A stretch of 64,000 nt of DNA from Paramoeba atlantica (Eukaryota > Protista > Discosea), in NCBI GenBank assembly GCA_977017575.1, contig CDRNVI010000071.1:124001-188000 (forward strand). The letters run 5' to 3'. Positions 1 through 64,000 of this stretch are shown here, piece by piece (position 1 is the stretch's first letter; each line of letters starts with the position of its first letter). The position numbers were made by a program, and so were the translations under genes. The notes under the pieces were generated by a model. It had not been told where the DNA came from. It made no database searches and worked only from the letters and a program-made list of their open reading frames with translations.

Positions 1-101
1 ACCTGGAACGCCAGCTTTCCGCACCCGTACACCTCCGGCGAGGACGATCCGCTCGATGTTTTTCTTCATCCTAGCATGCCATTCCGTGACATAATCCCAG
101 T

Positions 102-450
102 CACGCTTTACTTCTTGACTCCGAGTCCGATCAAAGTCTGCCAACCTTTTCAGACGCTTCTTCTGCGTCTTCTACTGATACCGATACGAATTCCGACCTC
201 ACCGTTTCAGCAAACGACGACCCAGACTGGGAACCTAGCGATGGGGAAAGTTCTTCGATCTGCGACGATAAGTGGAGTGAAGAAGAGAGCATTGCCATTT
301 ATGCTTCTTTCAAGGGCGTTGAGTGACATGCAAAAGAAGAAGATGAAGACTTTGCGGAGCGTTTTCGAGACGAGATGGAATTCTCTCCCGTTGAGGACTT
401 CGAAAGTGCTGTCTGTTTCGATGCGCAACTTCTGGATGATGTTTTTGCGA
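102..450 (+). pseudogene. Acidic low-complexity ORF fragment with one in-frame TGA; probably the tail of a degraded gene or transposase
   Basis: Frame 3 reads HALLLDSESDQ...KGVE*HAKEEDEDF...; no domain recognised. Confidence 0.2.
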
Positions 451-458
451 TAAAAAGG

Positions 459-760
459 ATTGCGGTGGTTGTTTACAACCTCTGCCTCTCCCTTCTTTAT
501 GGTGTCCGGGGTAGGGTGGATCCAGCAGGGTGAGAAAAGGGGGTCCAGCCCCCCCTCTATCCTCGATTTGGGCACAAATCGCGGTGCTTAAAAACGTAGA
601 TCCCGGGACTCGAACCCAGGTAGTCCAGTGGGTAAGACCTGACGTTCATAATCTGGTGGTCGCAGGTTCGACTCCCGGCGGTTATATTTTCAGCCATAGG
701 CGACGCCGTTAGTGGGAATCAATTTGCGAAGCCGAATGGGGGGTATGGTGAGGGCCCGCG
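459..760 (+). repeat. Family A variant: terminal palindrome plus tRNA-derived cassette; second copy at 61267-61570
   Basis: Begins ATTGCGGTGGTTGTTTACAACC; high identity to 61267 onward over ~290 bp. Confidence 0.8.
614..690 (+). tRNA. tRNA-Met(CAT)-like pseudogene or Pol III A/B-box cassette
   Basis: D-arm TAGTCCAGTGGGTAAGAC, loop TTCATAA, TGGTC, B-box GGTTCGACTCC; acceptor and anticodon stems pair poorly. Confidence 0.5.
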
Positions 761-848
761 TGATCTAAAAATTACAAGAACGCACAAAAATGACACATTT
801 TAGAGAAAGGACACGGTATGTTGAAAACCACTGTACAAAGGTTTGATG

Positions 849-905
849 CTGGTTCATGGTTCATGAACCAGTTTCATTGGTTCATGAACCACCAAGGTAT
901 GACTA
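849..905. repeat. Short TGGTTCATGAACCA palindromic repeat, also at 18331-18376
   Basis: Shared TTCATTGGTTCATGAACCACCAAGGTATGACT. Confidence 0.6.
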
Positions 906-969
906 AGGAGACTGTATCATCAATACCGGCCGTATTGCTTCTCCACAGAAAAAGCGGGCCGGGCGTCCC

Positions 970-2112
970 GTGAAGAAATGGAACAAGAAACGGCTTGGTT
1001 TGCTGATAGTTTGTATAGACAGTGGGGGGTTAAGCAAAACAGGAGTTTTCATGTTAAAATTCTACACAGTATCGGGACGTTCAAACAGGCCGATTTATGT
1101 TACATGTTCTCACTGCATCCGAGCACATGCAATCGTATACTACGACGAAGCGACGCAAATACCCGAATTGAATCAGTGCGTGACGCGCACGCCGCGTTGA
1201 TTGAATGGAAACACTACAAAAAAGCAAAGTCCTTACTTCCCAAGGTGATGTCACTGAATCCAGTGCATTGAACTTTAAATGCTCTTCAATGCACATATCT
1301 CAGTGTGGGTGGGGTGGAAATATCAAAGTACGTGCTACGGCATATGTTATAAATTTATTATCACAGTTTCAAGTTTCACAGTAAGGAGGGTACGCTTCTT
1401 TTAACTATGAAACAAAGAGAATCGCGGGTTGAATTCTGCAAGGCTCTTTTAGAAGAATCTTTGTCCGGGGGAATATTTTTTTGAAAAACTGGTTTTTGCT
1501 GATGAAGTTTATACAGTGTATCTTCGCTGGGGACCTTTCTCGGGGGGCATGGTAAAGTCCATTTGAGTAGAGAAAAGTCGCAGAAAAACGCATCACCCGA
1601 CCAAGTTTATGCTTTGGGGCGGCATATGCTGTATGCTTCAGGTCACATCATACATCACTGGTGTGATAATTTTGAAGACTTCTACCGCCGAGAGGCAGTT
1701 CGACCATTGTAAGACGGAGAAACTCGTGAAGTCCCTCCTCTCAATAGAAAGCTGGGAAGCCACTACTACAGACGGGAAATTTTAATACCACATTGGATTC
1801 CCTACTGCTCCAATCACCCAGATGCAGTTTATATGGATGATGGTGAACCCTCCCCGCATAGCAGTACGCACAATGCGATGGTGATCGAAAGCCTCATGTC
1901 GACGAATATCCTCGAGCTGCCTTCGCCAACATAAAGACATTTCTTTCTGTTCCATCCCCCCTAAGTGGCCTGCAGATTCTCCAGACCTCAATCCGATTTT
2001 TTGAATATTTGGAGAAAACAACTCTGTGAGATATCTCGAATGCGCTATTGTTTTCCAAAATTGGACAAATTTTACGTTTTTTAGATTCCCCACCTTTGGA
2101 CTCGCACCCCTG
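970..2112 (+). mobile_element. Degraded Tc1/mariner-like transposon
   Basis: Fragments HPTKFMLWGGIC, DGDRKPH and KWPADSPDLNPI; 3' end CCCCTG|TA shared with 23089 and 37730. Confidence 0.7.
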
Positions 2113-2259
2113 TACATTACGATACATAGATTACTTACTCAAACTAAAGGGATAAAAGCACACAAACCTCTGCTCACGATGCTAAAGGGGGGGTCACCTA
2201 TTATCACACTTTAGATGAGGTTCAAGTTTTACTAAGACTGATTAACAATCACATGATTT

Positions 2260-2826
2260 TTATTTGCGCTTAAAATAAAGATCTAATATTTCGTCAAGGA
2301 ATGCTTGACTTTGTGTGCGATAGATTTCGGCTTCGTCGGTAAGGGTTTTACGTTCGGCAGGTGAGAGGCATCTATATTCTTCTGCTACACGTTTCGTAAC
2401 CGCACGAAGCAAAGATTTTGTGTCCTCGGTATTCTTCCTTTCTTCAGCATATATAGCCTTTGAACGTTTCCTCCTAAATAAATCATAGTTTTTGCAGACT
2501 ATATTCCTCACCCGCATCTTTAGTAATTTCTTTTTTTCCGTATTGTCGACAGCAATCTTTTGAAGAAGTTGTAGTTCATTTGGTGAAATCCTATTAAAAT
2601 CCTCGTGCATCTTCTTAAGTTGATTTAGAAGAAAGGTATCTCTCGTACCTTGAAAAAATTTTGATAGATAAGCTGTTTTTGCCGTAGATGGCAGTGATTG
2701 CTCACCCCAGGGTCTTCTCAGCGCTTTGCGGCGCAGTCTTATCCATTTTGACGTCCGATGACTCGCAACCAATGGGTCAAAATTCCATTGTTCGAAATTC
2801 CATTGTATGAATGAACGATTAAACAT
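2260..2826 (-). CDS. Kinetoplast-associated (KAP-like) basic HMG-box-like protein, 188 aa
   Basis: Presequence-like N-terminus; RRPWG motif and NYDLF...IYAEER segment; clear paralog of 58482-58982. Confidence 0.7.
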   Translation of the reverse strand: MFNRSFIQWNFEQWNFDPLVASHRTSKWIRLRRKALRRPWGEQSLPSTAKTAYLSKFFQGTRDTFLLNQLKKMHEDFNRISPNELQLLQKIAVDNTEKKKLLKMRVRNIVCKNYDLFRRKRSKAIYAEERKNTEDTKSLLRAVTKRVAEEYRCLSPAERKTLTDEAEIYRTQSQAFLDEILDLYFKRK

Positions 2827-2876
2827 TATTTAATAAAATGTAAGGATCAAAAGCCGAGAAGCAGTCTATTACATAC

Positions 2877-3071
2877 ATGTAACCCAGGCTAAAGCGGACG
2901 AGGGGATACTAATAGCACAGGTACGGCAGTTTCTCACAGAAAAAAACGGTATCTCCCTTGTGGCATGTGAGCCTGAAGGCGGATACAAAGGTGGAGATAC
3001 CTTTTTTCCTGTAGGGAACTGTCGCACCTGTACTATTATTATCCCTTCATCCACCTTAGCCTGGGCTACAT
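2877..3071. mobile_element. ~195-bp foldback MITE
   Basis: ATGTAACCCAGGCTAA...TTAGCCTGGGCTACAT with imperfect pairing throughout. Confidence 0.7.
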
Positions 3072-3649
3072 AGCCATCGAGACATGTTCCCTAGGGCTCC
3101 TTACAGCTTCTCCGGACTGAAAAATTTCATTACTGGTGAAGGGGCACATGGGGAGCAATGTTTAATACACGCATATCAACAAGCAACAAGGTGCTGAGCA
3201 CCACTCAACAAGGTGCATAACACCCAGCAAGGTTTAAAAGTCTGAATCAGAAAAACAAAATAGGAAAAAAAAACATTAATGAGAAGGTTTTCAAAAAATC
3301 TTCAAAACATATTAAGAAATCCGATTACTTATGTTTACATGAGGGAAAAACAATGCCAACCTTAAGAATGAGCGGAAAAAACCCAAGTAAACATGATATG
3401 AAAACATACTAAACGTTCTTAATGATATCAAAACCTTAGTCAATATCAGTAACGTGATTTGGTTGGATAAAACCTTTCAATACATCTATCTTGTAACTTC
3501 TGCGGATACGTCGTAATCGATTCGTCCTTTCGCAGTGACGTCGTATTTTTTCTTCCGGAGAGAAATATTTTGAATTTCGTTGATGAACAGACCGACAACC
3601 GACTAAAATGTTTGGGAAGATTTTGGCGAAAATCTAAAAACAAAAAATT

Positions 3650-4400
3650 ATTCCGTTAATTATTACCGTGAAAACATTAATTAAGAATAACATAAATTAA
3701 GGTAACTTTTTTTTGGCACATAATTATTACCTTAATTTCTGGTACCTTAATTATTGGTACCTTAATTATTATTTGGAGCTCATATTTCCGATGTCGATAT
3801 CCTTCGAAACTTGAACAAAATTCAGTTGTAAGTATCTACAACACCTGTAACCTTTTCGAACATGGGTCTGTACCTTGTACGATTTTTGAATGCACGCAGA
3901 TAGATTCTAAGTTGAAAATAACCACCGCCTTTCACGAGGCGACTAGAATAGAAATTAATTATTACAGCAGATTTTCGGAAAAATAAGTGACACATAATTA
4001 TTACCTTAATTTCTGGTAACTTAATTTCTGGTACCTTAATTTTAATTACCTTAATAAGTGTTTTGACGGTAGAATAGAAATTAATTATTACAGCAGATTT
4101 TCGGAAAAATAAGTGACACATAATTATTACCTTAATTTCTGGTAACTTAATTTCTGGTACCTTAATTTTAATTACCTTAATAAATGTTTTGACGGTAGAA
4201 TAGAAATTAATTATTACAGCAGATTTTCGGAAAAATGAGTGACACATAATTATTACCTTAATTTCTGGTACCTTAATTTTAATTACCTTAATAAGTGTTT
4301 TGAGTCAAAACACTTATAAAAATTAACGGTATTCCGTTATCAAATTGACGGTATTCCGTTAATTATTATTCCAATGATTTTTATTCCGTTAATAAGTACT
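3650..4400. repeat. AT-rich repeat region containing ~3 tandem 126-bp units (about 3943-4290)
   Basis: 42-codon periodicity in the translation; TAATTTCTGGTACCT subrepeats. Confidence 0.8.
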
Positions 4401-4405
4401 TTGAC

Positions 4406-4645
4406 GGTACTAAGTGGGTACGGTATACTAAATTTTGTCTAAAAACCAAAAAAAAATATATCGCGTTCCTTCTCTGTAGTTGCTAGAAAAATGGTGCCTT
4501 GACCTTAAAATGCGATCTCTTACCTGGGGATTGCTAGAAATGTTGCTCTGTCGCTTCTAAAAAAGGGACGTCTCCCGCTGCTGTTGCTGGGAGGGGGGGG
4601 TAGGTATACTAAGTGGGCATGGGTATATTATCCTGGAACATGGTT
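4406..4645. mobile_element. Truncated MITE E copy (full copy at 62421-62706)
   Basis: High similarity to the full copy; right TIR TATCCTGGAACATGGTT|TA. Confidence 0.8.
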
Positions 4646-5014
4646 TATATTGAAAACAACCGCCATGTTTAACGAAGCGACTAAAAAGGATCATATTCAT
4701 AACCGTAGCTATAAAGTCACAAAAATGGCTATGCATGATGACCCCAATTTACCAGTACTGTACGTGTGATGAGCGTTTAAGTATTGAATGTAAAAGAAGT
4801 CCAGAATATAATGAACCGGGCGACATCTAACCGATTTTGTGTAACGCTAACCTCCCTGACTAGGTTAGAAAAAAGTGAAGACGAAGTACCGTACCCTGGA
4901 GCCCTACAGCAGTAGGGGGTAATTACCACATGCGTGGTACTTAGTACATTCATAACGAATTCGGTCGAAAGATTTTGCAATCAACAACAAAGCACTGAAA
5001 GAGCAATTTCCGAG

Positions 5015-5699
5015 CTATTTCTGTTGATTCATGAGATACTTGATAAAATCTAGGGCCCGTGAACGGCGCTTCGCGGCTTCCATTGAGAGGTATTTGTGCT
5101 CACGAGGTGACAACCTCCGATAATTCGCAGCTATTTTCTTTGAAACTGCGGCAAATAATTTTTTACCGTCCTTAAACGTTTTGCGTCGTGCATTACATAC
5201 TCTTTTCCAATTGTTTTCCGTAAACAAGCCGTAAGAAGTGCAACGTGCATCGCTTATTTTCTTTTTTAAAAATCTTTTCCTCTGCGCATTCGCGGAAGCA
5301 ATTTTTCTTAAAGATTTAGCATCAACCTTGGATATGTTTTTAAACGCTTCATGTGCATTTTTGAATTTAGCTTTCCCTCTTTTGCCCTTGAGAAACCTTG
5401 ACATAAAGACTGCTTGCACACTAGAGGGTAGAACTTGTGAACCCCACGGCTTCTTCAGAAGTTTTGGGCACGCCTTTCCATTGTTTAAAGTGAATCGTGA
5501 TATAGAGAAATGAAACGTTTTTAAACGCTTCATGTGCATTGTTGAATTTAGCTTTCCCTCTTTTGCCCTTGAGAAACCTTGACATAAAGACTGCTTGCAC
5601 ACTAGAGGGTAGAACTTGTGAACCCCACGGCTTCTTCAGAAGTTTTGGGCACGCCTTTCCATTGTTTAAAGTGAATCGTGATATAGAGAAGTGAAACAT
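5015..5699 (-). CDS. KAP-like gene with an out-of-frame ~181-bp tandem duplication of its 5' part
   Basis: MFHFSISR starts at 5699; near-identical units at about 5336-5516 and 5517-5697; an in-frame ATG at 5539 could give a full-length product. Confidence 0.65.
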
Positions 5700-5772
5700 A
5701 AGCAACAGAAAATCTTTACGTATTCCTATGAAGTTCAACATATTTTTCCTCTTTCCGTATATGATTGGTACT

Positions 5773-5997
5773 CTACCCCTCTGCCTATGAGTTCCCTTGT
5801 TTGAGAAAAAGAAACTCATAAGCATACCAGACCAGAATTCGAGCCATAAAAGTGCAAAAATTCGAGCCCGCGGCGCTTCGCGTCGCAGGTTCTCCTTCAC
5901 AATGATACTGGTGCTAAAAAGACTAGCCGCTCGGTGAGCGAGTCCGTAGAGCAGCCTGACGTATAGTTGTTGGGAAATTTATGAATTTTTGTTCAGT
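5773..5997. mobile_element. Partial MITE F (full copy at 33715-33998)
   Basis: Shared CTATGAGTTCCC end and the GAGCAGCCTGACGTA...GAATTTTTGTTCAGTG block. Confidence 0.7.
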
Positions 5998-6045
5998 GAG
6001 TTTCAGATTTCATTCAGAAGGTGTAATATCATTAATAAAGATACA

Positions 6046-6635
6046 GTACATCAATACTAAAGATACAGTTTCTGTACCTTGTTGGTACATTTTCCCTTTA
6101 GTTCATCTTTTCTTTCCCCGGCAACGGGCATAATCTTACTGTTTTATATGCCCGTTGCCGGCCGGCACTAAGGCCGAAACTGTCCCTCTTTCTCGGCGAA
6201 GTAGGGGACGCGCTTCCACCCCATCACCCCTCCCCGGCTCACTCCTTGAGTGGGTTTTCTTCCCTCCCCGGCTTTCTTCCCTTCGCGCCCTTTTCTTCCC
6301 GGGGAGCCATGCGCCATGGTGGCCTCCCTTGAGGACCACTGGGCGTGGCTCTGCCTCGCATTATCGCGAGGCAGCGGTCGGTTGCAGTGCGCCCCTCCGG
6401 CTGCGTAAAGAGGTGGTGAGTTGCCTGGACCACCTCTACCGACTGGGACCGAGTCGGTTGCAGTGCGCCCCTCCGGCTGCGTAAAGAGAGGGCGAGTTGC
6501 CTGGACCCCCTCTACCGACAGAGTCCGAGCTAAACCCCCTTGGTGCGACATCCGTCAATACGGATTGTGCCGATGATATCGGCTGTCGCATCCAGGGCTG
6601 TATCTCTGCTCCAACGAGCGCATGAACATCAAAAC
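6046..6635 (+). mobile_element. SL-exon-headed dispersed element (family B, subfamily 2)
   Basis: AAAGATACAGTTTCTGTACCTTGTTG|GTAC at 6059-6088; homologous to the minus strand of 28837-29449; internal ~76-bp tandem duplication. Confidence 0.75.
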
Positions 6636-6903
6636 TGTGTACCGTCAATACTGCATACCATCACCACTGTAACCCCCTCGCTAATACACAAGTATGCACA
6701 TTTCTGTATATACACTGTACATACAGTAACGTTTCTGTATGAGTGTAAGTGTCTTGTTGTTGCAATTGCTGTTACAATGACGTAGTATTGACAAACACCG
6801 TACAGTCGTCAGCAATCAGAAATCTCTTTGTTCATTTCGCATCGTCTAAAAAACGAGCAGTCACCAGGAAGACCCATTCCGCAGAGTCACGAAACGCATT
6901 GCC

Positions 6904-7938
6904 TCACCCCTTGCCACCCACTCCCTGCGGAAGAATTTGGAACGTTGAGAAAACGGGACCCAAGTCCACACATTGATTAGGAGTTATCTTTTCCTCCCGA
7001 GGTTGGAGTGGGGTGTTACGTTCGTGAACGTTTCGAGGCACTACCCCAGCGGTAGCCATATTACCCTCTTCTCCGGGAATGGTACTCAGGACACGTTTCG
7101 CCATGGTAGAGACGTGTCCGGCAACGTCAAATGTGGAGCCGGAGCCCAGACACAAGCGTACAGCCCCGCTGGCATGGACACGAAGTTTCCCCACCTTGCC
7201 CTGCAGTCGGTGAGAGGAAGAACCCGAGGACGCCTCCATCTCCTTCTGAGTCCCCGTACCCGGAGGTACTGAATCTAATCCCTTAGGAAGGCAAAATAGC
7301 GTAAGCGGAGAGGGACCACTCTCCCCATTCTCGGGATAACCCATCGAGGATAAAATGTCACGTATTCGTGTCCTCTCCATTTCCTCGGGCGTTACCTCAG
7401 TATCTTTTTGTGTTTCCGACTCAGGCAAAATGTTGGGCAGGAACTCGGAGAGCGGGGAGGACTCGCGGTATTCCTCCGGCAATAACGCGGCAGAGGCGGT
7501 GCTGCTTTTTCCGCGACCATGAAATTCTGCCTTTTTATCCTTTTTGGTGGCTCCTCTTCCACTCTTACGGTCGTTTAACCCCTCGCCCTTCTCCTTGTGG
7601 CTCCCTGAGGCGTCTTCCTGGGATACTTTTAAGTCCCGAAAAGAATGCGGTTGAGTTTTCCCTCCTGGAATGATTTCTCGTAGCAGGGCTCGCGTGACCT
7701 CCTGGGCTTGCTGCCGTTCACGCGTGCCGGTTTGCAGAAAAGCATACCCGATCTCAGGGTCGTTTTCATGTGCAAATTTACGCTGCGAGGTGCGTAGCGA
7801 GGGTCGGGGCATTACTTCAATCGGGAGTTCTCCCGAGTAGGTGAGGGTGGAGGGAGGGAGCGCGAGCTGTTCATCCGGTGAAGTGCTGGTTGAGGGATTT
7901 TCCGGAATAGGGGAAGTGGGCGGGGAAGGAGAAGACAT
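6904..7938 (-). CDS. RPC4: RNA polymerase III subunit RPC4 (C53)-like
   Basis: C-terminal LFCLP...GKVGKLRVHASGAVRLCLG...FDV...LGPV pattern. Confidence 0.7.
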   Translation of the reverse strand: MSSPSPPTSPIPENPSTSTSPDEQLALPPSTLTYSGELPIEVMPRPSLRTSQRKFAHENDPEIGYAFLQTGTRERQQAQEVTRALLREIIPGGKTQPHSFRDLKVSQEDASGSHKEKGEGLNDRKSGRGATKKDKKAEFHGRGKSSTASAALLPEEYRESSPLSEFLPNILPESETQKDTEVTPEEMERTRIRDILSSMGYPENGESGPSPLTLFCLPKGLDSVPPGTGTQKEMEASSGSSSHRLQGKVGKLRVHASGAVRLCLGSGSTFDVAGHVSTMAKRVLSTIPGEEGNMATAGVVPRNVHERNTPLQPREEKITPNQCVDLGPVFSTFQILPQGVGGKG

Positions 7939-8579
7939 GGTAAGAAATACGCGTGGAGTAGATTTTCGCTGCCCGTTTTGTGTGAAAAGGAGCTGCGAAA
8001 AAGATTGCCGTCTTGTTGCAGAAAAGCGTATGCTGAAGAGTAAAAGTAGGACTAGTGAAAGAGTTTAGAGAGAAATGAGAGGAAAAGATAGTGTAGAAAG
8101 AGAGCTGTTTGTAATTAAGACCCGTAAAGTGCCCTTTTTGGCCCATCTTAGTGTGTTTCACGCATGAAAATATTTTTTTTGAGTTCTGTGAGAAAAGAAC
8201 GAGCAGATGGGAAAACGTACAAATCGTAAATAGGCAGTCTCTACAGTAAAAAACAGTCTAACTGCAGTAATGTAAAATGGTACTGAACACCGTTCTCCGA
8301 TCTTCCAATCCTCACAGTGTATGCCGATTGACAGCACTGAATCCCCCCTTCACAGTAACAAAAAAGGTTTAAATGGAACCATTTTAGCCAATCAAAAAAT
8401 GTTATACGGCCCTTCCTTCATATTCATCTATTTACTTATTCTTCACTGTTTTCTCAATATGCAACCATGAGAACCAAAGACGAATAATTTTTTCTGAACC
8501 TTTTTATATCCTTTTTACTCACACGTCCTCTTTGCGTGATTTACACACAATCCCCCAAAAAACAAGCCCCCCACCCCCC

Positions 8580-9410
8580 TCAAAACTGCCCCCGCCCCCG
8601 CCCTCGATACCCTGCCGCACCCCGTCCCCGACCATACCCCCCACGCCCTCTCCCCGGCGCCATCATCATCCCACCCCCCGGATAATGACCCGGGTACCCC
8701 CCACGCACAAACCCCACAGGCGGAGGGGGACCCCCCATCCCCATCTCCCCCCCTCCCCCCATCTGTTGTTGTTGCTGCTGCTGCTGCTGCGCCCCCATCA
8801 GGTAACTCATCATCAGCAGCCCCATCGGGTCCGCGGGGGGGGTTGTTGCCGCTGCTGCCACTGTCGGGGGCAGCGCGCCCTGTCCCGCGTGCCCCCTCTT
8901 CCTCCCGGGCACGTTGCTGCGCTTCGGGGCGACCGCGAGCGTGCGGGCGCGGAGCAGCGCGAGGTGCTTGGTGCGCACCGCGGCCTCGGCCCCCGCGCGC
9001 TCGCGGAAGCACACGTAGGCGCGCCCGGTGGGGAGCAGCGTGTGGCTGTCGTGGAGCAGCGTGACGCGGTCGACGGGGCCGCAGTCGGATAAGTGGTTCG
9101 CGAGCTCCTCCTCGCTGGTGTTCCAGTCCAGGCCGCGGACGTAGACGGAGCGCGCGTCGGACTCGAGCTGCGCCGGGGTGGGGGTGGGGACGGGGAGGGG
9201 CGCATCGACAGTGTCGGTTTCGGAAGACGTGGGGGTCGTGGTGGTCGTCGCTGTGGTCGTCATGGTGGTGGTGGTGGGTTCAGAAGGTGCCGGGGGGGCT
9301 ACGGTTGAGGTCAGGGGGTCGGTGTCCATGGCGTGGGGGGTTTCGGAGGGGGAGGTACGGTCTTGGAGTTGTTTTTTGAGGGCTGCGATTTGTTGATCAA
9401 TTTCGTCCAT
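8580..9410 (-). CDS. PABPN1: Nuclear poly(A)-binding protein (single RRM plus RGG tail)
   Basis: DARSVYVRGLDW...CGPVDRVTLL...GRAYVCF...VAPKRSNVPG; N-terminal coiled coil; GRG repeats. Confidence 0.85.
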   Translation of the reverse strand: MDEIDQQIAALKKQLQDRTSPSETPHAMDTDPLTSTVAPPAPSEPTTTTMTTTATTTTTPTSSETDTVDAPLPVPTPTPAQLESDARSVYVRGLDWNTSEEELANHLSDCGPVDRVTLLHDSHTLLPTGRAYVCFRERAGAEAAVRTKHLALLRARTLAVAPKRSNVPGRKRGHAGQGALPPTVAAAATTPPADPMGLLMMSYLMGAQQQQQQQQQMGGGGEMGMGGPPPPVGFVRGGYPGHYPGGGMMMAPGRGRGGYGRGRGAAGYRGRGRGQF

Positions 9411-9847
9411 GGGTGGTGAGAGAGAGAGAGAGAGGGTTGGGAGAGGGTGTGGGGGAAAGGGGGGAGGAGGTGATGGGGTGTAGGAAAGAGAAAAAAAGAA
9501 TGGGAGAGAGGGAGAAAGGAAAGGGGTTGGGTGAGAGGTGAGAAATAAGGAAAAAGCGTGTGGATGTAGAATATAGAATAAAAAAAGAATAACAAGTCGA
9601 ACGAGTGACGCAAATTTTCTGGGCTCATTGTTTGGGTTACGTGTTAGAATAAGGCCTCAGCCCTATCCGTACCCTCTACGTTGAACAGAACATTGATGTG
9701 GTTACGTGGCAGTGTATGAAGAGTCGAAACACGAAAAAGGAAAACAGGGGGTAGGACTTCAAGACTTCTCCTGTCGTTCAGCTCCTTTCTCTGATCTGTA
9801 ATTCAACGCCCCGCTTCTTCTGCCTTCGTAGTCTCATCTCTACTTGG

Positions 9848-11698
9848 TCACAGCGTTTCAGAATCCTTGCCCTTTTCTGATCCCCGTTTTCGGTTTTCCG
9901 AACCTGATTCTGCCCCAGCTCCCGTTTTCTCCACCCCCTCCTGCCCCTTCTCCCCCTCTTTCCCCCGCTCTCCAGACTCTTTATTCTCCCACACTTCAAT
10001 AAACGCCTCCCCGGCGGTACCATCGTCACGCTCCACCCCTCGTCGAATGTGAAACCGACCCCGGGCGGTGTCCCGCAGCAACCTCACGGTGGGATACCCC
10101 ACCGAGAGAAGATACGGTACCACATCTAAGGGAATCTCATCGAGTATCTCTACCGGGAGAGTACTCAGAAGATATTTAAGCGGCCACCGGGTGCCATCCT
10201 CCGGGAGTGCCTGCCGTACCGACTCCGCCACCATATCCTCCGTGATGTGAATATAAGAGGTGTGACGACGACGTACCGAGAGGCGTAACTCCTCCGGGGG
10301 CAAATTAAGCCCCCCCGTGGCCGTCGTATTCGCGGAAGACGACCCACTTGCCCCCGCCCCACTACTCCCCACCCCTTTTGCCACATAGCTCGGGTAGGCG
10401 TTCTTCACCGCCCGGCTGTAGGGGATCGTCACCTCAAACACATCCTTGTGCTTGCGTAGCCAGGCCACGATCCCCCCGTAGTACGCCGCCTCCTTGACCG
10501 CCCCCTTGGTGAGCCTTCTCGCGATCACCCCGAGCTGGACGTAGTGCCGCGGCACGGTGCATTTCAGCACCTGAAACAGCAGCGGGGTGCGACACAGTGC
10601 CGCCGGTGGGGCCCCCACCACCCCTTTCCCATCCATGACCAGAAACCCCGAGAGGTGGGCCTGGCACACCGCAATAAACTTCTCCAGCGGGAGTTTATGC
10701 GAGACCTCGGGGGGGACATTCACGTGGAAGGCCTTCCACGCCACGTGCCGGCGCCACTGCTGGTTCAGCACACTCGCGAGCGTGGCGTGGGCGAGCATGG
10801 CGTTCTCCATCGCCACGTCGGTGCGGATCCGACCGAGGTCGGGGATATCCACCCCGCGACGGAGACGCTTGATCGTGTGCCGACACCCCACCCCCGCCTT
10901 GGACTCGAGAAAGTCATTGAGGTACGGCAGGATGGCCCCCCACCGCGTCGGGATGTGTCGCTCCCGGACCTCCGCGGGGATCAGGGTGATGAGATCCGGC
11001 GCAATGGTCCAGTGCAGCGGGAGGTACCGCACAAGGAACATGGAGTGGTAGTGGAGGGTCTCCGGGGAGGCGGTGGGGCCCCCGCGGGGTCGCCCCACCC
11101 CCTCGAGCTCCTCCGCCTCCTCACTCTCGCTCACCTCCAGCTCCTTGGCGTCGGGGAGGGCGCTGACCTCCGCCTTGCGCGCCACAAGCATCCCCAGCGG
11201 GGAGAGGGTGAAGCGGGAGGGGAAGGCTTTCAGCACGGAGGCGATGCCGCCGTACTTGCGGATCTCTTTACGGTCCGAGGAGCGCAGGGAGCCGTAGAGG
11301 GTGCTGACCCCCGTGGAGGGGTGACCCTGTAGCGTGGCCTCGAGACGCTGTAGGATATCCACTGGACAGCCCTCGGGGTTGTCGAATTTTTGAGCCGGGG
11401 GGGCGCCGGGACGGGGGTCCCCGGGCTCGGGTTGCGTACCCACGACCTCGGCACCGGTGTAGTCGGCCCGGGAGACGGTTAACAGGTTTTTCACCCCCAC
11501 CGCTTTGAGGTTAAACACCTGCGGGTGGGCGCGGATAAAGTCCTTTAGACTTCCGTGGTCGGTGGCGATGGTTTCCATGACGGCGTCGGGGAGAAGGCGG
11601 GAGAGTTGAGCCAATGTCACTACGTCGTTTGGGGGGACAGCGGCGACGACGGTGGATACAACCCGTTCGCATAAGAGGTAGAGGTGTCGTCGAAACAT
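9848..11698 (-). CDS. Hypothetical protein with repeated winged-helix/LOTUS-like motifs, possibly mitochondrial
   Basis: 616-aa ORF from the first ATG (MFRRHL); repeats GSLKDFIRAHPQVF, GGIASVLKAFPSRF and GGIVAWLRKHKDVF. Confidence 0.6.
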   Translation of the reverse strand: MFRRHLYLLCERVVSTVVAAVPPNDVVTLAQLSRLLPDAVMETIATDHGSLKDFIRAHPQVFNLKAVGVKNLLTVSRADYTGAEVVGTQPEPGDPRPGAPPAQKFDNPEGCPVDILQRLEATLQGHPSTGVSTLYGSLRSSDRKEIRKYGGIASVLKAFPSRFTLSPLGMLVARKAEVSALPDAKELEVSESEEAEELEGVGRPRGGPTASPETLHYHSMFLVRYLPLHWTIAPDLITLIPAEVRERHIPTRWGAILPYLNDFLESKAGVGCRHTIKRLRRGVDIPDLGRIRTDVAMENAMLAHATLASVLNQQWRRHVAWKAFHVNVPPEVSHKLPLEKFIAVCQAHLSGFLVMDGKGVVGAPPAALCRTPLLFQVLKCTVPRHYVQLGVIARRLTKGAVKEAAYYGGIVAWLRKHKDVFEVTIPYSRAVKNAYPSYVAKGVGSSGAGASGSSSANTTATGGLNLPPEELRLSVRRRHTSYIHITEDMVAESVRQALPEDGTRWPLKYLLSTLPVEILDEIPLDVVPYLLSVGYPTVRLLRDTARGRFHIRRGVERDDGTAGEAFIEVWENKESGERGKEGEKGQEGVEKTGAGAESGSENRKRGSEKGKDSETL

Positions 11699-12136
11699 GA
11701 GGAAGGGGGGTGGGAAAGTACCCTGAGGATTGAGGGTGGGGTTAAAGAGCAAGAAAAAAGAGCAATTTCTAAAGAGAAAGAAAGAGAATAAAAGACAGTG
11801 AGACAGAAAAGGTACAGATATGTTTTTTTTTGCATGGATGAATAGTCAAGGAGAGTGGAAAATTCACAGAAAACAGATGATAAAATCGTTAGTTGTGTCG
11901 GTGTTTCTCAGTTTTTGTTAGAGAGAAAGTAGCAGTTAAGCAAGAATGGGTATCCGTTCGTCAAACTTTCGGTCCTAAGAGGATACATGTTGTCGTAGCC
12001 CAACAAGGCTTTCACAACTGCACCTGAAAATGCTTCCTGAAAAGAGTAGAGGTAGCCGATGTCCACAAGATTTTATATGCCAGAAAACGAAGGATTGCCC
12101 CCTACCATTTTCCTTCGCGAGTCGAATGGTGTTCGC

Positions 12137-15100
12137 TCACTGTAAATTCTTAAGCTTTAGACCTGGTAAGCGCTTGTTTGGCTTGTGTTCTGTTTGTTCC
12201 ATCGCGCACACGATTCCAAAACTGGGATGAAGAAGTACGTAGGGGTTGTAGTGTAACGCGTGGTGTTCTAGCTCATACTGGGCGTTCAAACACACCACAC
12301 CGTGTACCACCACGGGACGCTGACTCTTTACGTAGTTGCAAACCTCATCCCAAGTAGACTCCGGGCATTTGTAGTACCGCACCACGAATGTTTCCTTTGG
12401 TACAAAGTCGATGAAACACACCGATAAGCTCTTGGGCGCTTGCGGTTTCGTGGGGTCGCCCTTTGTTTTTTCTACTGGAGAACCTTCCCCGGGAACGGTT
12501 ATGGAAAACTGCACCACCTGCTGGGTGCCGACATATCCACGTTCGACTTCACTGACATGTCCCGCGAGTACAATACGGTTCACGCAGAGAGGAGAGGCGG
12601 CGACGGGGTTCACGAGCATCCGCATCCGGGCCTCCTCCTCTCCGAGATACTCCGAGTTGGAAGACGCGGCACGGAGCGCACGGTCCTGCCCGGCAGCAAA
12701 AACCCCCGCGACGTGTTCCGGACTCCGTGCGTTCTCTGTGAGCGAAGAGGGCAGAGAGGAGAGAGCGGGTAGTCCCTGTGTCGCGGAGGGGGTGGTACCG
12801 CCAGCTAGCATAGGCGAGGCGCCAGAAAAACCGTAAACATCCACTGCCCCTCCCTCCGGGAATAGCGGCATCGAGGTGGTGAAGTCCTGACCCGATAAAC
12901 CACCACCCTGTAGCTCGGAGGGCATCCCACCGAACGCACGTAGCACATCCGGGTGAACCGCTTTTAAGTGTTTCACCAGCGCGGTCTCGAGGCGGAATGT
13001 TTTTCCACACGCACAACACGTGGAGCGGGTCTCGGTGGTGGGCACGCCCGTGACTCCAGAAAAAGGAGAATCCGGCGGAATCGCTCTCTTTGCAATCTCC
13101 TCCGCCTCTCCTTCCAACGGGATCGGTTCTGCCGCACTCCCTCCCTTTTTCCACAAACTACTCACCGCGGAGCTCTTCGCATCCACCTCCGCGAACTGGG
13201 ACTTGCAATTCACCACCGTCCCGGAGGTATACGGGTTAAACGAGATCTGATTCCCCAACGTGTCACCTGACAAGATCCCCCCACTAATCCCCGTGGCGGC
13301 AAGATTCCGCAGTGACCCCGGGGCATACACCATCCCCGCAACCCCTTTCCCCGTCTCCGTACCCCCCACCGCCCCCTCACCCCCGGAGCCGAACTCACCC
13401 CCCACCCCCCCACCCGTCATTGACGTCCCCGACGGTGACGGGTTCACCATCGGGTTCATCATAAACGGGGCGGAGGGGGATGCTGTTGTTGTTGTTGTTG
13501 TTGCTGTTGTTGTTGTCGTAGCCACTCTCCCCATCCCCCTCCCCCTTCCCTCCCCTTGCAACACCCTCCCCATCCCCTCCACGCTGCCGAGGGTGGGGTT
13601 ACGCCCGAGGGCCTCTGTGGAGGCAGCGGCGTGGGGGGAGAGGACCCCGATGTTGGGGGGGGCAAAGGGACTGGGGCCCCCGCCGGGGACCCCCGGGGGG
13701 GAGAGGGGGGGGTAGTCGTCCAGGGAGGGCGTAGGGGTAGTAGTCGTAGGGGGAGTACTACTACTACTACTACTAGAGTAAGTGGAGGGAGCAGACGTAG
13801 TAGAGGGCAGGATAGCGGAGAGACCTGAGGGGGAGGCGGTGAAGGGGGAGGTCTCTAAGGCAGGGGTAGGGGTAGGGGTAGGGGTAGTGGTGGTGGGGTA
13901 GGGGGATGGAGGTGAGTTGAACGGAACGAAGGGGGAAGACAATGGAGCGGAAGGGAAGATTCCGAATGGAGAGGGGGAGGAGGGGGAGGGGGTGGTGTTG
14001 GTACCGGGGGTGTTGACTCCGGTAGAGGGTGATGGGGGGGAGGAGCGGGGGAAGGGGTCAGGAGGGATGGAGGAGGGCGTGGGGAAGGCAGAAGGGGGTG
14101 GGGTAAAGGGGGAGGAGGGGGGAGTGGGGGTGGTGAAGGGGTTCGTGGGGCTTGAGGAGGGTGGAAACGGGGAGGCGGGGGGAGAGGTTGTGGGGGAGGA
14201 GAAGGGAGAGGGAGACATGGGGGAGGTCCCCGGTATGGAGGGGGTACTTGGGACAGTGCCCGGTGGTAGGTTGCCTCCATGCATGGCTCTCCCTGTTTGT
14301 GGGAAATGCCCTGTCGTATTCTGTCCGGTGGTACTACCTGCGGTAAAAGGGTTTTGTGCGGAGATAAACGGATTTTCCTGACCCGGGAGGGGAGCACCTC
14401 CGAAGGGAGAGGGTAGCCCTGTGGCATTAGGAAGCATCCCAGGGCTACCTGATGCGGCTTGGGAAATTCCTGCAGGGCTACCTCCGACGGGAGCAGCTCC
14501 CCCATGCTCCACTACCATATGGTTTTTTAGTGCCACAGCAAAACGAAACGTTCGTCCACAGTGAGGACACTGGTTATTGTCCGGGGTTCCCGAGGGGGGG
14601 AAAGACGTTGATCCAAAGGGAAAGGCAGTACCCGAGCTGCCGGGTACTGTGGAGGCCGGAACTGTCTGTGCGTGCTCAGTTGTAGCTGAGGAGGTTGCTC
14701 TGAAGTATGAAGGACCAGAGTCGCTTTTTTCTTGGGAGAGATGGGGGTAAAGCCTGCGATGGGGATGTCCGGATGGGGGATAGGCAACCTCTGGAGTGAG
14801 AGGAGTTTGATGCTTTTTGTGCGCTTCCTCCAGCAACTCTTTGGCATAGTCAGAAGTATTGGCGCGGAAAGAGGTAACGTATGCACTAGTAGACGAAAAG
14901 CTTATCCATCGACGAGGGTGAACAAAAAACGAAAACGTGGTGCGCTGCACCCTGTGTGTCTGAACTCGAAAACCAAATTTTGTGGGTGAAACACTATAGC
15001 AAGGAAGATAAAGGGTGCAGGACAAGCTACAAAAGTTCCTCGCGTTCGAAGGTGAACACCCTTGTATGAGACAAAGCCTACTAGAAGTGGCATGACTCAT
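12137..15100 (-). CDS. RNA-editing complex KREPA1/A2/A3-type protein (two C2H2 zinc fingers plus C-terminal OB fold)
   Basis: CPHCGRTF...HMVVEH; CCACGKTF...HLKAVH; CVNRIVLAGHV...VVQFSI...VHGVVCLN...YNPYVLL. Confidence 0.8.
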   Translation of the reverse strand: MSHATSSRLCLIQGCSPSNARNFCSLSCTLYLPCYSVSPTKFGFRVQTHRVQRTTFSFFVHPRRWISFSSTSAYVTSFRANTSDYAKELLEEAHKKHQTPLTPEVAYPPSGHPHRRLYPHLSQEKSDSGPSYFRATSSATTEHAQTVPASTVPGSSGTAFPFGSTSFPPSGTPDNNQCPHCGRTFRFAVALKNHMVVEHGGAAPVGGSPAGISQAASGSPGMLPNATGLPSPFGGAPLPGQENPFISAQNPFTAGSTTGQNTTGHFPQTGRAMHGGNLPPGTVPSTPSIPGTSPMSPSPFSSPTTSPPASPFPPSSSPTNPFTTPTPPSSPFTPPPSAFPTPSSIPPDPFPRSSPPSPSTGVNTPGTNTTPSPSSPSPFGIFPSAPLSSPFVPFNSPPSPYPTTTTPTPTPTPALETSPFTASPSGLSAILPSTTSAPSTYSSSSSSSTPPTTTTPTPSLDDYPPLSPPGVPGGGPSPFAPPNIGVLSPHAAASTEALGRNPTLGSVEGMGRVLQGEGRGRGMGRVATTTTTATTTTTTASPSAPFMMNPMVNPSPSGTSMTGGGVGGEFGSGGEGAVGGTETGKGVAGMVYAPGSLRNLAATGISGGILSGDTLGNQISFNPYTSGTVVNCKSQFAEVDAKSSAVSSLWKKGGSAAEPIPLEGEAEEIAKRAIPPDSPFSGVTGVPTTETRSTCCACGKTFRLETALVKHLKAVHPDVLRAFGGMPSELQGGGLSGQDFTTSMPLFPEGGAVDVYGFSGASPMLAGGTTPSATQGLPALSSLPSSLTENARSPEHVAGVFAAGQDRALRAASSNSEYLGEEEARMRMLVNPVAASPLCVNRIVLAGHVSEVERGYVGTQQVVQFSITVPGEGSPVEKTKGDPTKPQAPKSLSVCFIDFVPKETFVVRYYKCPESTWDEVCNYVKSQRPVVVHGVVCLNAQYELEHHALHYNPYVLLHPSFGIVCAMEQTEHKPNKRLPGLKLKNLQ

Positions 15101-15351
15101 TGTGAGCGGCACGATTCAGTTCAAGCACAAAGACGATGCGATGAAATACGAACAAACTGTCAACCTCTGGGAACCATCTATTTTTGTGTTGTATGAATAA
15201 CAGACATAAAATTGTTTTAAGGAATCTTTTTTTCAGTGTTTGAGGAAATTTATAAAATAAATGACCCAAATTCATGACCAACCACCCTCACCCAGCCCAG
15301 CGACCCCCACCCGCTCAAACACCCCCTCCCCCCTCCAACCACCCTCCCGAA

Positions 15352-15433
15352 CCAAATCTCTGTTACTGGGGGTCAGCCCAAAAATGGTCAAATCTCTGTT
15401 ACTGGGGGGGTCTATTACTGGGGGGGTATACGG
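15352..15433. mobile_element. Right end of MITE G (also at about 53315-53366; full copy at 60449-60767)
   Basis: CCAAATCTCTGTTACTGGGGG repeats ending TATACGG|TA. Confidence 0.7.
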
Positions 15434-15442
15434 TAATAATAA

Positions 15443-16280
15443 TTAGGCTCTTCGTTAAACGCGGTGGTTGTTTTCAACTTAGAAGTCACTCATGCTGCGC
15501 GCTTCGCGTTGAAAACTACCACCGCGTTTAACGAAGAGCCTAAAAAAGAAAAATTGGCCGGGGACTCTGAAGAAAACGGAAGGATTTGAGCCAAAAATAA
15601 ACAATTTTTAGGTAAAAATGGAGTGATTTTTGTGTATTTTTGCCCTTAGAGCACTAAATTCGACTTTTGCGTGTGGGAAAACACTCGTAGGCATGTATTC
15701 GAGGCTACAGAACGTATTGGGTAGAGAATGCGACTCCAACAACACCATTCTTCCGACCCAAAAAGACCCCTTTGGGTCCGAAAATTACTTTTTCGCTTTT
15801 TTTCGTCAAAAATGGGTCATTTTGGGAGGCGTACCACGGTTTCATGAAGCGACATCTCGCGAAAACAATGGCGCAGAATGCTAGAATAGGTCACAAACTA
15901 TCAAAATACAATAGAGGAAACAATTTTGGAAAAATATTTTTTTTACCATTTTTTTCGTCAAGTTGAAATTTTTTTCAAAAAAAAAATCCGAAAAAATCCG
16001 AACTTGACGGACCCGTCCTGCACATACGAGGGGGGGTCACCCCCGAGTAGGGGGGTGGAAAATGTGCGCCAAGATCCCGGCTACCACTTCTGCGCTTTTA
16101 TTTTGAAAAATAATTTTTTCAAAAAAGTTTCGTGCAGTATGCCCCCCACTGGACCCTCAAGGGTCCGAATTTTTTTGAAAATTTTTGGACCACCGAAGCC
16201 CCTTTTATATATTTTTCTTCTATTATATTACTGTGTTCCTCTTTATATTTTCACTGTTTTTGTTCACATTTTTTTCAATT
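15443..16280 (-). mobile_element. Family A element, tandem copy 1
   Basis: 101-bp hairpin with 36-bp arms at 15443-15543; body homologous to 16281-17162. Confidence 0.8.
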
Positions 16281-17162
16281 TTAGGCTCTTCGTTAAACGC
16301 GGTGGTTGCTTTCAACTTAGAAGTCACTCATGCTGCGCGCTTCGCGTTGAAAACTACCGCCGCGTTTAACGAAGAGCCTAAAAAAGAAAATTTAGCCTGG
16401 AAAACGGAACGATTATAGCCAAAAATAGCCGAATTTCGGGTAAAAATGGGGTGATTTTCGCGTATTTTTGCTCTCAGAGCACTAAATCCGACATTTGCGC
16501 GTGGGAAATCACTCGTAGGCATGAATAGAAGCCTACCGAACGTATTGTGTAGAGAATGCGACTCCAACCATACCATTCTTTCGACACAAAAATGCCCCTT
16601 TAGGTCCGAAAAATACGTTTTCACCTTTTTTCGTCAAAAATGGGTCATTTTGAGGGGCGCACCACGGTTTGAAGAAGTGATACCTTGCGAAAACAACTGC
16701 GGAGAAAGCTAGTGTAGGTCCCAAACTATCAAAATACAATAGGGGAAACGATTTTGGAAAAATATTTTTTTTGCCATTTTTTTCGCCAAGTTGAAATCTT
16801 TTTAAAATTTTTTTTTCCGAAAAAATCCGAACTTGGAGGACCCGTCCTGCGGAAACGCGGGGGGGTCACCCCCGAGTAGGGGGGTGGAAAATGCGCGCCA
16901 AGACCCCGGCTACCCTTTCTGCGGTTTTTTTTCGAAAACTAATTTTTTCGAAAAAATTTGCTCGACCATGACCCCCCCCCTGGACCCCCCCCATGGACCC
17001 CCCATTTTTTTCAACTTTTTTTTCAGTTTTGGACCACCGGAGCCCCCTTTTATATTTTTTTCTTCTATTATAGTACTGTGTTCCTCTTTATATTTTCACT
17101 GATTTTGTTCACTTTTTTTTCAATAATCGAGTGTAGAGCGGTAGTTTTACAACCACCGCAAT
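16281..17162 (-). mobile_element. Family A element, tandem copy 2, complete
   Basis: Long hairpin at 16281-16381; ends GCGGTAGTTTTACAACCACCGCAAT. Confidence 0.8.
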
Positions 17163-17438
17163 TTTATTATAATATAATAGAAGAAAAATATATACCGTGA
17201 CCCCCCTTAGTTATCTGTCATTTTTGGTTCAAAATCGGGTTTTTTTTTGATAAGTAGTATAGGTTTTTCGATTCGAGACGATTGGGTCGAAAAACAGTCC
17301 CATATCAAATATTTCGAAAATCGAACAAAATACAAGACCTGTAGGGGGGGGGGTAAATGAAGCTGGACAGGGGTGTATGGACGGTACGAACGCAAAATTA
17401 TGCGCCGATCACTTGTGCTCGAGCAAACGATCTTATAA

Positions 17439-17765
17439 AGAATAATATGCCCATGTTTCACAGAGGCGGCATGGGAAACTTATATGACACACGAAAATTA
17501 CAAGTGGCCTGGAGGAGCTTGTACGGACATTGAATGATGGGAGAAAGTAGGGCGCTACGATTTTCCGGAAGTCTACCCTCTGGCGCAACATTATCTGTTT
17601 GTCCCGCCGGTTGTCACATATTGTGATTCTCTGCTTTCAATGATGACACACATGTATAATTCTAGGCAAGCGTCCATGACTCCCGGAAACGTTTCAATGC
17701 AAATGCTTCTTCACGCCAACAGCAAGTCTGTCGCGGAACTCATGGATATGACATCCGTTCTTTAG
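17439..17765 (+). pseudogene. hAT transposase C-terminal dimerisation-domain remnant
   Basis: DIE*WEKVGRYDFPEVYPLAQHYLFVPP...SRQASMTPGNVSMQMLLHAN. Confidence 0.6.
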
Positions 17766-17769
17766 CAAT

Positions 17770-18080
17770 TTTTAGTATTAAGCAGCCAGGTATCAGCAAC
17801 CCTGTATAGTATTTTTAGAGCACACATCCACAGCTCTGTTTATAAAATAATAGTATTAAAATCTCTGTTTGTTTCTATCCTCTCATCGTATCTAAGGGTT
17901 TCTGTCGTTTGCCGTGGTGTCGCGAACATGCAATGTTTATCAGTTTTAGTAGTAAGTGACCAGGGATTAGCAACCCTGTAAAACATTTTTAGAGCACACA
18001 TCCACAGCTCTGTTTTCTTAATTATCCTCCCATCTTATCTAAGGGTTTCTGTGGTTTACCCTAGTGTCGCGAGCATGTAA
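17770..18080. repeat. Two diverged tandem units
   Basis: Repeated TTAGCAACCCTGTA...TTTTAGAGCACACATCCACAGCTCTGTTT and TCTAAGGGTTTCTGT. Confidence 0.65.
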
Positions 18081-18589
18081 TATACAGGATCGAGGGCTAG
18101 TGATTAAATGTGTATACAATATGTGTATAAACTTATGCATTACATGTACATGTAAATATAATCTAAAATATATTTAAGTTAGTATGTATTATATTTTATT
18201 ACATTCCGTTACCATGATATTCTAGTAGCAGTAGTAAGAGATCCTTGTTCTCACCCCTTCTCTTCACCCCTTGTCACCGTGCCGTACCATCAACCCTTGA
18301 TATCACTCCTGTCAGCACCATCCTTAGTACTGGTTCATGAAGTGGTTCATTGGTTCATGAACCACCAAGGTATGACTCTTCCAACTCTTGTTGGATAGTG
18401 CTATTCTTTACGACGAGGATGTCCTATCATACGAGGGTTGAAAACTATGAAAGACAAAACATGACAAAACCCGCATATTACTCATTGAAGTGGCGAAGAA
18501 AAGTACTGTCAAAAATAGTGAAGAGCATACTTGGTCTCCATTGTGCGCTGCGGAATATTTTTGCGCTGAAAAAATGAAAATTTTGCAAA

Positions 18590-18870
18590 ACAAAAAATTC
18601 AAAAAAAAATCCCCAGAAGGGATAGCCGAGGTCTTAGCGCGCATTTTCCACCACCCTACCTTGGGTTGACCCCCTCTGGTATCCGCAGGGCGAGTAGGCC
18701 AAGTTCGATTTTTTGCGGAAAACGTTCTTAAAAAAACGTTTTTTGGAAATACAGGTAGTTTCGCCTATTGTACTTTAAGAGTTTGGGACCTATACTAGCT
18801 TTCTACACCTTTGTTTTCACAAGATACCCCTTCTTAGAACCGTGGAATGCTTCCTAAAATGACGCCCTAA
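18590..18870 (+). repeat. Internal fragment of family A
   Basis: Reverse-complement similarity to about 16650-16930. Confidence 0.6.
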
Positions 18871-18997
18871 AACATAGGTGTTCTAGAAAAACCAGGCAAA
18901 ACTTGGCAAAACCCGGCAAAACTTGACAGTTTTCAACCCTCTAAGTGTCCCATTTACAATTTGTTTTGTATGGCAAATAATTATCCTGAAATAAAAG

Positions 18998-20259
18998 CTA
19001 TACTTCACATATGCTTGTGCGATCGATCACCACCGTATGCAGAGTTTTAGGGAGAAGCGTCTTGTCAAGTACTCCGTGCAACTGAATGTTATTTTCCAAA
19101 CATAGTCTTTGCATGTGTGTAGGTAAGTTGTCAAAACGTACTTCGCCTTCGAAAGTATTGTCACTACAGTAAAGCATTTCTAACGACTGAGGTAGTCTCT
19201 GTAGATTAAGAGATCCAGTAAACATGTTCTGCCCCAGATGTTATGATCATACGCTCGTGGCGCAGAGATACGTCTCTCTGTGTGACGGCCGATACCATCG
19301 GCGCATGACCCGCATACGACGGGTGTCACACAGAGAGTGGAGTGCGAGGTAGGAGACGAGACGCCCATCGGTCATGCTACAGCACGTATAGCCATGGTTC
19401 ATGCTGCAACACGGTCAAGCCGTGGGTTCATGCTGTCAGATGGTCTATCGTGGATCATGATGCATCATGGGGAGGTCCGTTACCGCCGCACTCGCTACAG
19501 CATGTAGGGAGAGAGGGGTGCAAGTTCGCATCCCCTATACACGCATACAACGTGTCCTCCCGCTGTAGCACGCCCAGTGGTCCTCAAGGGAGGCCACCAT
19601 GGCGCATAGCTCCCGGGAGAAGAAAGCACGAGAAGGAGAGAGCCGGGGAGGGAAGATAGATATATGAGATTTCTCATACACGACGGTAAACAGGTCAAAT
19701 TTATGTTTCCTGAAAATTTGTTGTCATTAAGACTCAGATGTTGTAGACTCGCAGGAAGATGTGCTAGATCTACATTCCCTTCAAAACAATTCGCAGAACA
19801 ATAGAGTATCCTTAGCATGTGGGGCAAATGCTGCAGATCCAAATTACCCATAAATTCGTTCCTCCCGATTTCTATTTCACGCAAAGGTGTGGGCAAAATA
19901 CCTGTGGAGAATGGCCCTGTAAGTTTATTAACGTAAAAATTGCACGCGTATACGGTTTGTGGTAATGAATCCCACTGCGGTGTCCCTGTAAGTGCCATCA
20001 TATACCAATTGAGTCCCGTCACGTGTAAGTGATCGGCGCACGTTACTCCTGCCCACCTACAAGCTGGTGTGGATGTATTCCATGTGTGATGCGGATTTTT
20101 AATGTCCACAATGAATTGGACAAGCTCATATTCCTGAGGCAATTTCGCTCCTCGTACTTTTCCCGCCCGACTACGATACTGTGCGGCATCTGTATCATCA
20201 GCTGCGGTGTATGAACATAACAAGGTCGTGGATTTCAACGTGAAAATGCGTGAACTCAT
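18998..20259 (-). pseudogene. LRR family gene disrupted by a family B insertion
   Basis: LPQEYEL...TPACRWAGVTC N-cap and LP-type LRRs; removing 19242-19666 restores MRNLHLGQNMFTGSL. Confidence 0.8.
19242..19656 (-). mobile_element. Family B element, 5'-truncated (no SL head)
   Basis: Near-identical to 28837-29250; same terminus TATGATCATA. Confidence 0.85.
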
Positions 20260-20469
20260 CTGGTTCTCAAAGGAACATACAAAAGAAAACATTAAACGAT
20301 GAGGGAAGTAAATGTTTTCAAAATAAGTATTGAAGACTTGTAACAAATAAGCGTCACGAAATCAGATATCACTAAACGAAATTATGGTGTAGCGGTGTGA
20401 AAGATTTTTTTTTATGTAAAGTCCTGTTTTGGGCCCGAAAATGCAAAAAAAGGGTCTTTATTTTTTTAT

Positions 20470-20590
20470 ATCGGGCTTTACTTAATTACGGAATTTCTTA
20501 ATTACGGTTAACGCTTAAAATTTCGTCGATTTTAACCTTAAATAGGTTAACCGTAATTAGGGAGTAACCGTAATTAAGAAATTCCGTAAA
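20470..20590. repeat. Foldback repeat
   Basis: ACGGAATTTCTTAATTACGGTT...AACCGTAATTAAGAAATTCCGT; related motif at 23245-23295. Confidence 0.65.
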
Positions 20591-20783
20591 TAGGGAAAAT
20601 GGGCTATGCATTGACCGCACCGAATTTCAACATCAATGAAACGATAACAATCAATCATCAATATCGTGCATCTTATACCCACTAGATTCGTTGTAGCTTT
20701 CTAGTGGTATCCTCATCATCGTTGCGTTCCCCGTAGCCAAATCCAAGCTATAATGTTTCCAAGCCCCTCGTAATGCAATTACA

Positions 20784-20960
20784 TATTCTTTTTTAGGCTC
20801 TTCGTTAAACGCGGTGGTTGTTTTCAACTTAGAAGTCACTCATGCTGCGCGCTTCGCGTTGAAAACTACCACCGCGTTTAAAGAAGAGCCTAAAAAAGAA
20901 AAATCGCCAAAAAATCATGAATAATCTAGTTTTTTGGGTGAAAAACCTCCAATCCAAAAA
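20784..20960 (-). repeat. Family A long-hairpin end
   Basis: TTCTTTTTTAGGCTC...GAGCCTAAAAAAGAA. Confidence 0.8.
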
Positions 20961-21406
20961 AATCCAAGTCATTCCGGATCGCTCCGGATGGTCACTGGCA
21001 AGCCAGACCCTTCACAGACAGATTTGGAAGTTCCGAGGCCGACGTCCTCTACCAGTTTCCGCTTGTCCAAGGCGGCACCAACGTGCTGTTGCCAACACGT
21101 TGCGTCGACGAACTGTACGTCAACACGGCTTACCCAAGAGGTGTAAGCCGGGTAAGGGAGCTGGTTCCCTGAGGGGAGGGTCCGGGACGGTCCTCCGAGT
21201 ACCGGGCCTAGTCGGTTCTCAGCCCAGCCTCTTAGAGTGAGGCCGCCGGGAATATTGCGATGAGCGGGTTTGAACTCGCCGTCTGAGCACCATGTGCTTC
21301 AAACTTTGAATTCTTGCCACTCCGACACCTCCGCCTAGCAAGAAGCACAAGCGCAGCTCAGATTTACGAGCAATGGCAACATTGTGTTGCTGAAGAATGT
21401 AAATTA

Positions 21407-23089
21407 CAGGGGGGGTCACGAAATATACACCTGCAACGAGTGTGCAAAAGCGAATAGGAATTTCGCTTTCAAAATCGGAAATTTTGACCTTGTCGGACCC
21501 CTCCTGCGCGTACCAGGGGGGGGGGTGGAAAATTATCGCCTCGGCCTACTCTACCACTTCCCCGCGCTCGATTTTGAAAAGCAAAAAATTCGATTTTTTT
21601 TTTGCGACGTATGCCCTCCCCCCTGGCCCTCCCCTAGACCCCCCATTTTTTTGATTTTTTTTTTTCAGTTTTGGACCACCGGGGACCCCTTTTATATTTT
21701 ATTCTTTTATTATATTACTGTGTTCCTCTTTATATTTTCACTGTTTTTGTTCACTTTTTTTCAATAATCGAGGGTAGAGCGGTACTCCCCCTCTCATTAA
21801 TAATTATAATTATAATTTATGAACTTTTTTAGTTTATAATTATAATTATAGTTCATAAATATTAATGAGATCCGATAAGTGATATTTTCATATTATGGAC
21901 TTCAAATTCTTGATTTCCGAGACACTTCATTCGACTTAGAAGCAATTTTTAGTGCAAAGTATGTGGTACATGTGTCTTTCTAGATAAAAAATGAAGAATT
22001 TGAGGTTTATAATTAGAAAAGTGAGACTCAGAATTATAATCTCATTAAATTTCTATAATCGAACCCTTCAATGATTTTTGGAGGTTTATAATTATTAATG
22101 AGAGTGGGAGTAGTTATACAACCACCAGCAAAGGTTTCAGATGCTCCCGTCGCGCTCTGATACGTTCCCTCAAGAAGGAGGGTATCATATCCCGCACAGT
22201 CCCCCGAAACCCTGCACTCACAAAGGAGCACAAAAGGAAACGAGTAGAGCTATGTCAGGAGTTGGCAACATGGACCCCTGCTCAGCTTGAGGCTATCGTC
22301 TGGACAGACGAGAAAAAATTTACTTTCGGGGTCAGCCGCAAAATTACCTACCTTTGCCGTCGTTCAGACCCCCCAAAGGAGCACGCCGGTGAGCGGGAAA
22401 AGTGGTTGGGGGGTGATGGTATTATGGTGTGGATGGGGGTCAGCATTAAGCACGGTTTCTTTTTTCATGAATTCCCTAATAACGATCAACAGGGTAATAA
22501 AATTTCAGTGAATGGGGACCTTTTCAAAAAACTATGCTACAACGTAACGGTTTCTTATCTTTTTTACGAAGACATCGGAGGGCAGTCGTTGCTATGGATA
22601 ATTGTACAATTCACAATAGCACTCGTCGTGCCTTTAATGATGAAGGAGTGAAGATGTTGTGTTGGCCACCCAAATCCCCAGATTTAAACCCAATAGAAAA
22701 CATTTGGGGAATAATGGACGAGCATAAAAACGCGCTTTGTCCAACGAATCGTGAAGATTTGAGACAAGCGATCGCTTCTGGGGTCGAAAAATTAAAGGGG
22801 GAGCAATACGATGTATTTTTGAGAACTTTAAAGAGTGTTCCAACGCGTGTGAAAATTGTGTTGGAGAAAAAAGGTGGAAATTGTGGATACTAACTTTTTT
22901 TTTACCAGAAAAAAAACTTGAAGTTGCCCTATTTACGGTATTCAGGAGAATGCATATACCTGGAAACTACGTAAAACGTAATATCACATGACATGTAACT
23001 CTGCGAGAGCTCTCGAATGCGCTATTATTTTCCAAAATTGGCCGAGTTATAAGAATTTTGACCCCCCCATATTTTCGTGCACCCCCCTG
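21407..23089 (+). mobile_element. Tc1-like transposon (DD32E) with nested insertions and a frameshifted transposase
   Basis: TA|CAGGGGGGGTCACGAAATAT...ATATTTTCGTGCACCCCCCTG|TA; WTDEK, DNCTIH and WPPKSPDLNPIENIW motifs. Confidence 0.85.
21785..22110. mobile_element. 326-bp TA-targeting MITE inserted in the family A palindrome
   Basis: 25-bp TIR CTCCC(C/A)CTCTCATTAATAATTATAA; TA TSD; removal restores GCGGTAGTTATACAACCACC. Confidence 0.9.
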
Positions 23090-23321
23090 TATGTAGCAAC
23101 ATGGTGGCGCATTCCACATTGCACGAGGAATGCCAGTCGCTCTATTCCTCGCCCAGGCGGCTTTCTGCTCCCTGATATTCCAGTCACAGGGCGCATAAAA
23201 ATTTTGCTTGAAAAATAAAAATGTCAGTTTTAATCTAAAATAGATTAACCGTAACTAGGTAAAAACCGTAATTAAGGGCAACCGTAATTAAGTAACGCCC
23301 GGTAACCCGGGGAACGATATA

Positions 23322-23965
23322 AACCCCCCACAGCGAAAAGTCACCCCCCTCTAACTTTGTGGTACCCAATTGTGCCCCCTGGCCGCGGAGTGTTTGTTTT
23401 GTTAAATTAGTGTGGTATGACGATGCAAAAAAATAGAACCTAAAAATAATTTTCTTTTTCAGTTTCTAAAATGATCTAAAAATGGTGGGAACGTGTAGAT
23501 CTCAGAATTTTGAACGAGAAAATGATATCTTAACCCCCTTAGGCCCCTTCAAGCAAAAAGTAAAGGGGACAGCTTAAAAAAGTTAATTTATCACTGTTTC
23601 AAGAAAGAACCAATCAAAGAAAAATATTCCACCACGTGACAAATTGCATGTTTGTTATCTGTTTTTGATCATTTTTGTTGCAATCGAGAGATCTCGTTCC
23701 CCTAGCGAAGATCTGTGACACCATTTTCATGTTGACCCCCTTCTCCCCCCCTGGTCGAGGAACATGAGATTTTTCAGTTAATATTGGCATGACTATGTAA
23801 AAACGTCCTTAAAAAAATGAGTTTTAATTTGTTATCTGTGAAGAGGTCTAAAAACAGCGGGAACGTGCAGATCTCAAAATTTTGAACGAAAAAGTGGTGC
23901 CGCAACCCCCCTAAGCCTCGTTGTACAAAAAAAAGAGGGGGGTGACTTATTCGCTGTGGGGGGTT
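23322..23965. mobile_element. MITE I
   Basis: TA|AACCCCCCACAGCGAA...TTCGCTGTGGGGGGTT|TA; internal AGCGGGAACGTGCAGATCTCAAAATTTTGAACG also at ~39320, ~62030 and ~63780. Confidence 0.8.
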
Positions 23966-24345
23966 TATTATTTAAATCACCATTTAAATGAGGGGCTGCG
24001 GGTGCTGTGTCAGCACGGTTTCGCGCGGTTTCGGTACGGTTTCGCACGGTTTCGCCGCGGTTTCGCGCGGTTTCGGAGAGATCCGAACGCCTTCTCTACA
24101 TAAAGGTGGGATGTATCGGTGCGGCCTCAGTGCGGTCTCGTTTGGTGTGGTGCGGCCTCAGTGCGGTCTCGGCCAATCTTCCTTGCGTCATATTTCAACA
24201 ATTGCGTAGAAAAAATCTGAGTTAAGATTGTATTGGATCAAAGGATAATCAAAAGCAAATGTGTGTACATTTTTTATGTTCTAACCAAGATTCATACTTT
24301 TTTTTATGAAATATCGGTAGTGCGGTAATCTAGAAAACGTGAACA

Positions 24346-25344
24346 TTATGACTTACCCGGTTTTTTAGGGTCGTACGCCACGTTATGGATATGCTCCTTA
24401 AGCCAGTCTCTGCGGGCTTTTGTACACTCAACCATACCGCACCCTTTACTACACAAACACTCATCCTCATCACTTTTAGGTTTTAAACTTGAATATATCA
24501 TAGAATCAAAATCATACTGCGGCTTGTTAGCCAGCAGACCGTACGTTACTACAGATACAATTTGAAGGGCGTCTCGGACCCAAGGAATATCATGGTCAGT
24601 ACCATGAAAAAAACGAAACCTGTCAAAATGAGCAAAACATCGCTCAATTCGAGACCGAATCAATGAAATTCTTTGGTTAAGCTGCTTTTGCGATTTGGTC
24701 AGACCACGGCCAATTTTTTTATAGGGTACAAGGCAGTGTGCACAACCAATGTACCCTAAATCAGCCAAAAAAAGTTCATCCTTGTGGTGATCAAATACAG
24801 GAGTACGATGCACACTCGTACTTTGGTAAATTTTCGCATCGTGGATGCTACCAACAATGGGTCCCCGAAAAAAAATTGGAATCCCAGCCAACGTCAGCCA
24901 AAACTCTACCTTAAAGCAGTGCTGGCGATGCTTTCCAGAGTAGGTGCTGTCTCGGGAACAGAGTTCTCCCGATGTCTTGTCCCGTACTTCTTTTGGCTTT
25001 CGTGTACGACACGGAATTGTCGTGACGTCGAGCATGCAAGTAACATCAGGGAGCCAGGCGATTGCTTGAGTAAAACGAAGGTTGGGGTCCATGAGGTTGG
25101 GTGAGCGGCACAGCTGTGCGACACGAGCGAAATCTTGTCAGAGAGTCCGGATAGAAACTGAAGGGGTGTCTGACGGGAGCCAGGATCTCTGAACTTCGTA
25201 TAGCTGTTCCCATGTGCAGTTGAGAGCACAGATGCGTAAAGAAGACTGGACACGACGGTGATCAGTCTCTGTGACATCGGAGCCATGTACTCGCTTGAGC
25301 TCGTTATAGAACTCCCGTACCTGTACCGCCGAGATGCCAAACAT
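24346..25344 (-). pseudogene. DDE_Tnp_4-type transposase with a single in-frame TGA at 25140-25138
   Basis: LDVTTI, YSGKH, GSIHDAKI, ADLGY and RSRIERCF motifs; the 25344 and 25092 ORFs are in frame. Confidence 0.8.
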
Positions 25345-25544
25345 ATTCAGAAAGAGTGAAATGAAGAAAAGAAAAATAAAGACACGAAAAAACAAATTTA
25401 TTATTGAATTTATTAAATATTCCTTAGAATTAAATTTATACTAGGTAAATTTATACTTCTAGAATCGGAAGAGATGAGAACTTAACTCAATGGACTTACT
25501 TCGCTTACTTAACACTTATCAACTTAACTTCATCACTTCACTTA

Positions 25545-26186
25545 TTAAAGACGTGGAAATGAGACAATTCGATCAGAGGTTTGAATGCTTTCCGCCCGGT
25601 AGTATGTGCCGGATGGAGTCTCGGAACGTCCTGGCGCTTCGACAGAACGCTCCTCCTGTGAACGGATGTTAGTGTTTTTCCGCTGGAGACGCCAGTTTGC
25701 ACAACAACGCGAGCGTTTTCCGGAAACAGAACGCCAAAGACTTTCCACAAAGTCAGCAACTTCGCTTGAACGCCGCGGAGCAAACAAAGGGTTTTGTTCA
25801 AGGAACGACCCAAGATCTTGACCTGCCTCCTCCACAAAGTAGATCGCGCGCGATCGAACATCTTGCAAAAGATGTCCACGGCGATCAATGATGTGGAGAA
25901 GTGCACGCTCTAGGAGCTTTGGCGTGACTTCGATTCCACACACAGTACGTCCTCCGTGCAAAAAAGAATCCATAGTTCGTTGTACACGATCCAAGATTTC
26001 TTCGATCTTAGCACCGAGCTCCTCCTCAGTGATTGTAAGCGCAGGAGGTGTGAACACAGACACTCGTTTCGTATAATTTCTCTTTGTTGAAGCCAGTACA
26101 GCCTTGTAGATGGCTTCTTCTGTTTCACTCGCCGAGGGACTCGAGATTCTTTCCATGAGCGCTTCGTTGCTATCTATTTGGGACAT
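25545..26186 (-). CDS. Accessory ORF of the PHIS element, 213 aa, unknown function
   Basis: ATG-initiated ORF inside the TIRs, upstream of the transposase. Confidence 0.55.
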   Translation of the reverse strand: MSQIDSNEALMERISSPSASETEEAIYKAVLASTKRNYTKRVSVFTPPALTITEEELGAKIEEILDRVQRTMDSFLHGGRTVCGIEVTPKLLERALLHIIDRRGHLLQDVRSRAIYFVEEAGQDLGSFLEQNPLFAPRRSSEVADFVESLWRSVSGKRSRCCANWRLQRKNTNIRSQEERSVEAPGRSETPSGTYYRAESIQTSDRIVSFPRL

Positions 26187-27134
26187 AATGTGTTTGAAAA
26201 AAATATGATAATTTAAGAAAATCAGAAAGATAAATAAGTTGAATCCAGTAGTTCGAAAAAAATCATTCGCAACACATTATACATGTATTATTGCACTTCC
26301 ACTCATACCCTAAACGCCTTGAAAAAATAAAAAATCAAGTATTTATTCTGCAAGCTACTATCCACCGAGGCCTCGGAGGGTCAAATGTAAACCGCGGTTT
26401 CGCGCGGCTTCGGCACGGTTTCGCACGGCACCACCCGCAGCCCCTCAAATAATGTAGTGTCATTTAAATATTATAGCGTTATTAAATAATATACTGTTGC
26501 CCGGGTTAAACGATTTTGTCGACTGACTTTTTCGGAGATTGTGGACTTTTATGTCGGAGGCGGGGGTATATTAAACCAGAGTGGACACCATAATATACTC
26601 CCACGGGTATAGTACGAGGGTGTACACACTGTAGATATGGTAAACTGGACGGTGGTTTAAGGGTAAATTGCAAGCAAATGGGAAAATGATTCTCCAGCAC
26701 CTTTGTATCAACCCTACTACCACTACGTTTTGCTCGTGTGAACCCAAAGCTTAAACTTCTTACGAAAATTTCGAAGCAAACCCATATCTAGCGGAGGCCT
26801 CTTCCTATTTCTCGGCACCGTTTCCCCCCTCCTTTCCCCCTTTTCCTCACCCCCCCCCCCTGTATCTTGGGAACCTCTTCCAAAAGCTGTCGCTCCCTCG
26901 GAATCACCACCGCATAGTGCAGATACAAATGCCCCTGCTTCACCCCCCTCGCACCACCACACTCACAAACAAATAGTGCGCTACTGTGTTCAGGAATGCT
27001 TATTTCAGAAGCGCCGCTGCACGCATTTCTAGAAATCCCTTGCTGCAGAATTAAAGACAAAGATTAACCGATGATCTAGAGAGCATTTATCAGTAATGTA
27101 CGCTTCTGTCGGCATGTACCATTTTCGAATGCCT

Positions 27135-27929
27135 TTAAAATTCCTCCCCGTTGGATTCCTGCCACGTTCCTTTTTCCCTCCGCGGCCCAAACACACGCCT
27201 TTCCTCCGCACCCTCCTCCCTCTCCCTAAGCCCCTCCTCCGCACTCCTCCTCACACTCTCCATTTCCCTCATCTCCTGCGCAAGAAACAAAAACACCCCC
27301 GGGTTCTTCCGCACACACCTCTCCACAAACCCCACCTCCCTTCCCAACCTCTCCCCCACAAACCGCCACATGGCGGGATCCCCCCCCACCGCCCTCTCCA
27401 CCACCTCCGCATCCTCCCGCAGCTCCTGCGCCACATAGGGCAGCACCGCCGCGTGCCCCCGCCCCACCAGCGCGAGCACAAACCCCCTGTCCGCCCGTAG
27501 CCCCCCCGAGGCGTGCTGGAACGCGCACGGGCGGGCGCCCACCGCCGCGGCCACGACGCTGCGGTGGGCCCGGAGCCGCCGCGAGACGTGCCGCAGCGCC
27601 ATGCCGTCGCGGCGGACGGCAGCGAGGGCGAGGGCGTCGTCGTCGCGGAGGGGCTCGGGGGCGTACCGCAGCGCGTGGCCGTGCTGGGCGACGGCGTAGC
27701 GCACGACGGGGGGGGAGGCGCGGAGGGGGGCGGGGAGCTCGCGGAGACGCCACCCGGCGCCGTGGAGGGCGGCGCGGAGCTGGGTGGCGTTGGGGGGGTC
27801 GTGGAGGGGGTGGGTGGTGGTGGCGTGGTGGAGGAGGGAGGCGGGGTCGAGGGCGGGGGTGGGGGGAGGGGGGAGGAGGAGGAGGAGGAGGAGGGAGGGG
27901 GGTGGGTGGGGAGTCGGTGGGTGGGACAT
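27135..27929 (-). CDS. DUF4116-repeat protein
   Basis: Repeats such as LRYAPEPLRDDDALALAAV and LREDAEVVERAV. Confidence 0.75.
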   Translation of the reverse strand: MSHPPTPHPPPSLLLLLLLPPPPTPALDPASLLHHATTTHPLHDPPNATQLRAALHGAGWRLRELPAPLRASPPVVRYAVAQHGHALRYAPEPLRDDDALALAAVRRDGMALRHVSRRLRAHRSVVAAAVGARPCAFQHASGGLRADRGFVLALVGRGHAAVLPYVAQELREDAEVVERAVGGDPAMWRFVGERLGREVGFVERCVRKNPGVFLFLAQEMREMESVRRSAEEGLREREEGAEERRVFGPRREKGTWQESNGEEF

Positions 27930-28021
27930 GGAAAGGGGTGAGGGGGGTTGTGAGAAAAAGGGGATTATGGTAAAATGTGAGAGTGTGGGAGGAAGTTATT
28001 TCACTAAAAAGAGTAAGAAAA

Positions 28022-28340
28022 GGTCCGGTTTAGCGTACCCCGGTATGGTAATTTGTTTGGATAAAATGTTAAAAAAGTGATTACCAGCAAAAATTACCAG
28101 TAAGGGTTAATAATAGCACCAATAGAAATCATAGAAAAGAAAGAAAGCGTTAAATAGTAAAGAAAACAAATGGATAATGCTCTATAGAGTTGTGATCTAC
28201 GTGATGTACGTGGGCCACCTCGAACAAGAAGTCGACATCACACCTTCTCTGCCTGAAAAACCAGGGGGGGGGGTATGCTATCGACCTTGGGTCACGATAC
28301 CATACCCCCCCGGTAGGTCACAGGTATGCTAAACCGGACC
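28022..28340. mobile_element. MITE L
   Basis: GGTCCGGTTTAGCGTACC...GGTATGCTAAACCGGACC; no TSD resolved. Confidence 0.6.
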
Positions 28341-28836
28341 CCCATTTAGCTCTTATGGATGTAGTCAGTCAGTATCAGCCAGTGATAACCCATGTCAGTT
28401 CGTGTGAGCTAGAGTTGCAAAACACTGGCTAACGGGGCTTCCGCGTTTTTTTGAAAAGTAATTTTTTCGAAAGAAAAATGCTCGCCCATGGATCTCCAAT
28501 TTAGTCATTTTTTTTCGATTTTGGACCACCGAGACCCCTTCATGTGGGATCATGCGACACAAAATCATTTCCCAGAATGCGAATAAAAGAGTGCAAATAA
28601 AAGAATACAAATAAAGAGTACGAATAAAAATCTTGTCGACAAATATTTGAATCCCATGAGAAACTTCTTCAAGAAGTTCATAGGTGAGGTTAGTGTTCAC
28701 AGTGCTCAATCGAGATCGCACAGCCTCCGGGAGCAAGCTTATTTTTACCACACCAGAAAGCTCAACATTGTTACTCAAATCAAGGCTGAAAAGTAGAGGA
28801 AGGCACGTCAGGTCTTCGAATTATTGTCTTCGAGGT

Positions 28837-29449
28837 TATGATCATACGCTCGTGGCGCAGAGATACGTCTCTCTGTGTGACGGCCGATACCATCAGCGCA
28901 TGACCCGCATACGACGGGTGTCACACAGAGAGTGGAGTGCGAGGTAGGAGACGAGTCGCCCATCGGTCATGCTACAGCACGTATAGCCATGGTTCATGCT
29001 GCAACACGGTCAAGCCGTGGGTTCATGCTGTCAGATGGTCTATCGTGGATCATGATGCATCATGGGGAGGTCCGTTACCGCCGCACTCGCTACAGCATGT
29101 AGGGAGAGAGGGGTGCAAGTTCGCATCCCCTATACACGCATACAACGTGTCCTCCCGCTGTAGCACGCCCAGTGGTCCTCAAAGGAGGCCACCATGGCGC
29201 ATAGCTCCCGGGAGAAGAAAGCACGAGAAGTAGAGAGCCGGGGAGGGAAGAAAGCTCACTCGAAGAGAGCGAGCCGGGGAGGGGTGAAGAGTGCGAAGTG
29301 CGTCCCCTACTTCCGCGACAAAGAGGGACAGTTCCAGCTAGCCGTCAGCCGGAAACGGGCATTTAAAAGTAAGAATATGCCCGTTTCCGGGAAAAGAAAG
29401 GAAGGGCTAGCAAAATGTACCAACAAGGTACAGAAACTGTATCTTTATT
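28837..29449 (-). mobile_element. SL-exon-headed family B element, 613 bp
   Basis: Minus strand starts AATAAAGATACAGTTTCTGTACCTTGTTG|GTACATTTTG; inserted at T|A with no TSD. Confidence 0.85.
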
Positions 29450-29577
29450 ACAGTTGCAGCAAATTCCTTGGAAGCAGCGTTAAATCTAAAGCTCCTACCA
29501 AAAAATTACGTCCGACTGAAAGACATTCCATTGATAAAGGAAGAAGCGTCAGACAAATATTCCCTGTGAATCTATTA

Positions 29578-30493
29578 AACCACCGTCCGGGTTATTATAC
29601 CTAGGAGGTATAATAAGTGTCCCTAGGTATAATAAGTGTCCCTAGGTATAATAACTTTGCTTTGCAAAAAGGATAAAAAAAATTTCGCGCCGCTTCGCGG
29701 CGCGTTCTTCTTCACATTGCCCACAACAAGTTATGATCCATTTGTAAGTTTCCCTCGCGCGCCTGGGGAAACGTGTGCGAGTGGGGGGGTAAGATTGTTT
29801 TCTGGGGGGTCAGGGGTAAAAGAATATGAAATGCCACGAATACATGTATTTTCGTGGTTACTATACCCCAACTGATCAAAATTCTTGACAATGGATGTAA
29901 TGCAAACAGATAGTGGCAGACGGTGACAGATGGTGGCAGACAAAACCATACACTTCTGCAGTACATCCAATGTCAATCTGATTTCTTGGTAATTTTCCCT
30001 CATCAAACGCAACATTAAAATTTACGCGCAGTGAGTGGAAAAGATTGCTGCGACAACAAAGAGCATGCACCAGCATGCTTTTACGTGTCCAGGAGATGAA
30101 TTAACCCTTTCGGAGTGTATATGTTTGGGCGATCGTCCGTAATCCCGTCTTTGTGGCATAAATCAGGGGGGGGATCAGAAAAATTGTAAAAAATGCAAGA
30201 TTTTGTCTACCAAAAAACAATGTGATCTATGTGCATTCGAAAATCCAAACGCAGATTACGTGCCTGCACGTTCATGAGCCCTGTTCGAGTGCTCTCGAAT
30301 GCGCTATAACTTTCCAAAATGGGCCAAGTTTTACAAATTTTAGTCCCCTCCCACATCAAAGTTTACTGTCCTGTAAGTTCTGCACCCGCCTCTGAAGGTA
30401 GGGGGCGGGAGGTATAATAAGGACCCTAGGGACACTTATTATACCTAGGAGGTACAATAGGTGTCCCTAGGTATAATAACCCGGACGGTGGTT
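29578..30493. mobile_element. MITE K, 916 bp, containing a Tc1-type end fragment
   Basis: TA|AACCACCGTCCGGGTTATTATACCTAGG...CCTAGGTATAATAACCCGGACGGTGGTT|TA. Confidence 0.9.
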
Positions 30494-31213
30494 TATTATT
30501 TAAGTGCAATGTAGTGATTAAATTTGGAAGAGAAGTCAAATCCAATCCCTCACTAAACATATTCAAAGAAAGATTCAATATTTCAAGCTTCGGAGGAAGC
30601 CTGTCCAGTGGTGCTTCATTTATTAATACATTTTCCTCAACGTTGAGAATCTCAAGTGTTTGAGGAAGGTGCAAAAAGTTTAGAGAACCACACATTTCGT
30701 ATTGCTCCCAGTGAATTTCGAGAAATTTTGCCTAGTTCGTTGCAAAACACGCCGATCCATTCACAAGCAGGAGTGTTCGTGTTCCAAGATGGAAAGTAAG
30801 CCTTGGTTACATCCTTAACAAAATTTTCAAGCTCGTATTCTTGTGGCACAATGGCGCAACTGACCTTTGCAGTTTGTAAAGAAGGATTTATTTCAGAAGC
30901 CTCCACCAGAAAAGATACATGTACGTTCATTTGCAGAACTTAGAAAATCTAGAATTAAACCATTTAGTAAACAAATTGATTTTCAGTGTTTGCAGGAAAG
31001 GTAAACCACAAACCTACATGAAAAAACACCAACTTCGAATTTCATTGACACTTGTTCTATAAAAAAGAAGTCAAGTAAAGTAGCAAAAAAAGAACACTGC
31101 AAGCAAGAAGTGAGCATATTCATGGCAAGATTTATGTAGCAACAATGTTTAAAAACCTAAAAAAATATTGTATTCCACAAGCTTAAGTGCGCTATTCACA
31201 ATGAATTGTACTA

Positions 31214-32551
31214 CTAGCTGTATGAATCCTCTGTTTTTAGATCCATCAATCGTTTGGTAGCCTTTAGAAGTGACTCATAATCGACATCTAATTCAGATTT
31301 TGAACTGGATTGTGTCGATGTATCTTCGGTACTTAAGTCATTTAAATCAGAAACGAAGGTTCGGTGCATAGAATGTGTCGTGCACCTCTCGATCCAGTAT
31401 TGCCGCCTCTGTTCCGACATAGCCTCCCACTCTGCTCGATCCAACGAAGAATGTGGTGTACATTCCGCGTTTGCTGCGTATTCGCCCTTTCGACACTTAT
31501 TCGATGTAAGCGAGAGATCAGTTGTGACACAATCCTTTCTGTAATATTTCATGAACACTTGTACGGCTTGAAAAAGAGTTTCATCGTCCGTTGTGTTCCC
31601 CTGAACAGAGTCTCTGGTTTCAAAATATTTACGTGAGATCGAATCCATGCGCAACCACATGTCCCGAATACGTTCCAGCGTGGCGTTCAAATCCTTTATT
31701 GAGCTTCCTGAGTGACTTCCGTCGCTAATACTTGCGTGCAATTCCTGCATAAGAAACACAAGATAAGGTGTGAACTTCCGTGAAGAGGACTGGTGCTCGT
31801 TTGCGGTAGTGGCTAAAGGAGCTGTATAATATTTTCCGCTATTCTCATCATGTGTATGCAAAGAATACTCTTCAGAAATGTCAAATGAAGGCGCTTCTCT
31901 CGAATTTTGTTGCTGTACCGATTCTTTTGATGCAACGTACCGAATGGCGTGCTCCTTAAGAGATTTACGACGTGCAAGAGCCTCCTCTATGTTTCGTCCA
32001 AGAAGCTCTTCCCTGGGCAGAATAAAAAGTTCAAGTTTTCGTTGCTCACGGCGAGCAACTATCTCATCCTTCCAAAGCAATTTCGACCAGTTATCTTTAT
32101 GCCGATGCCCTTGTATTTGACGAACTTGTTTATGCATCTTTTTCCCTGTGTTGCTTCCCTTTTTTACCAATGGTATTCTAGGAAATATCTCATGCGTTTT
32201 CCCCTTTGAGTCTTCAGATGAGGTCATGAGAGAAGTCCCAAATTTCGATTGTACCGGGTGCTCCTTCGCAGAGTTCAAGATTGTTTCCTTTCTTGCATAA
32301 GCCCGTGCGGGACGAGAAAAAAATGATTCCTGTGCCTTAACACTGAGTGAAAAGTAAAGTTGGCATAATCTAGCTCTGTGTTGAAGTTGTGATTCGTCTG
32401 GATTTCGTCGAAGAAGGGGATTCTGTTTTCTGACAGAAGTAGCCACGACGTTGCTGTAGAAACGAGTGAAGGATGTATTTACTAGGCATTCAGAGGCAAC
32501 ATTTCCAAGAGCGTGGGCACAACAACGCATGATCTTAGTACCAAACATCAT
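31214..32551 (-). CDS. Putative mitochondrial protein with HMG-box-like segments, 445 aa
   Basis: Presequence-like N-terminus; KFTPYLVFL...IRDMWLRM...RKYFE and FMKYYRK...AEWEAMSEQRRQYW. Confidence 0.5.
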   Translation of the reverse strand: MMFGTKIMRCCAHALGNVASECLVNTSFTRFYSNVVATSVRKQNPLLRRNPDESQLQHRARLCQLYFSLSVKAQESFFSRPARAYARKETILNSAKEHPVQSKFGTSLMTSSEDSKGKTHEIFPRIPLVKKGSNTGKKMHKQVRQIQGHRHKDNWSKLLWKDEIVARREQRKLELFILPREELLGRNIEEALARRKSLKEHAIRYVASKESVQQQNSREAPSFDISEEYSLHTHDENSGKYYTAPLATTANEHQSSSRKFTPYLVFLMQELHASISDGSHSGSSIKDLNATLERIRDMWLRMDSISRKYFETRDSVQGNTTDDETLFQAVQVFMKYYRKDCVTTDLSLTSNKCRKGEYAANAECTPHSSLDRAEWEAMSEQRRQYWIERCTTHSMHRTFVSDLNDLSTEDTSTQSSSKSELDVDYESLLKATKRLMDLKTEDSYS

Positions 32552-32687
32552 GTAAAGCCATACAGTGTGTAAGATATACGAATGTACGGATAACTATTCC
32601 TGCGAAAAAAATTTAATAAAAAATGACGAAAAAAAGAAGGAAGCGGAACTCCCATAATACAATGTAGAAAATACTAAAAAAATAAAG

Positions 32688-33635
32688 TTATTTTTCCTTT
32701 GAGCTGCGGGCTGCCTTTTTATATTGCTTTTCTGTCATTCGTTCGACCGACGACTCAATGCACTGAGGCGACAATTTGCGTCGAGAAAGTACAGTTGTGA
32801 ACTTATTTCCAGTGAGACGAAGGGACGAAGTTTCTCCGTAGTATTTGAGAGAAGCTGGCAACTGACTTAAATTGACAACGCCGTCGAGCTGGTTGTCCTG
32901 AAGTTCCAGCGATTCTAACGCGCTTGGAAGCTGAGTAAGATCAACAATCCCTGTAAAAAAGTTTGCTTCCATTAACAATGCGTTTAAAGAAGAGGGGAGA
33001 TTGGTAAGAATGAGTTCCCCATTGAACAGATTTTCTTCCAACCGCAACAATTGGAGTGATTCAGGCATGTGCATAAGGTCTACTGATCCCGAAAAATCGT
33101 TCTTTGAGATGATCAATTCGCTTAATTGTGGGGGAAGTTGGGTAAGATCAGCAGGACCATCAAAATCATTCAAATAAATCCATAGATAAATCATTTCTTT
33201 CGGCAAACCTGTAAAGTCGAAATGACCATAATGCCCTTGGCATGAAAGATTTAGAAACTCCAGAGGAGAATTCAAATCTGAGGTAGCTAGAGGACCACGT
33301 AGAGAAATAACTTCACGCATGAGTTCGTTGACTGAAATGTCCGCGCGCACGACAGAGGAGGGAAGAAAAGACCATGTTAGGTTACCCTTTGAAGGCGTAT
33401 TGCGCCACTCGAGTTCGACAACCCTTTGCTCTGCATTACATTTCACTCCTCTCCACCGACACACGGAAGTACGATTCCACGAGGGGGGTTTATGCTCAAC
33501 GTGTTCAACAAATTTCGTCATGCGCTCCACTTCAGAGATTAAAGTTATATCCTGACGAATCCGAGCACCGTATTTGCGCCGTTTTTGTGGAGGCTCGTCC
33601 GCCGAGAAGAGAGAACGGAAAAATTGAGCAACCAT
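32688..33635 (-). CDS. LRR family protein, 315 aa from ATG 33635
   Basis: WNRTSVCRWRGVKC cap; LP-x-x-L-x-L-x-x-N repeats. Confidence 0.8.
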   Translation of the reverse strand: MVAQFFRSLFSADEPPQKRRKYGARIRQDITLISEVERMTKFVEHVEHKPPSWNRTSVCRWRGVKCNAEQRVVELEWRNTPSKGNLTWSFLPSSVVRADISVNELMREVISLRGPLATSDLNSPLEFLNLSCQGHYGHFDFTGLPKEMIYLWIYLNDFDGPADLTQLPPQLSELIISKNDFSGSVDLMHMPESLQLLRLEENLFNGELILTNLPSSLNALLMEANFFTGIVDLTQLPSALESLELQDNQLDGVVNLSQLPASLKYYGETSSLRLTGNKFTTVLSRRKLSPQCIESSVERMTEKQYKKAARSSKEK

Positions 33636-33714
33636 AAATAGAAGTATGGGACAACAAAGAATATCGACATCGAGTACATCGGAAGATTGCCAATAAATAT
33701 AAGGACCTACTATA

Positions 33715-33998
33715 CACCCCCTGCTTATGAGTTCCCCGGTTTTGAGAAAAAGGAAAATTCGGGCTCGCACCGCGAAGCGCCGCGGGTTCTACTTGACAAT
33801 GATACTAGCGTTATAAAGATTATCCGCTGAATGAGCGAGTTTGTAGAGCAGCCTGACGTACGGCTGTTGAGATTTTTATGAATTTTTGTTCAGTGCAAAA
33901 AAAATCACTTCGCGAAAAGTGGGTACAAAAACATTCGCCTTAGAAAAAGGAACTCATAAGCGTACCAGAATTGGGGCAACTCATAAGCAGGGGGGGGG
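33715..33998. mobile_element. MITE F
   Basis: TA|CACCCCCTGCTTATGAGTT...AACTCATAAGCAGGGGGGGG|TA. Confidence 0.8.
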
Positions 33999-34449
33999 TA
34001 TAGTATTTTTTTACGACACGTAAAAAGGCGCCGAAGTTTCTAATAAATGAATAACAGCATCATTGGCCTTGTCCTCACGCTACGAAAGGTGCACTTGAAC
34101 GAAGTTTCTAAACAAATTTACAAAATTTAGTTCGTACCAGCCATAAAGCACGCAACTAAGGTGCACCGCAAAATTGCGAACATATTAAAATTGAGCCCTC
34201 TTTCTTTTCCTAACCATTTAGAAATATAATAAGTACTGTTGATCAATTTACCTCCCAAATAAAGAGGCACAACTTTTCGAAGCGTCACAACGGCGAAAAA
34301 CGGACTTGGTCTAATTTTTAATTTCAAGGATAAATGCATGTAATTTATTGTCTAGATTCTTTCAACATGTACCCAATCTACCGCACATGCATCTTTTATT
34401 CTTATTATCCCCTTCGCAAAAAAAACTCTTTTTACACAACCCCCCACAT

Positions 34450-35130
34450 TTACGGCGTCTTTATCGTCTCCTCCCCAGGCTTCCAGTTACACGGCATCAC
34501 CTCCCCCTTATGCTCATCCGCGTACTGCACCGCCTGCAACAGCCTCAGCGTCTCCTCCACACTCCGTCCAATCGGCAAATCATTCACTGTACTCTGTCGC
34601 AGTACCCCCGACTTGTCAATAATAAACTGCCCCCGCAACGCCACCCCCTCCTCCTCGACCAGCACCCCGTAATCCTTTGCAATCTCCTTCGTCAGGTCAC
34701 TGAGCAGCGGGAGTTTCATCTCCGGTCCCAGACCCCCGGCCTCCCGGGGCTGCGCACACCAGGCCTGGTGGCTGTACACGCTGTCCACGGAGATCGCGAG
34801 CACCGTGGTGTTGCGGCTCGTGAACTCCTCGAGACGGTCGTTGTACGCGAGCAGCTCGGTGGGGCACACAAAGGTGAAGTCGAGGGGGTAGAACAGCAGC
34901 ACGACGTACCGCCCCCGGAGCTCGGTGAGGGCGATGGGCTTGGGGGAGAGGGCACCGTTGACCACCGCCTTTGCGGTGAACAGGGGGGCCTCTTTGCGTA
35001 CGGTGGCGATTTGGAAGGTTTCGTAGTCCGCGTAGCAACGGGGGAAAGGGGTGCGGGAGAGGAGACGTCGGGTGGTGGTGGTGAGGGAGAGGAGAGCACG
35101 GTGAAGGGGGGGAGAGGAAAAGGCACGCAT
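34450..35130 (-). CDS. 2-Cys peroxiredoxin (mitochondrial tryparedoxin peroxidase-like)
   Basis: FYPLDFTFVCPTE; GEVMPCNWKPG resolving motif; N-terminal presequence. Confidence 0.92.
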   Translation of the reverse strand: MRAFSSPPLHRALLSLTTTTRRLLSRTPFPRCYADYETFQIATVRKEAPLFTAKAVVNGALSPKPIALTELRGRYVVLLFYPLDFTFVCPTELLAYNDRLEEFTSRNTTVLAISVDSVYSHQAWCAQPREAGGLGPEMKLPLLSDLTKEIAKDYGVLVEEEGVALRGQFIIDKSGVLRQSTVNDLPIGRSVEETLRLLQAVQYADEHKGEVMPCNWKPGEETIKTP

Positions 35131-35328
35131 GGGAAAGGGAGAGAGAGGGAAAGGGTAAAAAAAGTTTTTTTTTTGTTTTTGAAAAAAGTGTTCTCTTTTG
35201 AAGAAATGGGTTGATGTGGTAAAGAGGTGTGGGACTTATCGTACTCATTCGTGTATTGGGGTACACCCCAGCTATTGTTTTATAATTTATTAGTATCGAC
35301 CACAAATTTTGATGGATGCTACCAGGTA

Positions 35329-35990
35329 ATTGCGGCGGTTGTATAACTACCGCTCTATCCTCGATTATTGACAAAAAATCAGAGGCCCCTAAAACTAATT
35401 ACAGATAGTTTATAGTGTTTCAAGAAAATTTATGGTACTATAAACCTCGTTTATTGCGGTGGTTGTATAACTACCGCTCTACCCTCGATTATTGAAAAAA
35501 AGTGAACAAAAACAGTGAAAATATAAAGAGGAACACAGTAATATAATAAAAGAAAAAAATATAAAAGGGGGCCCCGGTGGTCCAAAACTGAAAAAAAAAT
35601 TTCAAAAAAATGGGGTGTCTAGGGGGGGGGTCCTTGGGGGGGGTCCAGGGGGGAGTCCAGGGGGGGGCATACGTCGCGATTTTTTTTTCGAATTTTTTGC
35701 TTTTCAAAATCGAGCGCAGGGAAGTGGTAGAGTAGGCCGCGGCGATGACTTTCCACCCCCACCTGGGGGTACCCCCCCCTGGTACGCGCAGGAGGGGTCC
35801 GACAAGGTCAAAATTTCCGAAATTTTTGGGAGGACCAAAAAACAATTTTTTTGACCCCAAAAAAAGTAAAAATATTATTTTTCCGAAATCGACTCCTAAA
35901 ACATATTTTAAGAGTTTTGGACCTCAGCTACCATTATGCGACGTTTTTTTCGACAGAATCGCCTCCTGCCTCTACTGGGGGCAATTGTGC
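35329..35990 (+). mobile_element. Family A: stub at 35329 plus a partial copy from 35453
   Basis: ATTGCGGTGGTTGTATAACTACCGCTCTACCCTCGATTATTG followed by conserved body. Confidence 0.8.
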
Positions 35991-36045
35991 AAATCCCGTT
36001 AAAATTGTCTATTAAAGGATACAATTCTCTTCTATTAAGTTCCAA

Positions 36046-37730
36046 ATGGGAAAACGACATAGATTAAACTTCCGTCATGTATCGCCCGAGCATGCATCCT
36101 ACGGCACACGGATTGTGAGCGCGCACGAAGTGCATCAAGGCAAGTCTATGAGGGAAACAGCATGTATGATGAATTGCGGAAAGAGCAGTGTTCATCGCTA
36201 TGTTGAGCGATTTGCCAAAACAGGTGATGTGCAACGGAAAAACTACGTACGTAGTCCTACGGTTATCACAGACGAGTTTAAGCAAACGCTTGTTACTCTT
36301 GTAGAGAGTGAACGTAGTAACCCGCACGGGTGTCCGGGATTTAAATGGGTGTACAAAAGACTTGATCGAAACCTCTACCCCTGCGGTCTCATGACTGTGA
36401 AACGAGCCTTGAAAAAGATGGGGTACGTCATGAAAACGATGATTCGAAAGCCTGTACTAACTCCTTTACATAAGGAAAACCGTCTGCGTCTCGCAGAATA
36501 TTTTGAAGGTCTGTCAGAGAGTCAACTTCAGAATGTCATCTGGACAGACGAAAAACTTTTTCGTTGCAGTACACACGGTAAAAAGATTACCTACCTCGCC
36601 CATAAGGACGATCCCGATCGTGAACCACCACCCCAAACTGATCGTTGGTATGGGGGGAAGGGTGTTCTTGTATGGATAGGTGTCAGCCTTAAATGGGGTA
36701 TACCACCTCATTGTTTTCACGAGTTTGGGGAGCACAACACCGTAAGTAATGACTCTTTTTTCAAGGTCATGAGTAAAAGGAACGGCTTTTTTAATTGGGT
36801 TCGGCGCCGACCATGTTCCATCATTGTTCTTGACAATGCACCGGGTCATGGGCAAACCTGTCGTGCGGGATTGCAAGCAGGCCTAAACATTATTGATTGG
36901 CCCTCAAAGTCACCTGACTTAAACTTGATAGAAAACTTGTGGTCAATCATGGATGACTACATTCATCATACCCCTGCCGGGTCGATGGGTAATTACCCAT
37001 TAGCGGGTCTGTGCGGGTAAATTACCCGGGTCTGTGACCCAGTTACCCGCACCGACCCACACAGACCCGCATCGGCGCACTAGCCATTAAATACAAAATA
37101 ATTTCCTCTCAAGTGTGCTGATTTGTAGGATTGGCACGGAATGCTCTATGTACAGAAACGGTATCTTTAGCGTTGAGGAATTCCTTCCATAAGAAGAATT
37201 CCCTCTACTGATTTTCTTGTGTCGCCCATCTATTTTTTTTATTTATTTTTTGGTGTGAACCCCCTAGGCCAACCAGAAGCCTACCCCTAACACCGCAATG
37301 GTACCAATTTTCTTTATTTTTTCTATGAATTTCATAGTTCTTTGCGTCCGAAAAATAGGCATGAATTGCGAGAGGCCATACCCAAGGTTATTGAATATCT
37401 CCTAACCGAAAAGCGGGATATCCTAGAGAAGACTCTGAAGAGCCTCCCAAAACGGTTAGAAGAGTTACGAAAGTGTAACGGAGGGGTTATTTCATACTAA
37501 ATAACTTTTTCAATGCCTTTTAAGACATTTTTATCCACATTTTCAAATGTGCAAATTTTGAAAAAAATCGTTTTTGTCGTACACACCCTACTTTTTAGAT
37601 GTGTTTAAATAGGCGCAAAATGTCGTTCCGATCATATTCGCGTCGAGATCTCTCTTTTGCAACAAAAATCAAATGAAACGGACACGTGGCACAAAAATGG
37701 CGGGTGTCCCGATATTGGTGATCCCCCCTG
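36046..37730 (+). mobile_element. Tc1-like transposon (DD32E); transposase interrupted by a ~370-bp insertion near 36960-37325
   Basis: HTH region, WTDEK, DNAPGH, WPSKSPDLNLIENLW; C-terminus resumes SSLRPKNR...GGVISY at 37500; end CCCCCCTG|TA. Confidence 0.85.
37150..37177 (-). other. Relict spliced-leader-like sequence
   Basis: Minus strand TCAACGCTAAAGATACCGTTTCTGTAC. Confidence 0.6.
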
Positions 37731-38541
37731 TATAGTACTATAAAAACTATATGGTGTTTATCAGTGTTTCATGTCCAGAAAGGTCCGAGCGCCTGCTCGG
37801 TAGACAGATCGGTCGATGGACTTGGAGGAATTTCGCGGAGCAGGAGAGAGCCGATGGAGGTGTAGAGGCTTAGAGGGGTCACGAGATGTTAGGTGGAACA
37901 AGTGGTGTGGATACGCTGACGCGTAGAAAAAAGTGAAAAGAGTTGTAGTTTTTGTGCAGAAATGGAAAAAGACGGGATCCTATCGCTCACAACAAGTTCT
38001 TCCCATAATGCTCTTTCCTTGTAGCGTGCAAACCGCATTACAGCTGTCCAACGAGTTCCCGTTAGATCACTCGTTGGATCCTAGACGTGGCGTATTCAAT
38101 GGCAAGGTAAAACACAAAAACACAACGCAGAGCCTGTAAGATTCAATATCTGCAAAATTCATAATCTTTTGAAGAAATTTGAAGAATCACTTACCCCCTA
38201 TTCCACATTTACACATTATACTTCGACAGGAAAAGCGACCTAAGAAGACAAGGCGTCTGGGCTGGAACACATCTGAAATTAAAGTAGGTCGACTTCCCCA
38301 TCGACTTCAACGGAGTGAAAAAACGATTTGAGCTTGACCACGACGCTCGTTGGGCATAATGATGAGAAAAATAGTAAGAAATCTTTCAAGAAAACGGGAG
38401 TGATAAAAATAAATTGCGTCGAGTCGGCATTTCAAGCAATACTTTCAGAAAAAACCTACTAAGAAAAATAGTAAAAAAATATAGTTTTAATATATAGTGT
38501 TTCAAAGTTTATAGTACTATAATAGTACTATAAAATAGTTT

Positions 38542-39190
38542 GGGTACAGACCACTTATATTGCACCCACTTTCAAAATAATGCTATGAATGTATTGAAAT
38601 GTTTTCTTCCGCAGCGTAACTTCACACACTTTATCTCACTTCCTCCTTCCGCCTACTTTACGTCAAAAAAATATTGCAGTATGCTTAAAGTTAGCCACTT
38701 TACACGTCAAATGCCCATGCACAGATAAAATGCTTGTGGGCAGATAAACTGCCAATGGACAGATAAAATGCCACAAAAAAAAGCTTGGCGTCAGTGCCAC
38801 ATGACAGACGGGGAAGACCGCTAGGAGGTCCCATGTTGGACCATGTTGCCCCATGTTAGGGCTGTGGGAAATATTGAGAAGACTCCTAGTTTGCCTGTCT
38901 GGAGGTAAGGCCCAACTTTGAGCGTAGCCCACGTCTGTGAGCAAAGCCCAACTGTGGACGTAGCCCTGGGACAGAATTATATTTTAGCTCCCCTGCACAC
39001 AGAAGCGAGCGGGGGCGCGTACTAAGAACCAACGTTTGTCCCTTCCGCAGGATTGTGTACTTGTTTTCCTATGTTGTGTGACCGGGCGTGTGATCCAGTA
39101 GCTTTTTAGGCTATGCTGTCCATTTCAACTCTGTGGCACAGTTTGACCCAAAAACTAGAAAAGTGGGTGCAATATAAGTGGGCATTACCC
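38542..39190. mobile_element. Merlin-like non-autonomous element
   Basis: ~30-bp TIR GGGTA...CCACTTATATTGCACCCACTTT; 8-bp TSD AATAGTTT at 38534-38541 and 39191-39198. Confidence 0.75.
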
Positions 39191-39440
39191 AATAGTTTTT
39201 GTAGTTTTACGGACCTCTGCAAAAAATGAACAAAAAAAGTGAAAATATAAAGAGGAACACAGTGATAAAGATTAAAAAAATATGTTTTTATCTTTTATTT
39301 TTGAAGAGGGCTAAAATCAGCGGGAACGTGCAGATCTCAAAATTTTGAACGACAAAGTGGTGCTGTCACCCCCCTAGCAAATCTGAAGAGAGTGAATCCC
39401 CTAAAAAGGCTGTGTGGCCCTCAACATAATTTCTAAAAAG

Positions 39441-39787
39441 CAAAGAGAAAGTCAAAAACACGGAAGTTGAACTCAAAAAGGCTAAAAAGGAGTTGGAGTC
39501 CGAGTACACGGATCTCGATCCCTTTTCGATCATCGTTAAATGTATTCCTGTAGAGGTGAGCAAGGAAAGCTTTCGAAGGAAACTTTTTTTCGTCCTTCGG
39601 AGCGATAGTGAAAATGACCCTTCTGTCTAACAAACATCTCGCCTTTGTTTGTTATGAAACAATTGAGCAGGCGAAACGTGCTGAACACTCATGCCGAATC
39701 ATGCAAGTGCATCTAAAAGGGAAAAGCAAAAAGCGGAACAGGATTAAGATTCGTAAGGGGTCAAGGGATCGAAAAAAGCTTTTTTAA
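39441..39787 (+). pseudogene. RRM-domain pseudogene fragment
   Basis: SIIVKCIPVEVS...(frameshift in T-run)...SSFGAIVKMTLLSNKHLAFVCYETIEQAKRA. Confidence 0.55.
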
Positions 39788-39954
39788 GGGATAAATTTTA
39801 CCATTTTTCTGTTTCTTTTCCGTTTGCATCAATATGGAAAGCGCACAACGGGTTTGTTGCACATTCGGCAAATAGAGGTTGTGCATGAAACAGTTGACAT
39901 CTGATGATATAGTCCAATTTTTCGAGGGTAGAGCGGTAGTTTTACAATCACCGC

Positions 39955-40085
39955 AACCGTAATAATAATGTGAAAGGTAATAATAATCCGAAATGGTAAT
40001 AATAACCTGCGAAATGTAATAATAATCCGAAACAGTAATAATAACCCAAAAGGTAACAATAATCCGAAATGTAACATTAATCCGC
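39955..40085. repeat. ~20-bp minisatellite
   Basis: GTAATAATAATCCGAAA units. Confidence 0.7.
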
Positions 40086-40879
40086 CCCCCGGTTTAATTT
40101 TGTAGCCCTTGTGAATCATAATTATGAATAATACTTACATAGAGTACATGTGTATTATACGCATGTACCACCCGTACAGTACAGGTGTGAAATCACAAGA
40201 AAGTTTAGTCGGATAGCATAACACGGTCGGTAACTTATTGATATCAGAGAATGGATTAATTTGATCGGTTTCATGCGTTTTCAAAAGTGTCTTTTCATCA
40301 CGAAAGTTTGCATATCGTAGTGCGCGCACTGATTGTGAATTTTTTAATTTATATTACACTGGTAACTAATATTTATTGAGTTTTAAATCATTGGCGAAGC
40401 TATGCAACTTTACGACATAGAAGAAGGACTCCTGAGCTCAGCTCCAAGAGCTGGCCATGTACATGTAGACCCTATGTAAGAATTATAAAAAGCGTAGCTG
40501 GAGGAAACAAATACGCGAATCTAGAGTAATTAGTAAAATTTATGAGTGGATAGCATGAGGAATGGCAAAGAAAGTAAATCCCCCCAAAAAAAACGTTAAA
40601 CAAAAGTTTACGCCAACCTTTGTTCTATTGCACTCAAAGTTTTCTACTCCATTATACAGTAAAATCTCCTTCATATTTCTTCTTCCGAATTTTTTCTACA
40701 AATGCACCCTGGTCTCACACCCCAGCCTTCTCGACGCATGAGTAAAACCGTGCTGCCGGGGAGATCACTCGGTTGTGGGAGCGGGCCCCTTAAGTGGGAA
40801 GCGACAGGGCATAGCAACTCCCTCATTTAGGGGTAAAAATGGCCCACATTTCCTAATGCAGTTCTTTGTACTGTGACTA

Positions 40880-40999
40880 CAGTGCGCCCAGATAGTAAAG
40901 TTTTTTTTTAGTAGTTACCACCGATTTTGGGTAACTACTAAAAAAAACTTTACTATTTGGGAAAACCGTTTTTTGGGACTTTACTAACTGGGCGCACTG
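40880..40999. mobile_element. 120-bp MITE with internal hairpin
   Basis: TA|CAGTGCGCCCAG...CTGGGCGCACTG|TA. Confidence 0.85.
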
Positions 41000-41067
41000 T
41001 ATATTGTTTTTCCAAGCATCAAGAAAGGAGGTAGTCAGGGAATATTACGTAGATCTATTAATAGGAA

Positions 41068-41916
41068 CTATAAATCACACCTCAAAGAGAGTGGAAATGG
41101 ATATGGTTCCACAGAAGAAATTTTGTTCCCTTTAAGGTCAATCGAAATCAATTGTTTGGATGCAGTTCGGAGGTCAACATGCCCAGTAAACGCATTATTT
41201 CTTAGTAAGATATATCTCAATTTGGATGGAATAGAATCAAAGCTCAATTCGCCGCACAGTTTATTATTGTCGACGTCAAGCCGTACGAGAGTAGTTGGTA
41301 AGGTCTTAAGAGTCAGGCCCCCATAAAACATGTTGTTGGCCAGGTACATTTTTTCCAGCCTTGGAGGTAAGTTAGTCAAGTCAAGCTCCCCAGAAAGTAA
41401 ATTTTCTTGAAGATCTAGCATGGTTAGACCTCGAGGTAAAGAACATAGAGACACAGACCCCTCAAACCGATTCCTCGCTGCTTCAAAACCAATCAGATCT
41501 GCAGGAAGCTTATCTAAGTCGATCCCCCCCGTCATGTTATTAGCATCTATGACGAACGTTCTGAGTCGCGGAGGCAGCTCCAAAACCGGAAGTATGCCTG
41601 TAATTGAGTTCTGATTTTCCCAGCTAAAATACTTTCCCAGAATCAAAGTCTCTACGGTCACTGGAATATGGCGCCAGGATATTGTACCTTGAAGACCCAC
41701 AGCCGGCCACCTCATCTCACTCACTTGGCGACTCGCATCACACGTTATGCCATGCCATGCACACGCAGGCGTCTCCGTAGTCCATGAAGGGTCACGATTC
41801 GAAATGTTGCCGACAACACGGGCGAGATCATATTCTTGCGGAAGGGAAGGACCACGCGCGCGAGCCGGCTTTCGTGTAGGGACACTATCCGCAGTATCCA
41901 GGATTAGCCTCATCAT
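41068..41916 (-). CDS. LRR family protein, 282 aa
   Basis: LPQEYDL...TPACAWHGITC; ~7 LRRs. Confidence 0.85.
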   Translation of the reverse strand: MMRLILDTADSVPTRKPARARGPSLPQEYDLARVVGNISNRDPSWTTETPACAWHGITCDASRQVSEMRWPAVGLQGTISWRHIPVTVETLILGKYFSWENQNSITGILPVLELPPRLRTFVIDANNMTGGIDLDKLPADLIGFEAARNRFEGSVSLCSLPRGLTMLDLQENLLSGELDLTNLPPRLEKMYLANNMFYGGLTLKTLPTTLVRLDVDNNKLCGELSFDSIPSKLRYILLRNNAFTGHVDLRTASKQLISIDLKGNKISSVEPYPFPLSLRCDL

Positions 41917-42262
41917 TTAAAGTAGATACGTTCAAGATGCAACAAGGTATAGATTCCAAAATGAACAGAAGCAGTACGGAAACTGCTTATGAAGAAAGGA
42001 ATAAGGCACCCCACTTATTAAAAACAATAATGCGAAAATCGTCACTATAGAAATCGAGCAGCAAATCTCGTTCGTCCTTCGGCCTGAAACAAACACAAGG
42101 TGCGCAAGCTGCGCACAATTTTGCATCAGTTCCTAGGTCGAACTGTGTAATGTCTATGAAGTTAAAATTCAATCACTAAATAGAGGGGGGCGAGGTACAA
42201 AATAGTATAAACACAAAACAGTGTAAGTAGTGAATAAGGGGGACGGCATAATTACAAAATTT

Positions 42263-42332
42263 TTAGTCTCTTCGTTAAACACGGTGGTTGTTTTCAACTT
42301 AGAAGGCACCACTGATGCGCGCTTCTCGTTGA
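42263..42332. repeat. Partial family A hairpin
   Basis: TTAGTCTCTTCGTTAAACACGGTGGTTGTTTTCAACTTAGAAG. Confidence 0.7.
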
Positions 42333-42406
42333 GCGCATGTGAAACGTACATGGGTGGGCGCCTTCAGAGTAAAATACACTTCAGAGTAAAATACGGCAAA
42401 CCATAA

Positions 42407-43258
42407 TCATGTTTCTCGTACGCTTATTAGGGTATGCAAGGTTTTAAAAGCTGCCTCGTTCGTAGTATAAGTGTAGGAAAATAGACCCCTCCACTCCTTG
42501 ATATGCATCTGTTTTGGTAAAGCTGAGGGACGGTACATGCCCTTTAAATTCGTATTGTCTGAAAGATCCAAAAAGGACAAATTCGAGGGGAGGTTCTCCA
42601 GGTTAACGTCACCAACAAATCTATTTTTTGAGAGATCTAGGCGGACCATTGAATATGGTAGCTCTGCTAGATTTAGAAACCCAGAAAAGTAATTGGATCT
42701 CAAGGATAATACCGTCAGAGCAGGTGGCAAGCTCAAAAGGTGAAGATAACCATCAAACTTGTTTCCAGAGAGCTCAATAACATTAACGCTGCGCGGAAAG
42801 TCTGTCGGACACGGATTTCCCGTAAAAAAATTAGAAAATACTTCAAAATTTAATATCAGCGGTGGCAAGTCTGTCGTCGAGACAGATCCGGAAAGTTGGT
42901 TGTTACCCAATTCTAAATATTTGAGCGTTCTTGGTAAGTATTGCCAGCGCAACGCACCTCGAAGTCGCATGCTACTCCAAAGCAATTCTTTTACGTTGAT
43001 GTCAACCGATTCGTGGTAGTCAATAAAAAATGAAGACGATGATTTGCCAGTCCTCGATTTAGGCCTCCCTCGCATGAAGCGTTCCCCTATTTTGACGCCA
43101 TTCCATTGACAGGCCGGCGCGTTGATATTCCATGTACTGTCTGGGTTCTCTATGTCCTTTATTAGCTCTGTAAGTTCGTACTCTTGTGGAAGAGAAGCCC
43201 CCACTTTTCCTAGGCGAGTAGAAGTATTATCGGCATCCGCTGCGCATATTCTCAGCAT
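42407..43258 (-). CDS. LRR family protein, 283 aa from ATG 43258
   Basis: GKVGASLPQEYEL...APACQWNGV; LRRs. Confidence 0.85.
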   Translation of the reverse strand: MLRICAADADNTSTRLGKVGASLPQEYELTELIKDIENPDSTWNINAPACQWNGVKIGERFMRGRPKSRTGKSSSSFFIDYHESVDINVKELLWSSMRLRGALRWQYLPRTLKYLELGNNQLSGSVSTTDLPPLILNFEVFSNFFTGNPCPTDFPRSVNVIELSGNKFDGYLHLLSLPPALTVLSLRSNYFSGFLNLAELPYSMVRLDLSKNRFVGDVNLENLPSNLSFLDLSDNTNLKGMYRPSALPKQMHIKEWRGLFSYTYTTNEAAFKTLHTLISVRET

Positions 43259-43697
43259 CGATGATAAAGTAAACAAGGAGAAATATGAGTCAAATCGATA
43301 GAAGTGACATATTATGATACACACCGAAAAAATATCTAAAACGGGCTCCCACTTTTGTAGTCCCTCAAATCTCAATGTGTGTGAACCGTCGTAAATATCT
43401 AAGTTCTACCTTACTTCGAGTTTACTTTTGTGTAACTGTCTGTTCATAAAAAACTGTACATACAAACTTTATAAAATCCTTTAAACAGGAAATGCCACCA
43501 ACTTTGTTTATCTAAATAAATTCAATGACAGCTGGGTTATAACACAGCTGATGATACGTTGATCGCGACATTGCAACTCTTTAAAATTGAGGCTACCTTG
43601 TTGTATTGACATTCTACAATGTAAATACACACCCGTATGCCTTTGCCTACTTTTCTTTTTGACTAAACGTCTTCACATTCACTTTTTTTCAGCCTTC

Positions 43698-44249
43698 TCA
43701 TCGCACGAGACGACGAATCAGTGTCATATCCTTCGGCATGACGGTGACCCGTTTCCCGTGCAGCGCAGCCAGGTTCGAGTTCTCAAGAAAGTTCAGCATG
43801 CTCGCTTCGACCCCTTCCTGCAGGGCCATTACGGCCTCCCGTCGCATACGGTTGCCTGCCTTTGCCCAGCTCTCGGGTAAGTTCTGGCTCAGGATCTTCA
43901 CAAATCGAGCCCGGGGGATAAGCAGCTCGGTTCCTTTTTGAAGTTTCTTAATGGTACGCAACACGACGGTGCCAGGGCGGAAGCGACGTACCTTTGGGCG
44001 CACGACCGAGGAGAGCTCTGCGGCTGCAGAAGGCTTTACGGGTTTCTGCTTCTTCAAGGGCCGCGCATTGGTGGGCGTTGTCTTCTTTGCAGAGTTTCTT
44101 TTCTTCGCGACCGGTCGTGAAGCGGGGGAGAGGGAGGGGGTGCGGTGGGGGTAGGGGTTCGCCATTGGCTTTGGTGGACCTTTGTGAGTGGCTTTCGTCG
44201 AGATACCTTGTCGAGGAACCCGTCGGGTGCTTGCTTTGGTACGTGCCAT
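43698..44249 (-). CDS. Histone H3 variant with a long N-terminal tail, 183 aa
   Basis: MARTK start; RRFRPGTVVL, ELLIP, AVMALQE and HGKRVTVMPKD. Confidence 0.88.
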   Translation of the reverse strand: MARTKASTRRVPRQGISTKATHKGPPKPMANPYPHRTPSLSPASRPVAKKRNSAKKTTPTNARPLKKQKPVKPSAAAELSSVVRPKVRRFRPGTVVLRTIKKLQKGTELLIPRARFVKILSQNLPESWAKAGNRMRREAVMALQEGVEASMLNFLENSNLAALHGKRVTVMPKDMTLIRRLVR

Positions 44250-44676
44250 GAGGAGGGTAAGTTTAGGAGATAGTAAATAGAGAATTAATAAAAAGTAATG
44301 ACATAAGGACAAAAGAAAAAAATATAGACGAATCGTGTATAAAGAATGCAAGAAAAGCCTTCGTACCCTACAGCGTCCCTTGTAACTCAAGTTACTAATT
44401 CGGGGCTTGAATTCTAAGAAACCCCGTTGTAATATTTTCTGGTAGAAAATTTCTGACAATGGTCGCAAGAATTTGCTCTTCCCCAGGTCGGCAGCCTAAA
44501 AAAAGCAAAGCCACGAAAAAAGTATAGTAAAGTGCAATTGTTGTATATTCACAGTTAACTGACGGCATACAACAGATTTCATTAACAGTAATTGTCCTTC
44601 AAGTAGGATGTCAGAAGGTCTAAAGGCTCAGATGTAGTGCAAAAAAGAAGAGAACAAAGAAGGAACAGTACTCTTC

Positions 44677-45903
44677 TTACCATTTTAAAATCACTTTACC
44701 AAAATTACGGTTCAGCTCAAGGCGCTCGTGTGCCTTCTTCAGTTGTTGTGTTGCGTATTCGTCAGCAGACATGTTCTTCGGCCTGTCACATTCCTTCGCG
44801 GACAATGGAATCACAGAATCAATAATAGGGTAAAGTGAGTGTTCATCTGGAACAGTGTTCTCATTAAAAATAAGATTTTGAAACAGGCGAAAGCGATTGG
44901 CTGCAAAGCTCACAAACTCGGACACCATCCTTTGTTTGTACTCGACACTCTGTGAACGCAGTGTAGAGAACAGTACCCGGGCTCTTTTTTGTATCAAGGG
45001 CAAACAGCTGATGTTCTCCAACCGATGACCGCCAAGAAACGATAGAACAATATACACCCCGTCGGAGTTTAACGCCGCCATACCTGCTTTAAAGTACCGT
45101 GTCCCAAACACAGGGTCCAGAATACAATCCACCTGGGGCCAGGGTGTCTCACCCCCTCCCTTGCCCTCCGAACCCCCACCTCCCCCCGAAAGCGGCGTCT
45201 CCCCCCGTATCTGCGGGAACACCTCCTCTGCACCTACTTGTTTACACAACGCCGCCTTCCCGGGGCTACATGTGACATAGGGCAGCGCCCCGACGGCACG
45301 ACACAGCCGTATGGCCGCGGTGCCCACCCCACTCCCCCCGGCGTGGATCAGCACACGCTGTCCGTGCCGAATCCCCCCATCGGGGTGGGAGAACAACAAA
45401 CACTGGAACGCCGTGAGGTAAGCCTCCGGGAGGGCAGCCGCGGCAAGCACCACCTCCCTCTCCTCCCCCCCTTCCTTCTCCCTTGCGGTTTGCCTTTCGT
45501 CTCGCCCCCCTGGCCTCTCCTTTGAACTTTGTCTTGTGGGCCCGTGTGACCCAAACAACAGGGCCAGCGGGATCACCTGGGACAGTGGGGCCCGCACGTA
45601 GGTGGCGTAGCCCCCGCCCTCGAGCAGTGCCATCACGGGGGCCCCGGGGTAGAGCCCCGGGGGGAGCGCGGCCCCCCCGGAGTCGTGGAGATACCCCGCG
45701 ACCTCGAGCCCCAGCCCCGAGGGGGCCCCGGGGGGAGGGGGGTAGCGCCCCTGCCGCTGTAGGATGTCGGCGCGGTTGACACCGCTGGACACGACACGGA
45801 GGGTGACCTCGTGGGGGATGGGGGGGGAGGGGGGAGGAAGGGGGAAGGGGTGGAGTTGGAGGACGGAACGGCCCCCCGCTCCGGTGCATACAAAGGCTCG
45901 CAA
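44677..45903 (-). CDS. NAD(P)H quinone oxidoreductase (PIG3/zeta-crystallin-like); start codon uncertain
   Basis: GVNRADILQRQGRYPPPPG, GLEVAG, LIHAGGSGVG, STLRSQS and FGKVILK; no in-frame ATG before the domain. Confidence 0.8.
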   Translation of the reverse strand: MRAFVCTGAGGRSVLQLHPFPLPPPSPPIPHEVTLRVVSSGVNRADILQRQGRYPPPPGAPSGLGLEVAGYLHDSGGAALPPGLYPGAPVMALLEGGGYATYVRAPLSQVIPLALLFGSHGPTRQSSKERPGGRDERQTAREKEGGEEREVVLAAAALPEAYLTAFQCLLFSHPDGGIRHGQRVLIHAGGSGVGTAAIRLCRAVGALPYVTCSPGKAALCKQVGAEEVFPQIRGETPLSGGGGGSEGKGGGETPWPQVDCILDPVFGTRYFKAGMAALNSDGVYIVLSFLGGHRLENISCLPLIQKRARVLFSTLRSQSVEYKQRMVSEFVSFAANRFRLFQNLIFNENTVPDEHSLYPIIDSVIPLSAKECDRPKNMSADEYATQQLKKAHERLELNRNFGKVILKW

Positions 45904-46025
45904 AGAGAGAGGGGGGGGGAAGGTAGGATAGAAAAAGAAAAGAAGAAAGGGGGGGCAATGGAAGGGTTTCAGGGGTTGGCACTCGCACACTGATAATGCA
46001 TAAAACTCGCACACTGATAATGCAT

Positions 46026-47117
<1,092 letters not shown>

Positions 47118-47314
47118 GTGAGGGTTGGTAGTCCTAATCTGGGCTTACCCAGAGAGGGTCCACCAACCCGTCATTATCACGGCGCAGTAGACGCGCCATG
47201 GCAGGCCTGGCACCATGAAGGCCAGACAAAAAAAAATGACTTGACGCCTCCGGGCTTGAAACCCGGCCTGCACAAAATCCGAAAACTGTTTCGGCAGAAT
47301 TCAGGCAGATTTGA

Positions 47315-47882
47315 TGGAGCGTGGAGCCGCTATTTGATACAGCGTGGAGCTGCTCGCATGGAGTGTGGAGCCGCTGCGTTGTCAGCGTGGAGTCATTCAT
47401 GCAAATTTGATCGAGTGTGGAGCCGCTGTTTGATACAGTGTGGAGCCGCTCGCATGGAGCGTAGAGCCGCTGCGTTGTCAGCGTGGAGCCATTCATTCAA
47501 ATTTGATCGAGTGTGGAGCCGCTGTTTGATACAGTGTGGAGCCGCTCGCATGGAGTGTGGAGCCGCTGCGTTGTCAGCGTGGAGCCATTCATGCAAATTT
47601 AATCGAGTGTGGAGCCGCCGTTTGATATAGCGTGGAGCCGCTCGCATGGAGTGTGGAGCCGCTGTTTTATCAGCGTGGAGCCACTCATGCTAACTTGATG
47701 GAGCGTGGAGCCGCTGTTTGATACAGCGTGGAGCTGCTCGCATGGAGTGTGGAGCCGCTGCGTTGTCAGCGTGGAGCCATTCATGCTAACTTGATGGAGC
47801 GTGGAGCCGCTGTTTGATATAGCGTGGAGCCGCTCGCATGGAGTGTGGAGCCGCTGCGTTGTCAGCGTGGAGCCACTCATGC
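47315..47882. repeat. 96-bp minisatellite of GYGTGGAGCYGC subunits; continues at 50258-50335
   Basis: 96-bp period (47405 vs 47501). Confidence 0.85.
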
Positions 47883-47884
47883 TA

Positions 47885-50255
47885 CAGTGTACACAATTAT
47901 TAGTGTAAGAATAATTCGTAAAACAAAAATTAGTAAATTTTTAATTAGTAAAACATTTTGCAAAATTCAGGTTTTACACCTTACATTTTTTTTTATTTTT
48001 TTCGAAATTCTATTTTTTTTTACGAAAAGTTTTCAGATTACTATGTCGCTCGACATCGGAGAAATGATATTTCTCAGCAATCTGATAAGTGCTTCGTCTA
48101 GCAACACGCCCTCCGGAACTTCCCTAACAGATGAGCAAAAGAATTGGTTATTCGAACACACTCGTGGTGTTTTTCGGGGCGAAGATGTTCGACGAAAGTT
48201 TGAGCTGAAATTTCATCGAGGTCTCAGTTCAGCCGCTATGACCAAGTACAAGCGCATTGCGCGTTTGGATGACGTTGGTTCTCGTGGTCGAAAGAGTCTT
48301 CTCACGGAAGACGAAGAAGCTCAGTTGTTAAAAGCCTTTTTGCTGATTCGACGAACTGGCGTTGCTGTCGACGCAGCTCGCGTAGCCAAAATTGCGAAAG
48401 GTATCAGAGAACAGCGACAGACGGGATCCACAGTGCTGAACGGTGGCACGTTGAAATTTTCGATTTCTTGGGCAAATTCTTGGATGCACCGCAATGGCAT
48501 TAAGGTGCGACGGGCAACTACAACTCGAACTGTGACACCTATTGAAGTTGCACAGGCAGCTAATGTATTTTTTTCTCATTTACGTGGCCTAAAATCTTTC
48601 GATGTTCGAAAAGAGCTTGTGTTTAACGCGGACGAGTTTTTCGTTGGTCTTTCTCCAGAAGGCTCAAACATGAAGTGGACTTGGGAGCGAATTGACGTCG
48701 GAGAAAGTAGAAGTGTTGAAATCCAGAATCGCAAAGGGGGTTTCACTTGTACGATGCTAACGAATGCTGCTGGTGATTTGAATCTTCTACAATTCATTTT
48801 TCAGGGTACTTCCCGCATGTTTGTCGACGTTGAACACAATGATCGAATTCTACAGTGCGCTCGGACCGGATCTCACTTTCAAGATTCAAGCACTTGGGCC
48901 GAATTTCTCGAAAGATTTCTTGATATTGTTGATGTGGAGAGGAGCAAACTTTCAGACGTTAACACTCCGGCTCTCCATATCATAGATGGTGCAACACAAC
49001 ACAAAGACTCTGCCACGGCGCTTTCCTCCAAAAACTGCAAGTGTGTAGAAATTCCGCCTAAAATGACTCACGTTTTTCAGCCGGCGGATCAGTTTGTGAT
49101 ATCTGGGTTGAAAGTCAAGGCTCGAGCACTTTTCAATGATTATGTTGCTCGCATTTTTGCCCGTCAAAATGCCGAAGATGCCGTCCATGAAATGGTTATG
49201 TCTTCCGCTTCACATCTCCGAACGCAAAAAGTCACGCTAATTACCAAAGCTATGCGAGAAATTACTCGTGCTCAAGTCATTGCTTCTTGGAAAGTTGCGG
49301 GTATAACTGCCGCTCTTTTTGATGAAACTGAGATGTGTACTCCGACACGAGCCGACGCGTACGCATCCTTGCTCACCGAAAGCGAACGTGAAACAGTCAG
49401 CAGACATGGAGATGAGCTACAAGAAATGCACGTAAATGTTAACGTTGATGAAATCGAACCCCCAGAAGACCAAGATATTCGACAGGAAAATATTCAACAT
49501 ATTGTCTCTCTTCAACGCAAGAAACGAGGTTGTCCTCCCAACCCCAGTCTTTCAGAACGGCTTGAATCAAATAGAATTGAGAAGGAAAAAAAGAATCAAG
49601 CTCGTGAGGAAGGATACAAACTGAAAGAACAGACAAAAGGCATGAGTCGAGCTCAGAAGAAGTTATTCATTTCTCAAAAGAAGTGTGCAAAACTAGATCT
49701 ATGGGGTTTCGGGAAGACTTCTTCTGAAATTGAGACATCCGCCAGTGCCGAAAATACATTTTTCTCTGCAGCTACGTCTATATGCACGCCTATTCGTTCA
49801 ACTCCTCGAAAGGTCCAGTCAGATAAATACAAATGCATGCACAATAATCACATTGACTATAGCAGCGATTATGAAGACAGTTCGGAATTTGAAGGGGAAA
49901 GTGAAACGGAAAGCGAGCAAGATTTCTGTGAGCAATATTTCTATGAGCAAGATTTTTATTAATATTATTTTTTCTGGGTGTTTTTTACTCTGTGCTACAG
50001 ACACATATTACTTTCCACGCTTCTGATTTTTTTCTGAATCTCTGACTTTCTTGTTCGTTGTATTCCTATTTTTAAAAGACTTTCTCGCTCCTCGAACGCG
50101 AAACATCGCTCTCTTGTATTTAAGACATTTTATCAAGTTGGCAAATTTTTTGGGGGCAGCGCAAAAATTAGTAAAGCAAAAATTTGTGAATTTTTAATTA
50201 GTAAAACGTTTTTATTATTTTACAATAAAAGTTTTACTAATTTTTGCGAGCACTG
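47885..50255 (+). mobile_element. pogo-like DNA transposon
   Basis: TA|CAGTG...CACTG|TA, imperfect TIR; empty site CATGCTAACTTGATG visible in the flanking minisatellite. Confidence 0.9.
48043..49962 (+). CDS. Intact pogo/DDE_1 transposase with CENP-B-type HTH, 639 aa, DD33D
   Basis: KFSISWANSWMHR; FNADE; IIDGATQH; PPKMTHVFQPADQ. Confidence 0.88.
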   Translation: MSLDIGEMIFLSNLISASSSNTPSGTSLTDEQKNWLFEHTRGVFRGEDVRRKFELKFHRGLSSAAMTKYKRIARLDDVGSRGRKSLLTEDEEAQLLKAFLLIRRTGVAVDAARVAKIAKGIREQRQTGSTVLNGGTLKFSISWANSWMHRNGIKVRRATTTRTVTPIEVAQAANVFFSHLRGLKSFDVRKELVFNADEFFVGLSPEGSNMKWTWERIDVGESRSVEIQNRKGGFTCTMLTNAAGDLNLLQFIFQGTSRMFVDVEHNDRILQCARTGSHFQDSSTWAEFLERFLDIVDVERSKLSDVNTPALHIIDGATQHKDSATALSSKNCKCVEIPPKMTHVFQPADQFVISGLKVKARALFNDYVARIFARQNAEDAVHEMVMSSASHLRTQKVTLITKAMREITRAQVIASWKVAGITAALFDETEMCTPTRADAYASLLTESERETVSRHGDELQEMHVNVNVDEIEPPEDQDIRQENIQHIVSLQRKKRGCPPNPSLSERLESNRIEKEKKNQAREEGYKLKEQTKGMSRAQKKLFISQKKCAKLDLWGFGKTSSEIETSASAENTFFSAATSICTPIRSTPRKVQSDKYKCMHNNHIDYSSDYEDSSEFEGESETESEQDFCEQYFYEQDFY

Positions 50256-50652
50256 TAACTTGATGGAGCGTGGAGCCGCTGTTTGATATAGCGTGGAGCC
50301 ACTCATGTTAATTTGATGGAGCGTGGAGCCGCTGTACCTCTGAAACTTTATACTGTAGCCAAGTTCTCGTGTAGGCTTCCGTGTAGATTTCATGTACATT
50401 AGTAGTACAGAAGCGTTATGGCTACAATGAATTGGGATTGGCATACGGTTGGAAATAATTATTTTCAGTTGCCTTCTACGCGACAATGATGCGACGTAAT
50501 TCCGCCGCCTCGCGGCGTACAACTTCAGCAGAAGAAGAAGCAACTGAGGTGTTGATCCTACCTTCGTTATCGTTTACGGACGCAGTTTAGGAAGCCTCTT
50601 TTTCTGCGGTACGACACTCCTTTCGATCTCCCCTTTGTAGTTGCGTTAATGC

Positions 50653-51507
50653 ATGGGGCACCGGAGCTTTCTTTTCAAAATACTCTTCTTGAGTTCGTGG
50701 ATACGGAATTCACGAGTAAGAGCAAGCCGGAACGTTCTACTACTCGCCCAGCAGCTCATGGAGGCGCGAAAAACACGGCAAGTGGAACCTATTGTTCCAA
50801 TACTTGATGACCAGCATAAACGTCGGGTTCTCGTAGAGCTAATCCTCGATCCTCCAAAAGTTACTAAGAAGGTGGAGACGCGGTCGACTGACACTGCGAC
50901 GAATGACCAGCTTGTCGGCTGGATCGGGACTAAACTCACCCCTTGCATCGACGGCATGCTTTGGGAAGCTATGCAGGAGGACACAGCCTTTCGATCGTTC
51001 GGAAAACCTTTATTGGGGACTTCTTTCGGCCAATATTTCCTGTCAATGTTTATGGCCTCAGGCAAAGGGCGTGTTCCGATTCAAATACGGGATCATGAAG
51101 CTTTGAGTATTGCAGGAATTTTTTTTGTCTCGGAGCTGGCGGCACTGTTTCTCGCCTTTAAAGGCGGATGCAAGGATTCATCAGCGAACAGGTGCGTCGA
51201 GTCTTGTCGCGCCACAGTTGGCATGATATCTTCAGAAAATTCCGTTATTATACCAGCGGAGGTTCAAGCCACGATGAAGGTGAACGAGTCCAACGAGTAT
51301 CCAGGTAAACAGAAAGGGAATACCTTTTTCAGCCGTCACGGGCGCCGAGTTCATCCTGGATACTACCCCCAAGCCCAGCGCCAACCTTTTCACAAGTTTC
51401 GTAATCGAGGAATGAAACGCAACAACCCTGAAGACAAATCGGGAATCCTGGGTTCTGACAATGGGAAGAATAAAAGTAACTCCTACCCTCGAAAAATAAA
51501 TATGTGA
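50653..51507 (+). CDS. Hypothetical ORF upstream of the tyrosine recombinase (possibly gag-like)
   Basis: 284-aa ORF on the strand opposite the host genes; no domain recognised. Confidence 0.35.
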   Translation: MGHRSFLFKILFLSSWIRNSRVRASRNVLLLAQQLMEARKTRQVEPIVPILDDQHKRRVLVELILDPPKVTKKVETRSTDTATNDQLVGWIGTKLTPCIDGMLWEAMQEDTAFRSFGKPLLGTSFGQYFLSMFMASGKGRVPIQIRDHEALSIAGIFFVSELAALFLAFKGGCKDSSANRCVESCRATVGMISSENSVIIPAEVQATMKVNESNEYPGKQKGNTFFSRHGRRVHPGYYPQAQRQPFHKFRNRGMKRNNPEDKSGILGSDNGKNKSNSYPRKINM

Positions 51508-52158
51508 GGTGGAGAAAAAGCGCCGTGGTGAAAGAAAGAAAAAAGAGGGACGCGAAATATGCTTTGCAGGTGAATTTAAATTTTGCAGATAGATGAACAT
51601 TTTTCATCTATCAAAAATGCAGAAAGATTTGAAATGTGCGTTCTATTAACTCCGGTGACGCGAATACGTCGTGCATACTGTTAAACCAGTTTTTTTAATA
51701 TACAGTATTTTGTTTTTTTACCTTGTGGGCTATCTTTTCAACGATATTCCTTCGGTACAGACAGCTTCGAGTGCGTGAAAGTCTGGTAAGTGCGGAGAAT
51801 ACAATGATGTAGACAAGTCGATACAACCCAATTAACCAATAACTTTTCAATAGAGTACACGGTAACATTCGTGTAATTAGCATACTTTGCAGGCTAATAA
51901 GTTCATTATAGGAGATTTTGCACTCTTTTGAATGGGGAGTGAAAGGCAATGCCTAGATTGAAAGGTGTAAAACAAAATAGTTAAAAACGAGAATCATAAT
52001 TCCACACTTTTAGGTGAATCATGAATAGTGGACACAGGTGTCGCATTGTGTATTGCGTATTCCGGCTTTACGGGATATTTTAAGTAAAGTTGAGTTGAAA
52101 GGAATCAAAATGTCATACCGTCTTCAACGAATAGCTTTAATACGCTCTACTCCTACAC

Positions 52159-53053
52159 ATGATACCGCATGAGAGGAAGTCTGCTTTAAAGGAGTATTCA
52201 GAGCTTGAGAAACTAGCAGAGCGTTCTGTAGCTTCCTCTACTCTTTCGATGTATCGCGGCCGCATAAACGTGATCAAACGTTTTAGTATTGACGCGGGAT
52301 GCAATCGCATCACGAAGGAGGCGTTTGGAAGCTTCTTATCGCAACTTGCCGACACGGGAAAATCCTCTATACAATTCCACTATACAAGGATACTACAGTG
52401 CTCTCATATTTTTTCAGGAAGTACATTTTGATTTAAAGAAAGGTGAAAATATGTGGGCCAAAGATCCCATTGTTACACGCGCTGTTGAGGGCGCAAAGTG
52501 CGTTAGTAAACAAAATAGGATCGAAAGAAAGGAAAGAGGATACGTGACAGAAAGTATGCTGGGTCAACTTACGAACTGGGTTTCAGCTAGGCGCGACGGG
52601 CTTCAACTTGCCAACGCGCTCAAAGTTCAGTTTTATGCCGCACTGAGGTCATGTGAAATATAAACACTACGTGGTGGTGATCTGTGCGGCGAAGGAAATA
52701 GAATGTATTTGTTAGTTCGAGGGGATAAGGCACAAAAACAAAGCTCAAGCCGGTTGAGAAACAAACCTTTGTGTCCTCGCGCAATTCATATCATTGAGCC
52801 TATTATGGAAATGATTCCACTCGGCAAACACGCTTTTCCGGCTTATAAGAAGAGAAGAGTGGGTCAACTCTTGAAACAAGCGGCCAATGAACTCATGTGG
52901 CCTCCAGATGTACGGTTCGACGGGACACACACATTGCGTCACGGTGGTACAGATATGGCAGTAGATGAGGCCTTGGACGTAATGAAGGATGCCCTTGCAG
53001 GAATGTCAAGTAGAGTGCGTGAAAGGCACTACATGAGCCCAAGACTCCAATAG
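52159..53053 (+). pseudogene. Tyrosine recombinase pseudogene (one frameshift near 52360, in-frame TAA at 52661)
   Basis: SAM-like N-terminus STLSMYR; FYAALRSCEI (R); GTHTLRHGG (HxxR); RERHY (Y). Confidence 0.8.
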
Positions 53054-53563
53054 AAAACAAGCTTTTGGTATTAGAATTCTTACTAGCGCTCCCAAGGAAT
53101 AATCTCAGACTTAATCTCTAAACAAAAAATTACTATTTGCATATTCTTGTTATTTTCTTGCTGTTAATAAACAGCACCAGAGGAGTCGGCTATCATAAGT
53201 ACTTTTCAAGAATGAAACAAAAAAAAGAGCAATTAAATGAGAGATCGTCTTTCATGCGTGAGGAAGCATAGATTCAAAAGTTTACAAGTTACTGCGACAC
53301 CCCCTGTGGGGCTCCCAAACCAAATCTCTCTTACTGGGGGGGTATCTTACTGGGGGGGTATACGGTACTACCATAACCTTTTTTCTCTATCGCAAAGTTT
53401 TGACTATTGCAAAATTAAAGTGGGCTTGCTTCTGGGCGCAACCCAAAATGGGGAAGTAAGGTCGGGACCTCCTCGTGGTCTTCCCTGGCACTGCTATCTT
53501 ACTGATGGTACTAACGCTGACCTAAGAACATTCGTAAGCAGATATTTTTGAAGTATGCACGAA

Positions 53564-53659
53564 CTGTAACCCCCCCACTTAATTGTCATAGCTCCACCCC
53601 CCCCTACTTATTTGTCCTTTTTTCGAAAAAGGGGTGACAAATAAGTGGGGGGGGCACAG
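53564..53659. repeat. Short inverted-repeat element
   Basis: CCCCCCACTTAATTGTCA...TGACAAATAAGTGGGGGG. Confidence 0.6.
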
Positions 53660-53661
53660 TA

Positions 53662-54601
53662 TGTTATGAGTGTACATTATGCATTATGAGTGTGCATTAT
53701 GCATTATGAGTGTGCATTATGTATTATGAGTGTGCATTATGCATTATGAGTGTGCGAGTTACTATGCATTATCAGTGTGCGAGTTTTATGCATTACATGT
53801 ATCAGTGTGCGAGTTTTTATGCATTATCAGTGTGCTAATTGCGGTGGTTGTATAACTACCGCTCTACCCTCGATTATTGCAAAAAAAGTGAACAAAAACA
53901 GTGAAAACAAAAAACAGTGAAAGAGAAACACAGTAATATAATAAAAGAAAAAAATATAGAAGAGGGCTCCGGTGGTCCAAAATAGAAAAAAATAGAAAAA
54001 AATGGGGGGTCCAGGGGGGGGCAAACGTCGCTTTTTGAAATTTTCAAAGTCTTGATTTTCGAAATCGAGCGCAGGGAAGTGGTAGAGTAGGCCGCGGGGA
54101 TGACTTTCCACCCCTCACCTGGAGGTACCCCCCTGGTACGCGAGAGGGGACCGACAAGGTCATAAATTCCGAAATTTTTGGGGTGACCAAAAAAAAGTAA
54201 AAATATTATTTTTCCAAAATCGACTCTTAAAACGTATTTGAAGAGTTTTGAACCTCAGCTATCGTTCTACGACGCTTCTTGCGACAGATTCGCCTCCTGC
54301 CCCTACTGGTAAGGCACCCAAAAAGTCCAAAATTCGGGTTAAAATTTCGCAATTTTCGCCGAAAAATCCAGCTTTTTCAACCAAAAAACTAGACTCTTCA
54401 TGACCGTTTGGCGATTTTTTTTTTAGGCTCTTCGTTAAACGCGGTGGTAGTTTTCCACGCGAAGCGCGCAGGATGAGTGACTTCTAAGTTGAAAACCGCG
54501 TTTAACGAAGAGCCTAAAAAAGAAAAATCAGTGTGCCTATATGCATTATCAGTGTGCATTATGCATTATCAGCGTGCGAGTTTTATGCATTATCAGTGTG
54601 C
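53662..54601. repeat. GCATTAT(G/C)AGTGT minisatellite interrupted by a family A element; inverse copy at 45980-46024
   Basis: Tandem units on both sides of 53838-54524. Confidence 0.8.
53838..54524 (+). mobile_element. Complete family A element, ~685 bp
   Basis: 5' ATTGCGGTGGTTGTATAACTACCGC; 3' long hairpin ending CCTAAAAAAGAA; no TSD. Confidence 0.85.
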
Positions 54602-55233
54602 GGGTGCCGTTTCTGCCGATCTTCCTACTTGGTAAATTTCGATTTTTATCCGTTTTTGTTCATTTTTCTTTCAAAAGCAAGACTTTTTCTTGCTCATTAT
54701 TTTATTTCTCTAGCAAAGCGAATAGAGAGAGAGAGGTCGATATTTACGCGCTTACAAGGGGTTTAGCGAAGAGACTGAACAAGAACAACCTTTTTAATGT
54801 TTTTTTTTAAAGTTTCCGAACCCTGCTCTATTTTTGTTCACTTTTTTCATCAATCGAGGGTAGAGCGGTAGTTCTACAATCACCACAATAAAAGTGCGTA
54901 AAAATTGAAAGGGCTAAAATGAGACTCCCTTTAGGTACTCACATATTCCCCCTAATAAATCGCTGTACAAGAAAGCAAAGTATTGTATTGATGTCATGAA
55001 ACAAGTTTTTGAAAGGAGACAAGTTTCGTGAGACACGCATTTTGAGATACTTCCACACTAAAAAAATGGTGGAAAAAACCTTTCGACACAGTAACTGCAT
55101 ACATGTATACTATCCAAAAAATGAAAAAGTGGCAAGAATACTTTGTTCAGTGAGGAGGCAAGAACTAGTTCTAGGAGAAAAAAAGTGAATAAAATTGTTG
55201 TATGAACACAATGAAACCATCAATCACTGTATA

Positions 55234-56811
55234 TTAGGCTAAGTTTCCAAGATGCGCGTCAAGAATCGACTGGTTCGATATTTCGGACGCATTGTACAAC
55301 ACTGTGATTTTACTGTCAGTAAGCCATAGACGTACATTTGCACCCTTTGCTTTAGAACGCAATTCTAGAGGCGGGGTGAAATACTTCATTGATTCGGCTG
55401 AAATCCAGTAAGGCGACTCAAACTTTTCATGTTGCATTACTTCATTCAGCTGATTTTGGACATGAGTGGGGAATTGCTTGCCACTGATCCCGCTGTACAT
55501 CACAAGGTGTTTCTCTTTGCGTGTTCGCGACCCTACTCTCCGTATGGCGCAAGGGTTCGAAGTTTGTTCTGCATTGTACCATTTCTTCTTCTTTTCCAAG
55601 AGTGTGAATGACTCTTCATCTTGATTGCTTCCACCTATCGTGATACCCACCTGTCCGGGAATAATATGCACTTGATCTTGGAAAGTGTTGCGAAGCGATT
55701 CTTCCGTGAGCCATATGTTGCTGCGGAACCCCTTTTCCTTGGCATGACCATGCAGTTCTGCTTGCCAGTGCAATGGGAGTGGTTTCGCGCCCCAGATGCC
55801 ACGCATGAGACCACGACGGGCAAATTCTATCAACCGGACAGGATCAGTGGTACTCTCCGCGTTGTAAAAGTGATGCGTTTCCTCTTTTCCTTGTTTGAAC
55901 GTGATTTTGACGATGCAGCATTTAGCCCCTTCCAGTGGCATGATGCGGCTGCCGTGTACAAGTGTAAGCGCTCTGTCTGTGATCCAATAGGGAGAAGATA
56001 ATCGATGTTCCTTGGAGAAGGCTTGAAGGACGCGCTGCAAGGGAACTCCTAACGGGATGCTTGTCAGTGCACTGCGATGAACGCGTTCAAAGAAATGAGT
56101 AACTACCTCTTGTGGGTCGGAAGTTTGCTGCGCGTTGTAGTACACGTATGGCTGAGTTGCGCTCGAAGCATCCGAAGCAGAAAAGTCGGGAGTACCATGC
56201 TCTGATATCACGGTATAAGAAGGTTTGTCAGCAAATGGAGGCTTGGAAAAAGTTACGCCTTTGCACATGGGAAGAGGGTTGATGTTTCCGTCCCCTATTA
56301 AGGGTAACTCATGCGCGGCAGCCCAAATATTCCACTCCCAATTTTCTTGTGCCGCACGCGTAGATAAATATAGGTCGTGCGGGGGACGAAACCTTCTTCC
56401 CGTCATGGCATTTACACACGATTTAGATTTCCGTAAATACTTGCCAATTTTTTGCACCATGCTGGTGGCCGCTCCAGGGTCGGAAGTTTGTTCCAGATTG
56501 TACCACATCTTGTTTTCAACAATTTCATCAGATTCTTCCCTTGAGGATATATCAGCATTTGTTTTTAATGTAGCTTTTGAGGCTTGTGACACATTATTAT
56601 TTCCATCAAGCTCGGAGACAACTGAATTTCCAGATTGAATAGTGATGCACCCACCGGTTATAGCCTGTAGCTGTACTTCGGTAACCCAATATGGAGAATT
56701 GAATCCCTTTTCTTGGGCAACCTGAGCTAAATTCTTACAGAAAGGAGCAGGGAAAGGCTCCCCACTCACACCGCGGAGCGGCAGATAGCGCAGAGCACAA
56801 ACAAATCGCAT
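55234..56811 (-). CDS. Tc38/p38-family (ArdC-N-like) kinetoplast ssDNA-binding protein with five repeats
   Basis: Five SPYW(I/V)/NIW...YNA(E/Q)QT-type repeats. Confidence 0.72.
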   Translation of the reverse strand: MRFVCALRYLPLRGVSGEPFPAPFCKNLAQVAQEKGFNSPYWVTEVQLQAITGGCITIQSGNSVVSELDGNNNVSQASKATLKTNADISSREESDEIVENKMWYNLEQTSDPGAATSMVQKIGKYLRKSKSCVNAMTGRRFRPPHDLYLSTRAAQENWEWNIWAAAHELPLIGDGNINPLPMCKGVTFSKPPFADKPSYTVISEHGTPDFSASDASSATQPYVYYNAQQTSDPQEVVTHFFERVHRSALTSIPLGVPLQRVLQAFSKEHRLSSPYWITDRALTLVHGSRIMPLEGAKCCIVKITFKQGKEETHHFYNAESTTDPVRLIEFARRGLMRGIWGAKPLPLHWQAELHGHAKEKGFRSNIWLTEESLRNTFQDQVHIIPGQVGITIGGSNQDEESFTLLEKKKKWYNAEQTSNPCAIRRVGSRTRKEKHLVMYSGISGKQFPTHVQNQLNEVMQHEKFESPYWISAESMKYFTPPLELRSKAKGANVRLWLTDSKITVLYNASEISNQSILDAHLGNLA

Positions 56812-57084
56812 AGGCCTCTAAAACAATAGTTCGTAAAAGTTAGATTGCTCGCAAAAATTAATAAAACTTTTATTGTAAAATTACAAAAAAAGGAACCGGT
56901 GAAAAAGGATGATTTTTCCGAAATGTTTTACTACAGTCCCTCCTATTTAGTGTTTAGTAGAATTGGACAAAAATAAACACTAAGTTATTTAAAGTACAGT
57001 AAGTTAGTTAAAGTGAAGGAGAGAGGAAATATCAATGAAAAATACATGAGGGGACAACATTTTGTGTTGTGTGTAATGATATCT

Positions 57085-57290
57085 TTCGGTCCTTGAAATT
57101 TGGGCGTAAATTGCTCCAAAATTAGTTTTCAGAAACAAACCGTAGGATGTGGTGCGTGCATTTTTCGCCTTCAATTTCAAAGACTTCTTCTCATTTGTAT
57201 TCTTGGCAGCGATTTTTGTAAGCGACTTTACTTGAGCCGTGAGCCGGGCTCACCTTTTCAAATGCAATATGCGCAGCCTTCAGCTTATGA
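57085..57290 (-). pseudogene. KAP-like fragment (C-terminal half)
   Basis: Similar to 58482-58982: KAAHIAF...KNARTTSYGLF; frameshifted. Confidence 0.65.
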
Positions 57291-57629
57291 CTCCTAGGCT
57301 AGGAGTTCCCTTATTTGGTGGAAAACAGCGAAGATTGCACACATTTTTTCAAAGAAAAAAATGGAAGATTTTTTAGCCGTTTTTTTTATAATCCATAATT
57401 GCTTTTTGTTGAAAATTGATTGTTTGTTTAAGATTTTTCATCATTTCTTCGGGACTAATTGATACACAGCTGCTTTTCAGTATTTCATGACCACCGCGGG
57501 AGTACACGTACTTGCAGGAACGCCTCCGTGCTGTAACAGAGAAGTGCAACGGAAGCTTACAAAAGCATAAAAGTATTCCTTTAGTGAGAGTGCTTACGGA
57601 TTTAAACCTTGTTTGCGAAGAAAATATTC

Positions 57630-57845
57630 TTACGGCCTAATTTGCAGTATATCTTCTGATGATTTTTGAAAGTGTGCAATCTTCGCTGGATTTAACCCCT
57701 TATTTCCTTTGTGGAACTTTGGCATAAAGACACGTCTGGCAGTAGCAGGCATGGTGCGTGTACCCCATGGTTTCTTGACAAGTTTTCGTAACTTTGCGCT
57801 GTTCGCGACCAGTCGTGTCAAAGCACTGTAACATTTGTTATTCAA
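57630..57845 (-). pseudogene. KAP-like fragment (N-terminal half)
   Basis: SALTRLVANSAKLRKLVKKPWGTR. Confidence 0.65.
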
Positions 57846-58481
57846 ATATGAAACGGGCTAGATATAATATTTTGCAGTGAAACATGGATTTTTAGACGAA
57901 CAGTTCCACAGCATTTTACAGCACAATGATCTGTTAAATAAATTCTGGAGTATGATACTCTATCCCACTGCAACTCTGTGTGTGAGACTATCGGCAGGTC
58001 AAACCTAAAACCACAGCAAAAAAAATAGCTATTTCAAGTCCTTCATATCGCGAACTTTAAACATCATTAAATCGTTGTATTCTTTGAGTTTTAAACGAAG
58101 TTTGATTTGCCTAACATGAAAATTCAATTCTACCAAACGCAATGATGAAAAAAGTAATAAATGTAGATAACTTATTTCTGGGCGTTGAGAAATTTTCTAG
58201 ATGATAATACAAGAACTAGTATCATTAAAAATAACCATGTTGCTTGAGCATGTGAGACTTGATAAATTTTTGAGTATGATACTTAGTATCTTTTTCTTGA
58301 GTGAACATAATGCAAGCCTATATGGCATTGCATACAATAATTTCAATAATTTCTTTGCGTTTTCCCATGATTAAATTATGACGAACATTCGATAATACTT
58401 GCACGTTGAAACGGTTGTTACTGTATATTTTTCTATGAACAAGACAAAAGTTATGTGACGGAAAGATCATTATTCAGAAAT

Positions 58482-58982
58482 CTACTTTTGTTTACGCACT
58501 AACTGTTGAATGAACGCTTTTCCTTGTTTGCGACGCTTCGCTGCTTCCAACTCTAAAGATTTTTTGGCGCTTGATGACAGGTTCTTATATTTTGCAGAAA
58601 CCTGCTTTGATACTGCACGAAATAGCTTCTTTCGATCCTTGAAGTTTGGGCGTTCTGCTGCGTAAATTACTCCCATATGCTTCTTCACAAACAAACCGTA
58701 GGATGTGGTGCGTGCATTTTTCACTTTCATTTTCAAAGACTTCTTCTCTTTCGCATTCTTGACAGCAATCTTTCCGAACGATTTTACCTGAGCCCGACTT
58801 AACTTCTTGAACGCAACATGCGCAGCCTTCAGCTTAGTTCCCTTCTTTCCTTTAAGGAACTTCGACATAAAGACACTCCTGGGAGTAGCAGGCAAGGAGC
58901 GTGTACCCCATGGTTTCTTGACGAGTTTTCGGCGTAACTTTGCGCTGTTCGCGGCCAATCGTGTCAAGGCACGGTGAAACAT
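58482..58982 (-). CDS. KAP-like basic HMG-box-like protein, 166 aa
   Basis: MFHRALTRL presequence; KKPWG; TSYGLFVK; very K-rich. Confidence 0.78.
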   Translation of the reverse strand: MFHRALTRLAANSAKLRRKLVKKPWGTRSLPATPRSVFMSKFLKGKKGTKLKAAHVAFKKLSRAQVKSFGKIAVKNAKEKKSLKMKVKNARTTSYGLFVKKHMGVIYAAERPNFKDRKKLFRAVSKQVSAKYKNLSSSAKKSLELEAAKRRKQGKAFIQQLVRKQK

Positions 58983-59568
58983 CTTTTTTTAAGTAAAAGA
59001 AGAAAGTGAAAACAGCTTACGGAAGTTAGATTAGATAAACTATTTGAAAAAAAACGTGTAAATACAAATTAATGGACTTGACGGGTTAATGGAAGGAGAA
59101 TTACTGTTTTCGTTTCTAAAAGTGTAGGAAAAATGGTTGATAATCTTCGTTGCCATGGTTCACTATTCTAAATTGAATTTATACTAAAAATGCTAAAGTT
59201 ATTGCGTAAATAAAGTTAAAAAAGTACGAAAAAGATAAGCTTTTCATTTATCAGTTTGATAAGCAAACAGAAAAAAATGTTTGCTTTATATATTATATAT
59301 ATCGAAGTGCAATAAAAGGCAATAGAGTTTCGGAAAAGATGTATATGGGATGAGATTGATTATTGCTTACTCATGGGAAATGTATTGAATTCAAATTCGA
59401 CGCTCAATTTCTACTTCGGAAGCAGACTATTACAAAACATCTGAAAAATAAAGTAAAAAGCCATGAAAAAATATACACACTATATTAAGTGTGCTTTGAA
59501 TGTTTAAAAAACATTAAATTAAGAATCACGCTTTAGTTTGGTACCAACACTATTCTATCATTCTATTT

Positions 59569-60063
59569 TTATTCTTTCTGGCCCGTACTATCCTTAATGA
59601 ACGCATTGCCCTGCTGGCGACGCTTCTCTGCCTCTTTCGCAAAAGCTTCACGTTGACTAGCTGAAAGTTTTTTATACTTTTCTGAAATCTGTTTCATCAC
59701 TACCTTAAACAGTTGCTTTCGATCCTTGTACTTCGGGGATTCCGCTGTGTATAGCGCTCCCATATATTTCTTAACAAATAGGCCGTAGGGTGTGGAACGC
59801 GCTCCCTTGACTTTCTCTTTCAAAGATTTCCTTTTTGCTGCATTTACGGATGCAATTTTTTCCAAAGATTTCAACTGAATAGGAGAGATTTTATCAAATT
59901 CAGCATGTGCCGTCTTTAGATCAGGCGTACCCTTTCGGCCCTTAAAATAGTTCGACAAAAATACTCCACGTGCGGTCGCAGGACCTGCTCGTCCAGCCCA
60001 CGGCTTCTTAACGAATTTTCGGACAGCTTCCGTGGTCAATCGTACCAAAGCACGGTGAAACAT
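59569..60063 (-). CDS. KAP-like basic HMG-box-like protein, 164 aa
   Basis: MFHRALVRL; KKPWAG; STPYGLFVKK; tandem paralog. Confidence 0.78.
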   Translation of the reverse strand: MFHRALVRLTTEAVRKFVKKPWAGRAGPATARGVFLSNYFKGRKGTPDLKTAHAEFDKISPIQLKSLEKIASVNAAKRKSLKEKVKGARSTPYGLFVKKYMGALYTAESPKYKDRKQLFKVVMKQISEKYKKLSASQREAFAKEAEKRRQQGNAFIKDSTGQKE

Positions 60064-60448
60064 GATTAGTAAAGGAGAGATGTGATAAGGAGAGATAACG
60101 CAAAGAATGCAAAAATTTTCTAAAAAAATATTTATCGTTTTATTTAACTACTTTCATCCAAAATTGGTCAAAAATGATTAAAGCGGGGGGTGGATCAATG
60201 CTCTTCTGGGGAGTTTCATTTCACTTTCATACCGGGCGAGCCGGCAGAGCATTTGCCTGTTGTACGACGACCGTTATCAACGGCCATTGGAATCCATAGT
60301 GTAGACCGCCACTGCGAGCCAGTGCCAAATGCTGCCAGCCACTGCGAGCCAAAAACGTCCTCTGAGAGCCTTTCTCCCTGAAGCCAAACCATCTGGTTAC
60401 CCGAACATGTAAGTCCTTCATGTCTTGAAGGTACGCTTCAAGGCAATA

Positions 60449-60767
60449 CCGTATCCCTCCCAGTAAGAGAATGAGTTTTGGGTCGAAATGGCCAAATCTC
60501 TCTTACTGGGGGGGTATGATTTTTTGGCCAGTTTCCTCTTTTCTCCCAACTTTTTTGACTATTTTTTCTTCTGAAAACGTGTTAAAACGCTTCTTTGGGT
60601 TACTCCCGAGGCCCCCAACATGCAGACACCCACCCCCTACCCCTTATACGCCTCCTGTTGGGCTCCCAAACCAAATCTCTCTTACTGGGGGTCAGCCCAA
60701 AAAGGGCCAAATCTCTCTTACTGGGGGGGTACCTTACTGAGGGGGGTACCTTACTGGGGGTATACGG
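60449..60767. mobile_element. MITE G (Tc2/pogo-like CCGTA termini)
   Basis: TA|CCGTATCCCTCCCAGTAA...TTACTGGGGGTATACGG|TA. Confidence 0.8.
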
Positions 60768-61266
60768 TACAGGGGGTATACGGTAATCAACAAATGTAAA
60801 CTTTTTCCAGTTTTTGTATCTCTTTCCACCGAAAATACAAACCGCGGTCTCGATGCGGTCTCGCAGCCCCTCAACTACCGCGTTTAACGAAGACCCTAAA
60901 AAAGAAAATTAATTTCTATGTCATTTTTCTCAATTTTGTGTCATACGCTGCCATACAGGTATGGCAGGCGCCCCTGTATACTGCCGTACGCTGTCAAACG
61001 CTGCCAGCCACTGCGAGCCAAAACTGCATGGGTTCCATTACAGCGCATTCAACGCCGGTCGTATGCAGGGATTCGGCCTATGGCCACGCCACGTGGTCCT
61101 CAAGGGAGACCCTGCAATTCTCTCAAAAATTGTCCCAAAAATTTTGTCCCAAAAATCACGAATGGGGTTGTAGGTACAGCGTTTGCAAAAGTTTGTGAAC
61201 GTTTTATTGTAAACCACATACCCATTTAACATCCCCCCCTGTATGCTATCAAGGTATAGGTATGTT

Positions 61267-61620
61267 ATTGCGGGGGTTGTTTACAACCTCTGCCTCTTCC
61301 TTCTTTATGGTGTCCGGGGTAGGGTGGATCCAGCAGGGTGAGAAAAGGGGGTCCAGCTCCCCCTCTATCCTCGATTTGGGCACTAATCGCGGTGCTTAAA
61401 AACGTAGGTCCCGGGACTCGAACCCAGGTAGTCCAGTGGGTAAGACCTGACGTTCATAATCTGGTGGTCGCAGGTTCGACTCCCGGAAGTTACATTTTCA
61501 TCCTTACGCGACGCCGTTAGTGGGAAGCAATTTGCGAAGCCGAAGTGGGGGTATGGCGAGGGCTATCATGAGCGGGTCTGAGCCATACGCGGCGTCGTTA
61601 GTGGGAAGCAATTTATTCTT
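61267..61620 (+). repeat. Second copy of the family A variant with tRNA-derived cassette
   Basis: ~77-nt core identical to that at about 601-678. Confidence 0.8.
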
Positions 61621-61803
61621 TTACAATATTCTTTTACAACAACCATCGCTTTTTAACGAAGCAGCTAGCACACCGACATCAAGGTATAGGTATTGCGGTG
61701 GTTGTAAAACTACCGCTCTACCCTCGATTATTGCAAAAAAAGTGAACAAAAACAGTGAAAATATAAAGAGAAGTACAGTAATATAATAGAAGAAAAAAAT
61801 ATA

Positions 61804-62139
61804 AACCCCGCGACATGAAAGCGACATTGTTCCTTCTAGAAACGTTGAAATCACGGGTTAGCTCTTTTATTGGTACTCCTTGTCCGTGCCTCACCTTTAA
61901 AAGAACCTTTCCACTAGAAGTCAGCCCCCCTCTTGGGAGTCGATATGGTGATTTTGGCATTTTTGAAAAAAAAGTTGAAAAAACTAATTTTTTTTACTGA
62001 ATTTCAAAGTTTTAAAATGAGCTAAAAACAGCGGGAACGTACAGATCTCAAAATTTCGAACGACAACGTGGTATGATAACCCCCCCACGACCCCCTGTGC
62101 TAAAAATAAGGGGGGGTCACTTATTGGTGACGCGGGGTT
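61804..62139. mobile_element. MITE I-related element
   Basis: TA|AACCCCGCG...CGCGGGGTT|TA. Confidence 0.8.
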
Positions 62140-62420
62140 TATAAGGGGGCTCCGGTGGTCCAAAACTGAAAAAAAAAATTCAAAAACATGGGGGGTCTAG
62201 GGGGGGGTCCAGGGGGGGTCCAGGGGGCGGGGCATACGTCGCGATTTTTTTTCGATTTTTTAGCTTTTCAAAATCGAGCGCAGGGAAGTGGTAGGGTAGG
62301 CCGCGGCGATAATTTTTCACACCCCCTGGTACGCGCAGGAGGGGTCAGACAAGGTCAAAATTTCCGAAATTTTTGGGGTGACCAAAATTTTTTTTTTTGA
62401 CCTAAAAAAAAGTAAAAGTA

Positions 62421-62706
62421 AACCATGTTCCAGGATAGCATACCTAGTAGGTATACTAAGTGGGTACGGTATACTAAATTTTCTCTAAAATGCAAAAACA
62501 TGTTTCGCGCGTTTCTCTTATCTGTAGTTTCTTATCTGTAGTTGCTAGAAAAATGGTGTCTTGACCTTAAAATGCGATTTCCTACCGAGTGATTGCTAGA
62601 AAAGTTGCTCTGGCGCTTCTAAAAAAGGTACGTCCCACGCTCCTGTTGCTAGGAAGGGGGGTAGGTATACTAAGTGGGCATGGGTATACTATCCTGGAAC
62701 ATGGTT
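62421..62706. mobile_element. MITE E
   Basis: 24-bp TIR AACCATGTTCCAGGATAG(C/T)ATACC; TA TSD confirmed by an empty site at ~35870. Confidence 0.9.
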
Positions 62707-64000
62707 TATTATTTTTCCAAAATCGATTCCTAAAACGTGTTTTAGGAGTTTGGGACCTTCGCCAAAAAATCGCTCTTTTTTACCCAAAAAAATAGATTAT
62801 TCATGGTATTTTGGCGAATTTTCTTTTTTAGTCTCTTCGTTAAACGCGGTGGTAGTTTTCAACGCGAAGCGCGCAGCATGAGTGACTTCTAAGTTGAAAA
62901 CAACTACTGCGTTTAACGAGGAACCTAAAAAAGAATTTGAAAAAAAAGTGAATAAAAACAGTGATTCTTAATTGCGGTGGTAGTATAACTACCGCTCTAC
63001 CCTCGATTATTGAAAAAAAAAGTGAACAAAAACAGTGAAAACAAAAAACAGTGAAAGAGAAACAACAGCCGTGGGACGAGGGGGGGTATGTTAAGTGTCG
63101 CTGGCCAAAATAACATACCCCCCGGTGTGTTATCCAAGGTACAGGTATGTTAAACGGGTATGTGGTTTACAACTTTTAAAATTGTTGCACAATAAAAGAG
63201 TTACACATTTTTGTTGCACAAGTTTTTGTGCAAAGGATCATTGGAGACTGCAGTCCACGCATGACCATTTGTGACGCTTCATGACGATTCGTGACAGCGA
63301 AGACTAAGCTCTGACAGAGAAATAGGAACGGTCTGTGAAGAGACCAGTGTGCAAGTCTGAAAAGGTATTCGAGTTTTGTATAGGGGAAGCCCATGTAGCA
63401 TGCCTAAAAAATAATTTCTTCTAGGAAATCTAATGAATCACAATCTCGCTACTATCTACTTTTGGGCTATCAACTATTTCAGTCCACTCGTACTCATCTG
63501 AATTCGTGCTCGTAAAGTCAAAGTTATCAAGTGTTTTTTGACTTGAAAGAGGGACATTTGGGCAGGGTACCGACGATGCTGCATGTTACAGGACCGCATC
63601 TTCGCAGATATACGAGAGATTTCCTCAGGAGAAGGTTGCCCCCCCATATTACCACTCCATTCGTAGTGAAGATAGGCTTCGATGTTATGAATAAACCCCT
63701 TGACACGAATAAAGCACCCCCCTTTATTTTTTGCGTGCGGGGACCCATGGGGGTTGCAGCACCACTTTATCGTCCACAATTTTGAGATCTGCACGTTCCC
63801 GGGGTTTTTAGCTTCATTTAAAACTTTTAAAAAAATCAGTTCCAGAAATATTTTTTTTTTCTAAACTTTCATGGTAAAATCCAAGTACCGTCCCCCAAAG
63901 GGGGGGATGACCCCTATAGGTAAGACATTATTGCGCCTGAGGATCGAAGACGGTGTCCCAAAGAAGCAACTTGCACGATAATTTAATATTTCAGTAAAAT

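What the first reader, a model, noticed from the sequence alone, without database searches (positions are those of the whole stretch)
6046..6635. Spliced-leader-headed mobile element family (SL-RNA-derived SINE or orphon)
Seen: copies at 6046-6635 (+), 29449-28837 (-) and 19656-19242 (-, 5'-truncated). The two complete copies start AAAGATACAGTTTCTGTACCTTGTTG|GTACATTTT, then ~550 bp of structured non-coding sequence with a shared 3' end. Known: AGATACAGTTTCTGTAC...TTG|GTA matches the conserved core and donor of kinetoplastid SL RNA, whose genes are normally tandemly arrayed. CRE/SLACS/CZAR retrotransposons target the SL exon near nt 11. Inference: this is a mobile family derived from SL RNA or from an SL-targeting retroelement. 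The 28837 copy keeps exactly 29 nt of exon and has no upstream promoter. 5' truncation with a fixed 3' end suggests an RNA intermediate. It could also supply ectopic SL donors or decoys.
Basis: partly seen in the sequence, partly recalled or inferred. Interest (0 to 1): 0.9.

Follow-up and report, generated by a model that had tools for sequence, protein, structure and literature searches.

The report
Spliced-leader-headed hitchhiker retroposon family
The ~600-base repeat is a young, non-coding jumping element of a kinetoplastid protist; it is most likely copied by R2-like retrotransposons, starts with the last 28 bases of the cell's spliced leader, and is neither a spliced-leader RNA gene nor a relic of one.

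Summary
The full copies start with spliced-leader (SL) nt 11-38 followed by GTACATTTT.

It is not an SL RNA gene or orphon. The 38 true SL genes lie in tandem arrays with 1.45-2.9-kb spacing. They carry the full AACTTTAACG... exon and a GTATGAGAAG intron.

The family has about 210 SL-headed copies plus truncated ones. It has no conserved ORF, no tRNA-like head, no poly(A) and no TSD.

It shares three things with autonomous R2-type (RT plus R2-like C-terminal region) retrotransposons of this genome:
- a covarying 3'-terminal hairpin;
- a fixed insertion register inside leucine-rich-repeat genes;
- the SL head.

Hundreds of unrelated retrocopies carry SL ending exactly at exon nt 38. Six copies of this family carry SL joined 14 nt further in, just after an internal pyrimidine-AG site. 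The head is therefore best read as a mark of trans-spliced RNA templates.

A contig from another sample lacks window copy 2 precisely: an empty site with 2 bp lost. So the family moved recently.

Two points stay open: why heads start at nt 11, and where the SL|GTAC junction arose.

This scan had already found the same family and phenomenon in other windows of this genome.

The parts
6058..6634 (+). Copy 1, subfamily B, 577 bp, full length. SL head (exon nt 12-38) at 6058-6084. The body starts GTACATTTTCCC at 6085. An internal 76-bp tandem duplication lies at 6377-6529. The 3' end is ...GCATGAACATCAAAA.
6033..6057 (+). Stuttered 5' junction of copy 1. It holds a partial head AATAAAGATACAG, then about 12 bases (GTACATCAATAC) that recur imperfectly just after the 3' end (6639-6651). 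I read this as a template-switch or re-priming scar.
   Evidence: The same kind of stutter is seen at L002, L009, L010, L012, L046 and L059.
28835..29449 (-). Copy 2, subfamily A, 615 bp, full length. It has one unmatched A (29449), the SL head nt 11-38 (29448-29421), and a body running from 29420 to ...GATCATAAC at 28835. It is an insertion polymorphism.
   Evidence: In one search a 3541-nt contig from run X1 skips 28835-29449 and has 2 bases (AC on the + strand) in their place.
19240..19656 (-). Copy 3, subfamily A, 5'-truncated to the last ~417 bp, 98.8% identical to copy 2. It interrupts an LRR ORF three codons before the conserved Asn (..MRNLIYL^GQNMFTGSLNL..).
28834..28963 (-). 3' structured domain of copy 2. 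A long stem encloses two hairpins (three-way junction). It is followed by TATCTCTG, a terminal hairpin, and CATGA plus a short A-rich end. This is the presumed recognition signal for the reverse transcriptase.
60214..61116 (-). D/E-subfamily 3' fragment (the last ~150 bp of an element) in two pieces, 61116-61035 and 60288-60214, split by a ~746-bp unrelated insertion.
1..47 (+). C-subfamily fragment, 91% identical to positions 438-484 of the L044 copy. It is cut by the window edge.

Best explanation
The repeat is a non-autonomous, non-coding retroposon family with at least seven subfamilies. About 210 copies carry an SL head, and many more are 5'-truncated.

Copying machinery. I infer that it is copied in trans by R2-type non-LTR retrotransposons of the same kinetoplastid genome. 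Their reverse transcriptase would recognise the element's folded 3' end and prime on a nick in the target, often at one fixed register of leucine-rich-repeat coding repeats. It would copy towards the 5' end and often stop early. Copies therefore share a 3' end, have ragged 5' ends, and show no poly(A) and no target duplication.

The SL head. The 28-nt 'SL' head is not a gene part. It is exon nt 11-38 of the host spliced leader, fused at the exact exon end to the element body. This is the mark that trans-splicing leaves on an RNA. So the family, like the autonomous elements and hundreds of other retrocopies here, descends from RNA that carried the spliced leader.

Shown:
- the anatomy of the element;
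- its distinctness from SL genes;
- the shared 3' hairpin and shared target register;
- the empty-site allele;
- the second SL junction at an internal AG.

Inferred:
- mobilisation in trans by the R2-like enzyme;
- trans-splicing as the source of the original SL|GTAC junction.
For: 1. True SL genes are different. There are 38 copies in tandem arrays, with a full 38-nt exon AACTTTAACGATAAAG...GTTG, a GTATGAGAAG intron and a strongly folding RNA (z -6.4).
2. The head ends exactly at exon nt 38 on unrelated bodies.
   - A 4.85-kb autonomous element starts ..ATAAAGATACAGTTTCTGTACCTTGTTG|AATTATTTTC.
   - 447 genome sites have SL nt 7-38 followed by many different sequences.
3. Stacked relic leaders occur at L013 575-614 and L074 3213-3279.
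4. Six copies of this family have SL|CCCTTCC. The join lies right after the element's own ..TTTTGCTAG.
5. A second autonomous family (L074) has RVT_1 plus zf-RVT, and its best solved relative is Bombyx R2, aligned from the RT through the C-terminal region (E 2.4e-36). The RT ORF of the 4.85-kb family has RVT_1 and zf-RVT.
6. The 3' terminal hairpin is shared by subfamilies A, B, A3, C, D, E and G and by the 4.85-kb autonomous family; an equivalent hairpin with a longer loop is seen by eye in the L074 family.
   - 92.7% of cells pair.
   - 3 of 5 pairs show compensatory changes.
   - 0 of 500 shuffles reach the observed value.
7. The target register is shared.
   - 14 of 40 distinct 3' junctions are followed by LRR N-x-[FLIMV]-x-[GE], against a 2.2% background.
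   - Both copies of the 4.85-kb autonomous family sit in the same register.
8. Movement is recent. Copies are 96-100% identical, and run X1 holds the exact empty site of copy 2.
9. There is no conserved ORF, no tRNA-like head and no Rfam match.
Against: - No source copy with an AG acceptor directly before GTACATTTT exists in the assembly. Every copy that reaches GTAC is already preceded by SL. So for the main isoform the trans-splicing event is only inferred, and it must be old or its source is lost.
- Heads start at nt 11 rather than nt 1. The mode is 28 nt, the maximum 33. The trans-splicing model alone does not explain this.
- The body begins GTA, like the SL intron, and forms a 6-bp hairpin with SL nt 28-33. 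This could hint at an SL RNA origin.
- No raw RNA reads were available. Neither the element's RNA, its 5' end, nor the true SL on mRNAs was seen directly.
- The partner relation rests on shared motifs and a shared target, not on long sequence homology.
Confidence: 0.78

Rival explanations
1. SL-RNA-derived SINE. The head was copied from an unspliced SL RNA (exon plus the first intron bases) and fused to a retrotransposon tail, as tRNA, 7SL or 5S heads are in classical SINEs.
For: - The junction reads TTG|GTA as in the SL gene.
- TGTACC/GGTACA forms a hairpin like the top of SL RNA stem-loop I.
- No AG-bearing source copy was found.
Against: - Only 3 intron bases are shared (GTACATTTT against GTATGAGAAG).
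- Exon nt 1-10, the SL promoter and stem-loops II and III are all absent.
- Other families carry the same head joined to bodies that do not start with GT. With ten or more such bodies, one starting GTA by chance is unremarkable.
- T-runs inside the body argue against pol III.
Confidence: 0.08
2. Template-jump chimera. The R2-type reverse transcriptase reached the 5' end of an element RNA starting GTACATTTT and jumped onto a free SL exon (the step-1 trans-splicing intermediate) or another SL-bearing RNA. This is analogous to U6/L1 chimeras. The chimera then became the founder of the family.
For: - The junction lies exactly at the exon's 3' end without needing an AG.
- 5' junctions show stutters and re-priming typical of template switching.
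- That R2 enzymes jump between templates is from my own knowledge, not tested here.
Against: - The minor isoform joins exactly after a pyrimidine tract plus AG. That points to real trans-splicing of this family's transcripts.
- The same exact junction on more than 460 other retrocopies is more simply explained by normal mRNA processing.
- Sequence alone cannot separate the two readings for the founder event.
Confidence: 0.08
3. Relic of an SL-gene-specific CRE/SLACS/CZAR-type insertion. In this reading the SL nt 11-38 is the downstream half of a split SL gene, carried along by read-through.
For: - The head starts at nt 11, next to the classical CRE/SLACS insertion point (nt 11/12, from my own knowledge; PMC12278014 says only the same relative position in SL RNA genes).
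- The mobilising elements are of the RLE/R2 group.
Against: - The SL piece lies at the 5' end of the element and stops at the exon end. It is followed by non-intron sequence.
- Copies lie in LRR genes and other sites, not in SL genes.
- There is no poly(A) and no TSD.
- Some heads reach nt 6 and nt 8.
- Other families mostly carry SL reaching at least nt 7-10.
Confidence: 0.03
4. The ~600 bp is the tandem SL repeat unit, and the dispersed copies are DNA-level duplications.
For: None beyond the shared 28 nt.
Against: - SL arrays have 1.45-2.9-kb units with no homology to the element body.
- Copies have unique flanks, a fixed 3' end and an exact empty site.
Confidence: 0.01

Closest known systems
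Non-autonomous partners of non-LTR retrotransposons (R2 SIDEs in Drosophila; RIME/NARTc of ingi/L1Tc in trypanosomes)
   Same: It is short and non-coding. It shares the 3' recognition end and the target preference of an autonomous element. It has 5' truncations and multiple subfamilies.
   Different: No long homology to the autonomous element exists, so it is not a simple internal deletion. Its 5' end is a host spliced-leader fragment rather than the element's own 5' UTR or the Pr77 signature.
SL-tagged retrogenes of dinoflagellates (relic spliced leaders at the 5' end of retroposed genes; PMC5585692, PMC12014239)
   Same: The DNA-encoded leader ends exactly at the exon end. Stacked relic leaders record repeated rounds of trans-splicing and retroposition.
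   Different: Here the tagged sequences are transposable elements and their hitchhikers in a kinetoplastid. They have no poly(A) tail and insert with a site preference. The leader is mostly cut to nt 11-38.
CRE/SLACS/CZAR clade (PMC12278014)
   Same: The likely mobilising enzymes carry an RT and match R2 through its C-terminal region, and both are linked to the spliced leader.
   Different: CRE-clade elements insert into SL RNA genes at a fixed exon position. They end in poly(A) and make TSDs. This family and its partners carry SL at their own 5' end, insert in LRR genes and elsewhere, and have no poly(A) or TSD.
Classical SINEs (tRNA-, 7SL- or 5S-headed)
   Same: It is a short, abundant, non-coding element with a LINE-type 3' signal, copied in trans.
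   Different: There is no pol III-type head or internal promoter (no tRNA-like sequence, and T-runs lie inside). The head is a fragment of a pol II trans-spliced leader.

Membership tests
SL RNA gene / orphon | Complete leader exon (nt 1-38) with an upstream promoter region | tested here: not met
   Heads are 12-33 nt with a mode of 28 (nt 11-38). Upstream sequence differs in every copy.
SL RNA gene / orphon | Conserved intron (GTATGAGAAG...) with SL RNA stem-loops | tested here: not met
   The body reads GTACATTTT... and shares only GTA with the intron. It shows no similarity to the intron of the 38 true genes.
SL RNA gene / orphon | Tandem array organisation | tested here: not met
   Copies are dispersed over many contigs with unique flanks.
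CRE/SLACS/CZAR clade | Insertion at a fixed position inside SL RNA genes | tested here: not met
   Flanks are LRR coding repeats (14 of 40), microsatellite, other elements and so on.
CRE/SLACS/CZAR clade | Encodes RT and a restriction-like endonuclease | tested here: not met
   The family has no conserved ORF. The autonomous neighbours do encode an RT and match R2 through the C-terminal region.
CRE/SLACS/CZAR clade | Poly(A) 3' end and target-site duplication | tested here: not met
   Ends are ...CATAACC...CATCAAAA or ...AAACAAA. The one empty site shows 2 bp lost and no duplication.
Non-autonomous R2-type retroposon | Shares the 3' terminal RNA signal with an autonomous RLE-type element | tested here: met
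   CTCTG-hairpin-CATGA-A-rich end shared with the 4.85-kb autonomous family (L073); an equivalent hairpin with a longer loop in the L074 family was seen by eye but misaligned. Covariation in 3 of 5 pairs, 0 of 500 shuffles.
Non-autonomous R2-type retroposon | Same target site as the autonomous element | tested here: met
   The LRR register is the same for the short copies and for two copies of one autonomous family. Only those two autonomous junctions were available.
Non-autonomous R2-type retroposon | Mobilised in trans by that element's protein | not testable with these tools
   This needs binding or retrotransposition assays.
Classical SINE | Head derived from a pol III transcript with an internal promoter | tested here: not met
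   No tRNA-like sequence. No Rfam match. T4 runs lie inside the body.
SL-tagged retrocopy (dinoflagellate type) | DNA-encoded leader ending at the exact exon end, at a site that is a splice acceptor in the source | tested here: inconclusive
   The exon end is exact in all copies. The acceptor is shown for the minor isoform (internal ..GCTAG|) but not found for the main SL|GTAC junction.

The most novel reading that the evidence does not exclude
The sharp start at leader nt 11 may be a mechanistic footprint. In non-GTAC families, 40 copies start at nt 11 against 4 at nt 12, and nt 11 is the mode in this family. Two candidate mechanisms: a capped ~10-nt RNA stub could be left on the cDNA and prime second-strand synthesis, as in hepadnaviruses; or a cap-bound protein could block the enzyme. 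A further possibility is that the retained SL 11-38 plus GGTACA hairpin is a functional mimic of SL RNA stem-loop I, used by the non-coding element RNA for stability, export or RNP assembly.
Probability: 0.12. Interest if true: 0.8.

Novelty: new variant of a known kind. Interest (0 to 1): 0.55.

Why it matters
- It shows how mobile elements get their 5' end in a genome where every mRNA is trans-spliced. Both the autonomous elements and their non-coding hitchhikers carry the host leader. Known trypanosomatid retroposons instead use their own Pr77 5' signature.
- The leader tag dates and orders rounds of retroposition through stacked relics and alternative acceptors. It also marks hundreds of retrocopies.
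- The family is active or was active very recently, as the polymorphic insertion shows.
- It preferentially breaks a large LRR gene family at one codon register, so it may shape that family's turnover.
- I found no paper describing SL-headed retroposons in kinetoplastids in the searchable library. The nearest published analogue is the dinoflagellate SL-relic retrogene.
- This scan has already reported the same family and phenomenon from other windows, so this window adds detail rather than a first sighting. The added details are the empty site, the second SL junction, the head-length classes and the absence of any SL-less source copy.

Tried and rejected
- Rfam at gathering thresholds on the whole window, and at permissive E-values on copy 1 and on a true SL gene. 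No SL RNA, ribozyme (HDV-like) or other family matched; only chance-level hits appeared.
- Search for a source copy with AG directly before GTAC[A/T]TTTT: 0 hits.
- Search for GTACATTTT... not preceded by SL: 8 hits. Seven are SL junctions missing one G, and one is unrelated.
- Long homology between the short family and the two autonomous families: none beyond the SL head. Two short motifs appeared, GGCCTCCCT[T/C]GAGGACC and CGTCGTATGCG, at E 0.07-1, which is suggestive only.
- RNA evidence: no raw RNA run exists for this organism in the index. One 'RNA?' contig set (X5) only covers the 3' junction of copy 3. Expression and RNA 5' ends could not be assessed.
- Clade placement of the autonomous partner: relatives in the protein database are unnamed. 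Some carry UCH or C48 peptidase domains as in NeSL-like elements. No named CRE/SLACS hit was returned, so I call it only 'R2-type'; the endonuclease itself was not checked.
- TSD search on 27 two-sided copies: no consistent duplication.
- tRNA scan of an SL repeat unit: none found.
Head and target statistics therefore rest on about 50 sampled copies plus whole-genome pattern counts.

Full report
**1. Observation**

The three copies exist.
- Copy 1 (+) has leader bases at 6058-6084 and ends at 6634.
- Copy 2 (-) spans 29449-28835.
- Copy 3 (-) spans about 19656-19240 and lacks the first ~195 bp.

Copies 2 and 3 are 98.8% identical. Copy 1 belongs to another subfamily. It shares the first ~290 bp (83% identity) and the last ~90 bp (74%) with copy 2, but has a different middle.

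The SL core with donor-like GTA occurs twice in the window, where 0 are expected. It occurs 248 times in the 45.7-Mb genome, against 0 for the reversed control.

Two further fragments of the family lie at 61116-61035 plus 60288-60214 (-) and at 1-47 (+).

The window also encodes a Tc-38-like protein. Together with the SL core, this places the organism among kinetoplastids.

**2. The true spliced leader genes are something else**

Thirty-eight loci carry ...GTT AACTTTAACGATAAAGATACAGTTTCTGTACCTTGTTG|GTATGAGAAGCTTCGAAC....
- Most lie in head-to-tail arrays. Spacing is 2.56 kb on contigs C97 and C107, 1.45 kb on C3, and 2.6-2.9 kb on C11.
- The 119-nt transcript folds into three stem-loops with z = -6.4.
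- The repeat units have no similarity to the ~600-bp element beyond the leader.

It also shows that the dispersed family is not a set of SL genes or orphons. The family holds exon nt 11-38 at most (mode 28 nt, range 12-33). It has a different upstream sequence at every locus. After the exon it shares only GTA with the intron.

**3. The leader head is a genome-wide mark of retrocopies**

A 4.85-kb autonomous element (two copies, 98% identical, with an RT ORF) starts ..ATAAAGATACAGTTTCTGTACCTTGTTG|AATTATTTTC.

Whole-genome pattern counts:

| Pattern | Count |
|---|---|
| SL nt 7-38 followed by many different sequences | 447 |
| SL\|AATTATTTTC | 107 |
| SL\|GTAC (248 core+GTA hits minus 38 true genes) | about 210 |

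Stacked leaders occur too.
- L013 has A23|SL(7-38)|SL(23-38)|body. This is the pattern expected if a copy was trans-spliced again at the ACAG inside its own head.
- L074 has SL(18-38), then 18 nt, then SL(15-38), then the body.

Within the family under study, six copies have the leader joined 14 nt further in. They read ...CCTTGTTG|CCCTTCC, directly after the element's own pyrimidine-rich ...TTTTGCTAG. That is what trans-splicing of a transcribed genomic copy, followed by a new round of retroposition, would produce.

These facts make trans-spliced RNA the best source for the head. The closest published parallel is the relic leaders of dinoflagellate retrogenes (PMC5585692, PMC12014239).

**4. 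What the element is**

- It has no conserved sense ORF. The longest are 19-81 codons and differ between subfamilies.
- It has no tRNA-like head and no Rfam match.
- At least seven subfamilies (A, A2/A3, B, C, D, E, G) share a 5' module. This comprises the leader, GTAC[A/T]TTTT, a 14-15-bp hairpin CCGGAAACGGGCAT/ATGCCCGTTTCCGG, and a conserved GGCCTCCCTTGAGGACC box.
- They also share a 3' module. The middle differs between subfamilies.
- The 3' module folds as a long stem enclosing two hairpins. Thirteen of 28 predicted pairs show compensatory changes among eight sequences.
- The very end is [A/T][A/T]TCTCTG, then a 5-6-bp hairpin, then CATGA and 6-10 A-rich bases. There is never a poly(A).

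**5. The likely copying machinery**

The ORF2 of a second autonomous family (L074) has RVT_1 and zf-RVT. Its best solved relative is the Bombyx R2 protein, aligned from the RT through the C-terminal region of R2, E 2.4e-36. The RT ORF of the 4.85-kb family also has RVT_1 and zf-RVT. So these are R2-type elements, the broad group that also holds CRE/SLACS. The endonuclease motifs themselves were not examined.

Their database relatives are unnamed, so I do not assign a clade.

The 4.85-kb family ends in the same CTCTG-hairpin-CATGA-A-rich module as the short family; the L074 family shows an equivalent hairpin with a longer loop, seen by eye.
- In an alignment of nine short-family sequences and two autonomous ones, 92.7% of cells pair.
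- Three of five pairs show changes on both sides.
- No shuffle out of 500 reaches the observed pairing or covariation.
- Slid controls collapse.
- One of the two autonomous rows (the L074 family) was misaligned and counted against the structure.

The insertion site is shared as well. Fourteen of 40 distinct 3' junctions of the short family are followed by an LRR N-x-[FLIMV]-x-[GE] motif. The Asn is usually the fourth codon after the junction. The same test on random positions gives 2.2%. Both copies of the 4.85-kb autonomous family sit in the same register, as does window copy 3.

Trans-mobilisation itself is inferred, not shown.

**6. Proof of recent movement, and the insertion footprint**

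Logan contigs of run X1 come from the same coded organism but another sample. They include a 3541-nt single-copy contig that joins window 28834 to 29450 with two other bases in between. This is the exact empty site of copy 2.
- The insertion is 615 bp.
- There is no target duplication.
- Two target bases are lost or replaced.

Across 27 two-sided copies I saw no consistent TSD.

Several 5' junctions carry stuttered partial heads, sometimes with a repeated bit of target. They are window 6033-6057 and loci L002, L009, L010, L012, L046 and L059. I read them as re-priming or template-switch scars.

Many copies are 99-100% identical.

**7. What remains unexplained**

(a) The source of the main junction. 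No copy in the assembly has an AG acceptor before GTACATTTT. Every copy that reaches GTAC is already preceded by leader sequence. The SL|GTAC junction is shared by all subfamilies and so is old. For the main isoform, the trans-splicing origin is an inference from the other families and from the minor isoform. A template jump onto a free SL exon, or an SL RNA origin, cannot be excluded for the founder event.

(b) Heads start at nt 11. In families whose body does not start with G, the whole-genome counts are:

| Head length | Copies |
|---|---|
| 29 nt or more | 422 |
| exactly 28 nt | 40 |
| exactly 27 nt | 4 |

So nt 11 is a discrete end class across the genome. In the GTAC family it is the dominant one. 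Two sampled copies extend to nt 8 and nt 6 with the correct leader bases.

Possible causes are a block to cDNA synthesis near the cap, a short capped RNA primer left for second-strand synthesis, an RNA processing site, or an internal start. None could be tested, because no raw RNA reads are available.

The closeness to the classical CRE/SLACS insertion point (nt 11/12, from my own knowledge) is noted. I have no evidence that it is more than coincidence.

(c) The leader part pairs with the body in the predicted consensus fold: TGTACC with GGTACA across the junction, and ACAGTTTC with G[A/G]AACTGT about 100 nt downstream. These pairs do not covary, so they say nothing firm.

**8. Comparison with known kinds, and verdict**

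- The element works like the non-autonomous partners of non-LTR elements (R2 SIDEs, RIME/NARTc). It carries a leader tag like dinoflagellate retrogenes.
- It is not an SL RNA gene.
- It is not a member of the CRE/SLACS/CZAR clade as defined in PMC12278014: SL-gene insertion, poly(A) and TSD are all not met.
- It is not a classical pol III SINE.
- The donor/decoy idea is unlikely. The element lacks exon nt 1-10 and the conserved intron start. This was not tested.

I rate it a new variant of a known kind.

The same family and the general phenomenon were already reported by this scan from other windows of this genome. My independent analysis agrees with those notes. It adds the empty-site allele, the second SL junction, the head-length classes and the absence of any SL-less source copy.

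Noticed in passing
window 29575-30492: A 918-bp element with 33-bp terminal inverted repeats (TATTAAACCACCGTCCGGGTTATTATACCTAGG) and internal sub-repeats of the same motif. It is MITE-like. It is absent from the same X1 contig that lacks copy 2 (the joint has 3 ambiguous bases, perhaps a 3-bp TSD), so it is a second polymorphic insertion.
   Followed up: partly
L013:575-614 (+) and L074:3213-3279 (+): Stacked relic leaders. L013 reads A23|SL nt 7-38|SL nt 23-38|body. L074 reads SL nt 18-38, then 18 nt, then SL nt 15-38, then the body of an autonomous R2-like element. I read them as repeated rounds of trans-splicing and retroposition, once with 18 nt of old flank carried along.
   Followed up: partly
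genome-wide pattern counts: In SL-headed families other than this one, heads of 29 nt or more number 422, heads of exactly 28 nt number 40, and heads of exactly 27 nt number 4. Leader nt 11 is therefore a discrete, unexplained 5'-end class.
   Followed up: partly
G000 C74:104184-121533 (L019, L020): Two family-A copies with identical flanks (C74:109789-110388 and 117083-117682, minus strand) lie between true SL RNA genes of one array. There the unit spacing grows from about 2.7 to 7.3 kb, so the SL array itself has been invaded and the invaded unit duplicated.
   Followed up: no
G000 C21:272-11698 and C22:137441-155715: SL|AATTATTTTC junctions recur every ~2.28 kb in tandem. A leader-headed unit has apparently been amplified as a tandem array. 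Its content is unknown because no sequence could be fetched.
   Followed up: no
window 6305-6321 and 29190-29206; L073 (minus strand) about 7284-7268: The 17-nt box GGCCTCCCT[T/C]GAGGACC is conserved in all short subfamilies. It also occurs about 110 nt into the 4.85-kb autonomous element (E 0.07). It may be a shared RNA signal or a chance match.
   Followed up: partly
window 60289-61034: About 746 bp of unrelated repeat-rich sequence (CCCCCAGTAAGAGAGATTTGG motifs) is inserted into the D/E-type fragment.
   Followed up: no
window 36046-37020 (+) and 47824-49962 (+): ORFs with DDE transposase domains (DDE_3/Tc3-like and DDE_1). DNA transposons share this window with the retroelements.
   Followed up: no
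window 55234-56811 (-): An ORF with two Tc-38 (p38) domains (E 3e-22), a kinetoplastid-specific family. I used it only to place the organism.
   Followed up: no
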